DNA from: a virus
Taxonomy: Duplodnaviria; Caudoviricetes
Direction: 5' to 3' (one strand)
Virus record (IMG/VR): IMGVR_UViG_3300027234_000002
Location: 4,470-68,469 of that record
Length of the DNA: 64,000 nucleotides
Shown: piece after piece, positions 1-64,000 of the stretch
Position numbering within the stretch: the first letter of the stretch is position 1
Layout: every line of letters starts with the position of its first letter
The notes under the pieces: generated by a model
What the model was told of the DNA's origin: nothing
Seen by the model: the letters and a program-made list of their open reading frames with translations, nothing else
Database searches by the model: none
Made by a program: the position numbers and the translations under genes

Positions 1-1
1 A

Positions 2-730
2 ATGTATGGAAAGACTAACAGAACTTCTGATGGTCAATACCATAACACTGACGTATCTGGTCGTAAGATTAGAATTGGTTCAGGTGTACGTGAGCAAATG
101 GAGCAATCTAATACATTCTATTACAACGACTTCTCTATCGAGTTGTTAGAAGAAATCCTTTTTGGATTATCTGAAGGTAAATTAGGTATGGATCAAAGAA
201 TGTTTATGTTAAGAACTGGTGAAAGAGGTGCTGCTGAATTTCATAAAGCTGTATTAAAAACAACTTCTGGTTGGTCAGCAAATATGAGTACTCCTGGAAC
301 TAATCCAGCTACAGTCAAAAGTGTTGGATCTCCATTACATAGTAATTCATTATCTGCTGGATTCCAGTTTGTAGAGTATTTAGCTCCAAACGGTGTTTGC
401 GTTAAATTAGAAGTTGATGACTTTTATGATGACAAAGTAAGAAACACTATTACTATTCCAGGTAAATCAGGTGTTGCTGAATCTTACAGATATGACATCT
501 TTTACATGGGTACTACAGAAAGTCCAAACATTCAAAAAGTTGCTGTTAAAGGAATGGAAGAAATCAGAGGTTACCAATGGGGCTTTAGAAATCCATTTAC
601 AGGAGCTGTAAATAATGGAAACATGGGTACTTTAGAAGATAGTGGAACTATCACTAAGTTTTCTCAATTAGGAGTTGTATGTTACGACCCTAGTAGAACT
701 GCAAGTATCATACCTTACGTGTTAGCGTAA
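2..730 (+). CDS. Major capsid protein, C-terminal part (5' truncated by window), crAss-like HK97 fold
   Basis: Motifs recalled from crAss-like MCPs (GSGVREQ, GERG..EFH, GFQF.EY..PNG..V.L..D.FYDD, S.RYDI); first gene of the typical crAss capsid-to-tail order. Confidence 0.8.
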   Translation: MYGKTNRTSDGQYHNTDVSGRKIRIGSGVREQMEQSNTFYYNDFSIELLEEILFGLSEGKLGMDQRMFMLRTGERGAAEFHKAVLKTTSGWSANMSTPGTNPATVKSVGSPLHSNSLSAGFQFVEYLAPNGVCVKLEVDDFYDDKVRNTITIPGKSGVAESYRYDIFYMGTTESPNIQKVAVKGMEEIRGYQWGFRNPFTGAVNNGNMGTLEDSGTITKFSQLGVVCYDPSRTASIIPYVLA

Positions 731-744
731 TTGATAAAATTGTA

Positions 745-780
745 ACTTTACCCTCGTGTGTTCAACGAGGGTAGTTGTTA
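745..780 (+). terminator. Stem-loop after MCP (TACCCTCG/CGAGGGTA); possible terminator or mRNA stabiliser
   Basis: Perfect 8-bp stem 749-756/766-773 just after the stop; U-tract is weak. Confidence 0.45.
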
Positions 781-858
781 CTCTTAAGTAATATAGTTTG
801 AAGGTATCTATAATAACCTTCACAAATAGAGAGAGAAGAATTTTAAATAAGAATAAAA

Positions 859-1725
859 ATGTCAGAAGCAACAGTGAGAACTGATTTCTTAGAAGATAAG
901 ATTGTATCAGTTAAATACATTACAAAAGAGAATAATGGTATCCAAGATCCTAAGCATGTAGCTTACGGAGGTTTATTAAATGGAGCCAACATTTCAATCC
1001 CAGCACCAACATTAGATAATAAGAAGATGAAGAATATTCTTACTAATGATGAGAAGAAGGGTTTAGAACACATATTAGGATTGGATTTATCAATCTATGG
1101 AAAGTTCTGGAAAGAAGGTGGTAAAGCATATGAATTAGGAATATTACCTATTCAACTTACCAAAGAAGAGAAAAGATATAACATGTCTGACCCTTATGAC
1201 TTTATTAAAGTCAAAGTATTACAGGCATCCCCAATTGTTGCAAATAGCTTAAATGATATTGGTAGAAAAGCAACTTACAGGTTTGTTTTAACTTCAGAAT
1301 CTGAGAAACTTCAAAAAGAACTTGATAAAGCTGGATACAAGATTAATGCTTACAAATTGTTTGTAAAGTATGAAAATGATGCAGATGTGTTGAGGTATTC
1401 TTTAAGAAATCTTGGAAGAAACACAAGCAAAAACCATAAGATTGATTTCTTACAAAGTGAATTCCATAAGGAGCTAGAAAAGAATCCTAGTTTAGTGGTG
1501 TCAATACTAGGTGATAGCTTTATTAAAACTAAAGTTTTATTAGAAACTTGTTTTGAATATGGAGCTGTAGCAAGAAGAGACAAATCTTATTACACTCTAG
1601 ATGATGAGCCAATTTGTGATGGAGGAATTCCTACTTTACAAAATGCTGCAGAGTTCTTAGCAAGTAATTTGGGACAGGATATGAGATTAGGCCTAGAGGC
1701 TAAATTGAAATTAAGTAGAAAATAA
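859..1725 (+). CDS. Conserved crAss-like protein encoded directly after the MCP
   Basis: 288-aa ORF; synteny; C-terminal A..FL...NQD.RL.LEAKL pattern resembles crAss homologues. Confidence 0.6.
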   Translation: MSEATVRTDFLEDKIVSVKYITKENNGIQDPKHVAYGGLLNGANISIPAPTLDNKKMKNILTNDEKKGLEHILGLDLSIYGKFWKEGGKAYELGILPIQLTKEEKRYNMSDPYDFIKVKVLQASPIVANSLNDIGRKATYRFVLTSESEKLQKELDKAGYKINAYKLFVKYENDADVLRYSLRNLGRNTSKNHKIDFLQSEFHKELEKNPSLVVSILGDSFIKTKVLLETCFEYGAVARRDKSYYTLDDEPICDGGIPTLQNAAEFLASNLGQDMRLGLEAKLKLSRK

Positions 1726-1727
1726 TA

Positions 1728-2468
1728 ATGACAGTTAACGAGATTATAGAAGGGTTCAACCTTAGATACAATAATGCTTTAGAAGGAGCACCTGAAATTG
1801 ATCTCTACGAGATGAGCTTATATTTAACTATAGCTCAGATAGAAATTGTCAAAGAATATTATGATAGAGATAAGGATCCAAATAGCTCTTTTGAATTAAA
1901 AGAAAGAGCTAGAAGGGTTCTAAATGAACTAGTAAATACTGAGTCTATAACAAGTGAGACTGATTCAGACAGAGGAATAGTATCTGAGTCAAAGTTTTAT
2001 GAGATGTCTGTAGAGCCAATGTTTATAGTATTTGAAACTGCAGTATTAAGTAGTTCAAATAGTCTCTATGACGGGAAGGTTGTTGAAGTAATTCCAATCA
2101 CCCATGACAATTTTATGACTGATTATTACAATCCATTTAGGAAGCCTAATAAAAATAAAGTCTGGAGATTAGATATCTCCAAAGAATCTGCCAAAACAAC
2201 ATTTGAAGCTGTGTCTATTGAAGACTTGACATCATATAATGTAAGGTATGTTGCAAATCCGGATCCAATTATTCTCACAGATTTAAATTCTGATGAGGAC
2301 TTTTCAGGGCTCGGATTAACTATTGAAGGAAACACTGCGCAAGCTACATGTCTTCTTAACCCAATGGTGCATCAAGAAGTTATCAATAGAGCTGTTGAAT
2401 TGGCTATATTAGATTACAATAAACCTGAGACTCTTCAAGCAAGAGTTGGGCTGGATAAAAGAGTATAA
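1728..2468 (+). CDS. Head-tail connector / ring protein
   Basis: N-terminus F...YNN....APE.D.YE.S.YLT.AQ.EIVK and C-terminal HQE...RAVELA resemble crAss ring proteins. Confidence 0.7.
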   Translation: MTVNEIIEGFNLRYNNALEGAPEIDLYEMSLYLTIAQIEIVKEYYDRDKDPNSSFELKERARRVLNELVNTESITSETDSDRGIVSESKFYEMSVEPMFIVFETAVLSSSNSLYDGKVVEVIPITHDNFMTDYYNPFRKPNKNKVWRLDISKESAKTTFEAVSIEDLTSYNVRYVANPDPIILTDLNSDEDFSGLGLTIEGNTAQATCLLNPMVHQEVINRAVELAILDYNKPETLQARVGLDKRV

Positions 2469-2553
2469 AAAAAATGTTAGTATTATTGATACATAATAAC
2501 TAACTTTACAAAATAGTATCAAAACAATTTATTAATTATAAAATAATTTTATT

Positions 2554-3528
2554 ATGGGATTAGCTGGAATAAACCAGAGTAGACAAATGTACGTAGGTCA
2601 AGCGACTGATGCTGCTACAGAAATTGCTGATTTAGCAAACGCAAATGATATTGTTGTATTAGCTGCTGACGGAAGTGAAGCTTCTGCTGGTGACGATATT
2701 GCAGTATTTGTAAAAGACTCTTTAGGAAATGTAACTTCTTCAGGAGCAATTAAAAATGATCAAATCATTGATGTAAGAGTAATTCCTTTTGAAGCTAAGA
2801 CTTTAAAAGCTTACGAAATTTCAGGATTAACAGTTGATGTTAACAGTCTTTATTCTGTCAACATTACAATTAGTGAGCACGGATCTTTATCTTCAGAAGA
2901 TGAGTACGTTAAGAAAGGTTTTTACCAAGCAAAATCAGGTGATACTGATTTATTAGTTTTACAAGGATTAGCTGCAAATTTAAATGCAAACTTCTCTAAA
3001 GAAGTTGGAGCTAACGCTTCTGCAAACCCTTACTTTTCATTTGTAGTTTCAGGAACTGCAGGTTCTGCAAAGTTGACTATTACAGAAAAAAATGACTGGT
3101 TAGTTAATTATGACCCAAACAAAAAGACTAGACATCAATTAAAATTTACTGTTGATTTTGTTGCTACAACTTATCCTACAGTAGGTGTTTCTCAAGCTCA
3201 AAGTGCAGGTAAAGGTACAGGATACCAGATTCAAGAAATGGAATTTTATTTACTTGGTGCAAGAGGAGACTCTTACAGAGAAGGTGGGTACCCTCACAAT
3301 ATTACTGGACCTAAATTAGTTTCTACTGTTGATGGTGAGTACAATGTTGTAGAGATTTCTTACTGGAATGAAGGTAGAGATGAGGCTAAGAAATCTAAGC
3401 AAGCTATAACTTTAGCATTCTTAGATGACGACACTGCTGATGGATCTAATGCTGATGTTAACACATCTGTTATTGCACCTTTAGTTACAGCTTTAGGCGT
3501 AACTTTAGCTGACCTTGACGTAGCATAG
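2554..3528 (+). CDS. Auxiliary/minor capsid protein
   Basis: NQ.RQ.YV N-terminus and G.G..I..MEFY..G.RGD.YR..GYP motif; Ala/Thr-rich; followed by a strong terminator. Confidence 0.65.
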   Translation: MGLAGINQSRQMYVGQATDAATEIADLANANDIVVLAADGSEASAGDDIAVFVKDSLGNVTSSGAIKNDQIIDVRVIPFEAKTLKAYEISGLTVDVNSLYSVNITISEHGSLSSEDEYVKKGFYQAKSGDTDLLVLQGLAANLNANFSKEVGANASANPYFSFVVSGTAGSAKLTITEKNDWLVNYDPNKKTRHQLKFTVDFVATTYPTVGVSQAQSAGKGTGYQIQEMEFYLLGARGDSYREGGYPHNITGPKLVSTVDGEYNVVEISYWNEGRDEAKKSKQAITLAFLDDDTADGSNADVNTSVIAPLVTALGVTLADLDVA

Positions 3529-3562
3529 TAGTACGAAAAAGTACCTAGAATAAAAGTAAATG

Positions 3563-3598
3563 AAAAGGGACTGGAATTAATTTCCCAGTCCCTTTTTT
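3563..3598 (+). terminator. Intrinsic terminator (A-tract/T-tract, possibly bidirectional)
   Basis: AAAAGGGACTGG-loop-CCAGTCCCTTTTTT. Confidence 0.85.
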
Positions 3599-3619
3599 AA
3601 TTAATAAATAAAATTAAAG

Positions 3620-4204
3620 ATGGCTATTACTATCCAAACATACAGTATTTCAACTGACTTGAGTGAGATAACACTAGAATTCGAATTGGATTCAGGAGAC
3701 ACTACAAGTAGTTTGTTGATGTGGACTGAAGACACATATAAAAACTCAGAAGAATCTATTAATTTATTAAGTGTGCTAGATGGCACAAGTAATACAGAAA
3801 ATGTTACTATATCTGCAGATGATGCGGGTGTTTCTACATTTGATGGAATCTATATTATAGAAATACAAAGTACTAATGGAAATGCAGTAATGGCTGGAGC
3901 CTCAGACTTCACTCAGTACTATAAAGTGGCTGCTCAGTTACTTTCAAAACTAGACCTATCGTGTTTAAGTTGCAATGATGATTTCCAAAATTCTTTACTA
4001 TTAGACTTGTATTTACAAGCTACAATAAACTCATTACTTCTTGGAAGATACCAGGATGCTATTGAACATTTATCAAAAATAAAAATAGTTAAAGAAGGCT
4101 ACACTGAATGTGAGGACTGCCTTGACATTGACATATCGGTATCAACTTCTACCAATATTGTTTCTGTTGGTATTATTGATTGTCAAATAACAGATAATGA
4201 TTAA
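3620..4204 (+). CDS. Hypothetical acidic virion protein with CxxC pairs
   Basis: 194 aa; CLSC and CEDC motifs; lies in the structural block. Confidence 0.55.
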   Translation: MAITIQTYSISTDLSEITLEFELDSGDTTSSLLMWTEDTYKNSEESINLLSVLDGTSNTENVTISADDAGVSTFDGIYIIEIQSTNGNAVMAGASDFTQYYKVAAQLLSKLDLSCLSCNDDFQNSLLLDLYLQATINSLLLGRYQDAIEHLSKIKIVKEGYTECEDCLDIDISVSTSTNIVSVGIIDCQITDND

Positions 4205-4206
4205 TT

Positions 4207-5163
4207 ATGAAGGATAAAGATGCAAAGATATTTGTAATCTCCATGAAAAATATCTCGAAAGAGCTACAATATTATGGGACTTCAAATATTAACAATATAA
4301 ACTTACTAAAACTTATTTATAAGTATGCAAAATACTTTACTGATTACAAATGCTTGCAAGCTGTTGACAAAATGGTCAACTACTTGCAAAGAAGTGACAG
4401 AAGGATATGTATGGAATTTACATATACAAAAGGATACAGTTATGAATACAACACTGTAGATATATCTGAAGTAAATACAGCACCTACACTTAGTAATGTT
4501 TCACTGACTGCAGATGACACTGGAAATAATCTAGTTATCACTTACAGTGATATGTATGGTGGATACTATGATGCTGAAGGAACTGATCCTGGAGCTATAA
4601 TCATTAGTACTATTCCTGCAAATGGGACATTATATCTTGATGGAACTGCAATTTCTGCAGGAGACACTATAGCTTATGATGCAAATCTTGAAATAGAATA
4701 TGAGAGAAATTCCAATAATGCATATTCAACATCTTTTACTTATTCAGTATACGACACAGACACTCAGTTACCACTAGTTTCTAATACTGCTACAGTATCA
4801 TTAACAGTTGAAGAAGTTTCTGTAGAAAATGAAGCTCCTACAATTGGTGACTTAACATTATATGCAGATAACAGAGCTACAGTGACTATCACTATAAATG
4901 ACATTCTATACAATGCTAGTCCAGAATATTCTGATCCAGAAGGTAATCAATTAGATGCTATTAGAATTGATGTAATTGGATCATCTAATGCAGGTGCTTA
5001 TTACTACTATGAATCTGAAATTGAAGTTGGTGCAATCATTACTTATGATGACATTGTGGCAGGAGCATTCACATATTCAGCTGCAGATCTGAATTCAATC
5101 CAAACGGATGTAATAGAGGTTTCAATTAGGGATACAGTAAATTTAGAATGGGTTTCTTCGTAA
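4207..5163 (+). CDS. Virion protein with two cadherin/Ig-like repeats (putative fibre or decoration protein)
   Basis: Repeated N.APT...Y.D.EG....I.I...P..G.(L/Y)Y....I..G..I.YD units; very acidic, rich in Thr/Ser. Confidence 0.6.
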   Translation: MKDKDAKIFVISMKNISKELQYYGTSNINNINLLKLIYKYAKYFTDYKCLQAVDKMVNYLQRSDRRICMEFTYTKGYSYEYNTVDISEVNTAPTLSNVSLTADDTGNNLVITYSDMYGGYYDAEGTDPGAIIISTIPANGTLYLDGTAISAGDTIAYDANLEIEYERNSNNAYSTSFTYSVYDTDTQLPLVSNTATVSLTVEEVSVENEAPTIGDLTLYADNRATVTITINDILYNASPEYSDPEGNQLDAIRIDVIGSSNAGAYYYYESEIEVGAIITYDDIVAGAFTYSAADLNSIQTDVIEVSIRDTVNLEWVSS

Positions 5164-5186
5164 GATTAATAAAAAAAATAATAAAA

Positions 5187-5912
5187 ATGATTATATCTAT
5201 AACAACAAGTGCTTTGGTTAATTCAAGACCAAGTGCAATAGGTTCAAATACTATTTCTGTAGATTACGGAAATGACCATACCTTCACATTAGATAACTTT
5301 ACAACTGAAACTACACCAGCATACTCTGATCTAGAAGATGATGATTTATCATTTGTGTATATAGCAACTCTTCCTAGTATTGGAGAGTTGCAAGTTGGTG
5401 GAGTTGCAGTATCAATTGGTAGTGAAATAGCTTCAGGCGATATCTCAACTGGTAATTTCACATATGTATCTGATACAAGTGTTACCGATGAGACTACAGT
5501 TTCATTTACTTTTGACATTGCTGATCAAGGATCCTCAACTGTAAGTGGATTGGATGATGGGATTATGACTATTGTGATTGCAGAAGAAGAGAATGAACCA
5601 CCAAGTAGTATTGATGATAATTCACTTGGACTTTCATATGGTGACACTGTTATATTTACTTCAGCCAACTTCCAGGTAGGATATGCTGACCCTGAGGGTG
5701 ATGCAGCTTATTCAATAAAAGTATTAAGCTTGCCTACATCAGGTGAATTACAGTTAGATGGTGTTGCAGTTAACGTTAATCAGGAAATATTATTTACTGA
5801 AATAGGATCAAACTATTTTACATATGTTCCTGACACATCAGTTACTACTGCAGTTGATTATTCATTTGACTTCTCTATATCAGATGAAGGCTCTAAAGAG
5901 TTTACTGAGTAA
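5187..5912 (+). CDS. Second cadherin/Ig-like repeat virion protein (likely start ATG 5187; track start 5148)
   Basis: Two internal repeats YxDxExD...LP..GELQ..GVAV......TYV.DTSVT; same repeat type as the upstream gene. Confidence 0.65.
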   Translation: MIISITTSALVNSRPSAIGSNTISVDYGNDHTFTLDNFTTETTPAYSDLEDDDLSFVYIATLPSIGELQVGGVAVSIGSEIASGDISTGNFTYVSDTSVTDETTVSFTFDIADQGSSTVSGLDDGIMTIVIAEEENEPPSSIDDNSLGLSYGDTVIFTSANFQVGYADPEGDAAYSIKVLSLPTSGELQLDGVAVNVNQEILFTEIGSNYFTYVPDTSVTTAVDYSFDFSISDEGSKEFTE

Positions 5913-6301
5913 TGGCTACAATGACACTTTATTATGGATCACAGACTATTGATCCTGTTGATTACATATCTGTAGATAATACTACAGATACTAGTTGTGG
6001 TGAAAAATATACATTATCAATTGGACTTGGGGCTTACTCTAGTGTCTATGTAGAATTTCTAACTAGTAATAGTGATGAAGCAGTTATATATCCTAATACA
6101 GAGACTGATATAGATGAAGAGACATCATTCAATATTGTTATAAGTACTTACCAATCTGCTGTCAACAGTGGTATTGGAAACACATATGAGACTACAGCAA
6201 CATTGAATGTATATGATACTGATGGAGGTGCATTACTAGACACTATGTATGTGAGTAGATTGAGCTACAATGGAAGTGATTGTAAAGAAATAACACTATA
6301 A
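5912..6301 (+). CDS. Hypothetical acidic structural protein
   Basis: 129-aa ORF; start overlaps the previous stop (TAATG). Confidence 0.55.
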   Translation: MATMTLYYGSQTIDPVDYISVDNTTDTSCGEKYTLSIGLGAYSSVYVEFLTSNSDEAVIYPNTETDIDEETSFNIVISTYQSAVNSGIGNTYETTATLNVYDTDGGALLDTMYVSRLSYNGSDCKEITL

Positions 6302-6337
6302 TTAATCTATAGCATATATTTTATGTTATAGCTATTA

Positions 6338-6368
6338 TTGACATATAAGAATTTTTTTCTTATTTTTG
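6338..6368 (+). promoter_or_regulatory. Bacteroidota sigma-A-type promoter (-33 TTG, -7 TAnnTTTG)
   Basis: TTGACA at 6338, 20-nt spacer after TTG, TATTTTTG at 6361-6368. Confidence 0.6.
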
Positions 6369-6389
6369 AGAAAATTAATAAAACAAAAT

Positions 6390-7499
6390 ATGGATAGTAC
6401 TGAAATTATTAAAAGCTTTTTGAGGAAGAAGAGTAGTTATTTGAATTGGGGTAATAAGGGAATTCAAGGAGCATTAAGTAAAAAATTTAATGGACGCATA
6501 TTTAATCTGGAAGACATTAAAAAAGTCAAGAAGGAATTAAAAAAGGAATTTAAGAATCACATGAGAGTTGGTTCACAACCAGAAAAAGTGGGCGTAGCAT
6601 CAGAAAATGCAGAAGCTATTGCTGAACTCTCAAAGATTGCTGGGAAACTAGGTCTTAAACTAATTGATAAAAGTGTTGACGTTACTGCCGGTGCATCTAT
6701 ATTAAAAAGAAAGAAAGCTTTGAAAGCATTTCATGTTCCAGAAATATCTGATCAAGTTGGAATGCATATTATGCTTGGGTGTAATCACGTACCATTTCAT
6801 AATGTTCAATTGCACAGAAGTATCATTGAATTAATAAAAGACTATCCTGAACTAATAAAAGGATTTCACTTAATGGGTGACTTCTTAGACTTGAATCCAT
6901 TATCATCTCATGATAGAGGTAGATTTACAGCTGTTCCAGGACTAACACTTGATGATGAGTATGCTGTAGGAAATGAACTATTAGATGACTTTGATAGACA
7001 TCTTCCTAGAGGATGTTGGAAAACTTTTCTGTATGGTAATCATGAAGACAGGTACAACAGGTGGATGTCAGTAATGGATAATGCAAAAACTCCATTAGAT
7101 TCTCCAGAAGATGCACTTAAGCTTTGGCGTAGAGGGTATAATGTAAAAGATAAATGGAGCCAAGACTATATCACATTAGGAAATGACTTCCAGATCTTTC
7201 ACGGGATATATTTTAATATCCATAACGCTAAGAAACATTTAGATACATTCGGAAAGAGTTGTGCTTATGTACACACTCACAGAGTTCAAATGTATAGAGA
7301 AGGACCTAACGCTGCTTACAATATAGGTACTTGCGCTAATCTTAAATCTAAAGTATTTGGATACGCAACAAGAGCTATGAAGGAGAGTTGGTCAAATGGA
7401 TTTGCAATAAACATGATAGATGATTATGGCAATTGTCATATAACACAAATAGTTCCTGATGAATCCGGAAGATTCTGGTTTGGTGGAAAATATTATTAA
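6390..7499 (+). CDS. Calcineurin-like metallophosphoesterase with a basic N-terminal extension (likely start ATG 6390)
   Basis: GDFLD, GNHEDR, FHG and HTHR motifs; first motif reads GCNH; the track TTG start at 6366 lies inside the -7 promoter box. Confidence 0.8.
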   Translation: MDSTEIIKSFLRKKSSYLNWGNKGIQGALSKKFNGRIFNLEDIKKVKKELKKEFKNHMRVGSQPEKVGVASENAEAIAELSKIAGKLGLKLIDKSVDVTAGASILKRKKALKAFHVPEISDQVGMHIMLGCNHVPFHNVQLHRSIIELIKDYPELIKGFHLMGDFLDLNPLSSHDRGRFTAVPGLTLDDEYAVGNELLDDFDRHLPRGCWKTFLYGNHEDRYNRWMSVMDNAKTPLDSPEDALKLWRRGYNVKDKWSQDYITLGNDFQIFHGIYFNIHNAKKHLDTFGKSCAYVHTHRVQMYREGPNAAYNIGTCANLKSKVFGYATRAMKESWSNGFAINMIDDYGNCHITQIVPDESGRFWFGGKYY

Positions 7500-7510
7500 T
7501 AACAAACACA

Positions 7511-8191
7511 ATGGATAAAAGAACCATAATATATACTGTTCTTGAAAAATTAAAGATACACTCTGGAGATAGTAAAATAACTCCAGAGTTAATCTCTTCT
7601 ATGATAGATACAAAGAGGGCAATGTTACTTAAATCTAGATTCTCTAGAAATGCTTGGAACATACCTATTGAGATTAAGCAAGAGATCTGTATGGATATTG
7701 AGAGAGTGGATACAATTAATGGGTTCTCATTAGCTGGTAAAACTATCAGAACTTCATCCAGCATTCCAAGGTCTATCAAGATTCGAGGGAAGGATGGTCC
7801 TTTAATGGTGCGCAGGCAAGATGGATCCAGTATCCCAATTAATATAGTGCCAATTGAAAGATTACCCTACATTGGTAATAATAAGTTCACAGCTATGCTT
7901 ACTTATGCATGTATTGATTATGATGGTAGATTAATTCTAACCTCAACATCAGACAAGATTAAGTTTATCCAGGAGATAAAAGTAACAAATGTTTTTGAGG
8001 CACCTGAACATGCTTATGAACTAGAGTGCAGAGACAACAATGATTATGGTGATATAGAACCTTGGGATATGGAATATCCTATTGAAGTATCTATGATTGA
8101 TGAGATTGTAGAAATGATTGTTAAGGATCTTTACAATACTGTAAGATTACCTGAGGATAAAACAAATGATTCACTAGATGAAAGAGGATAA
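7511..8191 (+). CDS. Tail ring/adaptor protein
   Basis: N-terminal I.Y..LE.LK..S.DS.I..E.I...I...RA.LLK pattern of crAss ring proteins; synteny. Confidence 0.6.
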   Translation: MDKRTIIYTVLEKLKIHSGDSKITPELISSMIDTKRAMLLKSRFSRNAWNIPIEIKQEICMDIERVDTINGFSLAGKTIRTSSSIPRSIKIRGKDGPLMVRRQDGSSIPINIVPIERLPYIGNNKFTAMLTYACIDYDGRLILTSTSDKIKFIQEIKVTNVFEAPEHAYELECRDNNDYGDIEPWDMEYPIEVSMIDEIVEMIVKDLYNTVRLPEDKTNDSLDERG

Positions 8192-8681
8192 AAGAAATCA
8201 TAAGATTAAGAGTGACTATGGTATGAATGATTACTACAGGAGCTATAAATCTAAGAGTAATAATCCTGTGAGTAAAGAATTATACAGTAAAATCATTAAA
8301 GATTTTAATGGACATGTTCGCAAGAAGATGGCTATAAAAGGAACTGAATATGTATTTCCATTCAGACTAGGAAAGATGGAGCTCAGGAAAATTAAAACTG
8401 AGGTTAAAATTGATGAGGACGGGAATATAGTAAACAAACTTCCAGTCAACTGGAAAGAAACTAATAAGCTGTGGGAAGAAAATCCCACTGCTAAAGAAAG
8501 AGGTATTAAGATAAGATATACAAATGAGCACACTGATGGCTACACATTTAAAATATTCTACTTAAGATCTAAAGCTAGTTACAAGAACAAGAGTATGTAT
8601 CAAATGCAGTTCAATAGAGACATGAAAAGGACTTTATCTAGGTCTATATTTCAAGGAAAGATTGATGCATTTTTAAAATAA
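8178..8681 (+). CDS. IHF/HU-like basic DNA-binding protein of the crAss structural module
   Basis: Highly basic; Y..II.DFN......F.FP.RLG...LRK and NEHT.GY motifs. Confidence 0.6.
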   Translation: MKEDKRNHKIKSDYGMNDYYRSYKSKSNNPVSKELYSKIIKDFNGHVRKKMAIKGTEYVFPFRLGKMELRKIKTEVKIDEDGNIVNKLPVNWKETNKLWEENPTAKERGIKIRYTNEHTDGYTFKIFYLRSKASYKNKSMYQMQFNRDMKRTLSRSIFQGKIDAFLK

Positions 8682-8686
8682 TAATA

Positions 8687-9394
8687 ATGGCAAACACAGC
8701 AGATACAGTTAGCATTAAATTAATAGCTGACAGATTATATAGGAACCCAGTTATGAAAGAGGTTACCTATGAATTCATTATAGACAATGCATTAGAAGTA
8801 ATGAGAATAATTGATGCTCCTGCTTTGTATGGTAATAAGAGGGAGAAGATTAAAGTGGTAAACTACAGAGCTTCCAAACCTGCCAATATGATGAGAGTTG
8901 AAAGTATTGCCAGAACTGACAGGGGTGCCATAGAGACAATGACTAGTACAGACTTTGTTAGCCAGGACTTTTTAGAGTCAGGTGACTATAATGTATTAAG
9001 ATCTAGCATGACATACAGTCTTAACAGTAAGTATATTAATACAAACTTTGAAGGCGGTGAAATTGAAGTAATCTACAAATACATAATGACAGATGAAGAG
9101 TGTTATCCACTTATTATTGACAACCCTATCCTTTTAAGATGTATTGAGTCTTATGTAAAATGGAAATGGTTCGACATCCTTAATGACATGGATATTGTGT
9201 CTGGCCAGAAGCTTAACAAAGCTGAGCAAGATTACATGTTTAATGTTGGACAAGCTCATGCAGATATGATTATGCCAAGTATTGATGAGATGGAATCTCT
9301 CACAAATATGATTACTCAAATGATTCCTAGCAGGACTGAGTTCCAGAAAAGATTTGAATTTTTAGGTGAACAAGAATATTTAAGAATACAATAA
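8687..9394 (+). CDS. Tail tubular/ring protein
   Basis: SIK.I.D.LYR.P, YP.I.DN..L.R.IE.Y.K and Y.FNVGQA motifs; directly upstream of the stabilization protein. Confidence 0.65.
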   Translation: MANTADTVSIKLIADRLYRNPVMKEVTYEFIIDNALEVMRIIDAPALYGNKREKIKVVNYRASKPANMMRVESIARTDRGAIETMTSTDFVSQDFLESGDYNVLRSSMTYSLNSKYINTNFEGGEIEVIYKYIMTDEECYPLIIDNPILLRCIESYVKWKWFDILNDMDIVSGQKLNKAEQDYMFNVGQAHADMIMPSIDEMESLTNMITQMIPSRTEFQKRFEFLGEQEYLRIQ

Positions 9395-12300
9395 TGATTA
9401 AAAAAAGAAGTTTCGAATTTAGTGGAATGACAAAAGATATTGCTAAGAATAAAGATTCTAAGAGATATTATGATGCTCAAAACATTCGGATAATTGCGAC
9501 AGATCAAGAGAGCACTTTTGCACTGACCAATGAATTCGGAAATGAACTTGTTATTACCATTCCTACACCCGAGTTTGACTACGAGAATACTAAAATAATT
9601 TATAATGCAGGATCTGAATCAAAAACTTTGGAGTATTCAGCAACTGAAGCTACAGTTCCTAGATGTCAATTAGAAGAAGAATATGTTACAGTTAATGGTT
9701 CAACTTACACAAATAATACATCTGGTACTCAGAAGATAATTGGAGTGAAAGAACTTAGAGACTCAGCATTAATAATCACTACTGATGATAATGGTTGGGA
9801 TTGTATATGGGAATTGACTGGATTGAATGATGAAGACTTTGATCTGGAATTACTTTATATGAATAACCTTGGATTATCTTCTAATAACTTAATGGATATA
9901 TTATTTAATTATGAAAATTCTGTTATTCAAAAAGTATACTTAGTTGATGGAGCTCATCAAATTAGATACATCAATATAAGACAAAGTGTTGAGAATGGTG
10001 ATTCATTAAATTTAATAGACTTGCCACCTACTTCAATTGATGTAGTTGGTACATTTAAATTATCTCAAGTATCTATTGACAGCATATTCAGTGGAGGATC
10101 TCACACTACAGGAATGATTCAGTATGCATACAGCTTATACATATTAAATGGTGCTCAAACAGTTACATCTCCATTGTCTAAACTTACGCCAATTGATAAG
10201 GGTCAAGATTTAGGTGGTGGTGAACTGAATGAAAATCTTGGTAAATCTATTACTGTTAGTGTTCCAAACATAGACTCCAACTTTACACATATAAAACTTT
10301 ATTCAATAAAATACACATCATACAATGAAATTCCAGAGATTCAGTTGATTGCTGATCAAGAAATTGATTCCTCAGGAACTCTATCATTTACTGATACTGG
10401 ATCTGACGGAACTACATTATCATTAGAGGAGTTTGTATTTTTAGGCGCATCTCCAATAATTCCAAAGAATATATCTACAAAAGATAATACACTATTTGCA
10501 ATCAATGTAAAGGAACAATTATTTGAAGTGGACCTAGATACTAGAGCTTACTCTTATAGTGAGTTTGGATCAGCCGTTATAATGGAGAATGTGTCTTATG
10601 ATGAAAATGGAAACTTATCTTCAACTACACTTACTGTTCCTGCAGATTTTTCAGTTCCGGATAAGCATGATTCTATTAATAGAGATTATGACCTTTACAA
10701 ATATCAATCAGACTTTACTACTTTAGGTGCTAGTGGAAAATATGTTGAAGTTGAATTTCTTCAAACATCATTAACTGACGATGAGGCAGAGGACTTACAA
10801 TTCTTTAAAGACAATGAATTCTATAGGCTAGGAATCAAGTTCTTTAATAGAAGAGGTCAATATACTAATGCTGCTTGGATAATGGATCTGAGAGCACCTG
10901 AGGGAAACCTGAATGGGAATTATAATCAATTGAAAGTTACATTGACTGATGAGTTCACTACATGGCTAGAGGATGAAGACAATTTTGATACTGAAGATGA
11001 TAAGCCTATTGGGTACAGGATAATAAGAGCTGACAGACAGCTTTCTGATAGAACTATTCTTGCTCAAGGAATGATTAATCCAATGCTTGCTTCTTATTGG
11101 CACACTGATAAAACTGTTTCAATATCTGCTGTTAAGGAACTTGTTGATTCAACTGAGTCTAGAAAGATGCCTTCATTGACTAGAATGTTCTCAGGACTTA
11201 CTCCTGTAATAGGATGTAAAGATTATCATGATTTAGCATATACTAGTATTGATGATGATGCAGAATCTGACATGGAATGGAATTACTATTCTGAAGGATT
11301 TAAAGCTGCTTCATCTAGAGATTGGAGAGCACAGAATTTCCAACACAATAGACTAATGCAAATGTTTAGTCCAGAGATATCATTCCTGAATGTACAAATA
11401 GACTCTGGATACAAATTAAATATTAGAGGTCTTTATGAGTATGATGAAATTTCAAACTGGGCAGCAGAAGCTAATCCAGTTACAGAAATTAATACAGCTG
11501 AGACTAAGTTTATCAATGGATTCAATCAAGGTACTGATGGTGTTGAGCCTTTAGTTATTGAGGGTCAGGCATCTTGGATAAGTGATGTTGGATTCTTTGG
11601 ACCTACCAATGGCACAGACTCTATGGCTATTCACCAAATATATCAATCATTTCAAGGAGACTTTCACGAGGCTACAGGAACTACAGAATTTGACTTATTT
11701 GGAACTCCTGAGGTAACTGAAGCTGGTGCAGATTATACAAATTACAATAATGATGGTGATTTAAAATACTGCAACAATCTTAAGACCATGCTCATGGATG
11801 GTTTTGAAGAGTCAGGCAGAGTTAATAGTAATGCAGCTGTTCAGATTAAAGGATGTAATACTAATGGAGCTAGATGTATAACTTTTGCAGAAGGTCCAGA
11901 TGATCCTGACTACAGTGCAGCATACAGAAAAAGTATTGAAACTTTACACAGCTTATCAGGAGTATCTGAAGAGAATGGTGTATTAGTTGCTGAGTTCAAG
12001 AGAGAAGATTATGTATTCTATTCAGGAGGAATCTATGGAGGCAACACATATGAAGCTAAGTCTAATTCTACTTATATTGATATAGGTGAGTACACAGAGA
12101 TATATACTACTGAAGTCACTATAGAATCTCCAGGTGATACATTTGTATCTGTTTTTACTTTCACAAAAATGGCTACAGATGATGAGCACATCTCAACAAC
12201 TGATTACAATTTAGTCACTGAGATAGTAAGCATCAAGACTGAGACTACTATAGACTTAAAAAATAGAAGTGATTTATCTATATCTGAATGGGATAATAGC

Positions 12301-13458
12301 TGGAAGCCTTCTTATGATGACTATCAAGATTACAATACAGTTTATTCTCAACAACCTACACTTGTAAAGAGTGGTTCTGAAAGCTATAAGCTTAAGAAGG
12401 TTCAAGAGTTTGACACAAGAATATTAGCTACAGGCGTTAAAACCCCAGGTGAATTCGTAGATTCATGGACAGATTTTTTAGAGAATGAAGAAATGGATCT
12501 TGATGGAAAGTATGGACCTGTAAATGCTGTGATAAACTACAGAGATAATATCTATGCAATACAAGATAATGCCGTAGCATTGATTCAGATTAACCCTAGA
12601 GTGCAAGTTAGCGCATCAGATGGATTAGCTGTAGAGATGGGGACTGGTGATTTACTTTATCAGTACAGCTACTTGACTACAACTAGCGGTTCATTGAATA
12701 GAAATGGTGTTATTTCAACTCCAATGGGATTCTATTTTGTGGACATCTTGAACAGTACAATACTATTTTCTAATGGCCAGGGTGTTGTAAATCTTTCTGA
12801 CAAAGAAGGATTCCATTCTGAACTTATAAATAGAATGAATTATTCTGAACTAAAAGAGGACAATCCAGTTACTGGATACGGAGTAAGCCTCGCCTACAAT
12901 GCAAGCACTGGAGATGTATTTTTCTCCTTCACCCAATCAGATGACAGTTTTACTTTATGTTACAATGAAAAAGTTGGAGCATTTGTAAGTTATTATGACT
13001 ATATTCCTGCATGGTATATTAACAAAGGTACTGCAATGCTATCTACAAATTCAGACAACACTCAATTGTGGCAGCACTTTAAAGGTAATAAGAATAGCTT
13101 TTATGGTGAAACATTTAGAAGCTCTATTACACTTCACTTAGTTGCTCAAAATAAAGAGTTAGTAATGAATGGTGCAAGTTATAGACTTGAGATGGAGGAT
13201 TCTGATGGCAACATACTTAATAATGAGGGACTTACTGCAGTTAAGGTGTGGAATAAGTATCAAGAGTCTGATGAAGCTGACTTAGTTATTAGAAAGAATG
13301 CATTCAGAAGAATAAGAGATTGGAATATTAAATTCCCTAGAGTAAGTGGATCTAGAGAAAGGGTAAGAGGTTCTTGGGGGTATGCAGAATTTATATTTGA
13401 CAATGATGATGGTAAGAAATTAATCTTACATGACATCACAATATTCTATACTGAGTAA
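9394..13458 (+). CDS. Tail stabilization / muzzle protein
   Basis: 1354 aa; F.GM.KD....YYDAQNIRI N-terminus, W.DF......DLDG.YG and YNE....F.S.YDY.P motifs, C-terminal R.R..W. Confidence 0.8.
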   Translation: MIKKRSFEFSGMTKDIAKNKDSKRYYDAQNIRIIATDQESTFALTNEFGNELVITIPTPEFDYENTKIIYNAGSESKTLEYSATEATVPRCQLEEEYVTVNGSTYTNNTSGTQKIIGVKELRDSALIITTDDNGWDCIWELTGLNDEDFDLELLYMNNLGLSSNNLMDILFNYENSVIQKVYLVDGAHQIRYINIRQSVENGDSLNLIDLPPTSIDVVGTFKLSQVSIDSIFSGGSHTTGMIQYAYSLYILNGAQTVTSPLSKLTPIDKGQDLGGGELNENLGKSITVSVPNIDSNFTHIKLYSIKYTSYNEIPEIQLIADQEIDSSGTLSFTDTGSDGTTLSLEEFVFLGASPIIPKNISTKDNTLFAINVKEQLFEVDLDTRAYSYSEFGSAVIMENVSYDENGNLSSTTLTVPADFSVPDKHDSINRDYDLYKYQSDFTTLGASGKYVEVEFLQTSLTDDEAEDLQFFKDNEFYRLGIKFFNRRGQYTNAAWIMDLRAPEGNLNGNYNQLKVTLTDEFTTWLEDEDNFDTEDDKPIGYRIIRADRQLSDRTILAQGMINPMLASYWHTDKTVSISAVKELVDSTESRKMPSLTRMFSGLTPVIGCKDYHDLAYTSIDDDAESDMEWNYYSEGFKAASSRDWRAQNFQHNRLMQMFSPEISFLNVQIDSGYKLNIRGLYEYDEISNWAAEANPVTEINTAETKFINGFNQGTDGVEPLVIEGQASWISDVGFFGPTNGTDSMAIHQIYQSFQGDFHEATGTTEFDLFGTPEVTEAGADYTNYNNDGDLKYCNNLKTMLMDGFEESGRVNSNAAVQIKGCNTNGARCITFAEGPDDPDYSAAYRKSIETLHSLSGVSEENGVLVAEFKREDYVFYSGGIYGGNTYEAKSNSTYIDIGEYTEIYTTEVTIESPGDTFVSVFTFTKMATDDEHISTTDYNLVTEIVSIKTETTIDLKNRSDLSISEWDNSWKPSYDDYQDYNTVYSQQPTLVKSGSESYKLKKVQEFDTRILATGVKTPGEFVDSWTDFLENEEMDLDGKYGPVNAVINYRDNIYAIQDNAVALIQINPRVQVSASDGLAVEMGTGDLLYQYSYLTTTSGSLNRNGVISTPMGFYFVDILNSTILFSNGQGVVNLSDKEGFHSELINRMNYSELKEDNPVTGYGVSLAYNASTGDVFFSFTQSDDSFTLCYNEKVGAFVSYYDYIPAWYINKGTAMLSTNSDNTQLWQHFKGNKNSFYGETFRSSITLHLVAQNKELVMNGASYRLEMEDSDGNILNNEGLTAVKVWNKYQESDEADLVIRKNAFRRIRDWNIKFPRVSGSRERVRGSWGYAEFIFDNDDGKKLILHDITIFYTE

Positions 13459-13480
13459 CAAAATCTTGTTATACCAAATA

Positions 13481-13511
13481 TTGACAAGAAATGTTAATTA
13501 ACTTATATTTG
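13481..13511 (+). promoter_or_regulatory. Bacteroidota sigma-A-type promoter upstream of the cargo/RNAP genes
   Basis: TTGACA at 13481, 20-nt spacer after TTG, TATATTTG at 13504-13511; same geometry as the 6338 site. Confidence 0.65.
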
Positions 13512-13516
13512 CAATT

Positions 13517-15316
13517 ATGTCAAAGGATCCTAAGCCTAATAAAAATAATGATAAAAAGAAGTTTAACTCTGAAGCTTTCAAGTATGCTATAGGCATGCTT
13601 GAATCTTCTGGAGGAAAACACTTGACTAACCCAAACTCATCTGCTTCTGGGAAGTATCATTTCCTATGGAGATATATTAAGAATGACCCATTACTAAAGG
13701 GCAAATCTCAAAGAGAATTTATAGCTAATCCTGAACTTCAGGAGAAGGTAATGGACAATGCCATTAATGGAAAGCTTGCAGGATTCCCTAATTATTCAAC
13801 TTATTCAAGAGCACTTAAAGCTAGATACAATAGTGACTTGCCTCAAGAATCTATAGCAGCACTTACACATTTCTTAGGAAAGAGTGGCGTTGATTCTTAT
13901 TTAAAAAATAAAGGATATAATGTTCCAGGTAAAACTAATTTAACAGCAGAAGATTATGCAAAGAAGTTTAGTGGGTATATGGAAGACTATTCGAAACAGA
14001 ACACTAATCCTAGTAATATACCTAGCGATGAGTATGTGGGCGTTAGGGGTGATAGTCCTGAGTTTATTCGAAATCTTGCTTTCGAAGCCTCAAAAAAACA
14101 AGTAGATAATACTAGAGTTAATGGTAACTTCAATTCTCCTCAAGGACTGGTTACTCCAAACAATATGCCTAATGATCAATCAGATCCTAGAGCTGGCTTT
14201 AGTCCACCTCAAGGTTTGCAGACTCCTAATAATTTTAAGTATGGTGGTAAGTCAGATGATGACATGTATGTTAATGGCGGTGAATTAGATAGGTTTGAAA
14301 ATGGTGGTACCCATGAAGAGAATCCATTAGGTGGAATACCTCAGGGAATAGGAGCAAATGGTAAGCCCAACTTAGTAGAGGAAGGTGAGACAAAATGGAA
14401 TGACTATATCTTTTCTAATTCCATTGGTCTTGACGGTACTTTTACTAGAAGTGACGGTAAGTCTATGAATGTGTTTAAAGAAGGTGGTAAATTAACAGGC
14501 CCTGGAGAGGGGAAAGAATATGAAGCTACAGAGGCACCTTCAATAGGTCCTAAAGCTGAAGAGATCCCAACAGACAATTCACTTGATGTAACAAAATATG
14601 GACACTTGTCCAAAGCTAAACATGTTCCTAGAGAGACAATGCATGTTCCTGATGTAAGACAAGGTTATATTCAGAATGTATTCGGATTAGAGAACCCTGA
14701 GCAAGTAGACTTTATTTCTGCAGTTAGAGATGCTCCTGCTGAGGCATTCTTGGCTAGATACAATGATCCTATTACTAGACAGAGGATGATGGAGCAAGGT
14801 AATGTTACGCCTGAGCAGATTGACAACATGATATTAAAAGGTCTGACTACTGCTAAAGAAGTTGGTGGTAACACTAGAGGATCTAAAGCATCTTATGTGA
14901 ATGATGTAATTCGTATGGGTGAGGGCTTTAAAGATAATGTTCCTGTTGAGACTCATGAAAGAGTTCATGCCTCAGGTATAGATGCTGTGATGAGTGATAA
15001 GCTTACTAGTATTTTAGGTAATGCATTCCATCAGAAAGATAAAACTTTCTTGAAGAAGAATTCTCCCGGGACACTTGAGTATTTAAATAGACCTCACGAG
15101 GCATATGGAAATTTTGCTGAGTTCAGGGGTTCACTAGGGTTGAAGCCTGGTGAGCAAATTGATATTGACAAATTAAGAAAGCTTGTTAAAGAAAAGGGTC
15201 TTGGAATGGATAACTTCTACAGAGCCTATGACAATGACAAAATAATTGAAGCTCTAAACACTGTAGCTTACCAAGAAGATAATAAAAACAATTTTGATAA
15301 TTACAGGTTATCATAA
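13517..15316 (+). CDS. Injected cargo protein: lysozyme/transglycosylase-like N-domain, crAss GGTHEENP motif, HExxH C-domain
   Basis: LESSGG...SASGKY(H)F; FENGGTHEENPLGGIPQG..LVEEGE; THERVH plus downstream HEAY. Confidence 0.65.
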   Translation: MSKDPKPNKNNDKKKFNSEAFKYAIGMLESSGGKHLTNPNSSASGKYHFLWRYIKNDPLLKGKSQREFIANPELQEKVMDNAINGKLAGFPNYSTYSRALKARYNSDLPQESIAALTHFLGKSGVDSYLKNKGYNVPGKTNLTAEDYAKKFSGYMEDYSKQNTNPSNIPSDEYVGVRGDSPEFIRNLAFEASKKQVDNTRVNGNFNSPQGLVTPNNMPNDQSDPRAGFSPPQGLQTPNNFKYGGKSDDDMYVNGGELDRFENGGTHEENPLGGIPQGIGANGKPNLVEEGETKWNDYIFSNSIGLDGTFTRSDGKSMNVFKEGGKLTGPGEGKEYEATEAPSIGPKAEEIPTDNSLDVTKYGHLSKAKHVPRETMHVPDVRQGYIQNVFGLENPEQVDFISAVRDAPAEAFLARYNDPITRQRMMEQGNVTPEQIDNMILKGLTTAKEVGGNTRGSKASYVNDVIRMGEGFKDNVPVETHERVHASGIDAVMSDKLTSILGNAFHQKDKTFLKKNSPGTLEYLNRPHEAYGNFAEFRGSLGLKPGEQIDIDKLRKLVKEKGLGMDNFYRAYDNDKIIEALNTVAYQEDNKNNFDNYRLS

Positions 15317-15327
15317 AAAAGAATAAT

Positions 15328-16848
15328 ATGGATATAATGTCACAATTTAACTTGCCTAAGTATTTAAAAGGTAAGACATTCGCAGAAGCAAGTAAGATAC
15401 TTGATGATAAATTCAAGGACAGAACTGATGCTGAATCAGTTGCTACAATGAATGAAATGCAAGGTAGACTAAAGCAAGCTCAAGAGTTTGTTAAAGCTAA
15501 GCAGGAAGAATTGTCTAAGCCTAAAGTGGATGCTAATTCAACTGGTGACAACAAGATGTTTATGGGGGGTGCACTATCTGCTGAAGGTGGTTTATTTGGT
15601 AGTTCAGCAACTGAAGGTTTTCTTGGTGGTGCTAAAGGAGCTGAAGGAGCTGCAGAAGGTCCTGGAGTAGGAGCTATAATGGGTGCTGCAACTGGAGCAT
15701 TAAACTTGGCAAAAATGGTAGGAAACAATAAGGTTGACACATCCGGAAGGACTTCAGTAGAATATACTGATAGAGCTGGCAATGCTGCACAAGGAGCTAT
15801 GTCAGGTGCCAAAGTTGGTGGAGCTATTGTTCCTGGGCTTGGACATGCAATTGGTGCTATTGGTGGTGGACTAATAGGTGGATTCTCAGGCCCAAGTGAT
15901 AAAGATGTATCTAAAGCTAAGGCTAACAATCTATACGCTTCAATGAAGGATACAGGAATGGAAGGAAGTAATGTGGCTAAGTTTGGATTAGATTTAAAGA
16001 ACTATTTGGATCAACTTCCTTCAAAAGATGTAGACTTTATGGCCATGAATGATGCTGATATGATGGATCAGAATTTTGGAAAACCTTTTGCTAATCCAGT
16101 AGCTAAAGCAATGGATTTATCAGGAATGACTGCAGGGGTTAATCCTCTAGGAGAGAGAAGTCCTGCTAGTGCAATGGATATGTCTGGAATAGATGCTGCA
16201 GGAACATACAATCCTCTTGATGAGCACCAACAATTAGGTGCAGGATCATTTGGATCAAATGCACCAACTCCATCTTTTAAAGATAAAGCTAGATTTGGAG
16301 CAAGCAAAATATTAAGTCCTGAAAACTTAAGGTATGCACCTGCTGCAATGAATATATCTCAACTTTCAAATTTAGAGCAACCTAAAGATATTGCATTCGG
16401 AAGAAGCAATAGAAAGTATGAGCAACAATTAGTTGATGAGCAAGGATTACAAAATACAGTTAGACAGGCAACTGCCTCTAACAGAGATGCATTATTATCT
16501 AGTGCAGGAGGTTCAAGTTCTAAGGCAAGAGCTGCTTTACTAGGATCTCAACTTCAAGGAACTAAAGCTCTATCTCAAGCATATCAGCAAGCTGGTGCAG
16601 AGAATAGAGGAGAAGCTAGATCTGCTCAAGCATTTGATCAAGCTACAGAAAAGTTCAATATTGGTCAGGCTGATAAAGCTAAATTGACTAACTTGCAAAG
16701 AGATGCTGCATATCAAACTAACAAAAGTAAATTACTATCTCAGATAGGTCAAGATTTAGGAGGCATTGGTCAGGAAGAATTATTCAAGAAGTATCCTGAA
16801 TTGGCTGGACTAGGTTATGACAGTAAAGGTAGAAAAATAAAAAAATAA
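15328..16848 (+). CDS. Injected cargo protein with Gly/Ala-rich putative membrane-inserting segments
   Basis: GAKVGGAIVPGLGHAIGAIGGGLIGG; Gln/Ala-rich helical C-terminus; synteny. Confidence 0.6.
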   Translation: MDIMSQFNLPKYLKGKTFAEASKILDDKFKDRTDAESVATMNEMQGRLKQAQEFVKAKQEELSKPKVDANSTGDNKMFMGGALSAEGGLFGSSATEGFLGGAKGAEGAAEGPGVGAIMGAATGALNLAKMVGNNKVDTSGRTSVEYTDRAGNAAQGAMSGAKVGGAIVPGLGHAIGAIGGGLIGGFSGPSDKDVSKAKANNLYASMKDTGMEGSNVAKFGLDLKNYLDQLPSKDVDFMAMNDADMMDQNFGKPFANPVAKAMDLSGMTAGVNPLGERSPASAMDMSGIDAAGTYNPLDEHQQLGAGSFGSNAPTPSFKDKARFGASKILSPENLRYAPAAMNISQLSNLEQPKDIAFGRSNRKYEQQLVDEQGLQNTVRQATASNRDALLSSAGGSSSKARAALLGSQLQGTKALSQAYQQAGAENRGEARSAQAFDQATEKFNIGQADKAKLTNLQRDAAYQTNKSKLLSQIGQDLGGIGQEELFKKYPELAGLGYDSKGRKIKK

Positions 16849-16853
16849 GAATC

Positions 16854-18797
16854 ATGGCAGGAATTACACCAGACATTAGTACATCAAGTTTTAAACCATT
16901 ATCTTTAGATGAGATAATGATGGTTCCTCTGGCTAAACAAAAGCAAGAGGATGAAGCTATATTAGCACTTGACGAATTGGATGCCATGCAATCAAATGCA
17001 TTGGCTCAAGATCAAGATTATGTTAGTGGGCAGATATCTGCATTCAGAAAAGAATCTGATGACATCTCTACAAGGATACTTGACCAGGGTGTTGACAGGA
17101 GTTTAGTTAATAAAGTTCGTGGATTAAGAAGAAGAAAAAATGAAGAGTTTTCTATATCAGGTAAAACTGGTCAAGCTGCTGCTGCATTTAATCAGTATCA
17201 AGCAAACAAAGATGCTATTCTTAAAAGAAAAGATTTAACTGAGGAGCAGAAAAGATTGGGAGTTGCTAAAGCACTTGAGGGCTATCAAGGTGTTGAAAAT
17301 GCAGGAGTCTATGAAGATTATATTGGAGCGTCATTTATTGATGTAATGAAAAAAGGCAGATCAATTGCTGCTGAAATGAAACCTGAAGAAAGAGCTGCTG
17401 CATTAGGAATTTACTATGACCCGCAAACAAAGACATATAGAGATGGGACTAAATCTTATAAGAAATTAACTCCTAATCATATTAAGCAAGTTGTATATGG
17501 TGCACTTCAAGGTGACCAAGCTGTTCAGAATTATTTGAAAGATATAGAAGGTCTTGGAGCAGGTAATGCTGAAGAGATGATGAGAGAAGCTGCAATTAGT
17601 GCAGGGGATGTATATCAATTTTCTTCAATTAAGGATCAGACTAGAGTTGTTGCAAATCCTAATGGTGCTGATAAAGTTCTTGAAGGTGATGGTGCTTTAG
17701 ATTTGTATTCTAACTGGAACAGTTCGCTTATTAGCAATGTAGCTGATGCATATAATGGGACTCTTGGAGTTACTGCTGAAGGCTTAGGTAAGTTACAGTT
17801 TAAAGATGGTAAACTTTATATTCCAGAATTTGTAGGCCCTACATCTGGGCGTGCATATTATTCTGCATCAGGAAATATTGGAAAGTCTCAAAAGAAGTCA
17901 AGACAACTTAGAGATTGGGAAGATAAAAATGAACTTACAACAAGAATGACTGAAGCTATAGCTCAATTAAGAAAAGATGATCCTCAAGGATTCATGGGTA
18001 AGGATGATGAATATGTATTAAATTCATATGTAGAAGGAGCTAAAAAAGCTGCTGCATCTTATGCTACAATAGTTAGACCTAGGAATAATGAGAACTCATT
18101 TTATGAGCACTATACTGACAAGATATTAGGAACTAAAGGAAGAGTTGGTGATATAACTAGTGGTTCTAGATCTCTTAAAATTATGGGTACTGCTGGATTA
18201 AAAACTCCAACTCAGGCTGCAGGAGATTTAGGTTTTAATAACATTAAAGAATTCAACTCGGCATTAATGAATGGAGTTAATGACCAAGGTAAAGCTGTTG
18301 TTGAAGGTATGGTGAATGATCCAGATATTCCAATGGGAATTGTGGTTCACATGAAAGATGGTGAAGGTATTAGTCACAGGATTGTGGTTAGTCCTGAGAG
18401 AGAAGTTTCAGATAGGCTTGGCCAAGCATCAACAATGATGAAAAATCTAGCTGCAGGAATTGGATTTCAAGCTAAGAAAACTGTAGGATACAATAGAACT
18501 ACTAAAAAATCTGAGACTCACAATGAATACTATATCAATAAAGCTCAAAATATTGAAGGGCTTAACAATAGCCAAGGCTATGTAGATTATACTCCTTTGA
18601 TTATTAGAAGTAGAACAGATCTTACTGAAGATGAAGCAAGAAGAGTTGAATGGGATTCAAGCACAGGTAGAGCTACATTAGATGGTAAATATTTACCTAA
18701 CACATTAGTCATGACTTATGATGAGCAGATTGATGACAGTATGAATAAAATAGCTAGAAAGTGGGCTACTACAAAACAAGGAAAAAATAAAGAATAA
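16854..18797 (+). CDS. Injected cargo protein (RNAP-associated block)
   Basis: S.FKPLS.DEIM.VP N-terminus recalled from crAss cargo proteins; position before the large cargo genes. Confidence 0.55.
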   Translation: MAGITPDISTSSFKPLSLDEIMMVPLAKQKQEDEAILALDELDAMQSNALAQDQDYVSGQISAFRKESDDISTRILDQGVDRSLVNKVRGLRRRKNEEFSISGKTGQAAAAFNQYQANKDAILKRKDLTEEQKRLGVAKALEGYQGVENAGVYEDYIGASFIDVMKKGRSIAAEMKPEERAAALGIYYDPQTKTYRDGTKSYKKLTPNHIKQVVYGALQGDQAVQNYLKDIEGLGAGNAEEMMREAAISAGDVYQFSSIKDQTRVVANPNGADKVLEGDGALDLYSNWNSSLISNVADAYNGTLGVTAEGLGKLQFKDGKLYIPEFVGPTSGRAYYSASGNIGKSQKKSRQLRDWEDKNELTTRMTEAIAQLRKDDPQGFMGKDDEYVLNSYVEGAKKAAASYATIVRPRNNENSFYEHYTDKILGTKGRVGDITSGSRSLKIMGTAGLKTPTQAAGDLGFNNIKEFNSALMNGVNDQGKAVVEGMVNDPDIPMGIVVHMKDGEGISHRIVVSPEREVSDRLGQASTMMKNLAAGIGFQAKKTVGYNRTTKKSETHNEYYINKAQNIEGLNNSQGYVDYTPLIIRSRTDLTEDEARRVEWDSSTGRATLDGKYLPNTLVMTYDEQIDDSMNKIARKWATTKQGKNKE

Positions 18798-18801
18798 TAA
18801 T

Positions 18802-21800
18802 ATGGCAGATCTAACTAATTCAGATGATTATGATTTTGACGGTGGATTTAATGAGGAAGAAGGAGTAATTTCAGGTGCAGACCTTATTAATGATCCTAAA
18901 GATCCAATAGATTCTGATGAATATCAGGAAGATGATTATGACTTCTTTGCAGCTGAAAGCTTAGATGGTCCAATAAGAACTAGGACTATAAATGTTGGTG
19001 AGTTTGGACTTGGTTCTGACGAGGCTGATAGGGAGATTGCATTTGACAATCTAGAAGGTATTGAGCAAAATAGAGCTGATCAGCAAAGTGGACTTGACCA
19101 ATTTGGAAACTTCTTAGCACAAGCTGTTGTAGGAGAAATTGTTGGTGGTACTATTGAAGGATTAGGGTATCTATTTGAATTAGATTCTGTTTCAAATATT
19201 ATTCAAGGACAAGAGGCTGACTGGGGCAACTGGATGACTGAATTGGGTCAAGGTATTAGAGAGGGTGTTGCTGAAAATACTCAAATACATCAAGATCCTA
19301 GCAAGCAGGGTCAGGGAATGCTAACTAGCATGACTGATTCAGGATGGTGGGCACAAAACTCTGTATCTGTAGCATCTACTTTATCAATGATGATTCCATC
19401 AATGGCTGCTACGAAAGGAATGAGCCTATTGGGTAAAGGAATGTCAAAAGGACTTCGTACTATTAAAGGTATGGAAAAGGTCATGGACGGAATGAAGATG
19501 TCTGAAAGAGCTAAGTGGATGACTGAAGGGTTGTCTCAAGCTGTTGTTTCTAGAAATATAGAGAACTTTATGGAGGGCCATGGTACTTATGAAGATGTGT
19601 ATAACACAAGACTTAATCAAGAAAACCCTGCAACTGGAGAAACTTATACAGAAGAGGAAGCTAGGAAAGAAGCATCTGATGCTGCAGCTGAAAACTATAG
19701 AGATGGTTGGGCAATGTTACTTCAGGATATTCCACAATACCTAGCATTAGGTAGAGTGTTTAATCCTGTTACTGCCAAACTTGAAGGTGGTTTATCTGAG
19801 GCTGTTCAAAAAGGTATGAAACTTAGTAAGAGGCAACAGGCTGCTGCTAGTGGATTATACACATTTGGGTCAGAAGGATTTGAAGAATCATATCAATACA
19901 TTGTAGCTGAAAGAGCTAAATTAAGATCAGACTTAAGGTCAGGGTTAATCAATCAAGAACAATATGACAAGAAGATGTCTGAAGCATATGGTTCTGATGA
20001 GATGAAAACTTCTGCATTCTTTGGAGGTCTTGGAGGTAATGTATTTCAAGCTGCTGGTAAGGGTGTAAGTAAACTTACCTCAGCAAACAGTAAAGATGAA
20101 TATCAGAAAGCCCTGTTAGATTCGTATAATAAAGAATTAAAGAATAGGGCTACATCTTTAGCTGCAATGCAACAAGAAATATCTAAGAGTGACATCAAGG
20201 ATGATGCAACTGCTGAAGATAGACAGTATATCATGGACAATCACATGGTTGAAATGATAGCTGACTCTATTAATAACGATAAATTTGACTCTTTCATGGA
20301 GAATCTAGATGGAATATCTAAGATGTCTGAGGAGGAAAAGGCTGTATTTAAAGAAAGAACTGGACAAGAGTTTAACTCTGAACTGGCTGATACTTATATT
20401 CCTGGAATAAAAGAGAAGGCTAAAGCTATGAAGAAGGCTTACCTTAAGATTAGAAATACAGTTAAGTCTACACCTGCTGCAGTTAAGATTGCCAAGATTG
20501 ATATACTTAATGACATGTTGGCCAAGAAGAGAGCTGAATATAAGAAGGAGGCTAAAGAATCTAAAGATAAAGTTGCTGAATCACTCAGTGCACTACCTGA
20601 ATATAAATCTAGAGCACTAGAGCTTCAAGAAAATATTGATGTAACTAAAGCTAGAATAGCTGAACTTAAGAAAAATATTGCCAGCAACAAAGGAAATAAG
20701 AAAGCTGAGTTCTTCCAGGAAGTATTAGACATCAGATTAGCTGAGCTTGAAAAGTTGAATAAAAGTAAAGCTGCTGATAAAGAGATAAAGAGAACTCCTG
20801 AAGAGAAAGAAGAAGCTAAAACTCAAGATAAAGCTATAAAGGCTTTAGAAAGAGAGTACAATAAAAAGAAGGCTGAGATAATTGATGCTAAGTTTAATGA
20901 GGCTACCATGAAAGATATGGAGCACTACAATAATCTTGATGCTGAATACACTGCTTCTGAGAAGGGTCAGAAAGCTTGGGAAGGTGTAGTTGAAAGTGCT
21001 AAGATTAATGAGGAGACTGATATAGGTAACATTAATGAGAGTATCACAAAGACTAAAGAAATTTATCCTGATGGTGAAAAGAAAGATTACATAGAAAAAT
21101 TAGAAGCTAGAAAGACTGAGTTAGAAAATATTGCCGCTACTAATAAGGCTTTAGAAATGATTGCTAGAGATGAGGCTGAGAGACAAGCACAGGAGGCTGA
21201 AAAGAATAATAATCCTGAGACTGTTGATAATCAGAAGCCTCAACAAGTTGGTACTGCAGAGGAGGGAACTGTAACTGATGGATTTGAAGATGCATCTTAC
21301 GGTGAAGAAGTTGATACTTCTGAGCAGTTTGAAAAAGAAGATAAGAGATCTAGAGAGTTCCATGAAGCTTCTACTACTTCTATACCCCTACTAGACAAAT
21401 CTATGGGTACTAAGAACTATGAATTGTGGTCACAGAATACAGTTTCTAAGATAGGCACTAAATTTAAGTATGGTATTAAACATTTTAACCATGTACTTTC
21501 AGGAGGTAAGAGAAGAGAGAATCAGAAGATGTTAATGAAAATGCTTGAAGAGGCTCATCCAAATGATATTCCTAGAGCTGCTTATGATGATCTATTTATA
21601 GAGGCTGTAATGGAGGGCTCTGAAAAGGGCCCTAGAAATGCTGCCATATACAGTGATTTACCAATGAGGCCTGTTATAGGAGAAGCTAATTCTAAAAAAA
21701 ATAGAAAATTCACTCAACAAGATGTTGATTTTTATGAATCTAATTATGCATCTCAAAGAAAGATTATAATTGATAGAATCAAGGCTGGACAGGATACAAC

Positions 21801-24747
21801 TGTTGAGGTTAAATATACATCAGGTGGTGGATTAGTTACTACTGATGAGCAGAATTCTGTATTAGATTTACAACAAATTAATGGTGACCCAGATAAAGTT
21901 GAGTTTTTATTCACGGATGATAAGGGTAAGATTATTGACACGGATAAAAATGTAGTTGATGACTTTGCTGCAAAGACTGTAACTGTGGGATCAGGAGAAA
22001 AGAATATACAGGCTTATAAAGGTGGTGTATTCGTTAAGGTTAGAAAGGCTGATGGAACTGCTTTTCCATTGCGTGTTGAGCTAGCTGGAAATACAGAGGC
22101 ACAAGCTTTTGCATTAGCAAGAATATTAACTGAAGCATCTGTAGGTTCAATAAATGAAAATGGTGAATGGGTTAAACCTATTGGTTTAGAGAATTCATAT
22201 ATTGAGAACTTAGATGAACTTGATCAAACTTCTATTAAAGAAGCATTTGGGCCTGAGCTAGAACTACTAGGAAATGAAGCTACGCTTAAAGAACTAGTTG
22301 ATATATTCATTCACTTCAGTGACGGAACTAAAGGATTAACTTCTGAATTGTATGCTGATAAAGGTAGTTTGTTTTTTGCAAAGAGAAATGAAGCTGGCAA
22401 ATTAGAATCTGTAAAAGTTACAGCTGAAAATAAATTGGCTAAAACTAATGAGCTTTCTTACTTCTTACAGAATGTAAAGAAGAGACAGATCTCTATCAAT
22501 CTATTAAACTCTAATCCTGAATACAAGAAGTATTTATTGGAGAATAGAGTTGTGACTACTAATGGTGTTTCAGGTAAGCCTTTATTTCAAGCAACTAATG
22601 AGCATCCTGTTAAGAATTACATGAGTTTATTAACTCCCGGGAAGCCTAGCAATGTTGCTACTGAATCTAAAGGAAGAACTTATATTCCAATTAGAACAAG
22701 ACCTAAATCAGCAAGTGAAGAGGTTGAAACTTTAACAGGAAAAGAGGCAGAGGCTGCAGAACTTAAGGTTGAAAAAATTATCAATGATGGTATTAATAAA
22801 AGTCAAACCTTAACAGAGATTGAGGATAGAATATTTCCTAGATTTGGATGGAATTCTGCTCAAATTATGGAGGTTCAAAAATTTATTAAAGGAAAAGTTG
22901 AAGGAAGCATAAAAGAAAATTTTGCTACTTGGAGAAAGCCAACACAACAAACTAGTGAAGTTACAACTGTAGATAAAAATGTAATAGGTCCAGACGGAAA
23001 AACCTATAAAAATCTAGATTCTTTGTTAGAAAAATTTCCTGACTATAATAACCAAACTGAGTTATCAACTAAAAAAATAGAAGAGTACAAAAATACAATA
23101 GGGAAGATAAAAACATACAACAATTTATCACCTCAAGAAAACTTAAAAAAGATTATAAAAGAACTACTTCCTAACAGAGATGTAAATAAAATAATGATTG
23201 GAGTTTTTGCTGGAAATTTATTGCAAGGAGATTTATTGGACACTCAAGATGTTTTAATTGGAATAGACAGTTTTAATGAATTAAAAAATGAAAAAAAATA
23301 TAATGATTTAGAGCTTTCTACTATAATAAAAAATATAGTTGACGCTATAAAAATGAAAGATATTGTTTTGTCATTAAAACCAACACAACAAAGTAGTGAG
23401 GTTACAACTTTAGAATCAAATTTAGAAACAGAAATAACCAAGGAATTAAAAAATAAAACTTTTAAAATTGGTAAGGTTCCTTTTAAAACTATAGAATTAA
23501 AAGATGTTAATTTAGAAATTAAAAAAGTTAACGATGATGAATTTACTATAGCTGTAAATAATAAAGGAAAAACATTATTTGATAAAACTACAGCAGTTTT
23601 AGATTTTCAGAAAAGAGATTTAGATTCAGATAATATTTATATACCTAACCCACAAGGATTCATACTATGGAATAAATTTTTAGAGTCTGATGTAGCTAAT
23701 ATGTCTAAATCTAAAGTAATAGTAGATAATAGATTTAACATTACACTTGGGACATTAAAAGGATTAAAAAGTTCTGGTATTTCTAAATTAAATTTTCCTG
23801 AAAGATTTGTAGAGAATTTTAAAAATGAATATAGTGGTTTACTAGATACAAATTTTTCTTCAGTTTCATCTGGCAATACAAGTAGACTAAAAACAGTAGA
23901 AGTTTCTATTGATGATTTAATTAGAATATTATCAATGAAAAGTTCAAAACCAACACAACAAAGTAGTGAGGTTCAGAAAAATATAGAAGAAAAAGACTTA
24001 AGTTTTAAAAAAGGTAAAGTAGAAATTTTCACTTTACATGATGGTTCTGGGGTTAAGGGAACATCTATTGTAATAAATGGTCAGCCAAATGTTGATTTAT
24101 TTACACACAAGGAGCCTCAAAGAGGTTGGACAGTAATAGATAATAAATCTAAAAAGGTTTTTCCTTTATCAGGTTTCTTTAATGGATCTGCAGGTACTAA
24201 AGGTGAAGTACTAGAATCATTACACAGAGATATAATAAAATACTCAAAAGATAGAGCAAGTAAAAAAGTACTTGAATCAATAGGATTTAATTTAGGAACA
24301 GCACAACCTGCTCCTAAAGTTGTATTACAACCTAAGCAACCTAGTAAAAAGACTGCAGATATAGAGACTAGAATAAATCTATCAGATAAAGCTTTATTAG
24401 AAGAACCTGTAATGGCAATGGTTAATGGTAAAACAGCCACTATAAATAGAGCTAAATACTTCAAGCCAGGTGTTACAGATATTAATAGTGATCAGTATGA
24501 ATTAATGAATTCAAAAGAGGAAGTTATGGCTAGATACCAAGAAGAATTGAAAAAATCTGAACAAGGAAATGTAGTTGAACCTGCAGTATCAAAAGTTGAT
24601 GATACCCAAACTAGCAAACCTTCTGAAAAATCTGTACCTTTGAAGAAGAATATAACAGGTAGAAGAAGAAATGTTAAATCTGTAATTGGTTCTAAGAGTT
24701 TAAGTAGTAGTCCTAAGACTAAAGAGTCTAAGACTGATCAATGTTAA
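18802..24747 (+). CDS. Large polyvalent virion cargo protein (1981 aa) with modular C-terminal insertions
   Basis: Continuous ORF; RA..QS...Q.GN...QAV.GEI.GGT.EG.GYL and EG.EE..QYI motifs; coiled-coil middle; repeated linkers near the C-terminus. Confidence 0.7.
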   Translation: MADLTNSDDYDFDGGFNEEEGVISGADLINDPKDPIDSDEYQEDDYDFFAAESLDGPIRTRTINVGEFGLGSDEADREIAFDNLEGIEQNRADQQSGLDQFGNFLAQAVVGEIVGGTIEGLGYLFELDSVSNIIQGQEADWGNWMTELGQGIREGVAENTQIHQDPSKQGQGMLTSMTDSGWWAQNSVSVASTLSMMIPSMAATKGMSLLGKGMSKGLRTIKGMEKVMDGMKMSERAKWMTEGLSQAVVSRNIENFMEGHGTYEDVYNTRLNQENPATGETYTEEEARKEASDAAAENYRDGWAMLLQDIPQYLALGRVFNPVTAKLEGGLSEAVQKGMKLSKRQQAAASGLYTFGSEGFEESYQYIVAERAKLRSDLRSGLINQEQYDKKMSEAYGSDEMKTSAFFGGLGGNVFQAAGKGVSKLTSANSKDEYQKALLDSYNKELKNRATSLAAMQQEISKSDIKDDATAEDRQYIMDNHMVEMIADSINNDKFDSFMENLDGISKMSEEEKAVFKERTGQEFNSELADTYIPGIKEKAKAMKKAYLKIRNTVKSTPAAVKIAKIDILNDMLAKKRAEYKKEAKESKDKVAESLSALPEYKSRALELQENIDVTKARIAELKKNIASNKGNKKAEFFQEVLDIRLAELEKLNKSKAADKEIKRTPEEKEEAKTQDKAIKALEREYNKKKAEIIDAKFNEATMKDMEHYNNLDAEYTASEKGQKAWEGVVESAKINEETDIGNINESITKTKEIYPDGEKKDYIEKLEARKTELENIAATNKALEMIARDEAERQAQEAEKNNNPETVDNQKPQQVGTAEEGTVTDGFEDASYGEEVDTSEQFEKEDKRSREFHEASTTSIPLLDKSMGTKNYELWSQNTVSKIGTKFKYGIKHFNHVLSGGKRRENQKMLMKMLEEAHPNDIPRAAYDDLFIEAVMEGSEKGPRNAAIYSDLPMRPVIGEANSKKNRKFTQQDVDFYESNYASQRKIIIDRIKAGQDTTVEVKYTSGGGLVTTDEQNSVLDLQQINGDPDKVEFLFTDDKGKIIDTDKNVVDDFAAKTVTVGSGEKNIQAYKGGVFVKVRKADGTAFPLRVELAGNTEAQAFALARILTEASVGSINENGEWVKPIGLENSYIENLDELDQTSIKEAFGPELELLGNEATLKELVDIFIHFSDGTKGLTSELYADKGSLFFAKRNEAGKLESVKVTAENKLAKTNELSYFLQNVKKRQISINLLNSNPEYKKYLLENRVVTTNGVSGKPLFQATNEHPVKNYMSLLTPGKPSNVATESKGRTYIPIRTRPKSASEEVETLTGKEAEAAELKVEKIINDGINKSQTLTEIEDRIFPRFGWNSAQIMEVQKFIKGKVEGSIKENFATWRKPTQQTSEVTTVDKNVIGPDGKTYKNLDSLLEKFPDYNNQTELSTKKIEEYKNTIGKIKTYNNLSPQENLKKIIKELLPNRDVNKIMIGVFAGNLLQGDLLDTQDVLIGIDSFNELKNEKKYNDLELSTIIKNIVDAIKMKDIVLSLKPTQQSSEVTTLESNLETEITKELKNKTFKIGKVPFKTIELKDVNLEIKKVNDDEFTIAVNNKGKTLFDKTTAVLDFQKRDLDSDNIYIPNPQGFILWNKFLESDVANMSKSKVIVDNRFNITLGTLKGLKSSGISKLNFPERFVENFKNEYSGLLDTNFSSVSSGNTSRLKTVEVSIDDLIRILSMKSSKPTQQSSEVQKNIEEKDLSFKKGKVEIFTLHDGSGVKGTSIVINGQPNVDLFTHKEPQRGWTVIDNKSKKVFPLSGFFNGSAGTKGEVLESLHRDIIKYSKDRASKKVLESIGFNLGTAQPAPKVVLQPKQPSKKTADIETRINLSDKALLEEPVMAMVNGKTATINRAKYFKPGVTDINSDQYELMNSKEEVMARYQEELKKSEQGNVVEPAVSKVDDTQTSKPSEKSVPLKKNITGRRRNVKSVIGSKSLSSSPKTKESKTDQC
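22936..23973 (+). repeat. Three direct repeats encoding KPTQQ(T/S)SEV (22936-22968, 23377-23409, 23947-23973)
   Basis: AAGCCAACACAACAAACTAGTGAAGTTACAACT / AAACCAACACAACAAAGTAGTGAGGTTACAACT / AAACCAACACAACAAAGTAGTGAGGTT. Confidence 0.95.
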
Positions 24748-24756
24748 AAATAAATT

Positions 24757-27700
24757 ATGAGTACTTGTAAAATATTAAATGATGCAAATGGGAAAGATTC
24801 ATCTTTATTCCCACAACTATTAGTAGCTTTTAACGACAATTTTGATCAGGCAAAAGATGCTTATGATAGAATTATAAGCGAGCCATTTATGAATAAATTT
24901 GGTGACTGGAAAAAGAACTATAACAATGTAGAGGATCAAGTTCCTATGGGTAAAACTTTACCTAGTGGTGAGCCTGAATTATTCAAGAATCCTGTTACAA
25001 AAAAGTATTATTTTGAATTAGCTGATGGTACTAGGATGCCACTTAAAGATGGATTCAGACAAAACTTTTCTCCTGAAGAAGTTCAGGATGTTACAGATTT
25101 CTTGCTGTATGTATATGTTGAAGAAGGTGGTGCCAAATCATTAAATAAATTTCAGTCACAAAATAAAGACAAGAGCTCTGTAGAGTCACTAGTAAAAAGA
25201 GCTGTTGAAAGATATAAAGGAGGAGTAGAGGCTAGCTTTTTAAATGAAGAGTTAAGTCAAGAAGATGCTGACATACTATTAAACAATATAGATAGAGTTG
25301 AAGAATTCTCTGAAGAATTTGCTGACAAACTTATATATGCTGTTGAAGCTCTTGGTGAGAAAATTACATCTGTTGAAGAGTTAGAAGTGGCTAAAGAAGA
25401 TAATGAAAAAGGTGGTGGGCTTAATATGATTGAGTATGCTACTGTAAACCCTAAAGCTTCAGCTACAATAAATACAAAGATTTTATTATCTCAAATTACC
25501 AATGTTAAAGATGATATTGGTTATAGTGATGTTGAGGTATTTCTTAATGATGAAGGATACTATAGTTTTGTTAATCCTGCTACTGATGAATTCATGGCTG
25601 AAGATACAAGAATTACTGACGAAAGAGAAGCAGATGCTTATTCATTAAAATTAAGTAAGACTAAACAAAGGGTTACTACTAATAACATGTCAGACTTTTT
25701 AAATGTGCCAAGATTTGTATCTCTTAATGAGATATGGGAAACACTTTTTCCTAGATTATCTGACACGGTAACAACGGTTGGACCTTCCGGTATTGAAAAT
25801 GCATACATGAAAATGCGTGCTGAACTTGAAAAGTTGTCAATAGCTAAGCCATGGGCTAAAGAATTATTAAAAAAGCTTACTGAATTGAGTCAGAATGATA
25901 GATATAAAGTATACGAATTTGTTCAAGCATTTTCTAAGACTAAGATTAACTACTATGTTACTGAGGTTAATCCTAAGTCCAATCAATTCAAAGTAATAAA
26001 TGCTACCTCTACTAATAGTAGAGAGAGTCAAATAATTTCTGAATGGGGAATTGTATTTAAGGAGAAGTTTTTACCAACATCATTGACACTCACCAATGAC
26101 AATAAAAAGAAAGTACTTGCTGTTGGAGAGAATATTAAGCAAATATCTGAGTCATTTAATAATGGAGTTAAACTGCTTAATGAAGATAAATTATCTACAG
26201 ATGATCTTTATACTGAAATTGCAGAGTCATTAACTGCTGAAATGCATAATCTTGGAATGACTAGTGTTATTCCTGAAGATGTGAACTATTACATAAAAGC
26301 TAATGGTGGTACTCCTGAAATGAACACTGCAGTAAGAGATTTGATAAAGGGTCTATTATTTACAGTTAATCAGCATATTGGCCAGAAGGCTAATTTCAAT
26401 TCAGCTGATGGACTATTTAATCCATTCAAAGAAGAAGCTGTTGTAAAGAAATTTGCAGAAGCAGTATCATTAAGAATGATTGATATAGGGGAGTCAAGTA
26501 TATTGGCCAACAATAATAAGAACTACTTTGCTTATGCTAATCCCACTTATATTTCAAATAAATTAAATGAATGGAAAGCTAATCCTGAGGAATTACAAGA
26601 GTTGGCTAGATTACCATACAATACAAATTCAGGCTGGATAAGACATCTTGCTGCATTTGATATAAAAGACAAGGATGCTAGATTAAAAAAATCTAATGAA
26701 AGACTAGAGAAATTTAAATCTGGAGTTGCTAGTTCATATAAATCTGTTGGTAAGAATGATGGTGTAGATAACACTAAGATATCATTTGAGGACCAATTAA
26801 ATGACAACATAAACAAACTATTAGGAGGCAAGTTAAAGGGTGGCAAATCCTATTTTCCTTCTATCGTTGCTGCAGACAAATCTAGAAGAGTAGAGTTTGA
26901 AGGAATCAAAATGTTTGATTCTAAGATTACTGAAATAAAAGGAGCAACTAGAATAAGTGATACTTCTGTCAGTAAACTTTTAGATTATTTTGAAGATGAG
27001 TATTCAAGAATGATTAAAGTATCTGAGGAGCTAGATACTCTTCCTAGAAATATGCTAATTAAACATTATCACACTGGTAATGTAAATGGATTGAAGTCTC
27101 AGTTATTTCCGGAATTTAATCCAGGAAGTTCTGATCCAAAGCTTCAGGATGTAATGTCTATTCTTTATGATTCTAAAGGAAGACCTATTGCCCCAAAAGG
27201 AAGTACTGGATTAACTCCATCTCAAAGAGATATATTGACTAAACATGTTAAAGAGTCTCTAGAGAAAAGGGTTAAGGATGCAAAGAAATTATTGGAGGAG
27301 TCTGCCACAATAGACACTAGAATTAAGAAAGCTTACAATGGTAATATGACTGCCATTGCAGGTGACTATATTATGAATGGATTAATCTCCACTGTGGAAT
27401 ACACTAAAATGTTCTCAGGAGATCCTGCTTACTATAAGGATGGTGCAGATTTAATTAAGAGAATTCCTGCTACTTATACTGATGGATTACAACTCTATTT
27501 AGAGAAAGATGCTGACTTAACATTTAATGCAGCTATTATTGATGGTGTAGAAGTTGCTTCTAAGTATGTAGACAAGATTAAGCAATCTGTTAAAGATAAA
27601 TCTATTGCTGATGCATATGAAAGAGTAAATACTACAGATGCTCAAGCTTGGATTACTCCAAACAGATGGAAATTTCTTAAGCAAGGTCTTGGCCAATGGA

Positions 27701-30700
27701 GTCCTGCCCATGACAGTGTATTTGATAAAATGATGAAGGGTGAAGAGTTGAAGAAACATGAACTCAAACTTGCAGCTCAACCACTTAAAGGTGTATACTT
27801 TGAAATTAACAGAGGTATCCCAACTTACTTGAAATACTCTCAAGCTGTATTAGTTCCTTCAATGGTTAATGGAACTGAGATGGAAAAGCTTTATAATAAA
27901 ATGACGGCAGATCCTAATAATGAGATTCATGAAGTTATTACAGTTGATGGTATAAAAGTTGGAGCTTTGGGCCCAACATCTATTAATAAAGAAGGTTCTA
28001 CAGAATTGCTTGAAGAATTTGATTTAAACCCAAGCAAGTTATCTAACAAAGGTTGGAAGTTACAACAGGATTTACCTGTTAAAACTATGAAGAAGACTGA
28101 TGTAGGTTCTCAAATACAGAAAAATATTCTTGACTCTTTAAATAAGGAAGATATTTATGTAGATAAGAATGGTAATGAAATAGAAGGAGCTGTATTACTT
28201 CAGAGAATACATAATGCTGTATCTGATTTATCTAATATTGGTAAAGAAGAAATTTCAGAAGAGCTTGATATTAAAGATGGAAAGATATCTAATAAAGACA
28301 AACTCTATAATGCTTTAATAAAAGAATTTAAAGACAGGGGTGGTAATGAAAATATAATTGATGCTCTTGAGTCTAGAGTTGCACTTGATGCTATACCTCA
28401 AATTAGAGGTAGAGTTGACAGTATCTTGATGACTATGTTCAAGAGAAAGCTTATTAAGATTCAAACCCAAGGAGGATCATTTATTCAGGTATCACCATTT
28501 GGTATTCAAACTGTTTTGGGTAATGAAAAGAAATATATAACTACAGAAGACATCTTAAAAGAAATACCATTAGATGAATTGAAATCATCTGTAAATTCAA
28601 GATCACTTCAAGAAAAAATTGACAATTTAGATAGAGAATCTATAGAGAAAGCTTATAATCAAGCAAAAGCTTATAGAAAATTAGAAGAAAACTCTAATAA
28701 AAAGAAAGAGCTGTCTGAATTAAGAGATGTATTAAAAAGTGAAAAAACAACAAATATTGGAGATGTATTAACTATAACTAATGATGACAATTTAAGTGAA
28801 TATAAAGCTATAGTTACAGATATATTAGAAAGGGAAGATAATGTTTTATTAACGATAAAGACATTAAAAGGAAAAGAATATAAGATTACTGTAAATCCAG
28901 ACAATTCTACAAAGACAGGATATGTTGAAGGATTTGTATTAAATGGATCTAAATCAGTTTATGATTCTACTTTAAAAAAGATAGAATTATTAAAGAGTGA
29001 TATTTTAAAAGGAAAAGATGTATCTGATTATTGGGTTGATTATTTTGAAAAAGATGCTTTAAATGATAAGATTAAAAAATCTGGTATTAAAATTATATCT
29101 GACAATTATAATGGAGAAGGCCTATTGCCCCCTAGAAGAGAGCCTGGTGTAGCTAGAACTCTTCCGGGACAAGCTATGATACCAATGTCATTAGCTAAAG
29201 AATTAATTAAAAAGAATCCTAAATTCAGCGATATCAGCAAAATAACTGACGCTCAATGGAAGGAATTATTTAATCAAAAAGAAGCAAGAGAAATTGTTGG
29301 ATACAGGATTCCTAACCAGGGAATGTCATCTAATGATACTCTAGAAGTTGTAGGTATATTGCCTCCTGAAATGGGAGATAGTATTATAGGTTATGATGGT
29401 ATCCCTGCAAAGACTGGTAGTGATTTTGATATTGATAAGATGTTTATAATGGTTCCTAGTTTAGTTTACAATACTGAATCTAATAGACTAGAAACTCTTA
29501 CCACTGACAATAAAAAATTCTATAAAGGAAAAGATTCTCTTGAAAAAGCTATCTCTCAGAATGTATTGATTGAATTGTATCAAGATATACTTCAGAGTGA
29601 GCACACTTATGACAATATGATGAGGTCAATTGACTCTACTCTATTGAAAGATGATATCAATTTATTGCACAGAGAGTCTCCTGCAACTAACTTACAGTTG
29701 TTTGACCCAATTCACCAACTAGAAGTAAAAAGAAATTACATGTCTGGTAAAACTGGTGTTGGATTAACTGCAAATCAATTAGTTGATCATGTAGCTAATC
29801 AAACACTTGATGTAGGTATTGTTGGAGCTATTGGGTTAGATGGAATGACTGACAAAGTAAATAGACTTGATCAAAGTAAAGGTACTTCTGCAATATTATC
29901 AGAGTTCTTAAATGCATATGTTGATATTGCAAAGGACCCATATATTTCTAGAGGTAACCATAATGATGTAACAGCCAATGCTGTATTTATGCTGATAAGA
30001 TCTGGTGTATCCTTGAAAACTGTGAACAGACTTGTTGGACAGCCTGTATTAAAAGAGTATGTTAAACTTAAGAAGCAATCTGAAAGTATATCAGGTAAGC
30101 CTATTTTACTAAATGGTAAAAAGGTAGACCCTGAGACTTATATAAGAGAGACTTATAATATTAAACCTAACTATACCAATAAGGAAACTGTATCTAAAAT
30201 AGGAAAAATATCCACTAAAGAGATGCAGGACAATATTATAAATGCAAGTAAGGGAGCTAAAACAAACAATAGAATAGATGCTGCAATATTTAACGCATTT
30301 TTATATTACGATAAGATTGGAAGAGAGGTAACATCTGCAACTATTGCTGCAAAAGTAGATGTAAATGCAGGGGGATTAAGTCCTATTGAATTAAATGTAA
30401 ACATAGAAAAACTTACCAAGGCTATGGATAGTGAAACTATGTTTGGTTATAAAGATAAGTTTGACAAGACTGCGGCAGGTACGTATAAAGCTAATGGATT
30501 GGATTGGGTTAAAAGGATACTTAGTAATAGTGATATATTACTTACCGGTAGTACTTATTATGATCAAACTCTAGGGAATCTGAATAGACATCTTGGAAAA
30601 GGAAATTATTTGACTAATCTAGATATGGCTAAGTCACTTAATAATTTCTATTACAGCTACTTGATGTCAGGAACTAACATGTTTAAAAATAACAGGTCTG

Positions 30701-31746
30701 ATTTCAATAATGTATTTGACAATACTCCTAAGAAGATTATTAAGATGAAGAAGATTCCAGGTAATTTCTTGATAGATGAACTAGAAATAGACTTAAGAGT
30801 AGTAGGTCCTAAGGTATTTTCATTTATAGGTATAAACAATAAGAATAAGCCTGCAGAATATCAAAATAATATTCACAGAGGATGGCTAGATTTATATCAT
30901 AGTGATGAGACTAGAGATTTAGCAATAGATTTGGCCAGATATGCATTTACTCAATCAGGATTTCAACCAAATCTTAACCAGTTCTACACATATATCCCTC
31001 AGGAAATAATGACTGATTTGGGTATGAACAGAGATGTTAATAAGATGTTTGGGTTCTTGAAAATAAATGTATCTGACCTGAATTTATTAGATCAGATTGC
31101 TAGACACAATGCTGATAATCCTAGCATTGTCCCAACTGTATTTAAATTACCAGAAGGAATGTCTATAGCGGATATGAATGCTGGGTTCACTATAAGGCAA
31201 GATATCTTTGAAGAAATGATAGGTAAATCTAAAGTTGATACTCAATACATGTCTATTGTTATTGGTGGTTTTACTTACTTGTTTAAAAGGGCTGATGATA
31301 TTTACGGGAGTGAAGGTAGAGATGGTGATGAAGGTGATCATATTAACTGGATTAGAGTATCTAAATTAGGACACACTTCAGGAAAAAATAAAATATCTGA
31401 ATATGCTATGGGTCAGGAAATTAAATCCTCAGTTTTGGATGTTAACAATTTTAGCCCTACATTGCAAGGTCAAATAAAAGAGAAGCTTAATTCATTTCAA
31501 TCTAGAGATGATGTAAATGTAGAAGCTATTGAGTCTTCAGAAGAGAGCTCACAGATTGTAAATGAGATGGAAGACGCTCAAGCTTATTCATTAAAAAGTA
31601 GTGCATTCTTTGACGATGCTTCTGCAGATGTAACTCCTGATGGAGACTATATTGATGAGTCTAAGATAATGAGTATGGAAGAATTATTAAGTAAATTGCC
31701 TCAACTTAAAAAAGATGGGGATATAACAGATAAAGGTTGTGAATAA
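24757..31746 (+). CDS. Virion-packaged single-subunit double-psi-beta-barrel RNA polymerase (phi14:2 gp66-like)
   Basis: GSDFDIDK catalytic loop (29422-29436), GYRIPNQGMSS, D..KR..A, TDAQAWIT, L.QQD.P and N..VD.AKDP motifs. Confidence 0.9.
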   Translation: MSTCKILNDANGKDSSLFPQLLVAFNDNFDQAKDAYDRIISEPFMNKFGDWKKNYNNVEDQVPMGKTLPSGEPELFKNPVTKKYYFELADGTRMPLKDGFRQNFSPEEVQDVTDFLLYVYVEEGGAKSLNKFQSQNKDKSSVESLVKRAVERYKGGVEASFLNEELSQEDADILLNNIDRVEEFSEEFADKLIYAVEALGEKITSVEELEVAKEDNEKGGGLNMIEYATVNPKASATINTKILLSQITNVKDDIGYSDVEVFLNDEGYYSFVNPATDEFMAEDTRITDEREADAYSLKLSKTKQRVTTNNMSDFLNVPRFVSLNEIWETLFPRLSDTVTTVGPSGIENAYMKMRAELEKLSIAKPWAKELLKKLTELSQNDRYKVYEFVQAFSKTKINYYVTEVNPKSNQFKVINATSTNSRESQIISEWGIVFKEKFLPTSLTLTNDNKKKVLAVGENIKQISESFNNGVKLLNEDKLSTDDLYTEIAESLTAEMHNLGMTSVIPEDVNYYIKANGGTPEMNTAVRDLIKGLLFTVNQHIGQKANFNSADGLFNPFKEEAVVKKFAEAVSLRMIDIGESSILANNNKNYFAYANPTYISNKLNEWKANPEELQELARLPYNTNSGWIRHLAAFDIKDKDARLKKSNERLEKFKSGVASSYKSVGKNDGVDNTKISFEDQLNDNINKLLGGKLKGGKSYFPSIVAADKSRRVEFEGIKMFDSKITEIKGATRISDTSVSKLLDYFEDEYSRMIKVSEELDTLPRNMLIKHYHTGNVNGLKSQLFPEFNPGSSDPKLQDVMSILYDSKGRPIAPKGSTGLTPSQRDILTKHVKESLEKRVKDAKKLLEESATIDTRIKKAYNGNMTAIAGDYIMNGLISTVEYTKMFSGDPAYYKDGADLIKRIPATYTDGLQLYLEKDADLTFNAAIIDGVEVASKYVDKIKQSVKDKSIADAYERVNTTDAQAWITPNRWKFLKQGLGQWSPAHDSVFDKMMKGEELKKHELKLAAQPLKGVYFEINRGIPTYLKYSQAVLVPSMVNGTEMEKLYNKMTADPNNEIHEVITVDGIKVGALGPTSINKEGSTELLEEFDLNPSKLSNKGWKLQQDLPVKTMKKTDVGSQIQKNILDSLNKEDIYVDKNGNEIEGAVLLQRIHNAVSDLSNIGKEEISEELDIKDGKISNKDKLYNALIKEFKDRGGNENIIDALESRVALDAIPQIRGRVDSILMTMFKRKLIKIQTQGGSFIQVSPFGIQTVLGNEKKYITTEDILKEIPLDELKSSVNSRSLQEKIDNLDRESIEKAYNQAKAYRKLEENSNKKKELSELRDVLKSEKTTNIGDVLTITNDDNLSEYKAIVTDILEREDNVLLTIKTLKGKEYKITVNPDNSTKTGYVEGFVLNGSKSVYDSTLKKIELLKSDILKGKDVSDYWVDYFEKDALNDKIKKSGIKIISDNYNGEGLLPPRREPGVARTLPGQAMIPMSLAKELIKKNPKFSDISKITDAQWKELFNQKEAREIVGYRIPNQGMSSNDTLEVVGILPPEMGDSIIGYDGIPAKTGSDFDIDKMFIMVPSLVYNTESNRLETLTTDNKKFYKGKDSLEKAISQNVLIELYQDILQSEHTYDNMMRSIDSTLLKDDINLLHRESPATNLQLFDPIHQLEVKRNYMSGKTGVGLTANQLVDHVANQTLDVGIVGAIGLDGMTDKVNRLDQSKGTSAILSEFLNAYVDIAKDPYISRGNHNDVTANAVFMLIRSGVSLKTVNRLVGQPVLKEYVKLKKQSESISGKPILLNGKKVDPETYIRETYNIKPNYTNKETVSKIGKISTKEMQDNIINASKGAKTNNRIDAAIFNAFLYYDKIGREVTSATIAAKVDVNAGGLSPIELNVNIEKLTKAMDSETMFGYKDKFDKTAAGTYKANGLDWVKRILSNSDILLTGSTYYDQTLGNLNRHLGKGNYLTNLDMAKSLNNFYYSYLMSGTNMFKNNRSDFNNVFDNTPKKIIKMKKIPGNFLIDELEIDLRVVGPKVFSFIGINNKNKPAEYQNNIHRGWLDLYHSDETRDLAIDLARYAFTQSGFQPNLNQFYTYIPQEIMTDLGMNRDVNKMFGFLKINVSDLNLLDQIARHNADNPSIVPTVFKLPEGMSIADMNAGFTIRQDIFEEMIGKSKVDTQYMSIVIGGFTYLFKRADDIYGSEGRDGDEGDHINWIRVSKLGHTSGKNKISEYAMGQEIKSSVLDVNNFSPTLQGQIKEKLNSFQSRDDVNVEAIESSEESSQIVNEMEDAQAYSLKSSAFFDDASADVTPDGDYIDESKIMSMEELLSKLPQLKKDGDITDKGCE

Positions 31747-34700
31747 TGAGTTGTAAATTTGAATACAAAGGGAAAGAGTACAATAGTGAGAATGAACTTT
31801 TAAGTGTTCTTTCTACAGATCCTGATATCTTAAAGAAGTATAGTCCTAAGAATTTCTATAGGGGTGAAGCATACACAAAAGAAGATATCGAGCAGTTTGA
31901 TGCAAAAGCTGAACAACTGCAAAAGGCTATGAATGTTCAAATTGTTTTTGATGAGAATATTGATAATGCTCATGTTCTAGGAAAAAATGACCCAAAGACT
32001 AAAAAAGCAGGTAAGCCTGTTATTATGGTTAATCCAAACTCTCTATTCAGAGAAACTGCCATTCACGAATTTGGACACGTATTTGTTGATTCTTTACCCA
32101 ATGGTATTGAGAATACAAGAATAAAGAAAGCTTACGAACAATTGAAAGGAACTCAATTAGAGGCTGAAGTTAGAGAATTATATCCTGATTTAAATGAAGA
32201 GATGTTTATCAAGGAATTGATAACAACTGCTATTGGTAGAGAAGGTGCAGATATTTGGGATAATCAAGATGATGTTACTAGATGGCAGGTATTTAAAGAC
32301 TGGTTCTTAGGGTATCTTAATAGAACTTTTGGTATTCCAAGAGATGAAATCAAGGCCATGGCCAATGAGATTCTATCAGGTAAAGAAATTAAAGGTGATT
32401 TGACAATTGGGCTTTCAGAGAAGATTCAAGAGTTAGCTACCCCTACGGGGCAGCAAGAAGGCAAGCCAAAACAATCTAATACTACACAGAAAATTACTGA
32501 GATTGAGCAAACTTACAGAGGTCTATTAGCTAGGATTAATAGTGCTGTTACTGAATATTCCCCTAGTGATACTAAAGCTTGGAAGAGTGAAAAGACTGCT
32601 CAGCAATTGGGCCCAACAATGTATTCTAGGGTAAAAGATGCTGAGAAAGAATTACTAGAGTTATACAATACTGATCAAAAGCTAGGTCTATATAAATATG
32701 TAGAATGGGTTGAGAAAGAATTGACATCACTAGAAAAAACTATTGAGCAAAGTAAGAATGGAGTTTCAATGAAAAATAATCAACTAGTAAAAATAGCTAG
32801 ATGGGATTATGCATTTGAAACTGTCGATGATATTCAATCACTTATGGTATCTATGGAAAGAGATGGTGAAATATCTCCTGAAGATGCTAAAGATATCTCT
32901 GACAAAATGAGAGATGTTCAGGGAAGAAGAGCTGCAGCAAATAAAGAGATTCTTAATATTCAGAGAAAAAGATATGTGTCATTTATATCTGCCAATGATA
33001 ATTCTGTTGAGCAGGAGTATATTGACGGATATATAAAAGAATATAATGATTTAAAATTAGAAGAATCTGGTAAAACTCTTGAGGAGCACATTTATGAGAA
33101 CTTACAAAATGATAAGTATGAAATTAGAAGTGAGACTAAGTCAAGAATTGAGGTTAGAGCTTTAGAGTTAGATTATGACTTAGATACAATGGCTGCTAAT
33201 TTCTACAGTGAAAAGAATGCAAACTCTAAAGATATTCAGATACTATCTAAAGTTGTGGACGGAGTTGATACTACTATAAAAAAGTTCTCTGAATCTGAGG
33301 CTGGTGTATTTGATGCTGAGCATAAGAAATTCTTAGAGGATGTTAGTAAGTCTAACAATATGGAGAAGAAGTATGAGAATATGTACACTGTATCTGAAAA
33401 TGGTGACCATTATTTTACTTCCAGGTATAAGCCTGATTTCATAGAGGCTCATAATAAATTAAAAGGAGATATATATAAGGCTCAGGATGGCCAGATGTAT
33501 CAAGATATAGAACTCACTAAAAGTAAAGATGGCAAACTCTATTACAAAATAGAAGGGGCTAAAAATGCAAAAGGACTATATTTGGGACCTAAGGATAAAG
33601 TAAAAATTGAGCATGAAGATGGTTCAATGCATGTTACTGTAACAAAAGATGGGGCTACAGAAACTATGACAGTAGCTGAAGCTATTGCTACTTCTGAATT
33701 GGCTAAATGGGAGTTTGAAAATACTGAAAAGAATCAGAAGGGTGCTCGTGTAATTAAAGATAAATGGAAGAATGAAGCTTATGATAAATTATCATCTGCT
33801 CAATTGACTCATCTTCAATTCTTAAAAAAGAAAGCTAGACAAGCTGATGGCTTAACTGGTAATAATTCTAGATTAAGAAAAAATGAATATGGTGCAGAGT
33901 TTATTAAACTTCCAACCATGACAAAAACTTTTACTCAGAGAGTAACTTCTGGTGAAATCACTGGAGGATTTAGAGATATGCTTACTGATATAGGTAGAGT
34001 TAAGGCTGATGAATCTTTTGAATATGAGTCTGCTGAGGGTGTTAATGTTAAAGAAAGAAGATTTCAAGTTGTTACTGATATATCTAATACTATTCAACAG
34101 GGAGTGCCTGTAAAATTCCGAGGCAAATTAAAGGACTCTAATGAACAAAGTATAGATTTACACACAATCACATTAGCTAACCTTGCTGCTGCAAAAGAAC
34201 ACAAGGAAAAGAAGGAAATGGAGAAGACTTTCTTGATTATATTAGACGTAATGAAGAATAGAAAGGTTAAAGATGTTTCAGGCTCTAATAATACCTCTAA
34301 ATTACATAAGAATGTAAAGATTAAGAATGCAAATGGAGATATAATACAGCCTAATGTATACAAAAATAGAAATGATGGTGAATACAGAGATGTATTAAAA
34401 GCTATGGATATTCTTGAGAGAAGAATTTATGGTATTAAATCCAAGTATGCAGGAGAAATTGGAGGTAAGGATGTGAATAAGCTTACAAATACTTGGTTAA
34501 GATATTCCGGTATGACATCATTAGTTGGTAACTTTCCAAACTCTATTGTGAACTATACGGCAGGTAGTATTCAAATCTATATTGAGGCGTTAGGTGGTGA
34601 GCACTTTGGCGTTAAGGATTATCTTTCAGCTAGAAAAACCTATTGGGCAGATATGAGAAATATCTTAAATGACATGGGTAATAATGTTGACACTTCAAGA

Positions 34701-35804
34701 ACTAATCTATTTATGAACTTCCTGAATGTTACTGGTGAGAATAAAGTATTACAAAGTAACTTTGAGAATCAGAATAAAGTCAAGTCTTCATTCAATATGA
34801 GTAATCTTAGACCTATGGCAAAAGCTGGTGAACATATGATGCATGCTCAAACAATGTATGCTGTTATGAAAGGTATCAAAGTAATGGGCCCGCAAGGAAA
34901 ATTCATTGATAAGAATGGTAAAATTGTAAAGGATAAGAAGAAAGCAGCATCTCTTGACGAGATGATTCAATTTAAGCGTAATGAAAAGACTGGTGAAATA
35001 TCTATGACACTAAGTCCATTCGTCCAGTCAACAACATTTACCAGAACTGGGACTCAGGCAGATATATTAGTAGAGACTAGAAACCTTATTAAAAATAAGA
35101 TTATAGATTTACAAGGTAACTACGATCCTGAGATTGCAGCTGCTGCTCAAAAACATTTCTGGGGTAAATTATTATTCTTCTTAAGAAAATGGATGATACC
35201 TGCATATCAAAGAAGATGGAAAGGTTATTCAGAAATGAATAAAGAATTCGGAGAAGCTAATCAATTCTATTCTCAAGATCTAAAAGGTCATAAAGAAGGA
35301 TATTATGTAACTGCAGTTAGATTCTTTAAAAACATATTACTTCCTGCTATTAAAAAAATGGAATGGCAATTAGTTATTAAAGGAAAAGAAAGTATGAGTG
35401 CTATGGAAATTGCTAATGTAAGAAAAGCTTTATCTGAATTATCATTTATTGCATTAACATGGACCTCTTATACTTTATTAGATTTACAAGCTGAAGGAGA
35501 AGATGAAGATGAAACTCTTTGGACAAGATATATTTTAAGAAGACAACTTTCAGAGCTTTCATCTATACTAAATCCTATGGAAGCATACAAAATAGCCAAA
35601 ACACCTACAGCATCTATTGGTATGGCAAATAGAATATTTCAAGTGATTAGTCAGTCTGTAAGTCCTTATGAAGAATATCAGCAAGGACCCAAAAAAGGTA
35701 GAAATAAATTATGGGTTAAAACTTTAAAAGCTACTCCTATATTTTCTCAATTAGAAAAAGATATAGAAGATTCATTAAGTTTTCTTGAAGGAATGAGTTT
35801 TTAA
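31746..35804 (+). CDS. Large cargo protein with N-terminal zincin-like HEFGH metallopeptidase motif
   Basis: TAIHEFGH..EL.T.AIG; helical C-terminus typical of the gene following crAss RNAP. Confidence 0.7.
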   Translation: MSCKFEYKGKEYNSENELLSVLSTDPDILKKYSPKNFYRGEAYTKEDIEQFDAKAEQLQKAMNVQIVFDENIDNAHVLGKNDPKTKKAGKPVIMVNPNSLFRETAIHEFGHVFVDSLPNGIENTRIKKAYEQLKGTQLEAEVRELYPDLNEEMFIKELITTAIGREGADIWDNQDDVTRWQVFKDWFLGYLNRTFGIPRDEIKAMANEILSGKEIKGDLTIGLSEKIQELATPTGQQEGKPKQSNTTQKITEIEQTYRGLLARINSAVTEYSPSDTKAWKSEKTAQQLGPTMYSRVKDAEKELLELYNTDQKLGLYKYVEWVEKELTSLEKTIEQSKNGVSMKNNQLVKIARWDYAFETVDDIQSLMVSMERDGEISPEDAKDISDKMRDVQGRRAAANKEILNIQRKRYVSFISANDNSVEQEYIDGYIKEYNDLKLEESGKTLEEHIYENLQNDKYEIRSETKSRIEVRALELDYDLDTMAANFYSEKNANSKDIQILSKVVDGVDTTIKKFSESEAGVFDAEHKKFLEDVSKSNNMEKKYENMYTVSENGDHYFTSRYKPDFIEAHNKLKGDIYKAQDGQMYQDIELTKSKDGKLYYKIEGAKNAKGLYLGPKDKVKIEHEDGSMHVTVTKDGATETMTVAEAIATSELAKWEFENTEKNQKGARVIKDKWKNEAYDKLSSAQLTHLQFLKKKARQADGLTGNNSRLRKNEYGAEFIKLPTMTKTFTQRVTSGEITGGFRDMLTDIGRVKADESFEYESAEGVNVKERRFQVVTDISNTIQQGVPVKFRGKLKDSNEQSIDLHTITLANLAAAKEHKEKKEMEKTFLIILDVMKNRKVKDVSGSNNTSKLHKNVKIKNANGDIIQPNVYKNRNDGEYRDVLKAMDILERRIYGIKSKYAGEIGGKDVNKLTNTWLRYSGMTSLVGNFPNSIVNYTAGSIQIYIEALGGEHFGVKDYLSARKTYWADMRNILNDMGNNVDTSRTNLFMNFLNVTGENKVLQSNFENQNKVKSSFNMSNLRPMAKAGEHMMHAQTMYAVMKGIKVMGPQGKFIDKNGKIVKDKKKAASLDEMIQFKRNEKTGEISMTLSPFVQSTTFTRTGTQADILVETRNLIKNKIIDLQGNYDPEIAAAAQKHFWGKLLFFLRKWMIPAYQRRWKGYSEMNKEFGEANQFYSQDLKGHKEGYYVTAVRFFKNILLPAIKKMEWQLVIKGKESMSAMEIANVRKALSELSFIALTWTSYTLLDLQAEGEDEDETLWTRYILRRQLSELSSILNPMEAYKIAKTPTASIGMANRIFQVISQSVSPYEEYQQGPKKGRNKLWVKTLKATPIFSQLEKDIEDSLSFLEGMSF

Positions 35805-35842
35805 TCAAGACAGTTAAAAAAAAATTGCCAATAGGAAGCAAT

Positions 35843-35877
35843 AAAAAACCCTGTATAATTATTTTATACAGGGTTTT
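35843..35877. terminator. Bidirectional terminator between the convergent late (+) and early/middle (-) blocks
   Basis: AAAACCCTGTATAA/TTATACAGGGTTTT 14-bp stem at the strand switch. Confidence 0.85.
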
Positions 35878-35918
35878 ATCAACATAACATATTAATCAAA
35901 TCACTAATTAATATATTG

Positions 35919-36218
35919 TTATACCTTATCTTTCATTTTAAGGTACATTTTTTCATAGGTAATATCAATTAAGGCAGAATATTTTTTAACCTCTTTTATT
36001 TCACTCTGGTCAAAAAGCTCCTCACTTACTGCGAGAAATTTCTCACCTCTTTGCTTGAATACCTTTACTTTATTGTTTTGAGAAGCCTGAGCTGCTGCAT
36101 ATACATAGAATCCATGTTTGTTACAAAATGACATAGCTTTAACATTTCTGTCAAGAAATCTTCTTTCAATGTCAGCTTCTTCCTTTTTTTCAGCTAGTCT
36201 TTTTTGTCTAATACTCAT
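35919..36218 (-). CDS. Hypothetical protein
   Basis: 99-aa ORF co-directional with its neighbours, AT-rich start context. Confidence 0.55.
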   Translation of the reverse strand: MSIRQKRLAEKKEEADIERRFLDRNVKAMSFCNKHGFYVYAAAQASQNNKVKVFKQRGEKFLAVSEELFDQSEIKEVKKYSALIDITYEKMYLKMKDKV

Positions 36219-36229
36219 GGTGTATATTT

Positions 36230-36652
36230 TTAAATTTTAGCAGTAAATGGACTCTTTAAAAACTCAGTTATCTTCTCATTTAGATCTGGATGATTATTGT
36301 CATACATTTCTTTTGTTGCATACGTTGAGGATACAGGCTCCAAATACTTGTCGTTAATATAGAAAAACTTTCTTGTTTTAAGAAATTTTGTTATAGCTTT
36401 TCCATAATAATCATGACCTTTTAATGTTAAAGGCACTAAAGCCTTTTTATTTCCTCCAAATATAGACTCTATAATTATAAAATTAGTGACATCTAATATT
36501 TTTAAAGATTTATTTCTATCATTACGACCATAAGATTCATACTTATGATCAAATCCATTTTCATCTTGATAAAAATCTTTTCTGAATTGATTGTTAATTT
36601 TGCAGTAATCACCTACCTGCACTTCTTTTTTTTGTTTTCTTCTTAATTCCAT
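36230..36652 (-). CDS. Hypothetical protein
   Basis: 140-aa ORF. Confidence 0.55.
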   Translation of the reverse strand: MELRRKQKKEVQVGDYCKINNQFRKDFYQDENGFDHKYESYGRNDRNKSLKILDVTNFIIIESIFGGNKKALVPLTLKGHDYYGKAITKFLKTRKFFYINDKYLEPVSSTYATKEMYDNNHPDLNEKITEFLKSPFTAKI

Positions 36653-36690
36653 GATTTGATAATTATTGTTATTGTTAATAATAAATTAGT

Positions 36691-36720
36691 TATTATAGGG
36701 AGATTTATCTCCCCATAATA
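36691..36720 (-). terminator. Stem-loop, possible terminator
   Basis: TATTATGGGGAGA/TCTCCCTATAATA; a G-U pair favours the - strand; poor U-tract. Confidence 0.45.
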
Positions 36721-36722
36721 TT

Positions 36723-37241
36723 TTAACGCCCATCATATATAAAGTCATCTGCTTTATAAGACATAATTTTAAGGTGATTCATAAAAACCTCCTTCTTCTT
36801 CTCTGGTAAAGTTGATGTTACTTTACTATTGCTATCGAGTATTTGTATTATTTTATTTAAATTAGCTACTCCTTTCTTCCTCAACTCACTTACAATTAGT
36901 TTCTTATGGTTAGGGTCAATTTTCTTTAACTCTCCCGCAAACATTCTAATTCTAGAGTCACTAATACTCTTTGGTAATCTAAATTTAAATAACACTTTAT
37001 CTCCATAGTCTTGATGTCCCTCAAATAAATGGTGTTCCATAATGAGCCCTTCAAATTTAAGGAACTCAGGACTACTACTCCAATTATATAAAACACAAAA
37101 TAATTCATCATTATCTTTAAATGAACAATAAGAATTCAATAAATTTTCTTTAAATTTAAATTCTACTTGCTCATCCAAGATTGGTAATAAATAAGTCTTG
37201 CTTTTATTAGGAACTATTGATATTCTTACTTCATTTTTCAT
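36723..37241 (-). CDS. Hypothetical protein conserved in crAss-like phages
   Basis: NKSKTYLLP N-terminal motif; 172 aa. Confidence 0.5.
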   Translation of the reverse strand: MKNEVRISIVPNKSKTYLLPILDEQVEFKFKENLLNSYCSFKDNDELFCVLYNWSSSPEFLKFEGLIMEHHLFEGHQDYGDKVLFKFRLPKSISDSRIRMFAGELKKIDPNHKKLIVSELRKKGVANLNKIIQILDSNSKVTSTLPEKKKEVFMNHLKIMSYKADDFIYDGR

Positions 37242-38326
37242 CTACAAATGGATTTTTTATCAATTACTATTCTACCTTTTACCTGTAGCTCTTCTTCTAT
37301 GTAGTTGCAAAATCCATCTTCAACACACCCATAATAATCTTCTAAAAGGGAATGAACTCCTCTAAAGTTATATCCATGAATGTCTGTAAACCCATCCAAA
37401 GCAGCTTGATGCATTTCATCATCTACTATAAACACCAATGGTTTAAAAGGATTTAGTTTAGATATGTAAACAAATTCGAATGGTTGGACTGTATATTCCA
37501 TCAACTCAAAGTCTTCTGATATAATAGTTTTCAAGGCTTCTCTATATAAAGCTCCTTGAATATAATATCTGTATCCAGTATAAGATTGAGGAAAATTCTT
37601 TGCAGGAATTTCACCAGTTTTAAGGTCAACAGGTATTACAAGTTTTAAAGCATGATTAATTATTAAACAATCAAGCATACCCTTACATCTTCTTCCATTA
37701 ACTTTTGTATCAAACTTATATTGATATATTATCTCTATATCTTTCACATTCTTAGCAAAGTATTTTGCTGTGAAAAAATGAGTCTCTAAAGTTTTAACAA
37801 CCTCTAATGCTAAAGCCCACATTTCAGGCTTGATTAACATCTTACCTGATGATTGTATTTTATCTTTAAAATAATCCTGACTTGATGCAAATATTCTATC
37901 AAACTTAACATCGTCAGATAGACTTGTTAACACTTTATTTGCTATACATCCATTTATTACTTTCTGCTTGTAATCCTTAAGTGATGAACTAGTTTTGCCT
38001 ATCTTTCTTTTAAGCTCTCCTATTCCTGAGCTAGGTTTCTTTTTGCTACTGTTCAATACTGAATCAATTACTCCATCTACTACTTTCTTATGTGTAGAAG
38101 TTGGGACTTTTACTGCGTTACCCTTATAGAATAAATCTTTTACTCTATGTGGTTCAAAACACATTACATCTACCAAACTTCCAAACTTAAGATTTAAATT
38201 CATCTTATCTCCCTTTATTACATCAACTCCATGCTGCTCTATTGAAGATAGCATAGAATATGAAGGGAGTTCTAAGTCTCTGTACTGTTGTTCCGTCAAC
38301 TTAAGGTTGTGATCATTAATTGCCAT
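37238..38326 (-). CDS. PD-(D/E)XK exonuclease (RecB/Cas4-like)
   Basis: SYSML, FGS.VD, CKG.LD....VDLKT and Y..Q.ALY motifs. Confidence 0.8.
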   Translation of the reverse strand: MAINDHNLKLTEQQYRDLELPSYSMLSSIEQHGVDVIKGDKMNLNLKFGSLVDVMCFEPHRVKDLFYKGNAVKVPTSTHKKVVDGVIDSVLNSSKKKPSSGIGELKRKIGKTSSSLKDYKQKVINGCIANKVLTSLSDDVKFDRIFASSQDYFKDKIQSSGKMLIKPEMWALALEVVKTLETHFFTAKYFAKNVKDIEIIYQYKFDTKVNGRRCKGMLDCLIINHALKLVIPVDLKTGEIPAKNFPQSYTGYRYYIQGALYREALKTIISEDFELMEYTVQPFEFVYISKLNPFKPLVFIVDDEMHQAALDGFTDIHGYNFRGVHSLLEDYYGCVEDGFCNYIEEELQVKGRIVIDKKSICR

Positions 38327-38329
38327 TTA

Positions 38330-38539
38330 TCATGTATCTCTATTTTTTAATGAATCCTTGATATTATCTAAAGCAAGATTATATCCGAAATTAATAGCAA
38401 ATTGCATTAACAAGATATCATTTGAACCTTTATTTGCAATTGCAAAATCTTCCAAGTAACCTCTTGATGGAGTTGCAACAATTGCTCTATCTAACATTTC
38501 TTTCTCTTTCTTTATGAAATCTTCTACTTTTTTACTCAT
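38330..38539 (-). CDS. Hypothetical protein
   Basis: 69-aa ORF in an operon-like run. Confidence 0.5.
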   Translation of the reverse strand: MSKKVEDFIKKEKEMLDRAIVATPSRGYLEDFAIANKGSNDILLMQFAINFGYNLALDNIKDSLKNRDT

Positions 38540-38550
38540 AATTTTAAATT

Positions 38551-39384
38551 TTAAAATATATATCTAATTGTGTTTAAGTTAAAAAATTCAGTGTATTCAC
38601 TTTTAAATACTTGAATTGCTTTTGACTTATACTCTAAAGGGTATCTCATAACACCCATTTTATTCTTAACTTGATTAGATTTAAACATCATTTCTGATGC
38701 TAATCCATTTACTCTCTCCATTTGATTTGGATGATTAGTTAAGAATATTACCTCACATTTATTTATTCCTGCTATGTTTTTTACTTGACTAAATAAGTTT
38801 CTATACTCTGTTCTAAAGTTCTTGTAAATAATAACTGGTGAATAATTAATGTGTACTTCCCAACCTAGCTTTTTTAATCTTTCTATATCTTTTATTCTAG
38901 ATTCTATGCTTTGCATTTTTGGCTCTAAAATATTAGAATATTCTTGAGGCATAAGACTAACTCTAACTCTTGGTTTTTTATTAAAATAATTAACATCTAA
39001 CTTTAATAAACTAGGATATTTAGTAGCCATAGTTGTATTAATTTCAGGATGATCGTCATACATTTTAAGATAATCTATAAGAGGTATAGGACAATGTTTC
39101 TGCATAAGAACTAAATCTGTATTACATGCTACATCTACCATTTTATAGATAGGGTCTTGTTGGTCAGGAACTTTAACATAGTCCTTAGCCCATTGAAAAA
39201 CAGAACTTACAATTTCCATTACATTTTGATTGACAAAAATTCTTTTTCCATTATGCCTTGACATATAACAATATGTGCTAACACATCCTCCAAAACATCC
39301 GTAAATTAGATTAGGAGCAATTGCATTAGCACTATTATTATTTGGCTTTGTAACCAAGGTTTTGGTTGTTTGATATTTAATCAT
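38551..39384 (-). CDS. Spore photoproduct lyase-like radical SAM protein
   Basis: GCFGGCVSTYCY cluster motif; D.ACN.D, F.TK, R.R.SL.P, R......L...G..VH.NYSPVI, E.IFLTNH and YP motifs of the SplB family. Confidence 0.8.
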   Translation of the reverse strand: MIKYQTTKTLVTKPNNNSANAIAPNLIYGCFGGCVSTYCYMSRHNGKRIFVNQNVMEIVSSVFQWAKDYVKVPDQQDPIYKMVDVACNTDLVLMQKHCPIPLIDYLKMYDDHPEINTTMATKYPSLLKLDVNYFNKKPRVRVSLMPQEYSNILEPKMQSIESRIKDIERLKKLGWEVHINYSPVIIYKNFRTEYRNLFSQVKNIAGINKCEVIFLTNHPNQMERVNGLASEMMFKSNQVKNKMGVMRYPLEYKSKAIQVFKSEYTEFFNLNTIRYIF

Positions 39385-39673
39385 CGAACATATGGTATTG
39401 AGAAGGGTCTACATAGTCTTCAGGATATATTCCATGAATGGAACATTCTTTTCCATTCTTATCTTCATACTGAATAACATATGATTCACAACTACATATT
39501 TCTTTTTGATCATTTAATGTTTCAGCCAAAGTGATTGCCTTCTGTCTAAATCCATATCGGACATAAACTACGTCAACTTTTCTTTTATCTTCTATCATTT
39601 TTCTCTCCCTAGATTCTTTAATCTGTTGTGGAGTTAATTTTACAGTCATACTCAAAAGATTTTTATCCAACAA
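39377..39673 (-). CDS. Hypothetical protein
   Basis: 98-aa ORF overlapping both neighbours. Confidence 0.5.
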   Translation of the reverse strand: MLDKNLLSMTVKLTPQQIKESRERKMIEDKRKVDVVYVRYGFRQKAITLAETLNDQKEICSCESYVIQYEDKNGKECSIHGIYPEDYVDPSQYHMFDD

Positions 39674-40161
39674 CCTGGAGCATTTTTGTCAACACTATAA
39701 AGTGGAAATGCTCTTGGGTTAGATTCTGTTATTAATTTACCATCTACACTCATGGGTACAGGAAATACATACTTGACATTATCATCTTCAATAAAGTCAT
39801 GAGCAGTCATCAAATCTTGAATTAACTCTACACTATTACTGAAATCAAATAATCTTTTACTATTTCTCACTTGGTGATATCCTATTATTAATGGATCACC
39901 CTTACCCAATCTCATTTGTGCAAACTTTGCACGAAATGCTTCAAATTGATTAGGCCTAGTTAAGTCTACATATCCTTTAACTTCTTTCTTACGAGAGTTA
40001 AATTTCTGTATTCCTATAGACCTTAAAAATTTGTTAACAGTAGGGGAACTGAATATTCCCCTTGCTGTTTTCACCTTACTATTCTTCAAACTTGGTATAT
40101 TTCCCGGTATGAAAATCATTTGCTCACTTGGATCTAATGTGCTCTTTCTTTCTATATCCAT
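39652..40161 (-). CDS. RusA-like Holliday junction resolvase (likely start ATG 40161)
   Basis: FIPGN.PS.KN, R.FD..N....IQDL......I.DDN and VDK..PG..I motifs. Confidence 0.7.
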   Translation of the reverse strand: MDIERKSTLDPSEQMIFIPGNIPSLKNSKVKTARGIFSSPTVNKFLRSIGIQKFNSRKKEVKGYVDLTRPNQFEAFRAKFAQMRLGKGDPLIIGYHQVRNSKRLFDFSNSVELIQDLMTAHDFIEDDNVKYVFPVPMSVDGKLITESNPRAFPLYSVDKNAPGCWIKIF

Positions 40162-40162
40162 A

Positions 40163-41635
40163 TTAATATGTTGATTTAGATTTTTCAGTACAGTAATCAA
40201 AATTACTTGTACTAGAATTATAAGTTACACATTGCTTATTTGCTCTGTATGCAGGGAACTTATCTTTATCAGAATCACTATAGTAACTCTTAAATTTTGT
40301 TCCTCCTACTCCTACCCAAAAAGCTCTTTTGTCATAAGTAGCACAGTTGTCTTCACCATCTGTAATAATTACAGAATTGTTTCCATTCTCCTTAATTTTT
40401 GCTATAACTTTCTCAAAATTAGTTCCACCGGATCTAGAAAATGAAAGAATACTAAATTCATTGATATTTTCAATCTTATAAAGATTGTTATCAAAGAAAT
40501 ATAGATTATCAATCATCCCCATTCTGAATAGAACCATGGCTATACCTTTAACAAGGTCAGACATTCTGATTCTTGTACCTTCAAAATATTCAGTAGAACT
40601 CATAGAGCCTGAGCAATCTAGAAATAAATCTATTTTACCTTTGTAGACTCTAGTTTCATTACCAATATCCATAAGATTAGCATTCTTAAATACTGGATGT
40701 AGAAATTCTAATCCAAATAAATCTTCACACTCTTCACAGTCAAATAAAGACTCTTCAATTCTATTGAATTTTGTAGAAAAATAGTTTTGAGATTCATTAA
40801 GTACTTTTTCAAGTACCTTTCCAATGCTCTCTTTATTGATTGAAACATTTGCAAGAGCATATTTCAAGTCATCTATTTTTTCTAGAAATTCTGGCTCGGA
40901 TTCAGCTAAATCTTTCATTGCTTCTTTACCCAACTGATCCTCCATCTTTTTAATCTTGTCATCAGCATCATCCATTGCTTTTTGAATATTATTCTCAGCT
41001 TTATCTAATGCATCCTGAACATCTTTGTCATAAGAAGCTCTTGTTGAACTTCCATCACCTTTTCCAGCAGAATCATTATTCTGATCACCACTACCTTGAT
41101 CTTGACCATCTCCACCATCTCCACCATCTTGACCTTGACCCTCTCCTTCTCCATCTTGAGGATCTCCAAGTCCAGTAGGTGATTTACCTTGCTGCTCTTG
41201 CTTATCTTTAATATCTTCATGTATTTTCTGAAGTGCTAAAGCTAATTCTCTTGTAAGAATTTGAGTATAAAGAGGTGAATCTTTTGTTACTACCTTAGTT
41301 AGAGAATTGTAAACTTTGTCAAGTACTTGGTGCCTAACAGAATTGTTATTACTCTTGGGCCTTCTCTTAACATCTTCATTTACATACATGCTGTAAACGT
41401 CATTAATTAATTCCTGTGGTAAATCACAATCTTGCCCTGTTTGCTTACTTACATAATCTCTTACTTTACGAAGTCTACTCTCTTCATAACTAGTAACACC
41501 TGGGATTATAACATGCTTGTCTTTTCTGAATCCGAATGCTCCATTCCCATTGTTACTATATCTATTAAAAGGGTCATAACTAGGGGCATTTAAGCCCCCA
41601 GATAATGAACCAGTTCTTCTTTTAAAAAAACTCAT
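40163..41635 (-). CDS. von Willebrand factor A domain protein (ViaA-like partner of the MoxR ATPase)
   Basis: MIDAS motifs DCSGSM, GGTNF and ITDGED; Gly/Asp/Gln low-complexity linker. Confidence 0.85.
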   Translation of the reverse strand: MSFFKRRTGSLSGGLNAPSYDPFNRYSNNGNGAFGFRKDKHVIIPGVTSYEESRLRKVRDYVSKQTGQDCDLPQELINDVYSMYVNEDVKRRPKSNNNSVRHQVLDKVYNSLTKVVTKDSPLYTQILTRELALALQKIHEDIKDKQEQQGKSPTGLGDPQDGEGEGQGQDGGDGGDGQDQGSGDQNNDSAGKGDGSSTRASYDKDVQDALDKAENNIQKAMDDADDKIKKMEDQLGKEAMKDLAESEPEFLEKIDDLKYALANVSINKESIGKVLEKVLNESQNYFSTKFNRIEESLFDCEECEDLFGLEFLHPVFKNANLMDIGNETRVYKGKIDLFLDCSGSMSSTEYFEGTRIRMSDLVKGIAMVLFRMGMIDNLYFFDNNLYKIENINEFSILSFSRSGGTNFEKVIAKIKENGNNSVIITDGEDNCATYDKRAFWVGVGGTKFKSYYSDSDKDKFPAYRANKQCVTYNSSTSNFDYCTEKSKSTY

Positions 41636-41648
41636 ATTATTTGTATTA

Positions 41649-42686
41649 TTAATTAAACTGTTTTAGGATATCTTCATCATCATCTTTTAAGAATGATAAT
41701 TTAGCTTCCTCTTCTGAAATTTTGTTTTGAATGTCTTCAAAATCTGACTGAGATAATTTACCTGAAGCTTTCGCCACTGTAAATGCTTTGTCTAATTGAT
41801 CAAATCTCTCATTGTAGTCCTCTGTAGATGAACACTGACCAATTGTATCAACAATGTCATATACTGCTCTAATCTCTTTAGCTACTAAATTCTTAGCTAA
41901 ATTCTTAGCCGCCTCTTTACTAACTAACAACTCAGTAGTCTTAATGAAAGCTTTGTCTTCACTTAGCTTCCATATAACCATTACATTCTTTACCATTGTA
42001 GGTAAGAAAGTTATAGCTCTATCAGATAAGTTTTTGTAAACTTGATCTAAAGTCTTCTGAATCTTGTCTGGATTAAGAGTTATTGCAGATATTTGTGTTT
42101 CATCTGGCATTGGTATGCTGTGCTTTTGCATGTGAGTCTTACCTCCTTTTGCAAAATACTTTAGCATGTCGTTCTGAGATAATCTGTTCACTTGGTGAGT
42201 GATTAAAAATCTGTCCCAAAATGGAGAACCTACCTCATCATCTGGAATTTCATTACAAGTTGCAATGAAGTTATTCCATTTACAATCTAATCTTTCTTTT
42301 CCATTGAATAAGATTCTCTCATTCATTATACCTAATAATGAGTTTCTTAATGAAGCAGATGCTTTATCAATCTCATTAATAACTACAACCTCAGCTTTAG
42401 CTACAGGAGAATCAATTTTATACTCATTCTTTGTAGTTAACGCTTCTAAATCTATATTACCTTTTACAGCATTAGATCTAGTTCCTTCATCAGTCTCCAA
42501 TAAGAATAAATCATCTCCTTCAAGTTTACCACCTAATCTTGCTCTAGCAAAATCTATTACAGCTGCAGTCTTTGCAACTCCAGGAGGTCCAATTAATAAT
42601 ATTGGTGAATTAGTGGCTTCACCTAATGCCATTACTCTAAATGTTTCTAATTTTTTAACTAAATTAGTTTCAATTGTTCTAACCAT
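41649..42686 (-). CDS. MoxR/RavA-like AAA+ ATPase
   Basis: LLIGPPGVAKT Walker A, INEIDKA Walker B region, N.LL.IMNER, ATCNEIP and DRF motifs; adjacent to vWA gene. Confidence 0.85.
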   Translation of the reverse strand: MVRTIETNLVKKLETFRVMALGEATNSPILLIGPPGVAKTAAVIDFARARLGGKLEGDDLFLLETDEGTRSNAVKGNIDLEALTTKNEYKIDSPVAKAEVVVINEIDKASASLRNSLLGIMNERILFNGKERLDCKWNNFIATCNEIPDDEVGSPFWDRFLITHQVNRLSQNDMLKYFAKGGKTHMQKHSIPMPDETQISAITLNPDKIQKTLDQVYKNLSDRAITFLPTMVKNVMVIWKLSEDKAFIKTTELLVSKEAAKNLAKNLVAKEIRAVYDIVDTIGQCSSTEDYNERFDQLDKAFTVAKASGKLSQSDFEDIQNKISEEEAKLSFLKDDDEDILKQFN

Positions 42687-42696
42687 GATTTTAAAT

Positions 42697-43758
42697 TTAA
42701 ATGTTATATTGTTTTATTTTTTCTTTTACTAGAGAAATAATCATATTTCTCGTATTTTCAACTCCTTGTTTTTCCCTGAAGTCAGAGGGATCTTTTAATT
42801 GAAACACATCAGGTATTAAAATATCTAATATGTCAAAATCTTTTGCAAGTTTCTCACCTGCTAATTTTCCTGCATTAGTTTCTTTGAATTGATCATTATC
42901 ATACATTACAAACACATGCTTAAATCTGTTCTTTAATTCTTCCATTACAGAAGGCTTAGGATTGACAGACTCACTTTGAAGTGAACATGATGTAATCATT
43001 GATGATGGAAATAAAGATTTTATAACCATAGAATCTTTTCTACTGCTTGCAATTATGCAGATATTACCTTCATCAGGTAATTGGGTCCACAATTCCCATA
43101 CTGAATAATTGTTATTATTCAGCCATTTGTGCCCCTTAGAATAAGGTTGATACAATTTAAAAGTTTGAACTCCATCTTTATCTTCTACAAATACATAAGC
43201 ATGCTTTTCAGCAACACTACAGTGTCCTTGTAGAAAAAAGTGAGAAATAGGATATACATTACAATGATCCAGCTGTTCTTTACTTAGCCCAAATCTGTCC
43301 TGCCAAAACTCTTTATCCCATTTTTTCCATCTTCTAACTCTTACTCTTATGTCAACTTTGTTCCTTAGAATTTTCTTTATTTTCTCAAAGTCTTTAACCT
43401 CATTACTTCTGGGTGCAGAATGTACAATAGAATCAGACCTGAATTGTGTCAATCCAAAGTCAATTACTACCTGATTGATAGCATCTGTTAACTTTATGTA
43501 CTTAAATAATCTCATTACAAATATCAAGGCATCACCTTTTTCACCTGTCTTGAAATCTTTAAAAAATAACTGATCATATTCATCACTATAAAATATAGAG
43601 AATGAAGGATTAACTTCTGTTCTTAGAGGGCTATTGATAGCTCCTTTAGGAATTCCTCCTAAATAATGATCAAATATTTGTGCTCCAGAAACTACTTTAA
43701 ATAATTCTTTTGATGTTGCATATCTAATGTTAACATCTTTACTCTTTCCAAATCCCAT
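42697..43758 (-). CDS. DnaG-like DNA primase (likely start ATG 43758)
   Basis: SPLR...NPSF....FKDF.TG..GD N-domain; TOPRIM S.KD and YDND. Confidence 0.85.
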   Translation of the reverse strand: MGFGKSKDVNIRYATSKELFKVVSGAQIFDHYLGGIPKGAINSPLRTEVNPSFSIFYSDEYDQLFFKDFKTGEKGDALIFVMRLFKYIKLTDAINQVVIDFGLTQFRSDSIVHSAPRSNEVKDFEKIKKILRNKVDIRVRVRRWKKWDKEFWQDRFGLSKEQLDHCNVYPISHFFLQGHCSVAEKHAYVFVEDKDGVQTFKLYQPYSKGHKWLNNNNYSVWELWTQLPDEGNICIIASSRKDSMVIKSLFPSSMITSCSLQSESVNPKPSVMEELKNRFKHVFVMYDNDQFKETNAGKLAGEKLAKDFDILDILIPDVFQLKDPSDFREKQGVENTRNMIISLVKEKIKQYNI

Positions 43759-43771
43759 AATAAATGATATT

Positions 43772-43801
43772 AAAAAAGGGCATGACAATGTCACACCCTT
43801 T
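43772..43801 (-). terminator. Intrinsic terminator after the 43823-44773 gene
   Basis: AAAGGG..TGACA/TGTCA..CCCTTT with T-tract on the - strand. Confidence 0.65.
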
Positions 43802-43822
43802 ATTGATTAAACTAAATTTTAC

Positions 43823-44773
43823 TTAAGCGTTCATCCAGTCATCTGTTGCATTAACAAACTCATCTTGAGCTCCACTTGCTGTTTCAAAAACATCTAATTG
43901 ATTGCTATTGTCTGCAGTAATGTTAGTAGCACCTACAACATATTCTTTAACGTCATAAGAACCTTCTCCAGTTTCAGAGTCAACTCCGAAATCTACATTT
44001 CCGAATGCTCCTGCTGCTACAGAACTTACTAAATCCTTCTTAAGCCACTTGTACTTGTCAGCTCTAGTTGAAGACTTAGTGTACTGACGTAAAGTCTTTC
44101 TATTATAGATAGTCTGAACTAATTTTCCATCAGCTTTAGTCTTAACACCTAATAATACTCCAATTTTATTGTTTGTATTATTGATGATTCCTTGAAGTAA
44201 ACTTAAGTCTCCTGCAAAGATTTTAGCCCACTGCTGAGCACTTATAGAAGCAAAAGCATCAGATGGATCTGATAATTCATCAATCTTGAATGGAAGATTC
44301 AATAAGTTAACTAAGAAGTCAATTAAATGATCCTCACCTCTTTTAGCAACTTTCAATCCTGACGTATTAAACCATTGCATGTTTTCTGGTAAAGTTTTAG
44401 TCTGAACTTCTTCTTTTGTCAACCATGTTGTTCTACCAAATGAATTGATAACTTTGTACTTACCACTTTGAGATAAGTGATGTGTATCAGCAATATAGAA
44501 TTGTGCCTTAGTAGTTATTGAGTTATCCTCATTAGCTAAATACAAGTCAATTCTGTATTGTGGTACAGTTCTTTTTCCATCTCCATCTTCAACATCAGTT
44601 TCTCCTATATACTCTGGAGTGAAATTTAATTCTCTTCCATAAATAGCCTCTAACTCAGCTTTTGTTGGGTTAACTGCTACTACTTTGAAGTTCTCTACTC
44701 CAGTGTAATACTTTACTACCGGTCCTTCCTGTACATCTTGACTTGCTCCGAAGCCATTTTGATTGTCATTCAT
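43823..44773 (-). CDS. Conserved crAss-like replication protein, putative ssDNA-binding protein
   Basis: Y.GV....V..VNP.K.EL..IYG, GK...IN..G...W motifs; acidic C-terminal tail ending DDW. Confidence 0.55.
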   Translation of the reverse strand: MNDNQNGFGASQDVQEGPVVKYYTGVENFKVVAVNPTKAELEAIYGRELNFTPEYIGETDVEDGDGKRTVPQYRIDLYLANEDNSITTKAQFYIADTHHLSQSGKYKVINSFGRTTWLTKEEVQTKTLPENMQWFNTSGLKVAKRGEDHLIDFLVNLLNLPFKIDELSDPSDAFASISAQQWAKIFAGDLSLLQGIINNTNNKIGVLLGVKTKADGKLVQTIYNRKTLRQYTKSSTRADKYKWLKKDLVSSVAAGAFGNVDFGVDSETGEGSYDVKEYVVGATNITADNSNQLDVFETASGAQDEFVNATDDWMNA

Positions 44774-44822
44774 ACTCTTTTAAAAATTTAAAAATTTATA
44801 ATTAATTTAATGCCTAATAGTC

Positions 44823-45491
44823 TTACCAATTTCCTTCAGTCTCAACTTGAACTGCTTCAGATCTCTGGATATTGAAATTACTGTCATTAGACTCAACAGC
44901 TTGAACTGGTTGTTCTGGTTGTACTTCTTCGAAAGTAACATCCTGAACAATAACTTGATCGTTAATGTTAACATCAGTAGTTTCATCTTGAGTACAATCT
45001 TTATCACCACAACAGTCTTCACTTTTCATTACTGACATAGAGAAAGACTCAACACCATCTGTGTCAAAAGATTCTAAAGAAAATTCATTCTCAACACTAT
45101 TATCTAAACCATAATAGTTTGCTATTTCATTAGCAATACTTGAAGATGAGATAGCTTTACCTCTTTCTTTTGTGGATTCAAAACTTACTTTATTCTTAGA
45201 TGTTCTGTATGTAGTCATAGACTCCATAACATCATTTCCTAACAAACTTGCGTTTGCTATTAAACCCATAGTTTCTCCTTCTACAAATCCAAATACAATT
45301 TGTTGAACTTCTGACATCTCAAGGTTTAATACTTCAGAAGCTTTAGCATTAAATAATACTCTTCTACTTCTTCCTCCTTCTTTTGAAGGCTCTACTGTTA
45401 CTACAGCAGTGTTTGGATACTTAGCTGTTACTACAGGTGTATTTGATACACCAAACTTCTTTGCTCCAAAGATAATCACATTTTTACTCAT
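44823..45491 (-). CDS. Hypothetical protein with acidic C-terminus
   Basis: 222-aa ORF. Confidence 0.6.
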   Translation of the reverse strand: MSKNVIIFGAKKFGVSNTPVVTAKYPNTAVVTVEPSKEGGRSRRVLFNAKASEVLNLEMSEVQQIVFGFVEGETMGLIANASLLGNDVMESMTTYRTSKNKVSFESTKERGKAISSSSIANEIANYYGLDNSVENEFSLESFDTDGVESFSMSVMKSEDCCGDKDCTQDETTDVNINDQVIVQDVTFEEVQPEQPVQAVESNDSNFNIQRSEAVQVETEGNW

Positions 45492-45524
45492 TTTTGCTTA
45501 ATTTATTGTGTTAATAATTGTTTT

Positions 45525-45554
45525 AAAAAAAATGATGGGGAATTTCACCCCATC
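45525..45554 (-). terminator. Intrinsic terminator
   Basis: GATGGGG/CCCCATC stem followed by a T-run on the - strand. Confidence 0.75.
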
Positions 45555-45579
45555 GATTGAAAGCTGGTTAGTTTGACTC

Positions 45580-46275
45580 TTAGCCTTCTTCGTATTCTCT
45601 TATAGCTTCAATAACAGCTTTCATGTCATTAGGAATAATTTTTCCCTCAAACATATCTGCTGGACTCTTAGCCATATTTGTTGTGTTATTCTGAGTCATA
45701 AACCCATAAGTAACGTCATTGCCTTTCTTTTCAACTATAGTCTCTAATATAACACTGAACATTCCTTCAGGCTTAACAACATCCTGAACTAATTTACCTC
45801 CTGGAACTCCAAATACAGTTCTATCAACTCCATTAAATGTCTTGACTTCAGTGTGAGCCATAACTATTACAGTTAAGTCATCTCTTAATTTATCAATCAT
45901 TTTTAAAGTCTTATACACATTGTCTCCCATTTCTGTAAACTTTGCATATCCTACTGTTTTAGCCTTTTCCATAAACTCTGCAATCATTGCATATGTAATA
46001 GTGTCTATTACGACAGTTTTTATATCAGGTCTATTTTTGTCTACAAAATTCAATGCAGTCTGTATTGCTTTCCAAGCTGTATTCTTGAAGTAATTACATG
46101 TCTTTGGATTGAAATTTCCAGATGAATCTTGCATAATGTAATTCTTCTTCCATCCTCTAAATGGTGGTGCCTTTTCATCTGGACAAATGATGAATGTTTC
46201 TTTAGGATCTAATGTTCCTAAAGAGAAAGTTTTTCCTGTCCCACTGTATCCAGTGATTAAAATTTTACTTGCCAT
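45580..46275 (-). CDS. AAA_24-family P-loop ATPase (Sak4-like recombination protein; likely start ATG 46275)
   Basis: ITGYSGTGKT Walker A, VVIDT Walker B, V.AH, GK......PEG.F and AKSP..MF motifs. Confidence 0.8.
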   Translation of the reverse strand: MASKILITGYSGTGKTFSLGTLDPKETFIICPDEKAPPFRGWKKNYIMQDSSGNFNPKTCNYFKNTAWKAIQTALNFVDKNRPDIKTVVIDTITYAMIAEFMEKAKTVGYAKFTEMGDNVYKTLKMIDKLRDDLTVIVMAHTEVKTFNGVDRTVFGVPGGKLVQDVVKPEGMFSVILETIVEKKGNDVTYGFMTQNNTTNMAKSPADMFEGKIIPNDMKAVIEAIREYEEG

Positions 46276-46279
46276 AATA

Positions 46280-46609
46280 TTAATTATTATTTTTTCCTTT
46301 TTTTGATTCTTCAATCAGACTCTTTAAGATACTCTTAGAAAGTAAGAATGCTATTTCTCTAGCTGAGAAATATTTCTCTAAAGATGAAGCTGCAATTTCT
46401 ACAGGATTTCTTTCTTTACCTGCTGAACTCATATTACTCTGCACACTCTCAAAGAATAATTCATTTCTTTCAGAAAATGTTGAGCTATCATCTGTTTTTA
46501 ATCCACAAGAGTGCATATCACTTTTTATATCCTCATTGTTGTAATCTGAATAATCATCAATCTCTATTGATGGTGTTTTTTTCCTTTTTAGGAAGAAATC
46601 TTCTGCCAT
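46280..46609 (-). CDS. Hypothetical protein
   Basis: 109-aa ORF. Confidence 0.55.
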   Translation of the reverse strand: MAEDFFLKRKKTPSIEIDDYSDYNNEDIKSDMHSCGLKTDDSSTFSERNELFFESVQSNMSSAGKERNPVEIAASSLEKYFSAREIAFLLSKSILKSLIEESKKGKNNN

Positions 46610-46665
46610 TATTTTAATGTTTTAAAGTTACTAAAGTACTAATAATTTGCGACATACGCAAGATT

Positions 46666-47058
46666 TTAGCTAAATTTCCTAGATACTAATTTCTCAATTT
46701 TCTTCCATTTAGGAAGTCCATTTAAACATTTGTCATCTATGTACAAGTCTGCTGATATCTTACGACAATCTGCACCGTATTGCTCAATGATATGAGGAAA
46801 ATTACAATTAACATAATGATAAGGAATATCATTTCTATGAAGCCATTTAATAGCATCTGATAATTCTATTCCCTCTCTACATGTGTTTATTATAATTCCA
46901 TAACCATTCTCAACAAATCTTCTTATTACTAAGCCTGCATTTTTTCTCTGCATACCTAAGTCAGGATAATTGCTCATGCATATTGTCCTATCAAAATCAA
47001 TAGCTAGTATTGCTTTAAAATTGGTCACATACTTTTTAATCTGACTACTATTCTTCAT
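46666..47058 (-). CDS. HAD-superfamily phosphatase-like protein
   Basis: IAIDFD.TI, INTCREG, K..ADLYIDDK motifs. Confidence 0.8.
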   Translation of the reverse strand: MKNSSQIKKYVTNFKAILAIDFDRTICMSNYPDLGMQRKNAGLVIRRFVENGYGIIINTCREGIELSDAIKWLHRNDIPYHYVNCNFPHIIEQYGADCRKISADLYIDDKCLNGLPKWKKIEKLVSRKFS

Positions 47059-48005
47059 TAGACTAAATTTAAAGATTTAACTTTTTCTATTAATTCTTCA
47101 ATACTACCATTGTTGTCTATCACATAATCGAAATTATGATTGTCTAAAGCTGTTTCTGAAGGGTGTTCTACAATTTTATCTTCCCATTTTAAAACATTTG
47201 GTATATTAACTCCTGAAGAATCATACCAACCATTATAATCCCAAAAACAAGTCCATTCTATTTCTTCACCATTATCTAACTTTCTTATTACTTCAACTAA
47301 TCCTTTAGGTTTAGTTCCTTCTGAAATAAAATGTTTATTTTTATTTCTTTCAACCCTAATAACAATACCACCTCTATCTTTAATAGCTTTAGCTTCGTTA
47401 GGAAATCTAACATCTGTTATAATCCAATTGGGGAAACACATTTCTACAGGCTCTTTCATGTCATCTGTAGCACCTAAATATTTACCCTTATAGTCAGCAA
47501 ACAAAGCATTTACCCAAATGTTAGGGTGTATAATTTGTCTACCACATTCAGTACCTAGAAGTTGTAGAAGAATTCTTGGTGTCATTGTTATATCTTCACA
47601 GGCTATATAAACCTCTTGATTATAATTTTCATCATAGTGACTTAAATCCGCTTCTGCTTCTTCTTTAGATAAATAAGTTGCTAACTTGTTGTGGTTAGAT
47701 TGAATGTACCATAAAGTTTTATCCCACTCTTCACCAAGTTCTTTTTCTTTAAAATCTCTATCTTCTAATTGTTCTCTAGTACAACCAATCCATCTACAAA
47801 CAGTGTCTTTAATTTCATCTGCAAACTTTTTGATTTGGTAAGGGTTAGAAGAATCTACATCACTAGGTTCTGCTATAAAATCTTCAACTTCTAAGTGCTG
47901 TCCATCTTCAGTGTTTTCAATGTCCCATAAAAATCTTATAATTTCTCCTACAGTATCTTTACCAAATCCTATCTTACCACTAATACCTATTAAATTTGTT
48001 TTCAT
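47058..48005 (-). CDS. Deoxynucleoside monophosphate kinase
   Basis: GISGK.G.GKDT, FAD..K, PR.LLQ.LGTE.GR, ITDVRFPNE and H.SE..LD motifs. Confidence 0.85.
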   Translation of the reverse strand: MKTNLIGISGKIGFGKDTVGEIIRFLWDIENTEDGQHLEVEDFIAEPSDVDSSNPYQIKKFADEIKDTVCRWIGCTREQLEDRDFKEKELGEEWDKTLWYIQSNHNKLATYLSKEEAEADLSHYDENYNQEVYIACEDITMTPRILLQLLGTECGRQIIHPNIWVNALFADYKGKYLGATDDMKEPVEMCFPNWIITDVRFPNEAKAIKDRGGIVIRVERNKNKHFISEGTKPKGLVEVIRKLDNGEEIEWTCFWDYNGWYDSSGVNIPNVLKWEDKIVEHPSETALDNHNFDYVIDNNGSIEELIEKVKSLNLV

Positions 48006-48015
48006 AAATTCTTGT

Positions 48016-48354
48016 TTAAAATGTTAATTTTCTTTTTGTAGCCACCCTTTTTTCAAACTTATTAAGATGGTCTGTTAAAAAGTTATTCACTATATCTAAA
48101 TCACGCTCTAATTTATCAATAGATGTTTCATCAAAATCAATAATAAATTTATCTGAGTAAGCTCTATATTCAAAAGCATCACACTCAATAGTCCAAGTCT
48201 CATAATCACTTCCAAAATAAAATTTAATTTGAAAATTATCATTTTTACTTATAAAATTGGTTTTACTTAACTCAAACTTATTCTTTGTAAGTAGACAGCT
48301 TTTATGGTATCGCCTAGCAATATCCATAAACAATTTAATCTGATCAACAAGCAT
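48016..48354 (-). CDS. Hypothetical protein
   Basis: 112 aa; ends KRKLTF, similar to the 49410 ORF end KRKLTLN. Confidence 0.5.
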   Translation of the reverse strand: MLVDQIKLFMDIARRYHKSCLLTKNKFELSKTNFISKNDNFQIKFYFGSDYETWTIECDAFEYRAYSDKFIIDFDETSIDKLERDLDIVNNFLTDHLNKFEKRVATKRKLTF

Positions 48355-49403
48355 TATTTATCTAATCTAAATCCATACATAACAGGATGTCTTGGAACAC
48401 CTGTATCCGAATATTCAAAGAATCTCAATTCGCAAGTTTTTCCAATGTGCTCAGCTTTATTTGCTAACAAATCTTCAGCTTCACTATGAGATAATGAAAT
48501 TCCTGCACCCAATCTGTTGTTTTCAGCTCCTTCCCAAAAGAAAATAGGCTTACCATGTGTAGGTCTTTTCTCTGATGGTATCACATCCATTAGCGTCAAA
48601 GACATATCTTCGAAATCTTTCAATTTCAATAAACTTGAACTTCTTCCATTAAGTTTGTATCCTTCATCACTGTGACGAACAATAGTTCCTTCATATCCCT
48701 TAGATATATTGTAAGCATGAAATTTCATTAATTCTTTTTTACCATATATGGTAGTTGTAGGAACTAGTTCTAAACTAGGATTCTTTGAACATATCTCACT
48801 TAATATTCTATACCTCTCATGAAATGGCCTATCAATAACAAGATCATAAACATGATACTTAACATTCTCAGTTTTACCTGGTCTATATTTTTTTATCATC
48901 CTCATGTTCTCTTGAAATGTCTCGCCGTGAGCATATAACTCACCATCAAGTATAACTTCTAAATAAGGGAATTGACTTGTAATATGGTTTAATGTCTCAA
49001 TCTTATTACCAGATCTTGACGTTAAAGTACCATTCTTGCAATCACCTAATCCACGCATACCATCTAATTTAGGTTGTGCATAACAAGGATATGTAACTTT
49101 CTTCTCTTCTTTTCCAAATACTTTTGCAAGCATTGGTAAAATTACCACAGTATTTTCAGCTTCTTCTTTAGTTTCAAAGTAACCTTCTTTCAGTTTCTTT
49201 GTATATTTAGCTTTAGCTTCTAATACTGCTTGCTCTTCTGCTGAAGTCTCATTAGATCTTCCAACATTTTTGGCTTTACATTGACTAATATTAGTCACAT
49301 CTTTGCCTCCTATAATTCCTGATACTTGAATAACTTTATCGCCATCAGTATCAATAGCAAGAAATCTAATTTTTCCTTTACTATCTTTCTTAAATAGTAC
49401 CAT
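48354..49403 (-). CDS. lig: ATP-dependent DNA ligase
   Basis: PMLA, QPKLDG.R motif I, LDGELY, YEG...R, LLKLK and R.P motifs. Confidence 0.92.
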   Translation of the reverse strand: MVLFKKDSKGKIRFLAIDTDGDKVIQVSGIIGGKDVTNISQCKAKNVGRSNETSAEEQAVLEAKAKYTKKLKEGYFETKEEAENTVVILPMLAKVFGKEEKKVTYPCYAQPKLDGMRGLGDCKNGTLTSRSGNKIETLNHITSQFPYLEVILDGELYAHGETFQENMRMIKKYRPGKTENVKYHVYDLVIDRPFHERYRILSEICSKNPSLELVPTTTIYGKKELMKFHAYNISKGYEGTIVRHSDEGYKLNGRSSSLLKLKDFEDMSLTLMDVIPSEKRPTHGKPIFFWEGAENNRLGAGISLSHSEAEDLLANKAEHIGKTCELRFFEYSDTGVPRHPVMYGFRLDK

Positions 49404-49409
49404 TTTTGT

Positions 49410-49754
49410 TTAATTTAGTGTTAATTTTCTTTTACTTGTTTTCTTTGACTTGAATTCCTCCTGAGCCCTAACTATTATGTTTACAACTTTATTCATAGCT
49501 GCATTCTGAAGTGATCCCTCTGTTAACCCAATAGATCCAGTAGATGAATTGTATCCAAAAATAATTTTTGTATCTGAAGCATCTCTTATTCTTATATTAA
49601 ATGAAGAATCTTCTTCATCTTGATAAAAATATAATTTAAAACCATTATCTTCAAAATATTTTCTTGAAGATTGGTCTATTTCTGAATTAGAGCTTAGTAA
49701 AAATCTTAATTCAAAAGACTCTTCTATTGCTCTTAGTATTAATTTATCTATCAT
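49410..49754 (-). CDS. Hypothetical protein
   Basis: 114-aa ORF. Confidence 0.5.
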   Translation of the reverse strand: MIDKLILRAIEESFELRFLLSSNSEIDQSSRKYFEDNGFKLYFYQDEEDSSFNIRIRDASDTKIIFGYNSSTGSIGLTEGSLQNAAMNKVVNIIVRAQEEFKSKKTSKRKLTLN

Positions 49755-51013
49755 TTTCCAAAGTTTTTAGATCCAGTCTTATTACCAGAGTTATTGTTTA
49801 AATTTCTAGAAGACTGCTTTCTTCCAAGCAATAAATCAGCTTGTTGCGAGAAAGGCTCCATCAATTGAGTTTCACTTCCTTTAGGTAGTTCTGCAAATCT
49901 GTTAGTAGCTCCATCAAATAGAAAATGATGATAAACATTAGGTCTACCAAATCTATTCTTTAAAACTATTGCAGCTCTAAAACAATCTCTAAGTCTAGCT
50001 ATATCATATGCATGATATTCCTCAAATCCATACCTGTCTGGAGAATAAACTCCTATTACAACTTTAGCATCTCTCTGGATCTCTTTATTATTAGCAAAGT
50101 TAGCTAATGAAGGTTCAGTTTTCTTTTGAATACTTTCACCTCTGTTAGTAAATTGCTCCTTTTCTCCAGATTGCTCCTGCTGTATGACATTAACTACAGC
50201 CCAATTCCAGTGTTTAGTAATTTGCTTTAATGCATAATTAGTACTCCAGTGGGCCATTGTTTGATGCTTACTCATCATAGAGTCTCCATCTTTAACCTTC
50301 TCAGGCGTAAGTAAACTCATATGATCAACAACTACAATTACAATTGAATTAGGATCATGTGGTACATAGTGACTATATACTTTTACATTTTCCTTAACTG
50401 TAATTTTCCTTCCATATGTTGGACTACTTGGGTTTTTATCAATTTTATTCTTAATAAATTCCCTGTCTTCAAATACGTGCTCTCCATTGTGGTCAGCATA
50501 ATTACGACAATACTTGTATATTCCTGTTGGATTATACACACTGTCAATTATCTCCACATTACTAAGCAAATCTTCTATATCATCAATATTAGTGTCTATT
50601 AAACTCATCATATTTGAATCAAGAGATTTTTGCCTATAACCTTGAAGAGTTAATAAATCCATCTTTATGCCACATCTCTTTGAGATGAAATTACATATCA
50701 TTGTGTCTATAAACTCTTTCTCAGACTCTTCTAGTGCAAAATAAAATATTTTCAATTTTATTCCATGCTTTAAGGCATACTCTAAAGGCTCTCTAACATA
50801 GAGTGCCTTAGTCAATTGAGTTTTACCCACACCAGAACCTGCTGTAACCATCTGTATCATTCCCGGAACTACTCCAGGTACAGACTGCATCAATTTAGGG
50901 TAGTTTTCAAATGGTATACAAAATATTTTACCACTATCCTTTTCAGATTTTATCTGCTTAAGCTCCTCTACCCTTTTTCTTACTTTACCTATTGGATTTA
51001 TTTTTTCTTCCAT
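49751..51013 (-). CDS. DnaB-like (SF4) replicative helicase
   Basis: TAGSGVGKT, YF.LEE, VVVDH, IQQ, K..QRD...V.G and LKNR.G motifs. Confidence 0.9.
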   Translation of the reverse strand: MEEKINPIGKVRKRVEELKQIKSEKDSGKIFCIPFENYPKLMQSVPGVVPGMIQMVTAGSGVGKTQLTKALYVREPLEYALKHGIKLKIFYFALEESEKEFIDTMICNFISKRCGIKMDLLTLQGYRQKSLDSNMMSLIDTNIDDIEDLLSNVEIIDSVYNPTGIYKYCRNYADHNGEHVFEDREFIKNKIDKNPSSPTYGRKITVKENVKVYSHYVPHDPNSIVIVVVDHMSLLTPEKVKDGDSMMSKHQTMAHWSTNYALKQITKHWNWAVVNVIQQEQSGEKEQFTNRGESIQKKTEPSLANFANNKEIQRDAKVVIGVYSPDRYGFEEYHAYDIARLRDCFRAAIVLKNRFGRPNVYHHFLFDGATNRFAELPKGSETQLMEPFSQQADLLLGRKQSSRNLNNNSGNKTGSKNFGK

Positions 51014-51213
51014 TAATAAATATCTTTATCAAAAAAATTTTCAATATCATCTTTTTTTTTAATATATATAAACACAATAGGAATAATAATCCCACAAAAT
51101 GCAAATAATAAAATTATAAAAATATCTCTTACTTTTATAGATCCTTGTTCAGTTTTACATAAATATAATGAAGACGCTATTCCTATTAAATACCAAATTA
51201 TAAAATATACCAT
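51013..51213 (-). CDS. Small membrane protein
   Basis: Two hydrophobic segments in 66 aa. Confidence 0.55.
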   Translation of the reverse strand: MVYFIIWYLIGIASSLYLCKTEQGSIKVRDIFIILLFAFCGIIIPIVFIYIKKKDDIENFFDKDIY

Positions 51214-51232
51214 GTTTTTATTTTTTTAATTG

Positions 51233-51490
51233 TTAATAATGTAGCCCGTCATTTCCATTCTGAGCTATAATTTTCATTCTCTCATCAGCATCATCTTCTT
51301 CTTCTTGAGTTCTTAATCCTATTGGTGGAAATATTTTACCACCTTGTCTAGATTTAAGTGGAGAGATTTTGCTTTCAACCTCAACCATTTCACAAACATG
51401 ACCATCATCCCATCTAGGACTTGGTGGAGCACCATTTCCTGTTGTACTGTAACCTGTACCACATTCTTTACATTTAAATGCTCTTGCCAT
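51233..51490 (-). CDS. Zn-ribbon-like hypothetical protein
   Basis: CKECG ... H.C motif; C-terminal IIAQNGNDGLHY. Confidence 0.55.
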   Translation of the reverse strand: MARAFKCKECGTGYSTTGNGAPPSPRWDDGHVCEMVEVESKISPLKSRQGGKIFPPIGLRTQEEEDDADERMKIIAQNGNDGLHY

Positions 51491-51663
51491 TACAATTCAA
51501 TTTGTTTAAATTCACAGCATTTTGTGCATCTATATGTAGTTCTAGTTGTATGAGGTTTTTTTGAACTTTCATTTTCAAAAATATTCATTTTATGCTCTAA
51601 GACCCATTCATGATCACATCTATAGGATTTACTCTTGATCCATTCAATTATTGCTTCTAACAT
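51490..51663 (-). CDS. Small Zn-ribbon-like protein (57 aa, not in the ORF track)
   Basis: Hand-translated MLEAIIEWIKSKSYRCDHEW...YRCTKCCEFKQIEL; stop overlaps the next ATG. Confidence 0.55.
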   Translation of the reverse strand: MLEAIIEWIKSKSYRCDHEWVLEHKMNIFENESSKKPHTTRTTYRCTKCCEFKQIEL

Positions 51664-51835
51664 AATCTTTATTTTTTAATTTAATTTCTCTCAATTGGTT
51701 CCTCCAATAAGCTATTGCTGAATAGATATTATCACAATAATCTTGATAATCTATTTCATTAACTTCAGTCTCTTCGAACATATCACAACTCTTTTGTAAT
51801 TGTCCTATAATCTGTTGTATTTGTTGTTCCGTCAT
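51644..51835 (-). CDS. Hypothetical protein
   Basis: 63-aa ORF. Confidence 0.5.
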   Translation of the reverse strand: MTEQQIQQIIGQLQKSCDMFEETEVNEIDYQDYCDNIYSAIAYWRNQLREIKLKNKDYVRSNN

Positions 51836-51837
51836 GA

Positions 51838-52392
51838 TTACATATAATCTTCGTTACTATATTTATTTTCTGGCACTATACCATCATCAACTAAGAATGA
51901 ATACTTTTCATGATATCCTTCATTCAACCATCTTCTAGCTTCAACCATGTATTCAAGATTACCATTTTTAGTCTTATCCTTAACTTCCTGTTGAAGGACT
52001 AAAATAGCTTTTTCTTGAGCCTTGATATCTTTCTTGAAAACTGAATTCCATTTCTTTCTTAATGCTTTGCCCAAAATTGTATTGGGCTTAGAAGGAGATA
52101 AAGCTCTTTTACCTCCGTGATGTTTTTTCACCATTGTAGGATAAGTCTCTAGCCAGATTGCAAAATAATCTTCATCTGCATTGAACAACTCACTACCTTT
52201 TTCTCTTAAATAAACTTGATTATTTGTTAGTTTAACAAAACCTTTACCTTCTAGTGAAACTAGTGTAGGTAAAGGATTGTCAATTAAATCCCCTATTGGA
52301 TAACCATGAACAATATCATACAATACCAAATACTCATTAACAGACATTTTATTAGACCTAATTAGATCTAATGGTAGTGTTAATTCATCCAT
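51838..52392 (-). CDS. Putative replication initiator/loader (winged-helix N-terminus)
   Basis: L..LE.KGF.K wHTH-like segment; F..W...YP and W.N...E motifs; lies between the SF2 and DnaB helicases as in crAss-like genomes. Confidence 0.5.
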   Translation of the reverse strand: MDELTLPLDLIRSNKMSVNEYLVLYDIVHGYPIGDLIDNPLPTLVSLEGKGFVKLTNNQVYLREKGSELFNADEDYFAIWLETYPTMVKKHHGGKRALSPSKPNTILGKALRKKWNSVFKKDIKAQEKAILVLQQEVKDKTKNGNLEYMVEARRWLNEGYHEKYSFLVDDGIVPENKYSNEDYM

Positions 52393-52394
52393 TT

Positions 52395-53651
52395 TTAACT
52401 GTATTTTACATATTTCTCGTCAAAATCTTTCATAGAATTCTCGAAATACTTGATATCTTGTGTATTATCTACTACAAAGATATGTAATTCTGGGAATTCA
52501 TGTCTAAGTGTTCTACCCATCATTTGATAGAATGAACCAATTGAACTATCCAATTGTGTGATCACTCCTTTCTCAATATTGGTAAGATTAACACTTTCCC
52601 TAAGCATGTTTACTGCAAATAATTCAGCACACTCTTCTCTATTGAAACAATCTATTAATTCTTGATTGTGTTCTTTAGAGTTCTTTGAATGCACAGCACT
52701 ATCAGATCCTACCTCTTCAGATTGCTTTACTGAACCAGTAAAACATATGAATCTATTATTCTGCGCTCTAAACTTTTTTACTAAAGATTTAACTCTTGTA
52801 GTTTTAACCTCTGCAATAAATCTCTTTCTAACAGTTGACAAATTTAAATATTTATTTCTACAATTTAGTTTTAATAAGTAGTTAAAATTTGCTTCATCCA
52901 TAGAAATTGCCTTTAACTTTTCAATCTCAGCTGTTATTCCATCGTAATATTCCTGCTCTGTACCTTCACAAATTATTCCTACACCTTTAGGAACCTTCCA
53001 TTTAAATGTATTGTAATCTTTAAAATTACATTTATAACTAATCTCACTTCCTTTTTTAGGCTTCTTCATTTGATGTGACCATACTTTGCCAGCATGCTTC
53101 TTATTCAAATTGAATTTATGAACAATTAATTCAGGTTCAGGTAATAGTCCAAAGTTAAATGCTTGTACTAATGAAATCTTATTGTATTTAATCTGATTTC
53201 TGCACAATGCATTAATTTGCATTTTCTTTTTTAAAGGAATAGTTGCTGATAAAAATATCAACTTAACATTCTTCTGAAGAATATTCTTTAGAGAACCTAC
53301 TCTCTTCTCAGTCAATGCATGGCATTCATCAAGTATTACAAAGTCAGCCTTATCTTTATATTTATGTAAAGAAGCATATAGAATCACCTCAATGTTTTTT
53401 AATAAGTCTTTTTTTCTATGCTTAATAAAATCATCTTTCCAGTTTTTTCTATGAGTATGCTCTTTACAGACTATATAACCTTTAGCTTTCTTGTTTACTT
53501 TAATGATATCTTCAGCAATTTTTGCTGCAGCTAGAGTTTTACCACAGCCAGTTGCCCACTCTAAACATAGAAACTGATGTTTCTTTGATAGAGTGACAGC
53601 TTTGGCTTGGATTTTATCTCTTATTTGATTCTGATTAAAAGTCTTCATCAT
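52395..53651 (-). CDS. Superfamily 2 helicase
   Basis: ATGCGKT, ILDECH, LSAT, L.ESVN and Q..GR.LR motifs. Confidence 0.9.
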   Translation of the reverse strand: MMKTFNQNQIRDKIQAKAVTLSKKHQFLCLEWATGCGKTLAAAKIAEDIIKVNKKAKGYIVCKEHTHRKNWKDDFIKHRKKDLLKNIEVILYASLHKYKDKADFVILDECHALTEKRVGSLKNILQKNVKLIFLSATIPLKKKMQINALCRNQIKYNKISLVQAFNFGLLPEPELIVHKFNLNKKHAGKVWSHQMKKPKKGSEISYKCNFKDYNTFKWKVPKGVGIICEGTEQEYYDGITAEIEKLKAISMDEANFNYLLKLNCRNKYLNLSTVRKRFIAEVKTTRVKSLVKKFRAQNNRFICFTGSVKQSEEVGSDSAVHSKNSKEHNQELIDCFNREECAELFAVNMLRESVNLTNIEKGVITQLDSSIGSFYQMMGRTLRHEFPELHIFVVDNTQDIKYFENSMKDFDEKYVKYS

Positions 53652-54204
53652 TCAGCTCATCAATATCACCACTAAATTGGTCAGAATCATTACTGTCTTT
53701 GAACTTATCAAGTAGATCTTTTGATCTAGATTTATTATTTGACTTTTCTGATAAATCCTTTTCCATCATTTTCTTAAGACCCTCTTTAACTTCATCAGGA
53801 AGTTCATCAAGATCAATTTTTTCTCCATTAGGACCTATTGCCATTGCATGAACAGATGAGTTACTTGAAGATGAACTTGATGGATTACCATTGTTTTCAG
53901 CGTATTGAACAGCTTTACTAACAAGGGTTTTAAAAGCTCTATCTTTCATCATTGCTTGACCTAGCAATGCAACAAGATCTTTTGTTCTACCCATAATTCC
54001 TCCTTTAAGACTGATATCATCTTCATCTTCACTATCTTGACATGCACTAAGTATTATAGTAGCATTCATGATTTCACTTTCAGCCATATCATCAGTTAGC
54101 TTATCAAAGTTTTCTATAGTCTCTTTAGATAAGTCACTGAATTTATCTGATAATTCTTTTTTTACTCCGTCAAATTGATCTCCAATTTTATTAAATATAC
54201 CCAT
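53635..54204 (-). CDS. Hypothetical acidic protein
   Basis: 189-aa ORF. Confidence 0.55.
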   Translation of the reverse strand: MGIFNKIGDQFDGVKKELSDKFSDLSKETIENFDKLTDDMAESEIMNATIILSACQDSEDEDDISLKGGIMGRTKDLVALLGQAMMKDRAFKTLVSKAVQYAENNGNPSSSSSSNSSVHAMAIGPNGEKIDLDELPDEVKEGLKKMMEKDLSEKSNNKSRSKDLLDKFKDSNDSDQFSGDIDELNDEDF

Positions 54205-54680
54205 TAGTTTTCTTTTTTATTGTTTAAATATTCTTTTACTCTTTCTATCCAGTTCAAATTAGGCTTTTCTATCATTTCTTCAGAAGATCTGAATCTATTT
54301 AAAAAGTCAATTGAATTGTAAAGGTTATCAAACTCATCTTCGAATGCTTCATACATTTTAACATCAGTCTTCATTAATTCACTTTTGATCATTTTCACAA
54401 TATAAGATAGGTCTTCATCTTCAGCACCTTCCTCTTTAAGTTCATTAAATTTATCAATAGCTTTTGACTTAGCATTATTCCTAACCACAACACTTTTTGT
54501 TATTTTCTCAACTATATTAGTGAGTAAAGCTATTACTGAAGCAAATTCAGCATTACTTATAATATTTTTAAATGAATCGCCATCCTTGAAAGCAACTTCA
54601 TTTTCTGAATTTTCAGCTTTAATTATACCCTCGTTTGCCAGAATATTATCCAATTCCTTGTAGTCATTTTTTTTTCCCAT
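54204..54680 (-). CDS. Hypothetical protein
   Basis: 158-aa ORF. Confidence 0.55.
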   Translation of the reverse strand: MGKKNDYKELDNILANEGIIKAENSENEVAFKDGDSFKNIISNAEFASVIALLTNIVEKITKSVVVRNNAKSKAIDKFNELKEEGAEDEDLSYIVKMIKSELMKTDVKMYEAFEDEFDNLYNSIDFLNRFRSSEEMIEKPNLNWIERVKEYLNNKKEN

Positions 54681-54684
54681 CTTT

Positions 54685-54951
54685 TTAGTGATTTTTAGTT
54701 ATTAATTCTTGTTCTACTGCTCTGTATGAAATTTCAAATTGTAGAGTATCTAGATATATTTCTTTACTAGCATGATCTCCTCTCTTTATTTTTGCAACTA
54801 TATTCTTAAGATGATTACTATCTAGATCTTTAAGAACTATGGATTTCATCTGTTGAGTAGTCCATACAAAGTTTTCTCTAGTCATTATATGATTCTTCAT
54901 CTCTTCAGAATTCTTATCATATTTGAATACTTTTCTTTTTCTCAACTCCAT
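54685..54951 (-). CDS. Hypothetical protein
   Basis: W.T......LKDLD..HL.NI motif common in phage proteins. Confidence 0.5.
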   Translation of the reverse strand: MELRKRKVFKYDKNSEEMKNHIMTRENFVWTTQQMKSIVLKDLDSNHLKNIVAKIKRGDHASKEIYLDTLQFEISYRAVEQELITKNH

Positions 54952-54952
54952 A

Positions 54953-55177
54953 TCAATTCTTTTTTAATCTTGAATGATAAATAATTAATTTTACAGCCAC
55001 TACTGAATTAATGACCGGTAAAACACTTGCAAAAACTGAAAATACAAGTGCTTTATAAAATAAACTATCTTTTGGACCAAATTCATTCCAATTACTCATT
55101 TCTAATCCCAATTCACATAAGCAATATATTATTGATACTACATATATTACTAATAAAACTATTTTTAATGTTTCCAT
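54953..55177 (-). CDS. Small membrane protein
   Basis: Two hydrophobic helices. Confidence 0.55.
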   Translation of the reverse strand: METLKIVLLVIYVVSIIYCLCELGLEMSNWNEFGPKDSLFYKALVFSVFASVLPVINSVVAVKLIIYHSRLKKN

Positions 55178-55207
55178 GATTTTTTTATTTAATGGTTAAT
55201 AATTTAT

Positions 55208-55355
55208 AACTCTCTTAGGGTGTTCAAGGCCCATTGCTCTATATGAACACTTTAGGTATGACTCATCCGTATTTTCACTCTTATCCTGCCAAGAAAGGAC
55301 CTATGGAGTTTAGCTACTCGTGGCCTATTGCAAGTACGCCTGCTCCAAGAGAGTT
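55208..55355 (-). ncRNA. Candidate structured RNA with two CAATRGGCC loops
   Basis: 9-bp closing stem AACTCTCTT/AAGAGAGTT with nested stems GGAG/CTCC, TACTTG/CGAGTA, TAGGT/ACCTA and GTGTTCA/TGAACAC; GC-rich intergenic region. Confidence 0.55.
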
Positions 55356-55474
55356 AATTTTAAATATTGTAAAAAAGAATGAGGGCCCTGCTTGATCCTC
55401 GCTACGGAGTTACACAAAAGGTTTTATTTTTGTTGGCTTCACCTGCATTCCTACGTCACTGTTAAAGTGATAGA

Positions 55475-55717
55475 TTATTCTTTTATAGTAAATGCTAATA
55501 AAATAACTTTAAAAAGAGTTGCAATCATTATTGTAAATGAAATATGTTTGTTTGGCATACCCATGAACTCTTTAAAAATGTATATTGAAATAGCATCCAT
55601 CATTATCATCATTATTAAAGGGACTAAAACCATTTCTCTTGGTAATATCTTTCCTATCTTTAAACTAATGATTGCAAATACGATCATTACTATAATTAAA
55701 AATACTGATTCAATCAT
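55475..55717 (-). CDS. Small membrane protein (about three TM segments)
   Basis: Highly hydrophobic 80 aa. Confidence 0.55.
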   Translation of the reverse strand: MIESVFLIIVMIVFAIISLKIGKILPREMVLVPLIMMIMMDAISIYIFKEFMGMPNKHISFTIMIATLFKVILLAFTIKE

Positions 55718-55719
55718 GA

Positions 55720-56157
55720 TTAAATGTATCTTTTTGTGTCTGATTTCTTACTAATTTCATACTGCATCATTGCATCTAAGAAATCTTGTGAAGTAGCATT
55801 ATCTAATTCTTTTTCATTTAAATCAGAATAGTGCTCTAAGAATTCTCTTTCATTAGCATACACAGTATCAGTGTCTTTATCTAAAGATAATAATTCTTTA
55901 GGTAGTTCATATGGAACATCACAATTAGCTCTGAATTTAGCAGCACCTCTACATTGAGATACCGTTTCAGGATTGCTTCCTTTTCCATTGTAGTTTTTGT
56001 CTTCATGACATGGTAGCCAAAATGGACCCCTTGTCTGACCTATGTAAACAAGTGGATCACTGTGTCCAAGTGTTTCTTCTGTTGCTGGAAGTCCTTTTTT
56101 GAATGGACATTTACCACAACATTTTGTACTTTTAGTTTCTTTGAAGTTTGTATTCAT
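55720..56157 (-). CDS. Cys-rich putative metal-binding protein
   Basis: CCGKCPF ... LPCH ... QC.GA motifs. Confidence 0.55.
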   Translation of the reverse strand: MNTNFKETKSTKCCGKCPFKKGLPATEETLGHSDPLVYIGQTRGPFWLPCHEDKNYNGKGSNPETVSQCRGAAKFRANCDVPYELPKELLSLDKDTDTVYANEREFLEHYSDLNEKELDNATSQDFLDAMMQYEISKKSDTKRYI

Positions 56158-56186
56158 GAGTTTAGTTTTTTTAATATTAATAAAAT

Positions 56187-56218
56187 AAAAAAGCCCTATT
56201 AGTTATAATAGGGCTTTT
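56187..56218 (-). terminator. Intrinsic terminator after the SPFH gene
   Basis: AAAAGCCCTATT/AATAGGGCTTTT with A/T tracts on both sides. Confidence 0.8.
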
Positions 56219-56234
56219 ACAAATGAGTATTATT

Positions 56235-57428
56235 CTAGTTCTTCTTCTTGTTGTTGCTAACTTTCTCAGAAAGTTCATACAATCTCTCTAATTGAAATGT
56301 TTGAAGTGCACCTCCACCATTGCCATCAGATCCTCCTGATACAATTCTAGGAAATACAATTCCACTTGGGCCAGCTAATGCTTTCATTACTCCAATCCTA
56401 GTGTCTCTTTCAATTTGAGCTTTCTCTAATGGAGATAATCCAGCTTGAACCTTAAGTTTATCACCTTCAGCTTCACCTTTCTTTAAAGCTAATATTGCTG
56501 CTGCATTTAACTTATCTCTTTTAAGATTTTGTTCTGCTACTGCTGCTTCTTTTTCTGCTCTAATAACTGCTTGAAGTTTAGATGATTCCTCTCTAGCTTT
56601 AGTTTCAGCAATTAACTTCTCACCTTTAGCTTTTTCTGTTAAAGCTTCTTGTTGAGCTGTTATTAATTGTTGTTTAGCTGTAGCTTCATCAGATGCTGCA
56701 TCAATCTTAGATTTTAATTTCTCATAAATTCTTGCATCGTATTCAACAAAATCAATTGAACTAAATGAAGCAATCATACCATAAGTTTGAATGTCTGATT
56801 GAGTTCTTAAGAAATCTCCATTATCATCAGTCTTTTCTTGAACTTTAATGTAAGTCTTTTCTGTACCATCTTCTAGTTTCCTAGTTTTAGTTTCAGTGAC
56901 TAACAATACTTGCCCTCTACGTAACTGATCTTGAAAGTATTCCTTTAATTGAGACTGTCCACCACTATAATGAGCTTCAGAAGATAATCTCTGAGTGCTA
57001 TAATTCATGGTTTCTTTTTGATACTGCAATAAGGTAGTTTTCATTAAATTATCAATACTATTATATGTAGTATGTAATTCAGTCATTTCAGTACTTTTGT
57101 TAGGTAAATCCCACTTAACAGTGTGTCCAACCATAGCTTGATCACCTTCACTAAATGTAGCAGTGTGCTCAGATGTCCAGTAATCAGCCTCTTCAGACCT
57201 TTTTGCTTTAGGACCTACTTGGATAGTTACATTGTTTGGGTAAGTTGTTACCTTTGATCTGATACCAGCATAGTAAAATCCTGGATCAAACTTAACACTC
57301 AAATCTCCTCCAAATGTCTGTATAACCTGTCTGTTACCAGCATCATTAATTGCAAATGGATTCAATGCAAATGCTACAATTAATAGCAATCCTACGATCA
57401 TGTAAATCTTAAACTTTTTGTTTTTCAT
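56235..57428 (-). CDS. SPFH/band-7 (prohibitin/flotillin-like) membrane protein
   Basis: N-terminal TM helix, ..G.R.V.QT..G.L.V...PG.Y, SPFH core and long Ala/Glu/Lys coiled coil. Confidence 0.85.
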   Translation of the reverse strand: MKNKKFKIYMIVGLLLIVAFALNPFAINDAGNRQVIQTFGGDLSVKFDPGFYYAGIRSKVTTYPNNVTIQVGPKAKRSEEADYWTSEHTATFSEGDQAMVGHTVKWDLPNKSTEMTELHTTYNSIDNLMKTTLLQYQKETMNYSTQRLSSEAHYSGGQSQLKEYFQDQLRRGQVLLVTETKTRKLEDGTEKTYIKVQEKTDDNGDFLRTQSDIQTYGMIASFSSIDFVEYDARIYEKLKSKIDAASDEATAKQQLITAQQEALTEKAKGEKLIAETKAREESSKLQAVIRAEKEAAVAEQNLKRDKLNAAAILALKKGEAEGDKLKVQAGLSPLEKAQIERDTRIGVMKALAGPSGIVFPRIVSGGSDGNGGGALQTFQLERLYELSEKVSNNKKKN

Positions 57429-57456
57429 TTTTTAATTATTTTTATAATATTAATAT

Positions 57457-58268
57457 TTTAGCACCCTTTCCCATTATTGTATTCAACTCTATCCTTGATA
57501 GAGGCAATAATGAGGGTTGGGTCATGTTTCACTGTTATTATTACCCTCGACACGAGCACTATCTATCTGCTTGATAATAATAATAACAATGTTTTTCTGC
57601 TGAGAACTCATTTCTACTGCAAACGGTAGTTAGTTTGGCACTCTCATCCTTTCTCAAGGGACCAGTAAATCTAGCATTCCTGCCAGTATCTTTATATAAA
57701 TAACAAAGAAGTTTTAACGCTTCCGACAAATGTTATTTATACAGGTATTCAATGTTTAACCTTATTTAGCACCCTCTTTCTTATTAGATGTTTTCTGTTC
57801 TCGTTTATTTCAACGCTTGTGAATTTCACACTGTAATCTAATAAGAGTAGGGTCACGTAGTTAAGTCATTGACATAAAGATAGAATCAAATCTATCTCAG
57901 TTAAAAGGTTATACCTATCTCCCTTAATCAAAACTACTTGCTGAGAACTCATTTGTGTTGTATAGAACCAATATTCTATTCTTGTATTTGACGGTATGCA
58001 CTTTCTCAAGGTGTACAACACATCCAGGATTACTCCATTACTTACGTATTAATAGGTTACTGTATTAGCCTTCACCTATAATTACCATTTACCAAGTAGA
58101 ACAATCTAATTTCTTTCTACACCTTATTAGAGCCTCTTCACTCTTTCCTCAGTAACATCCTGTCAATTCAGGATTAGTATCTTTATGTAAATGTACGGGT
58201 CAAACCCTCTTTCATACAGCATTACCTGTTAATGGACTACATTTACAAAGGTTTCAATGTTTAACCTT
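57457..58268 (-). ncRNA. Tandem duplicated three-motif structured RNA array (candidate ncRNA or long leader)
   Basis: Motif I at 58176-58268 and 57685-57763; motif II at 57939-58022 and 57598-57669; motif III at 57765-57855 and 57457-57524; identical cores, compensatory stems, no ORF in the track. Confidence 0.7.
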
Positions 58269-58342
58269 TATTTTTAGTGCTTAAATGCACAATTATGTCT
58301 CTGCTCCAGCCTATACAGTAGAAGCATTGACATTTTGATTTA

Positions 58343-58438
58343 TTATCCATTTATTATTATTCCATTAAATAAATTTGCAAACAGCAAATATAATATAACT
58401 ATTGCTATAGCTAAAGTTATTGACTCTTTTTTTTCCAT
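58343..58438 (-). CDS. 31-aa single-pass membrane peptide (not in the ORF track)
   Basis: Hand-translated MEKKESITLAIAIVIIYLLFANLFNGIIING; AT-rich start context. Confidence 0.45.
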   Translation of the reverse strand: MEKKESITLAIAIVILYLLFANLFNGIIING

Positions 58439-58456
58439 AATTAATGGTGTTAAATA

Positions 58457-58966
58457 TTAAATACCTTCACCACCAGTAAAGATGTAACTCCCAGAGCCAG
58501 CAACTTCCCTAGAAATAGCAATGTTTTTTTGACTTCTTGCTTCGACATGATTTCCTAATGCTTTTAAAAATTCTGCTTTAAAGAATAAGTACTTTGTACT
58601 ATCCATTTCATTTATTTCCTCTTTGAATCTTAATAGAAAATCTGTAACATTTGAATGCTCATCTCTACTATTATCAATTTCAAGTTTGATATCGTAATAT
58701 CCGTCTTTAAATTTCCTGAAATCTAATTGATTAAATAAATCTGCAAACTTGTTCTTTCCATGTAATACTGTAGCATGGTCTACTTTTGCTTGCCTTCCTA
58801 TGGCTGTCAATGAATATCCTTCATCCAATCCTAATCTGTAGAAGACATATCTTGCCCACACATAACCAGTTTCTCTTGTTTTCTTTGATATATCATTGAT
58901 CTTAAAATACTTACCTACTAAATCTTGTAGTGTTTTTAAGCTAAGTTCACTTCCTTTTTTACTCAT
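58457..58966 (-). CDS. Stand-alone DnaA domain IV (Bac_DnaA_C)-like HTH protein
   Basis: DI.KKTR....V.AR.VF....SL..IG....DHATV.HG, matching the DnaA C-terminal signature. Confidence 0.75.
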   Translation of the reverse strand: MSKKGSELSLKTLQDLVGKYFKINDISKKTRETGYVWARYVFYRLGLDEGYSLTAIGRQAKVDHATVLHGKNKFADLFNQLDFRKFKDGYYDIKLEIDNSRDEHSNVTDFLLRFKEEINEMDSTKYLFFKAEFLKALGNHVEARSQKNIAISREVAGSGSYIFTGGEGI

Positions 58967-59346
58967 TATTCTTCAAATTTAATTGTTCTTTTTTCTATTT
59001 TTTTTATTATCTTAAAATTTTCAAAGAAATCTCTTGGTGAATATCTACCTAAGTTCTTGACGGTGATTAAATTTCTATCCTCATCAACTTTCTCAATCTC
59101 TAATATTGTTGAATTTGGCAGTCTTATATCTCCACTAGCTACTAAATCATTTTTTAAGACATACATTTGCTTTGAATCAACATTACTATTTGTACATAAA
59201 TAACCTTTTTTAAGGTTAAGTACTATATCAGTTCTATTTTTACTGATCATTTCCATAAATGCTATTTCAGCTTCAATTTTTCTTACTCTTTCATTATGTT
59301 CATGAATTCTTTGAGCTCTTTTTCTGCCAGATTTAAGCATTTGCAA
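58966..59346 (-). CDS. Hypothetical protein
   Basis: 126-aa ORF. Confidence 0.55.
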   Translation of the reverse strand: MQMLKSGRKRAQRIHEHNERVRKIEAEIAFMEMISKNRTDIVLNLKKGYLCTNSNVDSKQMYVLKNDLVASGDIRLPNSTILEIEKVDEDRNLITVKNLGRYSPRDFFENFKIIKKIEKRTIKFEE

Positions 59347-59470
59347 TATGATTTATCACAGTTGTAATTATGAAAACTGCAATAATTGCAGCTACAGCTA
59401 TTGCTGATGACATTATTATAAATGTAGAAACACCTATTTTACTACTCGAGTAGTTTTTAAATTCTTTCAT
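59333..59470 (-). CDS. 45-aa membrane peptide (not in the ORF track)
   Basis: Hand-translated MKEFKNYSSSKIGVSTFIIMSSAIAVAAIIAVFIITTVINHIANA. Confidence 0.45.
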   Translation of the reverse strand: MKEFKNYSSSKIGVSTFIIMSSAIAVAAIIAVFIITTVINHIANA

Positions 59471-59533
59471 TCTTTATCGTATTTTATTATACTCCTACAC
59501 CCAATTGGGAACAGGAGTATAAAAGATTACTGC

Positions 59534-59770
59534 TTAATCACAAAGATATAATTTTGGTTTCCCTTCAACTATATAGTGCTTAAACAACTGATCAATATAT
59601 ACTTGATCAACTGGTTTTTTGTTGCTATGTCTTGCTTTTTTGTATTTTTCAAGCTCATGCACTTGTACTAACACTAACTTATCACTGATTTCTAGTAATC
59701 TATTTACTTTATCAGGATAACTTATTTTATTATCTGGATTTACTATCCAATTTTGTGTTGATTTATTCAT
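59534..59770 (-). CDS. Hypothetical protein
   Basis: 78-aa ORF. Confidence 0.5.
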   Translation of the reverse strand: MNKSTQNWIVNPDNKISYPDKVNRLLEISDKLVLVQVHELEKYKKARHSNKKPVDQVYIDQLFKHYIVEGKPKLYLCD

Positions 59771-59793
59771 TTTGTGATGTTTTTAAATTAATA

Positions 59794-59994
59794 CTATTTG
59801 TTTACTGTGGTTGAACTCTTAATGAATACATAGGATAACATCATCAATCCTATTGTTTGATAGAATGATATTGTTGGTAATCCAAATATTACAGGCATTA
59901 ACCAATTCCATAACCACATTACTGGCAATGCTATAACTAAACTTATTAAAATTACTGATGCTGCTGCTAATGCTAGCTTTGCTATTACTTTCAT
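59794..59994 (-). CDS. Small membrane protein
   Basis: ALPVMWLWNWLMPVIFGLP.I...Q..GL motif common in phages. Confidence 0.65.
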   Translation of the reverse strand: MKVIAKLALAAASVILISLVIALPVMWLWNWLMPVIFGLPTISFYQTIGLMMLSYVFIKSSTTVNK

Positions 59995-60027
59995 TTTTAC
60001 TTTTTTTTAAAGATTAATAATATTTTG

Positions 60028-60128
60028 AGAGGTAGATAGGATTTGAACCTATACAAAAACATTGACTAGTTATCTTTGTTTTTATCATTCCCAAACGGGA
60101 ATATGCTTTACCAATTTGCTACTACCTC
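60028..60128 (-). ncRNA. tRNA-like RNA (101 nt) without a canonical anticodon loop
   Basis: Acceptor GAGGTAG/CTACCTC, D-arm GCAAATTGGTAAAGC, T-arm ATAGG-TTCAAAT-CCTAT; anticodon position is a 7-bp stem closing GTTT; ~33-nt extra arm. Confidence 0.6.
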
Positions 60129-60226
60129 ATAACCCATCTATCCATCCATCTTATTAAACACTACTTAAATTTGATGTTGGAAATACAAGCTTTTCAGGCC
60201 AGTAATTTCAATGGGAGTGTATTTTG

Positions 60227-60298
60227 TTGACTTACAAGGACTCGAACCTTGAATACTGGCTCCAAAAGCCAGTGTGTTACCAATTACACCATAAGTCA
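60227..60298 (-). tRNA. trnQ: tRNA-Gln(UUG), 72 nt, CCA not encoded
   Basis: TGACTTA/TAAGTCA acceptor, GTGT/ACAC D-stem, CTGGC-TTTTGGA-GCCAG anticodon arm, CAAGG-TTCGAGT-CCTTG T-arm. Confidence 0.93.
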
Positions 60299-60322
60299 TT
60301 TTGTAAGTTAGCTTTAATAAAA

Positions 60323-60475
60323 TTAAAGAGATAACTTAATCCCAAGTAATTTATCAACCCAAGCAACATAATTAACTCTATCAAAGAATTTTAAGTGTGT
60401 GCTTACATTGTACATTTCGTCTTTTGTTAATTCTTTGGTATTTTCAACCAATTCTTTTATTTCGTTTATCGTCAT
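60323..60475 (-). CDS. 50-aa hypothetical protein (not in the ORF track)
   Basis: Hand-translated MTINEIKELVENTKELTKDEMYNVSTHLKFFDRVNYVAWVDKLLGIKLSL. Confidence 0.5.
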   Translation of the reverse strand: MTINEIKELVENTKELTKDEMYNVSTHLKFFDRVNYVAWVDKLLGIKLSL

Positions 60476-60502
60476 CTCTTTAATTTAAAAGTTTACTTCG
60501 TC

Positions 60503-60561
60503 AGCTAGCAAAGTATAAAATTCATTTCGTTCCTTAACGCATTTTATACAACACGTTAGGC
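60503..60561 (+). repeat. attC-like site 1 (59 bp, left core degenerate)
   Basis: AGCTAGC-AAA-GTATAAAAT...ATTTTATAC-AACAC-GTTAGGC. Confidence 0.55.
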
Positions 60562-60789
60562 GTAATAATTCCAAAGTTTAATACATCCTACAATAAATCC
60601 TATTACACCCCAAACTGTTGTCCATCCCCACCAAAGTAGTGCTAAATTACTACGCATAACATCGGTTAAAGTTAATTGCTCTTTAGTGTCTTTTTTACAT
60701 TGTTGTATTAAAGCTAAAACCATTGTAACATCTATTCTGTCACTACCATTATTTAAGTATTTTCTAAGTATTTTTTCTAATTTATCCAT
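60556..60789 (-). CDS. Small membrane protein; crosses an attC-like arm and its stop lies in the GTTAGGC core
   Basis: 77 aa; QLTLTDV encoded by the repeat arm; C-terminal TM helix. Confidence 0.6.
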   Translation of the reverse strand: MDKLEKILRKYLNNGSDRIDVTMVLALIQQCKKDTKEQLTLTDVMRSNLALLWWGWTTVWGVIGFIVGCIKLWNYYA

Positions 60790-60849
60790 TTTTATTTATT
60801 AAGTTATTTTTTAATCTACGCAACTAACCTTATTTGCGGTACGTTATAA
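60654..60849 (+). repeat. attC-like site 2 (196 bp; loop contains the start of the 60556-60789 gene)
   Basis: GCATAAC...TAAAGTTAATTGC pairs with GCAACTAACCTTA...GTTATAA (13-bp stem, G-T pairs on the - strand). Confidence 0.45.
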
Positions 60850-60857
60850 TTAATAAA

Positions 60858-60990
60858 AATGCTCGTCTTTCCGAGCTGTCACCTTGCAAAGCCCTGCCAC
60901 CAATTTACAACCTAACTACCTATTTCGGCTAACGCAGTACTCGACACCTGCGGACTACAAGGGTTTGTGGATTCGAACCACTCTCTTCTT
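60858..60990 (-). ncRNA. Candidate structured RNA: T-loop hairpin, multibranch domain and GCTCG-GAAAGA-CGAGC hairpin (possibly Flavo-1-like)
   Basis: GTGG-TTCGAAT-CCAC; CCTTGTA/TGCAAGG; CGCAG/CTGCG; terminal ACAGCTCGGAAAGACGAGC. The Flavo-1 likeness is from memory and unverified. Confidence 0.4.
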
Positions 60991-61036
60991 AAATACAATT
61001 GTAAATTTAAGGTTTATTGTTCATTAAAAAAATATT

Positions 61037-61117
61037 AAGTGGAGTATCCGGCTTTATATTCCAGACATCCAGATTTCACTCACTCGGTTTTATTATGTGA
61101 TAGCTTCAACTCCACTC
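61037..61117 (-). ncRNA. Hammerhead-like three-way junction with variant core
   Basis: Stem I GAGTGGAG/CTCCACTT, TTGAAGC in place of CTGANGA, stem II TCAC/GTGA, GAAA, stem III TCTGG/CCGGA, AUA at the NUH position. Confidence 0.4.
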
Positions 61118-61231
61118 AATTCTTTGCTGTGTTGGTACACTTTAAGCCTTACGAGCAGCTACATTCTCGATAGGGAGTGTATTATTATAACAACTATTCC
61201 ACTATTATAGATGTCATACAAATATTATACT

Positions 61232-61846
61232 TTAATCATCTAATGATGTTACAAGTTCTTTATACCATCTATTACTGTTTTCACAAGCTTGAACTTCTTT
61301 TTTGTATTGTTTTTCATGATACTTGTAATCTTCATTCAAACGATTAAGTTTTCCAGCTCTAATTGAAAATGGGGTAAGTTCTTTTAGATCTCCAAGTAAC
61401 TTCTTGAGTCTCTCAATTCTTTTAGTCTTATATTCAATATCAAAGTCAAAATTAATTGTTTGCACCAATTGATTAACCATGAAATCCTTAAATTCTTGAT
61501 GTTTATCTGTTGGTGGATTAAAGTTTTTAGCATCTTCAAGAATCTTATCAATACCTTTCCTTTTTTCTATAGCTTTAGTAAGATTCTCTTCTTCAAATGC
61601 TATACTTTTTTCACTTGCTGCAACTTTTATAGCAATCAATTCAATATTGCTAGTTTGATTTAATTCAGCAACTCTTTCTTTTATTAGTTTCATCTGATTT
61701 GGATGATAATCTGAAGGCACGCTTGGCGTGTATTCTGTTGCTCCTTCTCTAAATTGAATTAAGAAAGCTTCACTGCATTTTAATGCAAATTCTTTGAAAC
61801 TCTTTATGGTTCCATTAATTATTCCGTTTGTATATCCTGATGACAT
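61232..61846 (-). CDS. Hypothetical protein of a widespread phage family
   Basis: M..GYT..I..G....F.EFA..C..AF N-terminus; coiled coil. Confidence 0.65.
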   Translation of the reverse strand: MSSGYTNGIINGTIKSFKEFALKCSEAFLIQFREGATEYTPSVPSDYHPNQMKLIKERVAELNQTSNIELIAIKVAASEKSIAFEEENLTKAIEKRKGIDKILEDAKNFNPPTDKHQEFKDFMVNQLVQTINFDFDIEYKTKRIERLKKLLGDLKELTPFSIRAGKLNRLNEDYKYHEKQYKKEVQACENSNRWYKELVTSLDD

Positions 61847-61891
61847 AATAATTATTTTTTAAAGTTTATTTTGTTATGGATGTTATTAAAT

Positions 61892-61928
61892 AAAAAAGTG
61901 CCAGGAACATCTCACAAAACCTGGCACT
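61892..61928 (-). terminator. Intrinsic terminator
   Basis: GTGCCAGG/CCTGGCAC stem followed by TTTTTT on the - strand. Confidence 0.7.
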
Positions 61929-62016
61929 CAAACAAATCACTCCCTCACTATCATTGGGAAAATCAAAATTAGTCAATTACATAGTCCACAAAGGTCTGAC
62001 TTAATTATCTTGGATG

Positions 62017-62451
62017 TTAAATGCAAGAGTTTAGATTATATAAATCTAAGTCTGATGCAATCAATTCATCTGTAAATACTCCTTCAGAGAGTTCTACATC
62101 TCTGTATAATCTTTCATTGTTAAAATAGAATGAAGTATAATAATGATCATCTGAATTCATAGATGATACTCTTATTCTTAATACTTCAGTATTACTCTCT
62201 ACTATTTCAATATTCTGAACAGTAGATATATCTATCAATGTGTAACATACTTCAGTTTCTGATATTGATCTTCCACTTGCTTGAACATATTCTCCTTCTT
62301 CATTAAACTTAAAATAGTTTAATGATGATTCTACTTTCCAGCTTTCTTGAGCCGATAACTTGTCTAAAACATTTAGTTCTAGATCTGTGTTTTTTTCACA
62401 ACAACTCATTATTGTTATGATAATAATAAATAATGGTAATAACTTTTTCAT
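62017..62451 (-). CDS. Lipoprotein
   Basis: MKK + hydrophobic core + IMS-C lipobox, acidic residues after the Cys. Confidence 0.7.
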   Translation of the reverse strand: MKKLLPLFIIIITIMSCCEKNTDLELNVLDKLSAQESWKVESSLNYFKFNEEGEYVQASGRSISETEVCYTLIDISTVQNIEIVESNTEVLRIRVSSMNSDDHYYTSFYFNNERLYRDVELSEGVFTDELIASDLDLYNLNSCI

Positions 62452-62478
62452 TTTACTTGGTTTTAAATGTTTATTGAT

Positions 62479-62655
62479 TTAATCAAAGAGTCCATCATGT
62501 CCCGGGCTTATTAAACCTGGATTACTTGATGTATCCTCGATCTGTTTATTTTCTTCTTCTAATGTTGATATTAAATGATATGAATAATCATCTTCTTCTT
62601 CTACACATGATATAAATGCAAATGTAGATAATATTATTAGGAATATTTTTTTCAT
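62479..62655 (-). CDS. 58-aa lipoprotein (not in the ORF track)
   Basis: Hand-translated MKKIFLIILSTFAFIS-C-VEEEDD...; lipobox plus acidic stretch like the Bacteroidota lipoprotein export signal. Confidence 0.6.
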   Translation of the reverse strand: MKKIFLIILSTFAFISCVEEEDDYSYHLISTLEEENKQIEDTSSNPGLISPGHDGLFD

Positions 62656-62738
62656 TATTATTTAATTTTATTTATTTTTAATTAAATTTTACGCTACTAA
62701 TCATACTCTCTAAAGTTGTAAACACATTTAAAAACGTG

Positions 62739-63013
62739 TTACAACATTGCATATACATAATGCTAACTTTCGTCAGCATAAGCCACTACACTTTCTTCAC
62801 AGTTAGGTACAATAAAACTATTTATAAGTTCTAAACTACCTGCAAGTTCATTTACATACTTCTCTAAAGCCTCTTCTTTTGTTTCAGCTTCTACTTCATA
62901 TATAAAAGCAGTTGCTACTAATTCCGTTTCTTTAATCTTAAATTTTGCCATTTCGTTTTATATTTAATTTTCGTTTATTTTAATCGCACTATTCATATAC
63001 CAATACGTTATGT
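62739..63013 (+). repeat. attC-like site 3 (275 bp; loop encloses the whole 62-aa ORF)
   Basis: TTACAAC-ATT-GCATATACATAATGC ... GCACTATTCATATAC-CAATAC-GTTATGT. Confidence 0.6.
62763..62951 (-). CDS. Hypothetical protein (62 aa)
   Basis: EVEAETKEEALEK motif; lies wholly within repeat site 3. Confidence 0.6.
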   Translation of the reverse strand: MAKFKIKETELVATAFIYEVEAETKEEALEKYVNELAGSLELINSFIVPNCEESVVAYADES

Positions 63014-63241
63014 GCCATTTGGAGGAAGCACCATAATGACCTCATCAGGTAAAAAAAGCACTTTTTGCTCTTTCCATTGAAGCTCTAAGTATTTTCCAAC
63101 ATATCCAATCACATTAAAAAACTTGCCCCTATGCTTTTTTTTCTCATTTTCAACTTCGGGTTTTAATCTTACCCAAGAACCAACGGCATATAACAGCACA
63201 TTGGCGTTATTGCTTTGTTCTTCATTTTTAAGTTCTGTCAT
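63008..63241 (-). CDS. Hypothetical protein, SH3/KOW-like
   Basis: NANVLLYAV encoded by an orphan repeat arm; VGSWVRLK...F.VIGY; stop lies in the GTTATGT core. Confidence 0.55.
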   Translation of the reverse strand: MTELKNEEQSNNANVLLYAVGSWVRLKPEVENEKKKHRGKFFNVIGYVGKYLELQWKEQKVLFLPDEVIMVLPPNGT

Positions 63242-63301
63242 ATCTTTAAATTTTGTGTTTCAAATTAAGTTTTCAGAGACACCTACTACAAGCCTTTCGG
63301 C

Positions 63302-63435
63302 ACACAACTATGGTTAAATGTAATACCTATCCAAGTATAACATCCCATTGAGTGTCAAAATTTAAATCTTTCATCGTGTATTATTTAAAGTTATAGTAGA
63401 TTTGTCGGTACTACACTTAGCCGTTTCAGTTGTAA
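63302..63435 (+). repeat. attC-like site 4 (134 bp)
   Basis: ACACAAC-TAT-GGTTAAATGTAATACC ... GGTACTACACTTAGCC-GTTTCA-GTTGTAA. Confidence 0.6.
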
Positions 63436-63439
63436 AACA

Positions 63440-63742
63440 TTAAAGGTTTAGGTCAAAAGACTTCCAACATTTAAAGTTGGTTATTGCATTTAGTTCACTT
63501 ACTTCATCGTATTTTAAACCACTCATCAAGGCTCGTTTTTTATAACCAGCAATAAATGCATCTTTCAAGGTAGGTGTTTCTTTATCTTTTAACGTTTCAC
63601 AACAACGTGTAACAGTAATAGCTTCTGCGTACATTTTTGCAAACTCAAAGACGTTTGTTAGGTTGTCACTTATTCCAGTACTTGTTAGTTCTGTAAATGG
63701 TTTCTTTTCTTGTAAACTTTCGTAAAATTCTTTTGGTGTCAT
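63440..63742 (-). CDS. Hypothetical protein (likely start ATG 63742)
   Basis: ITVTRCC encoded by an orphan repeat arm at 63597-63622. Confidence 0.55.
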   Translation of the reverse strand: MTPKEFYESLQEKKPFTELTSTGISDNLTNVFEFAKMYAEAITVTRCCETLKDKETPTLKDAFIAGYKKRALMSGLKYDEVSELNAITNFKCWKSFDLNL

Positions 63743-63747
63743 AATTT

Positions 63748-63864
63748 CTACCTGTTTATAATCCAACCACTATTTCGGTTGATGGATTTGGTTGAACATT
63801 TTGTAGTTGATGCACAAGAACTGCACAACACTAGCACGATTAATAATACTAATACTTTTTTCAT
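63748..63864 (-). CDS. 38-aa lipopeptide (not in the ORF track)
   Basis: Hand-translated MKKVLVLLIVLVLCSS-C-ASTTKC... Confidence 0.55.
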   Translation of the reverse strand: MKKVLVLLIVLVLCSSCASTTKCSTKSINRNSGWIINR

Positions 63865-64000
63865 AATACATCTCTTTTTTTGTTATATTTTTCTTTTGCC
63901 TACTACGACATACGTGTGTACTCTTTATTTAATAGTGATACTTATTTTTCCCAAAACCCACTAAGAGTTTCTTTACTATTAAGCGTCTACTATTACACCA

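What the first reader, a model, noticed from the sequence alone, without database searches (positions are those of the whole stretch)
57457..58268. Tandemly duplicated three-motif structured RNA unit with compensatory changes and variable inserts
Seen (- strand): motifs in the order I-II-III repeated twice, with the two units abutting (unit 1 58268-57765, unit 2 57763-57457). Motif I is AAGGT-TAAACATTGAA(T)-ACCT, then a long stem (TGTAAATGTA/TACATTTACA vs TATAAATAACA/TGTTATTTATA) with an unrelated apical insert, then TAAAGATAC. Motif II is a crossing-stem pseudoknot (see separate finding). Motif III is TGACCC-(T/A)AC, a stem (TCTTATTAGA/TCTAATAAGA vs CATTATTG/CAATAATG) with an unrelated insert, then AGGGTGCTAAA. 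Cores are nearly identical, while stems differ in sequence but keep their pairing. Extra multibranch domains lie between motifs (e.g. GTTACTG/CAGTAAC at ~58058-58156). There is no ORF of 60 aa or more in ~1 kb. Inference: a selected RNA architecture, either a phage ncRNA array processed into units (anti-defence decoys, or scaffolds with variable apical loops that could act as guides) or a very long regulatory leader for the SPFH gene. I do not recognise it as a named family.
Basis: partly seen in the sequence, partly recalled or inferred. Interest (0 to 1): 0.82.

Follow-up and report, generated by a model that had tools for sequence, protein, structure and literature searches.

The report
Two tandem phage structured RNA genes
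The gene-free 0.8 kb holds two different copies, head to tail, of an intricately folded RNA that at least 118 uncultured phage contigs carry, normally as one copy; RNA catalogues do not list it, one cultured phage makes it in large amounts, and its function is unknown.

Summary
On the minus strand, 58268-57765 and 57763-57456 each carry the same ordered set of near-identical motifs. These are joined by stems that differ in sequence but still pair.

The two units belong to a large family restricted to viruses. Rfam 15 has no match.

The minimal fold is about 145 nt. It consists of a P1 hairpin (loop UAAACAUUGA), a UAAAGAUAC linker, a P2 hairpin (loop AGUAAU), and a three-way junction P3/P4/P5. 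The P4 loop UUGAGAA pairs with a downstream UUCUCAG to form a pseudoknot. A P6 hairpin and a GCUAA tail follow. P2, P3 and P4 covary strongly (0 of 500 shuffles reach the observed score). The pseudoknot is invariant, so covariation cannot test it.

The only full copy in a cultured phage lies in Cellulophaga phage phi14:2, in a region reported as an abundant, stable, unexplained early transcript.

No neighbouring protein gene is conserved, so the leader reading fails, and the "SPFH" label on the downstream gene is unverified. tRNA and tmRNA genes often flank the RNA on the same strand.

All 48 other records with a hit carry exactly one copy. The two units here are as different as random family members, so they are two subtypes. 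Earlier notes of this scan had flagged the same family on other DNA.

The parts
57765..58268 (-). Unit 1: full RNA gene, subtype A (the 5' strand of P2 is interrupted by an inserted domain), about 504 nt
   Evidence: Sequence, motif coordinates, R1 hit at 57908-58074 with E = 1.2e-5. Nearest relatives are L004, L042, L056, phi14:2 (L001) and L012.
57456..57763 (-). Unit 2: full RNA gene, subtype B (simple P2 hairpin), about 308 nt
   Evidence: Sequence, motif coordinates, R1 hit at 57574-57721 with E = 2.4e-8. Nearest relatives are L098, L114 and L024.
58248..58268 (-). Unit 1 P1 hairpin: AAGGU / loop UAAACAUUGAA / ACCUU
   Evidence: Across the family the P1 stem has alternative sequences that still pair (CUCC/GGAG, ACCGCU/AGCGGU, GCUCG/CGAGU and others).
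58186..58247 (-). Unit 1 P1b long stem (UGUAAAUGUA/UACAUUUACA) with a variable apex
   Evidence: Inverted repeat I15, 10 of 10 paired. Family test: mean helix run 5.9 against 4.1 in chimeras. RNAalifold recovers the helix.
58177..58185 (-). Unit 1 linker UAAAGAUAC (conserved, single-stranded)
   Evidence: Direct repeat D3. Conserved in alignments A4 and A5.
58024..58177 (-). Unit 1 P2 with its insert. Outer pairs CUA...UGG and inner GG/CC close the AGUAAU loop. The insert is the hairpin AUCCUG-AAUUGA-CAGGAU (58174-58157) plus a variable hairpin closed by GUUACUG/CAGUAAC (58156-58150 with 58062-58056).
   Evidence: The same insert head occurs in phi14:2 and L012. The split-P2 reading is my inference from comparing the subtypes in A4.
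57954..58022 (-). Unit 1 three-way junction. P3 is UGUGUUG/CAACACA. P4 is a hairpin at 58015-57997 with loop CUUGAGAAA. P5 is a variable hairpin.
   Evidence: Covariation of P3 and P4 across 103 distinct sequences.
57941..57953 (-). Unit 1 AAUGAG plus the pseudoknot 3' strand UUCUCAG. It pairs with the P4 loop UUGAGAA at 58009-58003.
   Evidence: Complementarity is visible in the sequence. Both strands are invariant in 103 sequences. The 3' strand is unchanged in 16 of 17 members found through independent anchors. No covariation is possible.
57857..57937 (-). Unit 1 optional hairpin P5x (GUAGUU/AACUAC base, variable apex)
57765..57853 (-). Unit 1 P6 hairpin (ACCCU/AGGGU base, UCUUAUUAGAU/AUCUAAUAAGA extension, variable apex) and GCUAA tail
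   Evidence: Inverted repeat I12, 11 of 11 paired.. The same module stands alone in Cellulophaga phage phi4:1.
57686..57763 (-). Unit 2 P1 (AAGGU / UAAACAUUGAAU / ACCU), P1b (UAUAAAUAACA/UGUUAUUUAUA) and linker UAAAGAUAC
   Evidence: Inverted repeat I11, 11 of 11 paired..
57600..57686 (-). Unit 2 core. P2 is CUGGC-AGGAAU-GCUAG. P3 is UUUACUG/CAGUAGA. P4 is at 57662-57646 with loop UUGAGAA (57657-57651). Then come P5, AAUGAG and the pseudoknot strand UUCUCAG (57606-57600).
   Evidence: The P3 sequence differs from unit 1 at 5 of 7 pairs but still pairs.
57456..57591 (-). Unit 2 P5x (CAUUGUUAUUAUUA/UAAUAAUAACAGUG), P6 (CCUCAUUAUUG/CAAUAAUGGG) and tail GGGUGCUAAAA
   Evidence: Inverted repeat I6..

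Best explanation
The stretch encodes two separate, non-identical genes of one widespread structured RNA family found almost only in viruses. This is the family of the abundant 'g004-g005 junction' transcript of Cellulophaga crAss-like phage phi14:2.

Shown:
- Each unit folds into a compact core. P1 and P2 are hairpins with invariant loops. A three-way junction follows, and the P4 loop can pair with an invariant 3' strand to make a pseudoknot. A P6 hairpin with an invariant GCUAA tail closes the unit.
- Variable hairpins sit at five peripheral positions.
- The helices are kept by compensatory changes. G-U pairs fix the RNA strand as the window's minus strand.
- The family normally has one copy per phage genome.
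- No neighbouring protein gene is conserved.
- tRNA and tmRNA genes lie beside the RNA on the same strand in many loci.

Inferred:
- The units are made early as part of a stable-RNA transcript and trimmed like tRNA and tmRNA precursors.
- They persist as nuclease-resistant folded particles that act in trans.
- About 70 unpaired or invariant nucleotides are identical in phages with genomes of 43 to 373 kb, and tmRNA/tRNA genes are the usual neighbours. So the most likely partner is a conserved part of the host's translation or RNA-processing machinery, not a phage-specific sequence. I put this last step at only about 0.3.
- The two units are as divergent as random family members. I read them as two subtypes kept side by side (an old duplication or a second acquisition), not a recent repeat.
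For: - Motifs and stems are at the stated coordinates.
- A covariance model built from six other phages finds both units and nothing else in the genome.
It hits only 2 MAG contigs in 185,579 species genomes.
- 103 distinct P2-to-pseudoknot segments are 96% paired. The covariation score is 0.467 against 0.116 in shuffles (0 of 500 reach it), and slid controls give about 40% pairing.
- RNAalifold on 19 full-length members independently recovers P1b, P2, P3, P5x and P6a.
- Anchored helix tests for P1, P1b, P5x and P6b beat chimera controls.
- phi14:2 carries one full copy at 2910-3362. Two long intergenic regions of phi14:2 are reported as transcribed above most protein genes, from the earliest sample on, without later decline (bioRxiv 10.1101/2020.03.07.982082).
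- 85 of 87 nearby tRNA/tmRNA genes are on the same strand. 16 of 120 loci have a tmRNA 96-826 nt downstream of motif II (14 of them within 423 nt).
- tmRNA scores over Rfam's cut-off in 14 of 50 records that carry the RNA. In 7 of those 14 it lies under 200 nt downstream.
- Several loci start a few nucleotides after a tRNA 3' end.
- No neighbouring protein family is conserved.
- One copy in each of 48 other records.
- The two units are 58% identical in the core segment, against a family median of 60%.
Against: - No direct evidence shows what the RNA binds or does.
- Assigning the phi14:2 copy to the 'g004-g005 junction' is inferred from gene order. The paper's tables were not available.
- The tmRNA link could reflect shared ancestry of tRNA-rich phages. 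6 of 15 near-complete genomes with the RNA have no tmRNA match at or near Rfam's cut-off.
- The pseudoknot rests on complementarity and invariance only.
- Transcription of this particular window has not been shown.
- No promoter or terminator signal stands out.
Confidence: 0.65

Rival explanations
1. The RNA is a self-processing ribozyme. The invariant pseudoknotted core would cleave (or ligate) RNA to release itself and the neighbouring tRNA or tmRNA from a polycistronic stable-RNA precursor. The abutting units in this window would be cut apart at the GCUAA / AAGGU joint.
For: About 70 invariant nucleotides sit in loops and junctions around a pseudoknot, which is typical of catalytic cores. 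The RNA sits inside tRNA/tmRNA transcription units. The two units abut with no spacer.
Against: No Rfam ribozyme family matches even at E <= 10. Host RNase P, RNase Z and RNase E already explain the processing of such operons (established knowledge). The phi14:2 RNA accumulates stably, which suggests it has a job after processing. No cleavage site can be named from the sequence.
Confidence: 0.12
2. The RNA is an anti-defence decoy or sponge. A stable, early RNA would soak up a host immunity or stress protein, for example a nuclease that targets tRNA or tmRNA. The variable peripheral hairpins would be tuned to different hosts.
For: Expression in phi14:2 is early and persistent. The family is nearly absent from cellular genomes, including their prophages. 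It sits next to phage tRNA/tmRNA genes, which themselves can counter tRNA-directed defences (established knowledge of phage tRNA function). The peripheral inserts vary.
Against: The core is almost invariant across phages with very different genome sizes. That fits a universally conserved target better than fast-evolving defence proteins. No defence-related neighbour genes recur.
Confidence: 0.12
3. The RNA is a cis-acting leader or riboswitch. It would control the 397-aa gene just downstream (56235-57428, minus strand).
For: Unit 2 ends only about 27 nt before that gene's ATG, on the same strand.
Against: Downstream genes differ from locus to locus, and no protein family recurs in more than 15 of about 119 loci. 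The next gene is often a tRNA or tmRNA. P6 is not followed by a U-run, and no expression platform is visible. The downstream protein shows no SPFH domain.
Confidence: 0.04
4. The region is a DNA-level element (replication origin or packaging site), or a chance cluster of repeats.
For: It is AT-rich, repeat-bearing and gene-free.
Against: Many G-U pairs would be A-C mismatches on the other strand, for example UG:32 and GU:15 at one P2 pair. Compensatory changes occur in five helices. The phi14:2 transcript is abundant.
Confidence: 0.02

Closest known systems
Abundant 'long non-coding RNA' of Cellulophaga crAss-like phage phi14:2 (g004-g005 junction; Drobysheva et al., bioRxiv 10.1101/2020.03.07.982082)
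   Same: It is homologous. phi14:2 positions 2910-3362 carry every motif in the same order, including unit 1's P2 insert. The transcript is early, rightward, very abundant and stable. A tmRNA gene follows about 0.7 kb downstream.
   Different: phi14:2 has one copy and this phage has two, of different subtypes. The paper reports only a transcribed intergenic region. It gives no fold, no family and no function. Mapping the copy to 'g004-g005' is my inference from gene order.
ROOL and GOLLD large ornate RNAs (Rfam RF03087, RF01998)
   Same: They are large, intricately folded, of unknown function, associated with phages, and often lie beside tRNA genes (established knowledge).
   Different: There is no match to either model at E <= 10. 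The core here is much smaller (about 145 nt). The family is almost absent from cellular genomes (2 of 185,579 species), whereas ROOL and GOLLD are common in bacterial chromosomes and prophages. No multimer-forming palindromic loops are evident.
Phage T4 small stable RNAs of the tRNA gene cluster (species 1 and 2; rnaC, rnaD)
   Same: They are phage RNAs of unknown function, encoded among tRNA genes, co-transcribed with them and processed to stable species (established knowledge). The genomic setting is comparable.
   Different: Homology was not tested here, because no T4 sequence was fetched. The T4 RNAs are shorter, and I know of no report of this pseudoknotted three-way junction in them.
tmRNA (Rfam RF00023)
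   Same: It is a pseudoknot-rich stable RNA. It is the commonest immediate downstream neighbour on the same strand.
   Different: This RNA has no tRNA-like acceptor/T-arm domain, no tag reading frame and no RF00023 match in the region. It is a separate gene.

Membership tests
Unnamed phage RNA family typified by the phi14:2 g004-g005 transcript | The ordered invariant motifs: P1 loop UAAACAUUGA, linker UAAAGAUAC, P2 loop AGUAAU-like, P4 loop CUUGAGAAA, AAUGAG-UUCUCAGC, GACCCUAC...GGGUGCUAA | tested here: met
   Both units carry all the motifs in order. Unit 2's P2 loop is AGGAAU, a single-base variant.
Unnamed phage RNA family typified by the phi14:2 g004-g005 transcript | Match to a covariance model of the core built from other phages | tested here: met
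   R1 gives E = 2.4e-8 for unit 2 and 1.2e-5 for unit 1.
Unnamed phage RNA family typified by the phi14:2 g004-g005 transcript | Helices P2, P3 and P4 kept by compensatory change | tested here: met
   15 of 16 variable pairs show changes on both sides, and 0 of 500 shuffles reach the covariation score. The two units differ at 5 of 7 P3 pairs yet both pair.
Unnamed phage RNA family typified by the phi14:2 g004-g005 transcript | Pseudoknot between the P4 loop and the 3' strand | tested here: inconclusive
   There is 7-bp complementarity in every member, but both strands are invariant. The one variant found (L135) has an uncompensated A-C mismatch.
ROOL / GOLLD / HEARO / OLE / raiA (large bacterial and phage structured RNAs in Rfam) | Match to the Rfam covariance model | tested here: not met
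   No hit in the region at gathering score or at E <= 10, nor in two minimal members.
Group I self-splicing intron (RF00028) | Rfam match, a P3-P7 core with a G-binding site, and insertion in a host gene with exons that join | tested here: not met
   There is no RF00028 hit. The elements lie between genes, or between tRNA genes, not inside a reading frame. The motif order does not fit the P/Q/R/S elements; this last point is my own reading of the sequence.
Riboswitch or cis-regulatory leader | A conserved downstream gene class and an expression platform | tested here: not met
   No neighbour protein family recurs. The element is often followed by a tRNA or tmRNA. No terminator follows P6.
Small self-cleaving ribozymes (hammerhead, twister, pistol, hatchet, HDV-like) | Rfam match and site-specific self-cleavage | tested here: inconclusive
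   No Rfam match. Catalysis cannot be tested with these tools.
tmRNA (RF00023) | tRNA-like domain plus a tag reading frame | tested here: not met
   ARAGORN and Rfam find none in the region.

The most novel reading that the evidence does not exclude
The family is a new functional class of phage RNA. It would be either a catalytic RNA or an RNA that docks on the ribosome or the trans-translation machinery, and phages would deploy it together with their own tmRNA and tRNA sets to take over host translation. This phage would be the first seen to keep two specialised paralogues (subtypes A and B) side by side.
Probability: 0.15. Interest if true: 0.9.

Novelty: new variant of a known kind. Interest (0 to 1): 0.68.

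Why it matters
Large, highly conserved structured RNAs without a known function are rare, and past examples have led to new biochemistry. This family has an unusually invariant pseudoknotted core. At least 118 IMG/VR contigs carry it, from phages with genomes of 43 to 373 kb, and it is almost absent from cells. One culturable phage-host pair (phi14:2 and Cellulophaga baltica) makes it in large amounts, so its function can be tested directly by deletion, pull-down and structure work.

Its frequent position just upstream of phage tmRNA genes gives a concrete lead towards translation or RNA processing. The tandem pair of two subtypes in this window is a natural experiment on whether the subtypes are redundant.

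Tried and rejected
- Rfam at gathering and E <= 10 thresholds, on the region and on two minimal members: only noise.
- Group I intron reading, prompted by GUGCUAAA and AAGAUA strings that resemble the intron's conserved core elements: rejected. The motif order is wrong, there is no Rfam hit, and the elements are intergenic.
- RNase P RNA reading (GAGAAAG resembles conserved region I): rejected. In RNase P RNA the P4 helix pairs in a different register, and there is no Rfam hit.
- SPFH leader: rejected.
- A terminal helix closing the 5' and 3' ends (UUAGCACC with GGUGCUAA): present only in L087, so it is not a family trait.
- A kissing interaction between the P1 and P2 loops: loop variants show no correlated change, so it stays undecided.
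- Guide or antisense idea: no shared exact stretch of 14 nt or more with the rest of the window.
- Promoter and terminator scans, and k-mer enrichment upstream and downstream: nothing consistent.
- Literature search by motif strings and by phage tmRNA terms: nothing relevant.
- One viral scan was wasted on a mistyped spacer.
- MAFFT on whole elements misaligned the ends, so I used segment alignments and anchored tests instead.

Full report
**1. The observation**

Read on the minus strand, 58268-57456 contains two abutting units with the same ordered motifs. The order is:
- a hairpin AAGGU / UAAACAUUGAA(U) / ACCU(U);
- a perfect 10-11-bp stem whose sequence differs between the units (UGUAAAUGUA/UACAUUUACA against UAUAAAUAACA/UGUUAUUUAUA);
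- the linker UAAAGAUAC;
- a domain with CUUGAGAAAG ... AAAUGAGUUCUCAGCA;
- GACCC(U/A)AC, then a stem that again differs (UCUUAUUAGAU/AUCUAAUAAGA against CCUCAUUAUUG/CAAUAAUGGG), then (A)GGGUGCUAAA.

Unit 1 is longer because of extra hairpins, including GUUACUG/CAGUAAC (58156-58150 with 58062-58056). There is no ORF of 60 aa or more under table 11. TGA=W gives only a 94-aa frame and TAG=Q gives frames of 62-67 aa.

**2. It is a member of a large family**

BLAST against cultured phages found one full homologue, in the crAss-like Cellulophaga phage phi14:2 at 2910-3362. It lies under three tiny, surely spurious 'hypothetical' ORFs.

The same pattern hit only two MAG contigs among one genome each of 185,579 prokaryote species. 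So the family is essentially confined to viruses and is not a prophage trait.

In 90 loci the other motifs lie at the expected places, and the elements span 140-510 nt.

Rfam 15 has no match at gathering score or at E <= 10. This holds for the window region and for two compact members. Full-text searches for the motif strings found only unrelated primers.

**3. The fold**

The smallest members (about 145 nt, for example L048:997-1141) define the core:
- P1, a hairpin with loop UAAACAUUGA;
- an A-rich linker;
- P2, a hairpin with loop AGUAAU;
- P3, which closes a three-way junction holding P4 (loop CUUGAGAAA) and a variable P5;
- AAUGAG, then UUCUCAG, which is complementary to UUGAGAA in the P4 loop and forms a pseudoknot;
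- P6 (ACCCU/AGGGU), then GCUAA.

Larger members add hairpins at fixed sites. These are a long stem after P1 (P1b), an insert in P2, a bigger P5, a hairpin between the pseudoknot and P6 (P5x, base GUAGUU/AACUAC), and an extended P6.

On a MAFFT alignment of 103 distinct P2-to-pseudoknot segments, 96% of cells pair. The covariation score is 0.467 against 0.116 in shuffles (0 of 500 reach it). Sliding the partners by 1-3 columns drops pairing to about 40%. All pairs of P2 and P3 and three of the four P4 pairs show changes on both sides. Frequent G-U pairs fix the RNA strand.

RNAalifold on 19 full-length members, given no structure by me, recovers P1b, P2, P3, P5x and P6a. Anchored helix tests against chimeric controls support P1, P1b, P5x and P6b.

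The pseudoknot cannot be tested this way. Both strands were fixed by the search pattern. In 17 true members fetched through independent anchors (P1 loop, linker, P2 loop), the P4 loop never varies. The 3' strand varies once, without compensation.

**4. Evidence that it is made**

[quoted passage not shown] The authors leave their function open.

The left end of phi14:2 has exactly two such gene-free regions. The first holds this RNA and the second holds a tmRNA gene. The assignment is my inference, because the paper's tables were not available.

**5. Context**

Clustering all ORFs within 4.5 kb of the element in about 120 loci shows no linked protein family. The best family occurs in 15 loci. 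This rules out a leader for a particular gene.

It matches only PHROG families of unknown function or 'lipoprotein', and it has no sequence relative in the PDB.

Stable-RNA genes, by contrast, are frequent neighbours:
- 44 of 120 loci have a tRNA or tmRNA within 3 kb, and 85 of 87 such genes are on the same strand.
- 16 loci have a tmRNA 96-826 nt downstream of motif II, 14 of them within 423 nt.
- Some elements begin a few nucleotides after a tRNA 3' end.
- Over whole records, tmRNA passes Rfam's cut-off in 14 of 50, and in 8-9 of 15 near-complete genomes.
- In 7 of those 14 records the tmRNA lies under 200 nt downstream of the element.

The near-complete genomes range from 43 to 373 kb, so the family is not limited to crAss-like phages.

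This window itself looks like a crAss-like genome. It has very large plus-strand proteins, a minus-strand replication arm, and tRNA genes 1.8 kb upstream of the RNA on the same strand.

**6. What is special here**

The core model finds exactly one copy in each of 48 other records, including 14 near-complete genomes. It finds two in this genome.

The two units are 58% identical over the core segment. That is no closer than the family median of 60%, and each unit has nearer relatives in other phages.

Unit 1 is the phi14:2-like subtype A. Its P2 5' strand is interrupted by a conserved hairpin (AUCCUG-AAUUGA-CAGGAU) plus a variable one. Unit 2 is subtype B, with a plain P2.

So this is not a recent tandem repeat. 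It is two diverged paralogues or two acquisitions, joined with no spacer.

**7. Mechanism**

What is shown: a conserved, strand-specific, pseudoknotted RNA fold that is independent of neighbouring protein genes and is encoded with stable RNA genes.

What is inferred: the RNA is cut out of a stable-RNA precursor, persists, and acts in trans. The near-invariance of about 70 loop and junction nucleotides across very different phages points to a conserved partner. Given the neighbours, I favour the host translation or RNA-processing machinery, at about 0.3.

Rivals are a self-processing ribozyme and an anti-defence decoy (about 0.12 each). A cis leader (0.04) and a DNA element (0.02) are largely excluded. 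The region shares no exact stretch of 14 nt or more, complementary or identical, with the rest of the phage genome, so a guide role against phage mRNAs has no support.

**8. Novelty**

The transcript was seen in phi14:2 but was never described as a fold or a family. Rfam does not list it, and I found nothing in print.

Earlier notes of this scan had flagged the same family on other DNA and pointed me to the phi14:2 paper. I checked that paper myself.

I rate it a new variant of a known kind, namely orphan structured phage RNAs such as ROOL, GOLLD and the T4 stable RNAs. The two-subtype tandem is a new observation.

Noticed in passing
window 60028-60128 (minus strand): Rfam calls a second tRNA here (39.7 bits, 101 nt) that ARAGORN does not report. 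It has a good acceptor stem and T arm (GGTTCAAATCC). Its anticodon arm looks odd (ATTCCC-GTTT-GGGAAT), and a long extra segment of about 35 nt follows. It could be an intron-bearing or otherwise unusual tRNA.
   Followed up: partly
window 58339-58434 (minus strand): A 31-codon ORF (MEKKESITLAIAIVILYLLFANLFNGIIING) encodes a hydrophobic, probably membrane-spanning peptide. It lies between the DnaA-HTH-like gene (58457-58966) and unit 1, so the truly non-coding gap before unit 1 is only about 70 nt.
   Followed up: no
L121 2490-2575 (Cellulophaga phage phi4:1, KC821632 about 131485-131570; same in phi17:2): These 145-kb Cellulophaga phages carry only the P6 module (TGACCCTAC-stem-AAGAGGGCGCTAA). 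It sits after a gene whose 3' end matches the phi14:2 gene upstream of the full RNA. So P6 plus tail can stand alone, either as a deletion remnant or as an autonomous processing or protein-binding hairpin.
   Followed up: partly
L131 612-690: This is a 5' fragment of the family. P1, P1b, the linker and P2 are nearly identical to L130, and then unrelated sequence follows. It points to recombination breakpoints inside the element.
   Followed up: no
L007, L028, L054: about 50 nt just upstream of P1: A recurrent upstream module (TAGCTAAGCTGTGTAAAGCGTCAGAACTTATAATCTGTTAGAAGCTAT) has an anticodon-arm-like hairpin. It may be a tRNA-like element or another RNA module.
   Followed up: no
L011, L048, L021, L062 and others (minimal-type members): The motif ATCTGTTGAC occurs about 25 nt before P1 and again about 60 nt after the GCUAA tail. 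There it precedes another conserved non-coding block (CCGTGCTACAGGTTGCCTGCAGGGAATAG ... CTGGGAAAGACTAG). It looks like a phage promoter that repeats in front of successive RNA modules.
   Followed up: no
L001 about 4035-4505 (phi14:2): The second 'long non-coding RNA' region of phi14:2 (g005-g006 junction) is a tmRNA gene by ARAGORN. GenBank annotates it only as tiny hypothetical ORFs gp011-gp014.
   Followed up: partly
It has no Band 7/SPFH hit in Pfam and no sequence match in the PDB. It matches PHROG 11908 (unknown function) and, weakly, PHROG 200 ('lipoprotein').
   Followed up: partly

Follow-up and report, generated by a model that had tools for sequence, protein, structure and literature searches.

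Organization of the Locus

The window considered here, meaning the whole stretch of DNA that was analyzed, covers 64,000 nt (positions 4,470–68,469) of the IMG/VR record IMGVR_UViG_3300027234_000002 (Duplodnaviria; Caudoviricetes). The virus is a marine crAss-like phage, and its whole record spans 68.5 kb and is about 70% complete. The region of interest, 60307–63622 in window coordinates, lies among small early genes and carries, on the minus strand, an array of short ORFs interleaved with short arms and boxes. To name these parts, we use the architecture that we propose for the array. Read along the gene strand, a cassette begins just past an AAC and continues with a 4–6 nt spacer and an arm, L', which pairs with a second arm, L'', across a loop. 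After L'' come a 2–3 nt spacer and a GTT-led box, R'', and just after the stop codon an AAC-terminated end box, R', complementary to R''. The ORF can occupy the stretch from R'' to R', or else it lies within the L loop or spans it. The features are as follows, with the anchored-plan scores explained in the next section.

63429–63622, minus strand: cassette A, distal part; 108-aa ORF at 63440–63766, with L'' (63607–63622) and R'' (63591–63603) both within it; R' end box at 63429–63441, right behind the stop codon, with its terminal AAC at 63429
63007–63428, minus strand: cassette B, with site 4 and a 77-aa ORF (63008–63241), anchored-plan score 12.5; spacer 63423–63428, L' 63407–63422, loop of about 80 nt, L'' 63312–63327, 3-nt spacer, R'' 63299–63308, second R''-like box 63182–63194, R' end box 63007–63019
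62715–63006, minus strand: cassette C, with site 3, anchored-plan score 11; L' 62986–63003, 62-aa ORF (62763–62951) in the L loop, L'' 62747–62763, R'' 62736–62745, 10-nt loop, R' end box 62715–62725
62016–62714, minus strand: unit D; L'-type motif 62692–62708, two lipoprotein-like ORFs of 58 aa (62479–62655) and 144 aa (62017–62451), ending with TAA-C at 62016
60843–62015, minus strand: non-cassette interval E; conserved intergenic block 61892–62009, 204-aa ORF (61232–61846), 380-nt noncoding stretch with a terminator, ending ...ATAAC at 60843
60555–60842, minus strand: cassette F, with site 2, anchored-plan score 13.5; upstream junction AAC 60843–60845, 5-nt spacer 60838–60842, L' 60820–60837, 77-aa ORF (60556–60789) starting in the loop, L'' 60664–60679, 3-nt spacer, R'' 60645–60660, R' end box 60555–60570
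60307–60554, minus strand: cassette G, with site 1 and a 50-aa ORF (60323–60475); 5-nt spacer, hairpin 60513–60549, 3-nt spacer, degenerate R'' (GCT for GTT) 60499–60509, R' end box 60307–60319, followed by tRNA-Gln

Comparisons of L'/L'' and R''/R' complementarity found no L'' or R'' partner for unit D, which is replaced by cassettes of 85 and 52 aa in the sister strain L015, and no R''/R' partner for interval E. The block 61892–62009 of this interval is the sole intergenic DNA of the early small-gene region (59000–64000) common to the relative L003. Intrinsic terminators lie at 60861–60876 and near 61890–61930, both outside the claimed sites. The boxes of cassette A also occur in homologous coding segments of L020, L015, L017, and P12002L.

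Inverted Repeats and Their Enrichment

A preliminary description of this DNA had listed four imperfect inverted repeats, numbered here as sites 1 to 4 (60503–60561, 60654–60849, 62739–63013, and 63302–63435), together with orphan arms of a GTT type (60307–60313 and 62692–62721) and of an AAC type (63188–63213 and 63597–63622), and all of them are present at these coordinates. Equally borne out were the TAA stops at 60556–60558 and 63008–63010, each followed by a C that yields AAC on the gene strand, the location of the 62-aa ORF entirely within the loop of site 3, and the translation of arms, namely those of sites 2 and 4 and the arm 63597–63622. AAC and GTT are present in sites 2–4. The cores had been said to match RYYYAAC/GTTRRRY loosely, and they vary: some carry the full 7-mer (GCCTAAC, 60555–60561), which is absent in others (TTACAAC, or GCT for GTT in cassette G). 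Sites of integron attC type are about 57–141 bp long; the window sites measure 59, 134, 196, and 275 nt, so that two surpass the usual range, enclosing ORF sequence.

Two further claims stood only in part. The spacers are asymmetric on the gene strand, with 5–6 nt after AAC and 3 nt before GTT, except at site 3, where the values vary with the placement of the arms (manual reading gives 3 and 1 nt, the anchored scan 6 and 3). Better folding of the minus strand holds by pair scoring for sites 1–3 but not for site 4, and DNA energy parameters support it weakly.

What the first reading missed is that every GTT box has its complement in the AAC box that closes the same cassette at the other end, which explains the orphan arms; the arm 63597–63622, for example, belongs to cassette A. 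This complementarity between R'' and its own R' reaches 9/10 in cassette A, the top value of its row, and 8/10 in cassettes B and F, versus mostly 6 or less for mismatched pairs (at most 4.5 off the diagonal for B and at most 7 for F). Over its full length the F pair matches at 14 of 16 positions. In cassette B the L'/L'' score is 12 against a control of 7.5, and in cassette C the R''/R' pair forms a bulged hairpin on the gene strand (−7.2 kcal/mol, z −2.4). Compared with its relatives, the window copy of cassette G has C-G instead of T-A at one pair of R'' and R', a compensatory change.

The concern that similar stems might be equally frequent in shuffled sequence proved justified for unconstrained stems and for folding energy, but not for an anchored plan consisting of AAC, 4–6 nt, a stem, 2–3 nt, and GTT. 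In the unconstrained search, dinucleotide shuffles yielded scores of 24–33 over 35 times per 3.4 kb, and the single-stranded DNA folding z-scores of the window sites, only −0.1 to −2.4, are not distinguishable from those of shuffles. The anchored plan, in contrast, gave 11, 7, and 5 matches on the minus strand at thresholds 8, 9, and 10, versus shuffle means of 4.8, 2.3 (±1.35), and 1.15 (maxima 9, 6, and 3), and 3, 2, and 1 matches on the plus strand. All other 3.4-kb bins of the window, on either strand, held 0–4 matches each at threshold 9, compared with 7 here. The plan is enriched beyond chance specifically in this strand and this region.

A Short Hairpin Subfamily in Bacteroidota-Type Phages

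A search pattern with 21 fixed bases and free flanks retrieved a subfamily of short hairpins from 57 IMG/VR contigs and 6 MAG contigs, 5 of the latter labeled Bacteroidota-type. The elements turned up almost exclusively in viral contigs and not in host chromosomal arrays. Although left free in the search, the flanks read AAC and TGTT in no fewer than 58 of 61 copies. Pairing in the L stem amounts to 98.9%, compensatory changes occur at unforced pairs, a T is bulged in the 3' arm, and the loop motif TCGTTTTAATG is conserved. The sites are 57–62 nt long, with spacers of 4–6 nt versus 2–3 nt, and in a 57-nt copy the gene strand folds better than its complement (z −4.6 versus −2.3).

In these elements R'' pairs with the downstream AAC-ended box (score 7.04, versus 5.80 for the upstream and 3.85 for the adjacent box; Wilcoxon p = 1.2e-4), across distances of up to 1.5 kb; a weaker form of the signal is seen among window-related arrays (p = 0.012). 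Because the GTT box pairs with the distal end of its own cassette, a circularized cassette would rebuild the site, as integrons do.

A covariance model, R1, was built from the 61 copies. Of its 18 matches in related arrays, 17 lie on the gene strand; the arrays matched are those of the 88% relative L003, P12002L, L016, L017, L019–L021, L094, L099, L103, and L109. The model gave no match in the window up to E 10, where the sites are long-loop variants of 59–275 nt, and the sites have no Rfam match. Cassette anatomy, together with conservation and covariation across many Bacteroidota-type phages, is established.

One copy of the subfamily is P12002L_attC1 of the Polaribacter phage P12002L (Qi et al. 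2023, PMC9892861). This site was predicted as an attC by HattCI only, being missed by the Infernal attC model, and yielded no verified recombinants with IntI1, whereas P12002L_attC2 did (PMC9892861). The strand of this site that HattCI called 'bottom' (PMC9892861, Table S3) agrees with the earlier proposal that the genes are inverted relative to those of integrons.

Cassette Junctions in Other Genomes

The chief evidence for the cassette reading is comparative. Near-identical cassettes occur in differing genomic contexts, and their similarity mostly stops at an AAC or GTT core. The position of breakpoints relative to the G|TT core had been set beforehand as decisive; in relatives, those of the 52-, 50-, and 62-aa cassettes lie mostly there, but some lie elsewhere. 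The 52-aa cassette of the sister strain L015 is found with 99–100% DNA identity in at least six contexts, with a 3' junction always directly after ...TTACAAC and a 5' junction after ...AAC in three of them. At the L016/L026 site, two different cassettes share one flank, joined exactly at C|GTTAGC. The window's own 62- and 50-aa cassettes are each present in three to four contexts. Similarity of the 62-aa module (cassette C), in four contexts, begins 0–3 nt past AAC and stops at GTT, and the 50-aa cassette G, in the relatives L103–L112, has its 5' junction after AAC in three contexts and its 3' junction after AAC in four. In all these cases the crossover is located to the triplet rather than to an exact bond within it.

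The exceptions include some 5' junctions of the 52- and 50-aa cassettes, which lie away from the core, and the divergence between the window and L015, which starts about 24 nt past an AAC, right after the L' motif near 62691. Since the 62-aa module ends at GTT (R'') and not at the next AAC, an integron model would require recombination on the other strand in this case.

Search for a Recombinase

No integrase had been noticed in the window, and PF00589 is indeed absent from the whole 68.5-kb record, which makes the array CALIN-like. Profile searches with PF00589, PF00239, and PF01797 found neither a tyrosine nor a serine recombinase, nor a Y1 transposase, in this record. Among ten other hairpin-carrying records, PF00589 was found in one and was absent from nine, three of which are 100% complete; PF00239 and PF01797 were likewise absent from these three genomes and from P12002L. 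A search for an integron integrase, run without a positive control, found none above the cutoff in 5 hairpin-carrying MAGs, nor among 87 genomes from a single host-type order.

Comparison with Known Systems

One of the closest known systems is the integron attC/CALIN, including the attC reported in virulent phages, among them P12002L, whose attC1 is a family member (Qi et al. 2023, PMC9892861). Shared features are an imperfect palindrome whose outer boxes are AAC and GTT and whose inner arms are of L type, with the spacer asymmetric and unpaired and one base extrahelical; stems that vary in sequence yet covary; junctions at the G|TT or AA|C core; both cassette ends together forming one site; and the lack of a nearby integrase. 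The array differs in that what corresponds to the bottom strand of attC carries the phage genes, whereas in integrons the ORF is on the top strand with the attC 3' of it, and in that the site body is 5' of the ORF or encloses it, with loops reaching about 230 nt. With about 13 nt (TATTAC-NNN-YAAC) the outer box is extended, and it meets the 7-nt core consensus only loosely; the loop motif is conserved, which attC loops are not, and some junctions fall at the GTT box. Unlike a complete integron, the array has no adjoining intI and attI (PF00589 being absent from the 68.5-kb, ~70% complete record).

Single-strand transposition of the IS200/IS605 type, including its gene-less derivatives, uses strand-specific hairpins and cleaves beside a short conserved sequence whose spacing from the hairpin foot is constant. 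The array is similar in its strand-specific hairpins, in the short conserved sequence near the hairpin foot, and in that no target duplication is apparent. It has, however, one hairpin body per cassette instead of subterminal hairpins at both ends, and a Y1 transposase was not found in five records (the window's, the three complete genomes, and P12002L).

Alternative Explanations

The junctions could also be accounted for by regulatory cassettes resembling the promoter-early stem-loops (PeSLs) of T4-type phages, in which the conserved motifs and stems would be terminator, promoter, or mRNA-stabilizing elements flanking every small early gene, and modules would be swapped by ordinary or short-homology recombination between these repeats instead of by a site-specific reaction. 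PeSLs are short repeated stem-loop elements between small ORFs of hyperplastic early regions, and they are reported to sit at the boundaries of insertions, deletions, and replacements between close relatives (Arbiol et al. 2010, PMC2839356; Comeau et al. 2014, PMC4122927). The present elements likewise separate small ORFs of an early region that is hypervariable, several junctions fall in conserved motifs off the AAC, the L'-type motif of about 17 nt is repeated 25–40 nt upstream of start codons, and the end box TATTAC-NNN-YAAC, common to many cassettes, could supply microhomology. A PeSL, however, combines a recognizable early promoter with a terminator stem-loop, whereas the array shows no known promoter consensus: by eye, the motif has neither a sigma-70-like nor a Bacteroidota-type one. 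Promoter-like sites in a consensus scan are at shuffle level (21 versus 20.9), although the early promoter type of crAss-like phages may differ, and early transcripts of phi14:2 lack a common upstream motif (bioRxiv 10.1101/2020.03.07.982082). The stems are mostly without U-tracts, and junctions lie exactly at AAC even where the neighbor is otherwise unrelated (L016, L018, L021). What is conserved is the AAC/GTT pair, the fixed-length spacers, and the end-to-end complementarity of each cassette; the invariant AAC/GTT, the bulged T, and the match of R'' with its own cassette end would not be expected of a promoter-terminator unit. We regard this explanation as rather unlikely.

Less likely still, and in our view improbable, is that the stems act in RNA only, in RNase III-type processing or in translation or stability control of a polycistronic early transcript, with the cassette-like spread being a by-product of ordinary phage mosaicism. 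The better-pairing strand is that of the mRNA, where G-T pairs become G-U, arms overlap coding sequence with start codons in loops, and one loop sequence is conserved. Yet the stems are weak, and an RNA role accounts neither for similarity between unrelated contexts that stops at a 3-nt core nor for the match of R'' to the far end of its cassette over as much as 1.5 kb. Because the folding strand is also the mRNA strand, the covariation could reflect RNA function, and an RNA-level role may exist in addition to cassette exchange. Chance inverted repeats in AT-rich DNA along with unconnected ordinary terminators would agree with the shuffle-level stem search and folding energies, but the strand- and region-specific enrichment, the covariation and conserved flanks in 61 copies, the R''/own-R' complementarity, and the junctions contradict this and leave it a negligible prospect.

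Proposed Mechanism and Implications

Judging from the sequences compared, the region 60307–63622 is probably an integrase-less array of attC-like gene cassettes that holds a shuffled pool of small early genes. The preliminary reading as a mobile attC-like system gains support, chiefly from the cross-genome junctions. How the cassettes recombine and what the enzyme does we infer as follows. With R'' at one end and a complementary R' at the other, joined ends would remake one complete imperfect palindrome, and cassettes would leave and enter the array through strand exchange inside the AAC/GTT of a folded single strand. The recombinase would be one that is not recognizably phage-encoded, supplied by the host or of a new kind, and the array would act as a common reservoir in which small early accessory genes are shuffled.

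More tentatively, and with somewhat less confidence than doubt, we suggest that Bacteroidota phages, marine and other, from crAss-like podoviruses to the siphovirus P12002L, may share a cassette-exchange system of their own, independent of IntI and built like an integron. Its sites would be folded single strands that carry an extended AAC/GTT box as well as a conserved loop, cut by a hitherto unrecognized recombinase, host-encoded or a new phage protein. If this is true, such a dedicated phage exchange system would maintain for these phages a shared stock of small early genes that is quickly reshuffled.

Genome Setting and Layout of the Region

The window spans bases 4470–68469 of a 68.5-kb IMG/VR virus record that is about 70% complete, and its layout is crAss-like: giant genes on the plus strand precede a replication and early block on the minus strand. 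The cassette region lies where the contig ends and consists of successive small ORFs on the minus strand, almost none of which has a Pfam or PHROGs match. Identical proteins were found again in JGI, ENA, Logan, and Tara marine assemblies, and exact protein look-up retrieved ten near-identical strains. The region had no match among phage records by megablast or blastn, and locus searches seeded with the 204-aa and 108-aa proteins were likewise empty. An 88% identical relative (L003) carries a wholly different set of small early genes; all that it shares with the window between 59000 and 64000 is a single intergenic block and a 78-aa gene. L015, a sister strain among the ten, has 85-aa and 52-aa genes in place of the window's 58-aa and 144-aa genes.

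The preliminary description correctly placed four inverted repeats (60503–60561, 60654–60849, 62739–63013, and 63302–63435) together with several unpaired GTT- or AAC-type arms. These arms are accounted for as boxes of the units listed below; R'' denotes the GTT-led box, R' the AAC-ended box at the distal end, and L' and L'' the inner paired arms.

60307–60554, minus strand: cassette G; the unpaired arm 60307–60313 is its R'
60555–60842, minus strand: cassette F
60843–62015, minus strand: interval E, outside the cassette scheme
62016–62714, minus strand: unit D, outside the cassette scheme; the unpaired arm 62692–62721 combines R' of C with L' of D
62715–63006, minus strand: cassette C
63007–63428, minus strand: cassette B; the unpaired arm 63188–63213 is its second R''
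63429–63622, minus strand: distal part of cassette A; the unpaired arm 63597–63622 is its L''/R''

Junctions between Contexts

The 52-aa gene and its leader occur with 99–100% DNA identity in at least six otherwise unrelated contexts. On the 3' side, similarity ends in all of them directly after ...TTACAAC, a few bases beyond the stop codon, and in three contexts the 5' edge lies directly after another ...AAC. For one insertion site, another, unlike cassette was observed to meet the identical flank exactly at C|GTTAGC; a search for the empty site of the insertion in the related contig L016 found none. The 62-aa module (62715–63006) is similar in four contexts from 0–3 nt past AAC to GTT, and the 50-aa module (60307–60554) is joined after AAC on its 5' side in three contexts and on its 3' side in four. 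These edges are independent of assembly chimerism, since flanks misjoined via a shared repeat leave the repeat edges unmoved. The expectation that breakpoints fall at the core holds for most edges of the 52-, 62-, and 50-aa cassettes; it fails for the split between the window and L015, which diverge ∼24 nt past an AAC, and for the 52-aa and 50-aa genes at some of their 5' junctions, which lie away from AAC.

End-to-End Complementarity

In the short-hairpin subfamily (see below), the R'' box complements not its adjacent box but an AAC-ended box located 200–1500 nt downstream, right after a stop codon, so that both ends of one cassette form one site. The best pairing scores (of 9) were 7.04 for downstream boxes versus 5.80 for upstream and 3.85 for adjacent ones (Wilcoxon p = 1.2e-4), and a cruder test on window-related arrays gave the same direction (p = 0.012). 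Within the window, the R''/R' pairs of cassettes A, B, and F score 9, 8, and 8 of 10, compared with mostly ≤6 for mismatched pairs; those of cassette C pair as a bulged hairpin, and cassette G displays a compensatory T-A to C-G change with respect to its relatives.

TAGT-GCG, a motif seen repeatedly, represents an L' arm; its L'' partner, followed by GTTGT, lies 76–220 nt downstream, often within the ORFs of one small-protein family. A promoter reading of TTACAAC-N15-TAGTGCG was rejected: its spacing and boxes are unlike those of sigma-70 and of the Bacteroidota −33/−7 consensus, and its TAGT part is an L' arm with a partner.

A small-protein family with the motif A-I-(N/T)-(Y/V)-T-x-C-C, whose coding sequence carries L'' and R'' boxes, recurs in most arrays examined:

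window 63440–63766, minus strand: family member
L015:1424–1681, L017:1108–1344, and L020:1299–1595: members in related contigs
gp37 of Polaribacter phage P12002L: member in a cultured phage

The boxes at cassette 3' ends read TA(A/G)-TATTAC-NNN-YAAC (e.g., L017:1046–1058 and window 60555–60567). TAATATTAC and TAGTATTAC equal the nonamer at which Rep proteins of CRESS-DNA viruses nick; the cassette junctions lie 7 nt further 3' than the nonamer, and the likeness serves as a lead only.

Interpretation and Alternatives

The data establish both the anatomy of the cassettes and their natural mobility, and they support the core of the original interpretation, namely that the small early genes make up a mobile cassette system that is joined at AAC/GTT, has its genes inverted, and lacks an integrase. 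The array is best read as a variant of the attC/CALIN kind; by analogy with integrons, the substrate would be a folded single strand, with strand exchange inside AAC/GTT.

The chief alternative is a regulatory cassette resembling the promoter-early stem-loop (PeSL) cassettes of T4-type phages, exchanged via short homology (PMC2839356, PMC4122927). The stems could also act at the RNA level, as the folding strand is the mRNA. For the early transcripts of phi14:2, no common promoter motif is known (bioRxiv 10.1101/2020.03.07.982082).

A third reading, chance repeats plus ordinary terminators, was first suggested by unconstrained statistics and single-stranded DNA folding: dinucleotide-shuffled sequence yields scores like those of the four repeats >35 times in each 3.4 kb, and the folding z-scores of the window repeats are only −0.1 to −2.4. 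It was dropped after anchored and comparative tests. With the plan AAC, 4–6 nt, anchored stem, 2–3 nt, GTT, the gene (minus) strand gave 11, 7, and 5 matches at three thresholds, versus 4.8, 2.3, and 1.15 in shuffles and 3, 2, and 1 on the opposite strand; the other 3.4-kb bins of the window, both strands included, gave at most 4 matches each versus 7 in the cassette region. In the window the sites are variants with long loops; what supports them is the plan, the complementarity of the cassette ends, and the junctions rather than thermodynamics. TAACGT was discarded as a motif; it has three local copies, is not enriched in L003, and amounts to stop codon, core, and spacer.

The Short-Hairpin Subfamily and Phage P12002L

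The interval from the 5' AAC to the 52-aa gene contains an imperfect palindrome of 57 nt, ordered as an AAC-ended outer box, 5 nt, a 10-bp stem with an 11-nt loop, 3 nt, and a GTT-led box. It folds to −8.8 kcal/mol (z −4.6) on the gene strand versus −5.4 (z −2.3) on the other. Its sole match among 50,697 phage records is P12002L, whose early and methyltransferase genes have several of these elements between them, one being the published P12002L_attC1 sequence (PMC9892861). There the gene strand is the HattCI "bottom" strand, in agreement with the reading that the genes are inverted relative to attC; published assays yielded no verified IntI1 recombinants for P12002L_attC1, though a neighbouring predicted site recombined (PMC9892861).

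A pattern scan that fixed only stem ends and loop recovered 57 IMG/VR contigs and 6 MAG contigs, five of the latter labelled Bacteroidota-type. In the unfixed flanks, AAC occurs 5–7 nt upstream and TGTT 2–3 nt downstream in at least 58 of 61 distinct copies. The inner stem is 98.9% paired across the 61 copies; its free positions show compensatory changes, a T is bulged out of the 3' arm, and the outer box past AAC/GTT is paired with its adjacent partner in only ∼45% of cells. A short-hairpin covariance model placed 17 of its 18 matches in related arrays, L003 and P12002L included, on the gene strand, and had no match in the window.

The loop sequence TCGTTTTAATG is repeated in L loops and R''/R' hairpin loops of unrelated cassettes; in attC sites, by contrast, loops lack conservation.

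L020:124–134, L099:1045–1060, L094:320–335, and L028:6028–6038: loop copies in other contigs
window 62726–62735: variant loop copy

Recombinases

As anticipated, no integrase is present: the window's record contains no tyrosine recombinase. One was found in 1 of 10 other hairpin-bearing records, three of which are 100% complete genomes without one. Serine recombinases and Y1 transposases were absent from five records, P12002L included, and no integron integrase scored above cut-off in five hairpin-carrying MAGs or in 87 genomes of one order, in a search run without a positive control. The profiles used (PF00589, PF00239, PF01797, and TIGR02249) gave negative or uninformative outcomes. An IS200/IS605-like reading was rejected, given the single hairpin per unit and the lack of TnpA in those five records.

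Neighbouring Elements

Rfam matched tRNAs only, and a scan with a 21-mer from the conserved intergenic block, along with a metagenome scan, matched one relative only. The following elements were also observed:

57429–58456, minus strand: ∼1 kb without ORFs, with two tandem related units sharing common motifs; likely a structured RNA
60028–60128, minus strand: tRNA-like gene adjoining tRNA-Gln (Rfam tRNA, 39.7 bits; not called by ARAGORN); its anticodon arm is abnormal and its extra arm long
60850–61231, minus strand: 380-nt non-coding stretch without an Rfam match, with T-arm-like GGTTCGAATCC at 60962–60979 and an intrinsic terminator at 60861–60876; L003 and the related contig L021 have similar stretches with the T-arm
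61232–61846, minus strand: 204-aa protein (phrog_8905) whose homologues, 24–30% identical, occur in phages of Pseudomonas, Bacillus, and Caulobacter; apparently an accessory gene that has travelled widely
61892–62009, minus strand (L003:7367–7482): the sole intergenic block of the early region (59000–64000) kept in the 88% relative, at 78% identity; 45 nt on its 5' side are conserved, and it contains a small hairpin plus a terminator stem in which a C-G/T-A exchange is compensatory, making it a candidate gene for a small RNA

Significance

It has long been asked how phages acquire and exchange their numerous small and rapidly evolving early ORFans, and little is known of the mechanism, the PeSLs of T4-type phages aside. 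The cassettes described here offer a precise, structured junction common to unrelated phages of one host phylum, and the occurrence of the short hairpin version in 57 viral contigs means that it is not a single oddity. Literature searches turned up no account of this family other than two predicted attC sites flagged in P12002L (PMC9892861). As P12002L and its Polaribacter host are both cultured, the idea is directly testable. If the sites are recombination substrates, they would provide a rule for delimiting cassettes in metagenomes, and integron-style cassette exchange would reach into virulent phages, where the genes are oriented differently and the enzyme is probably another one.
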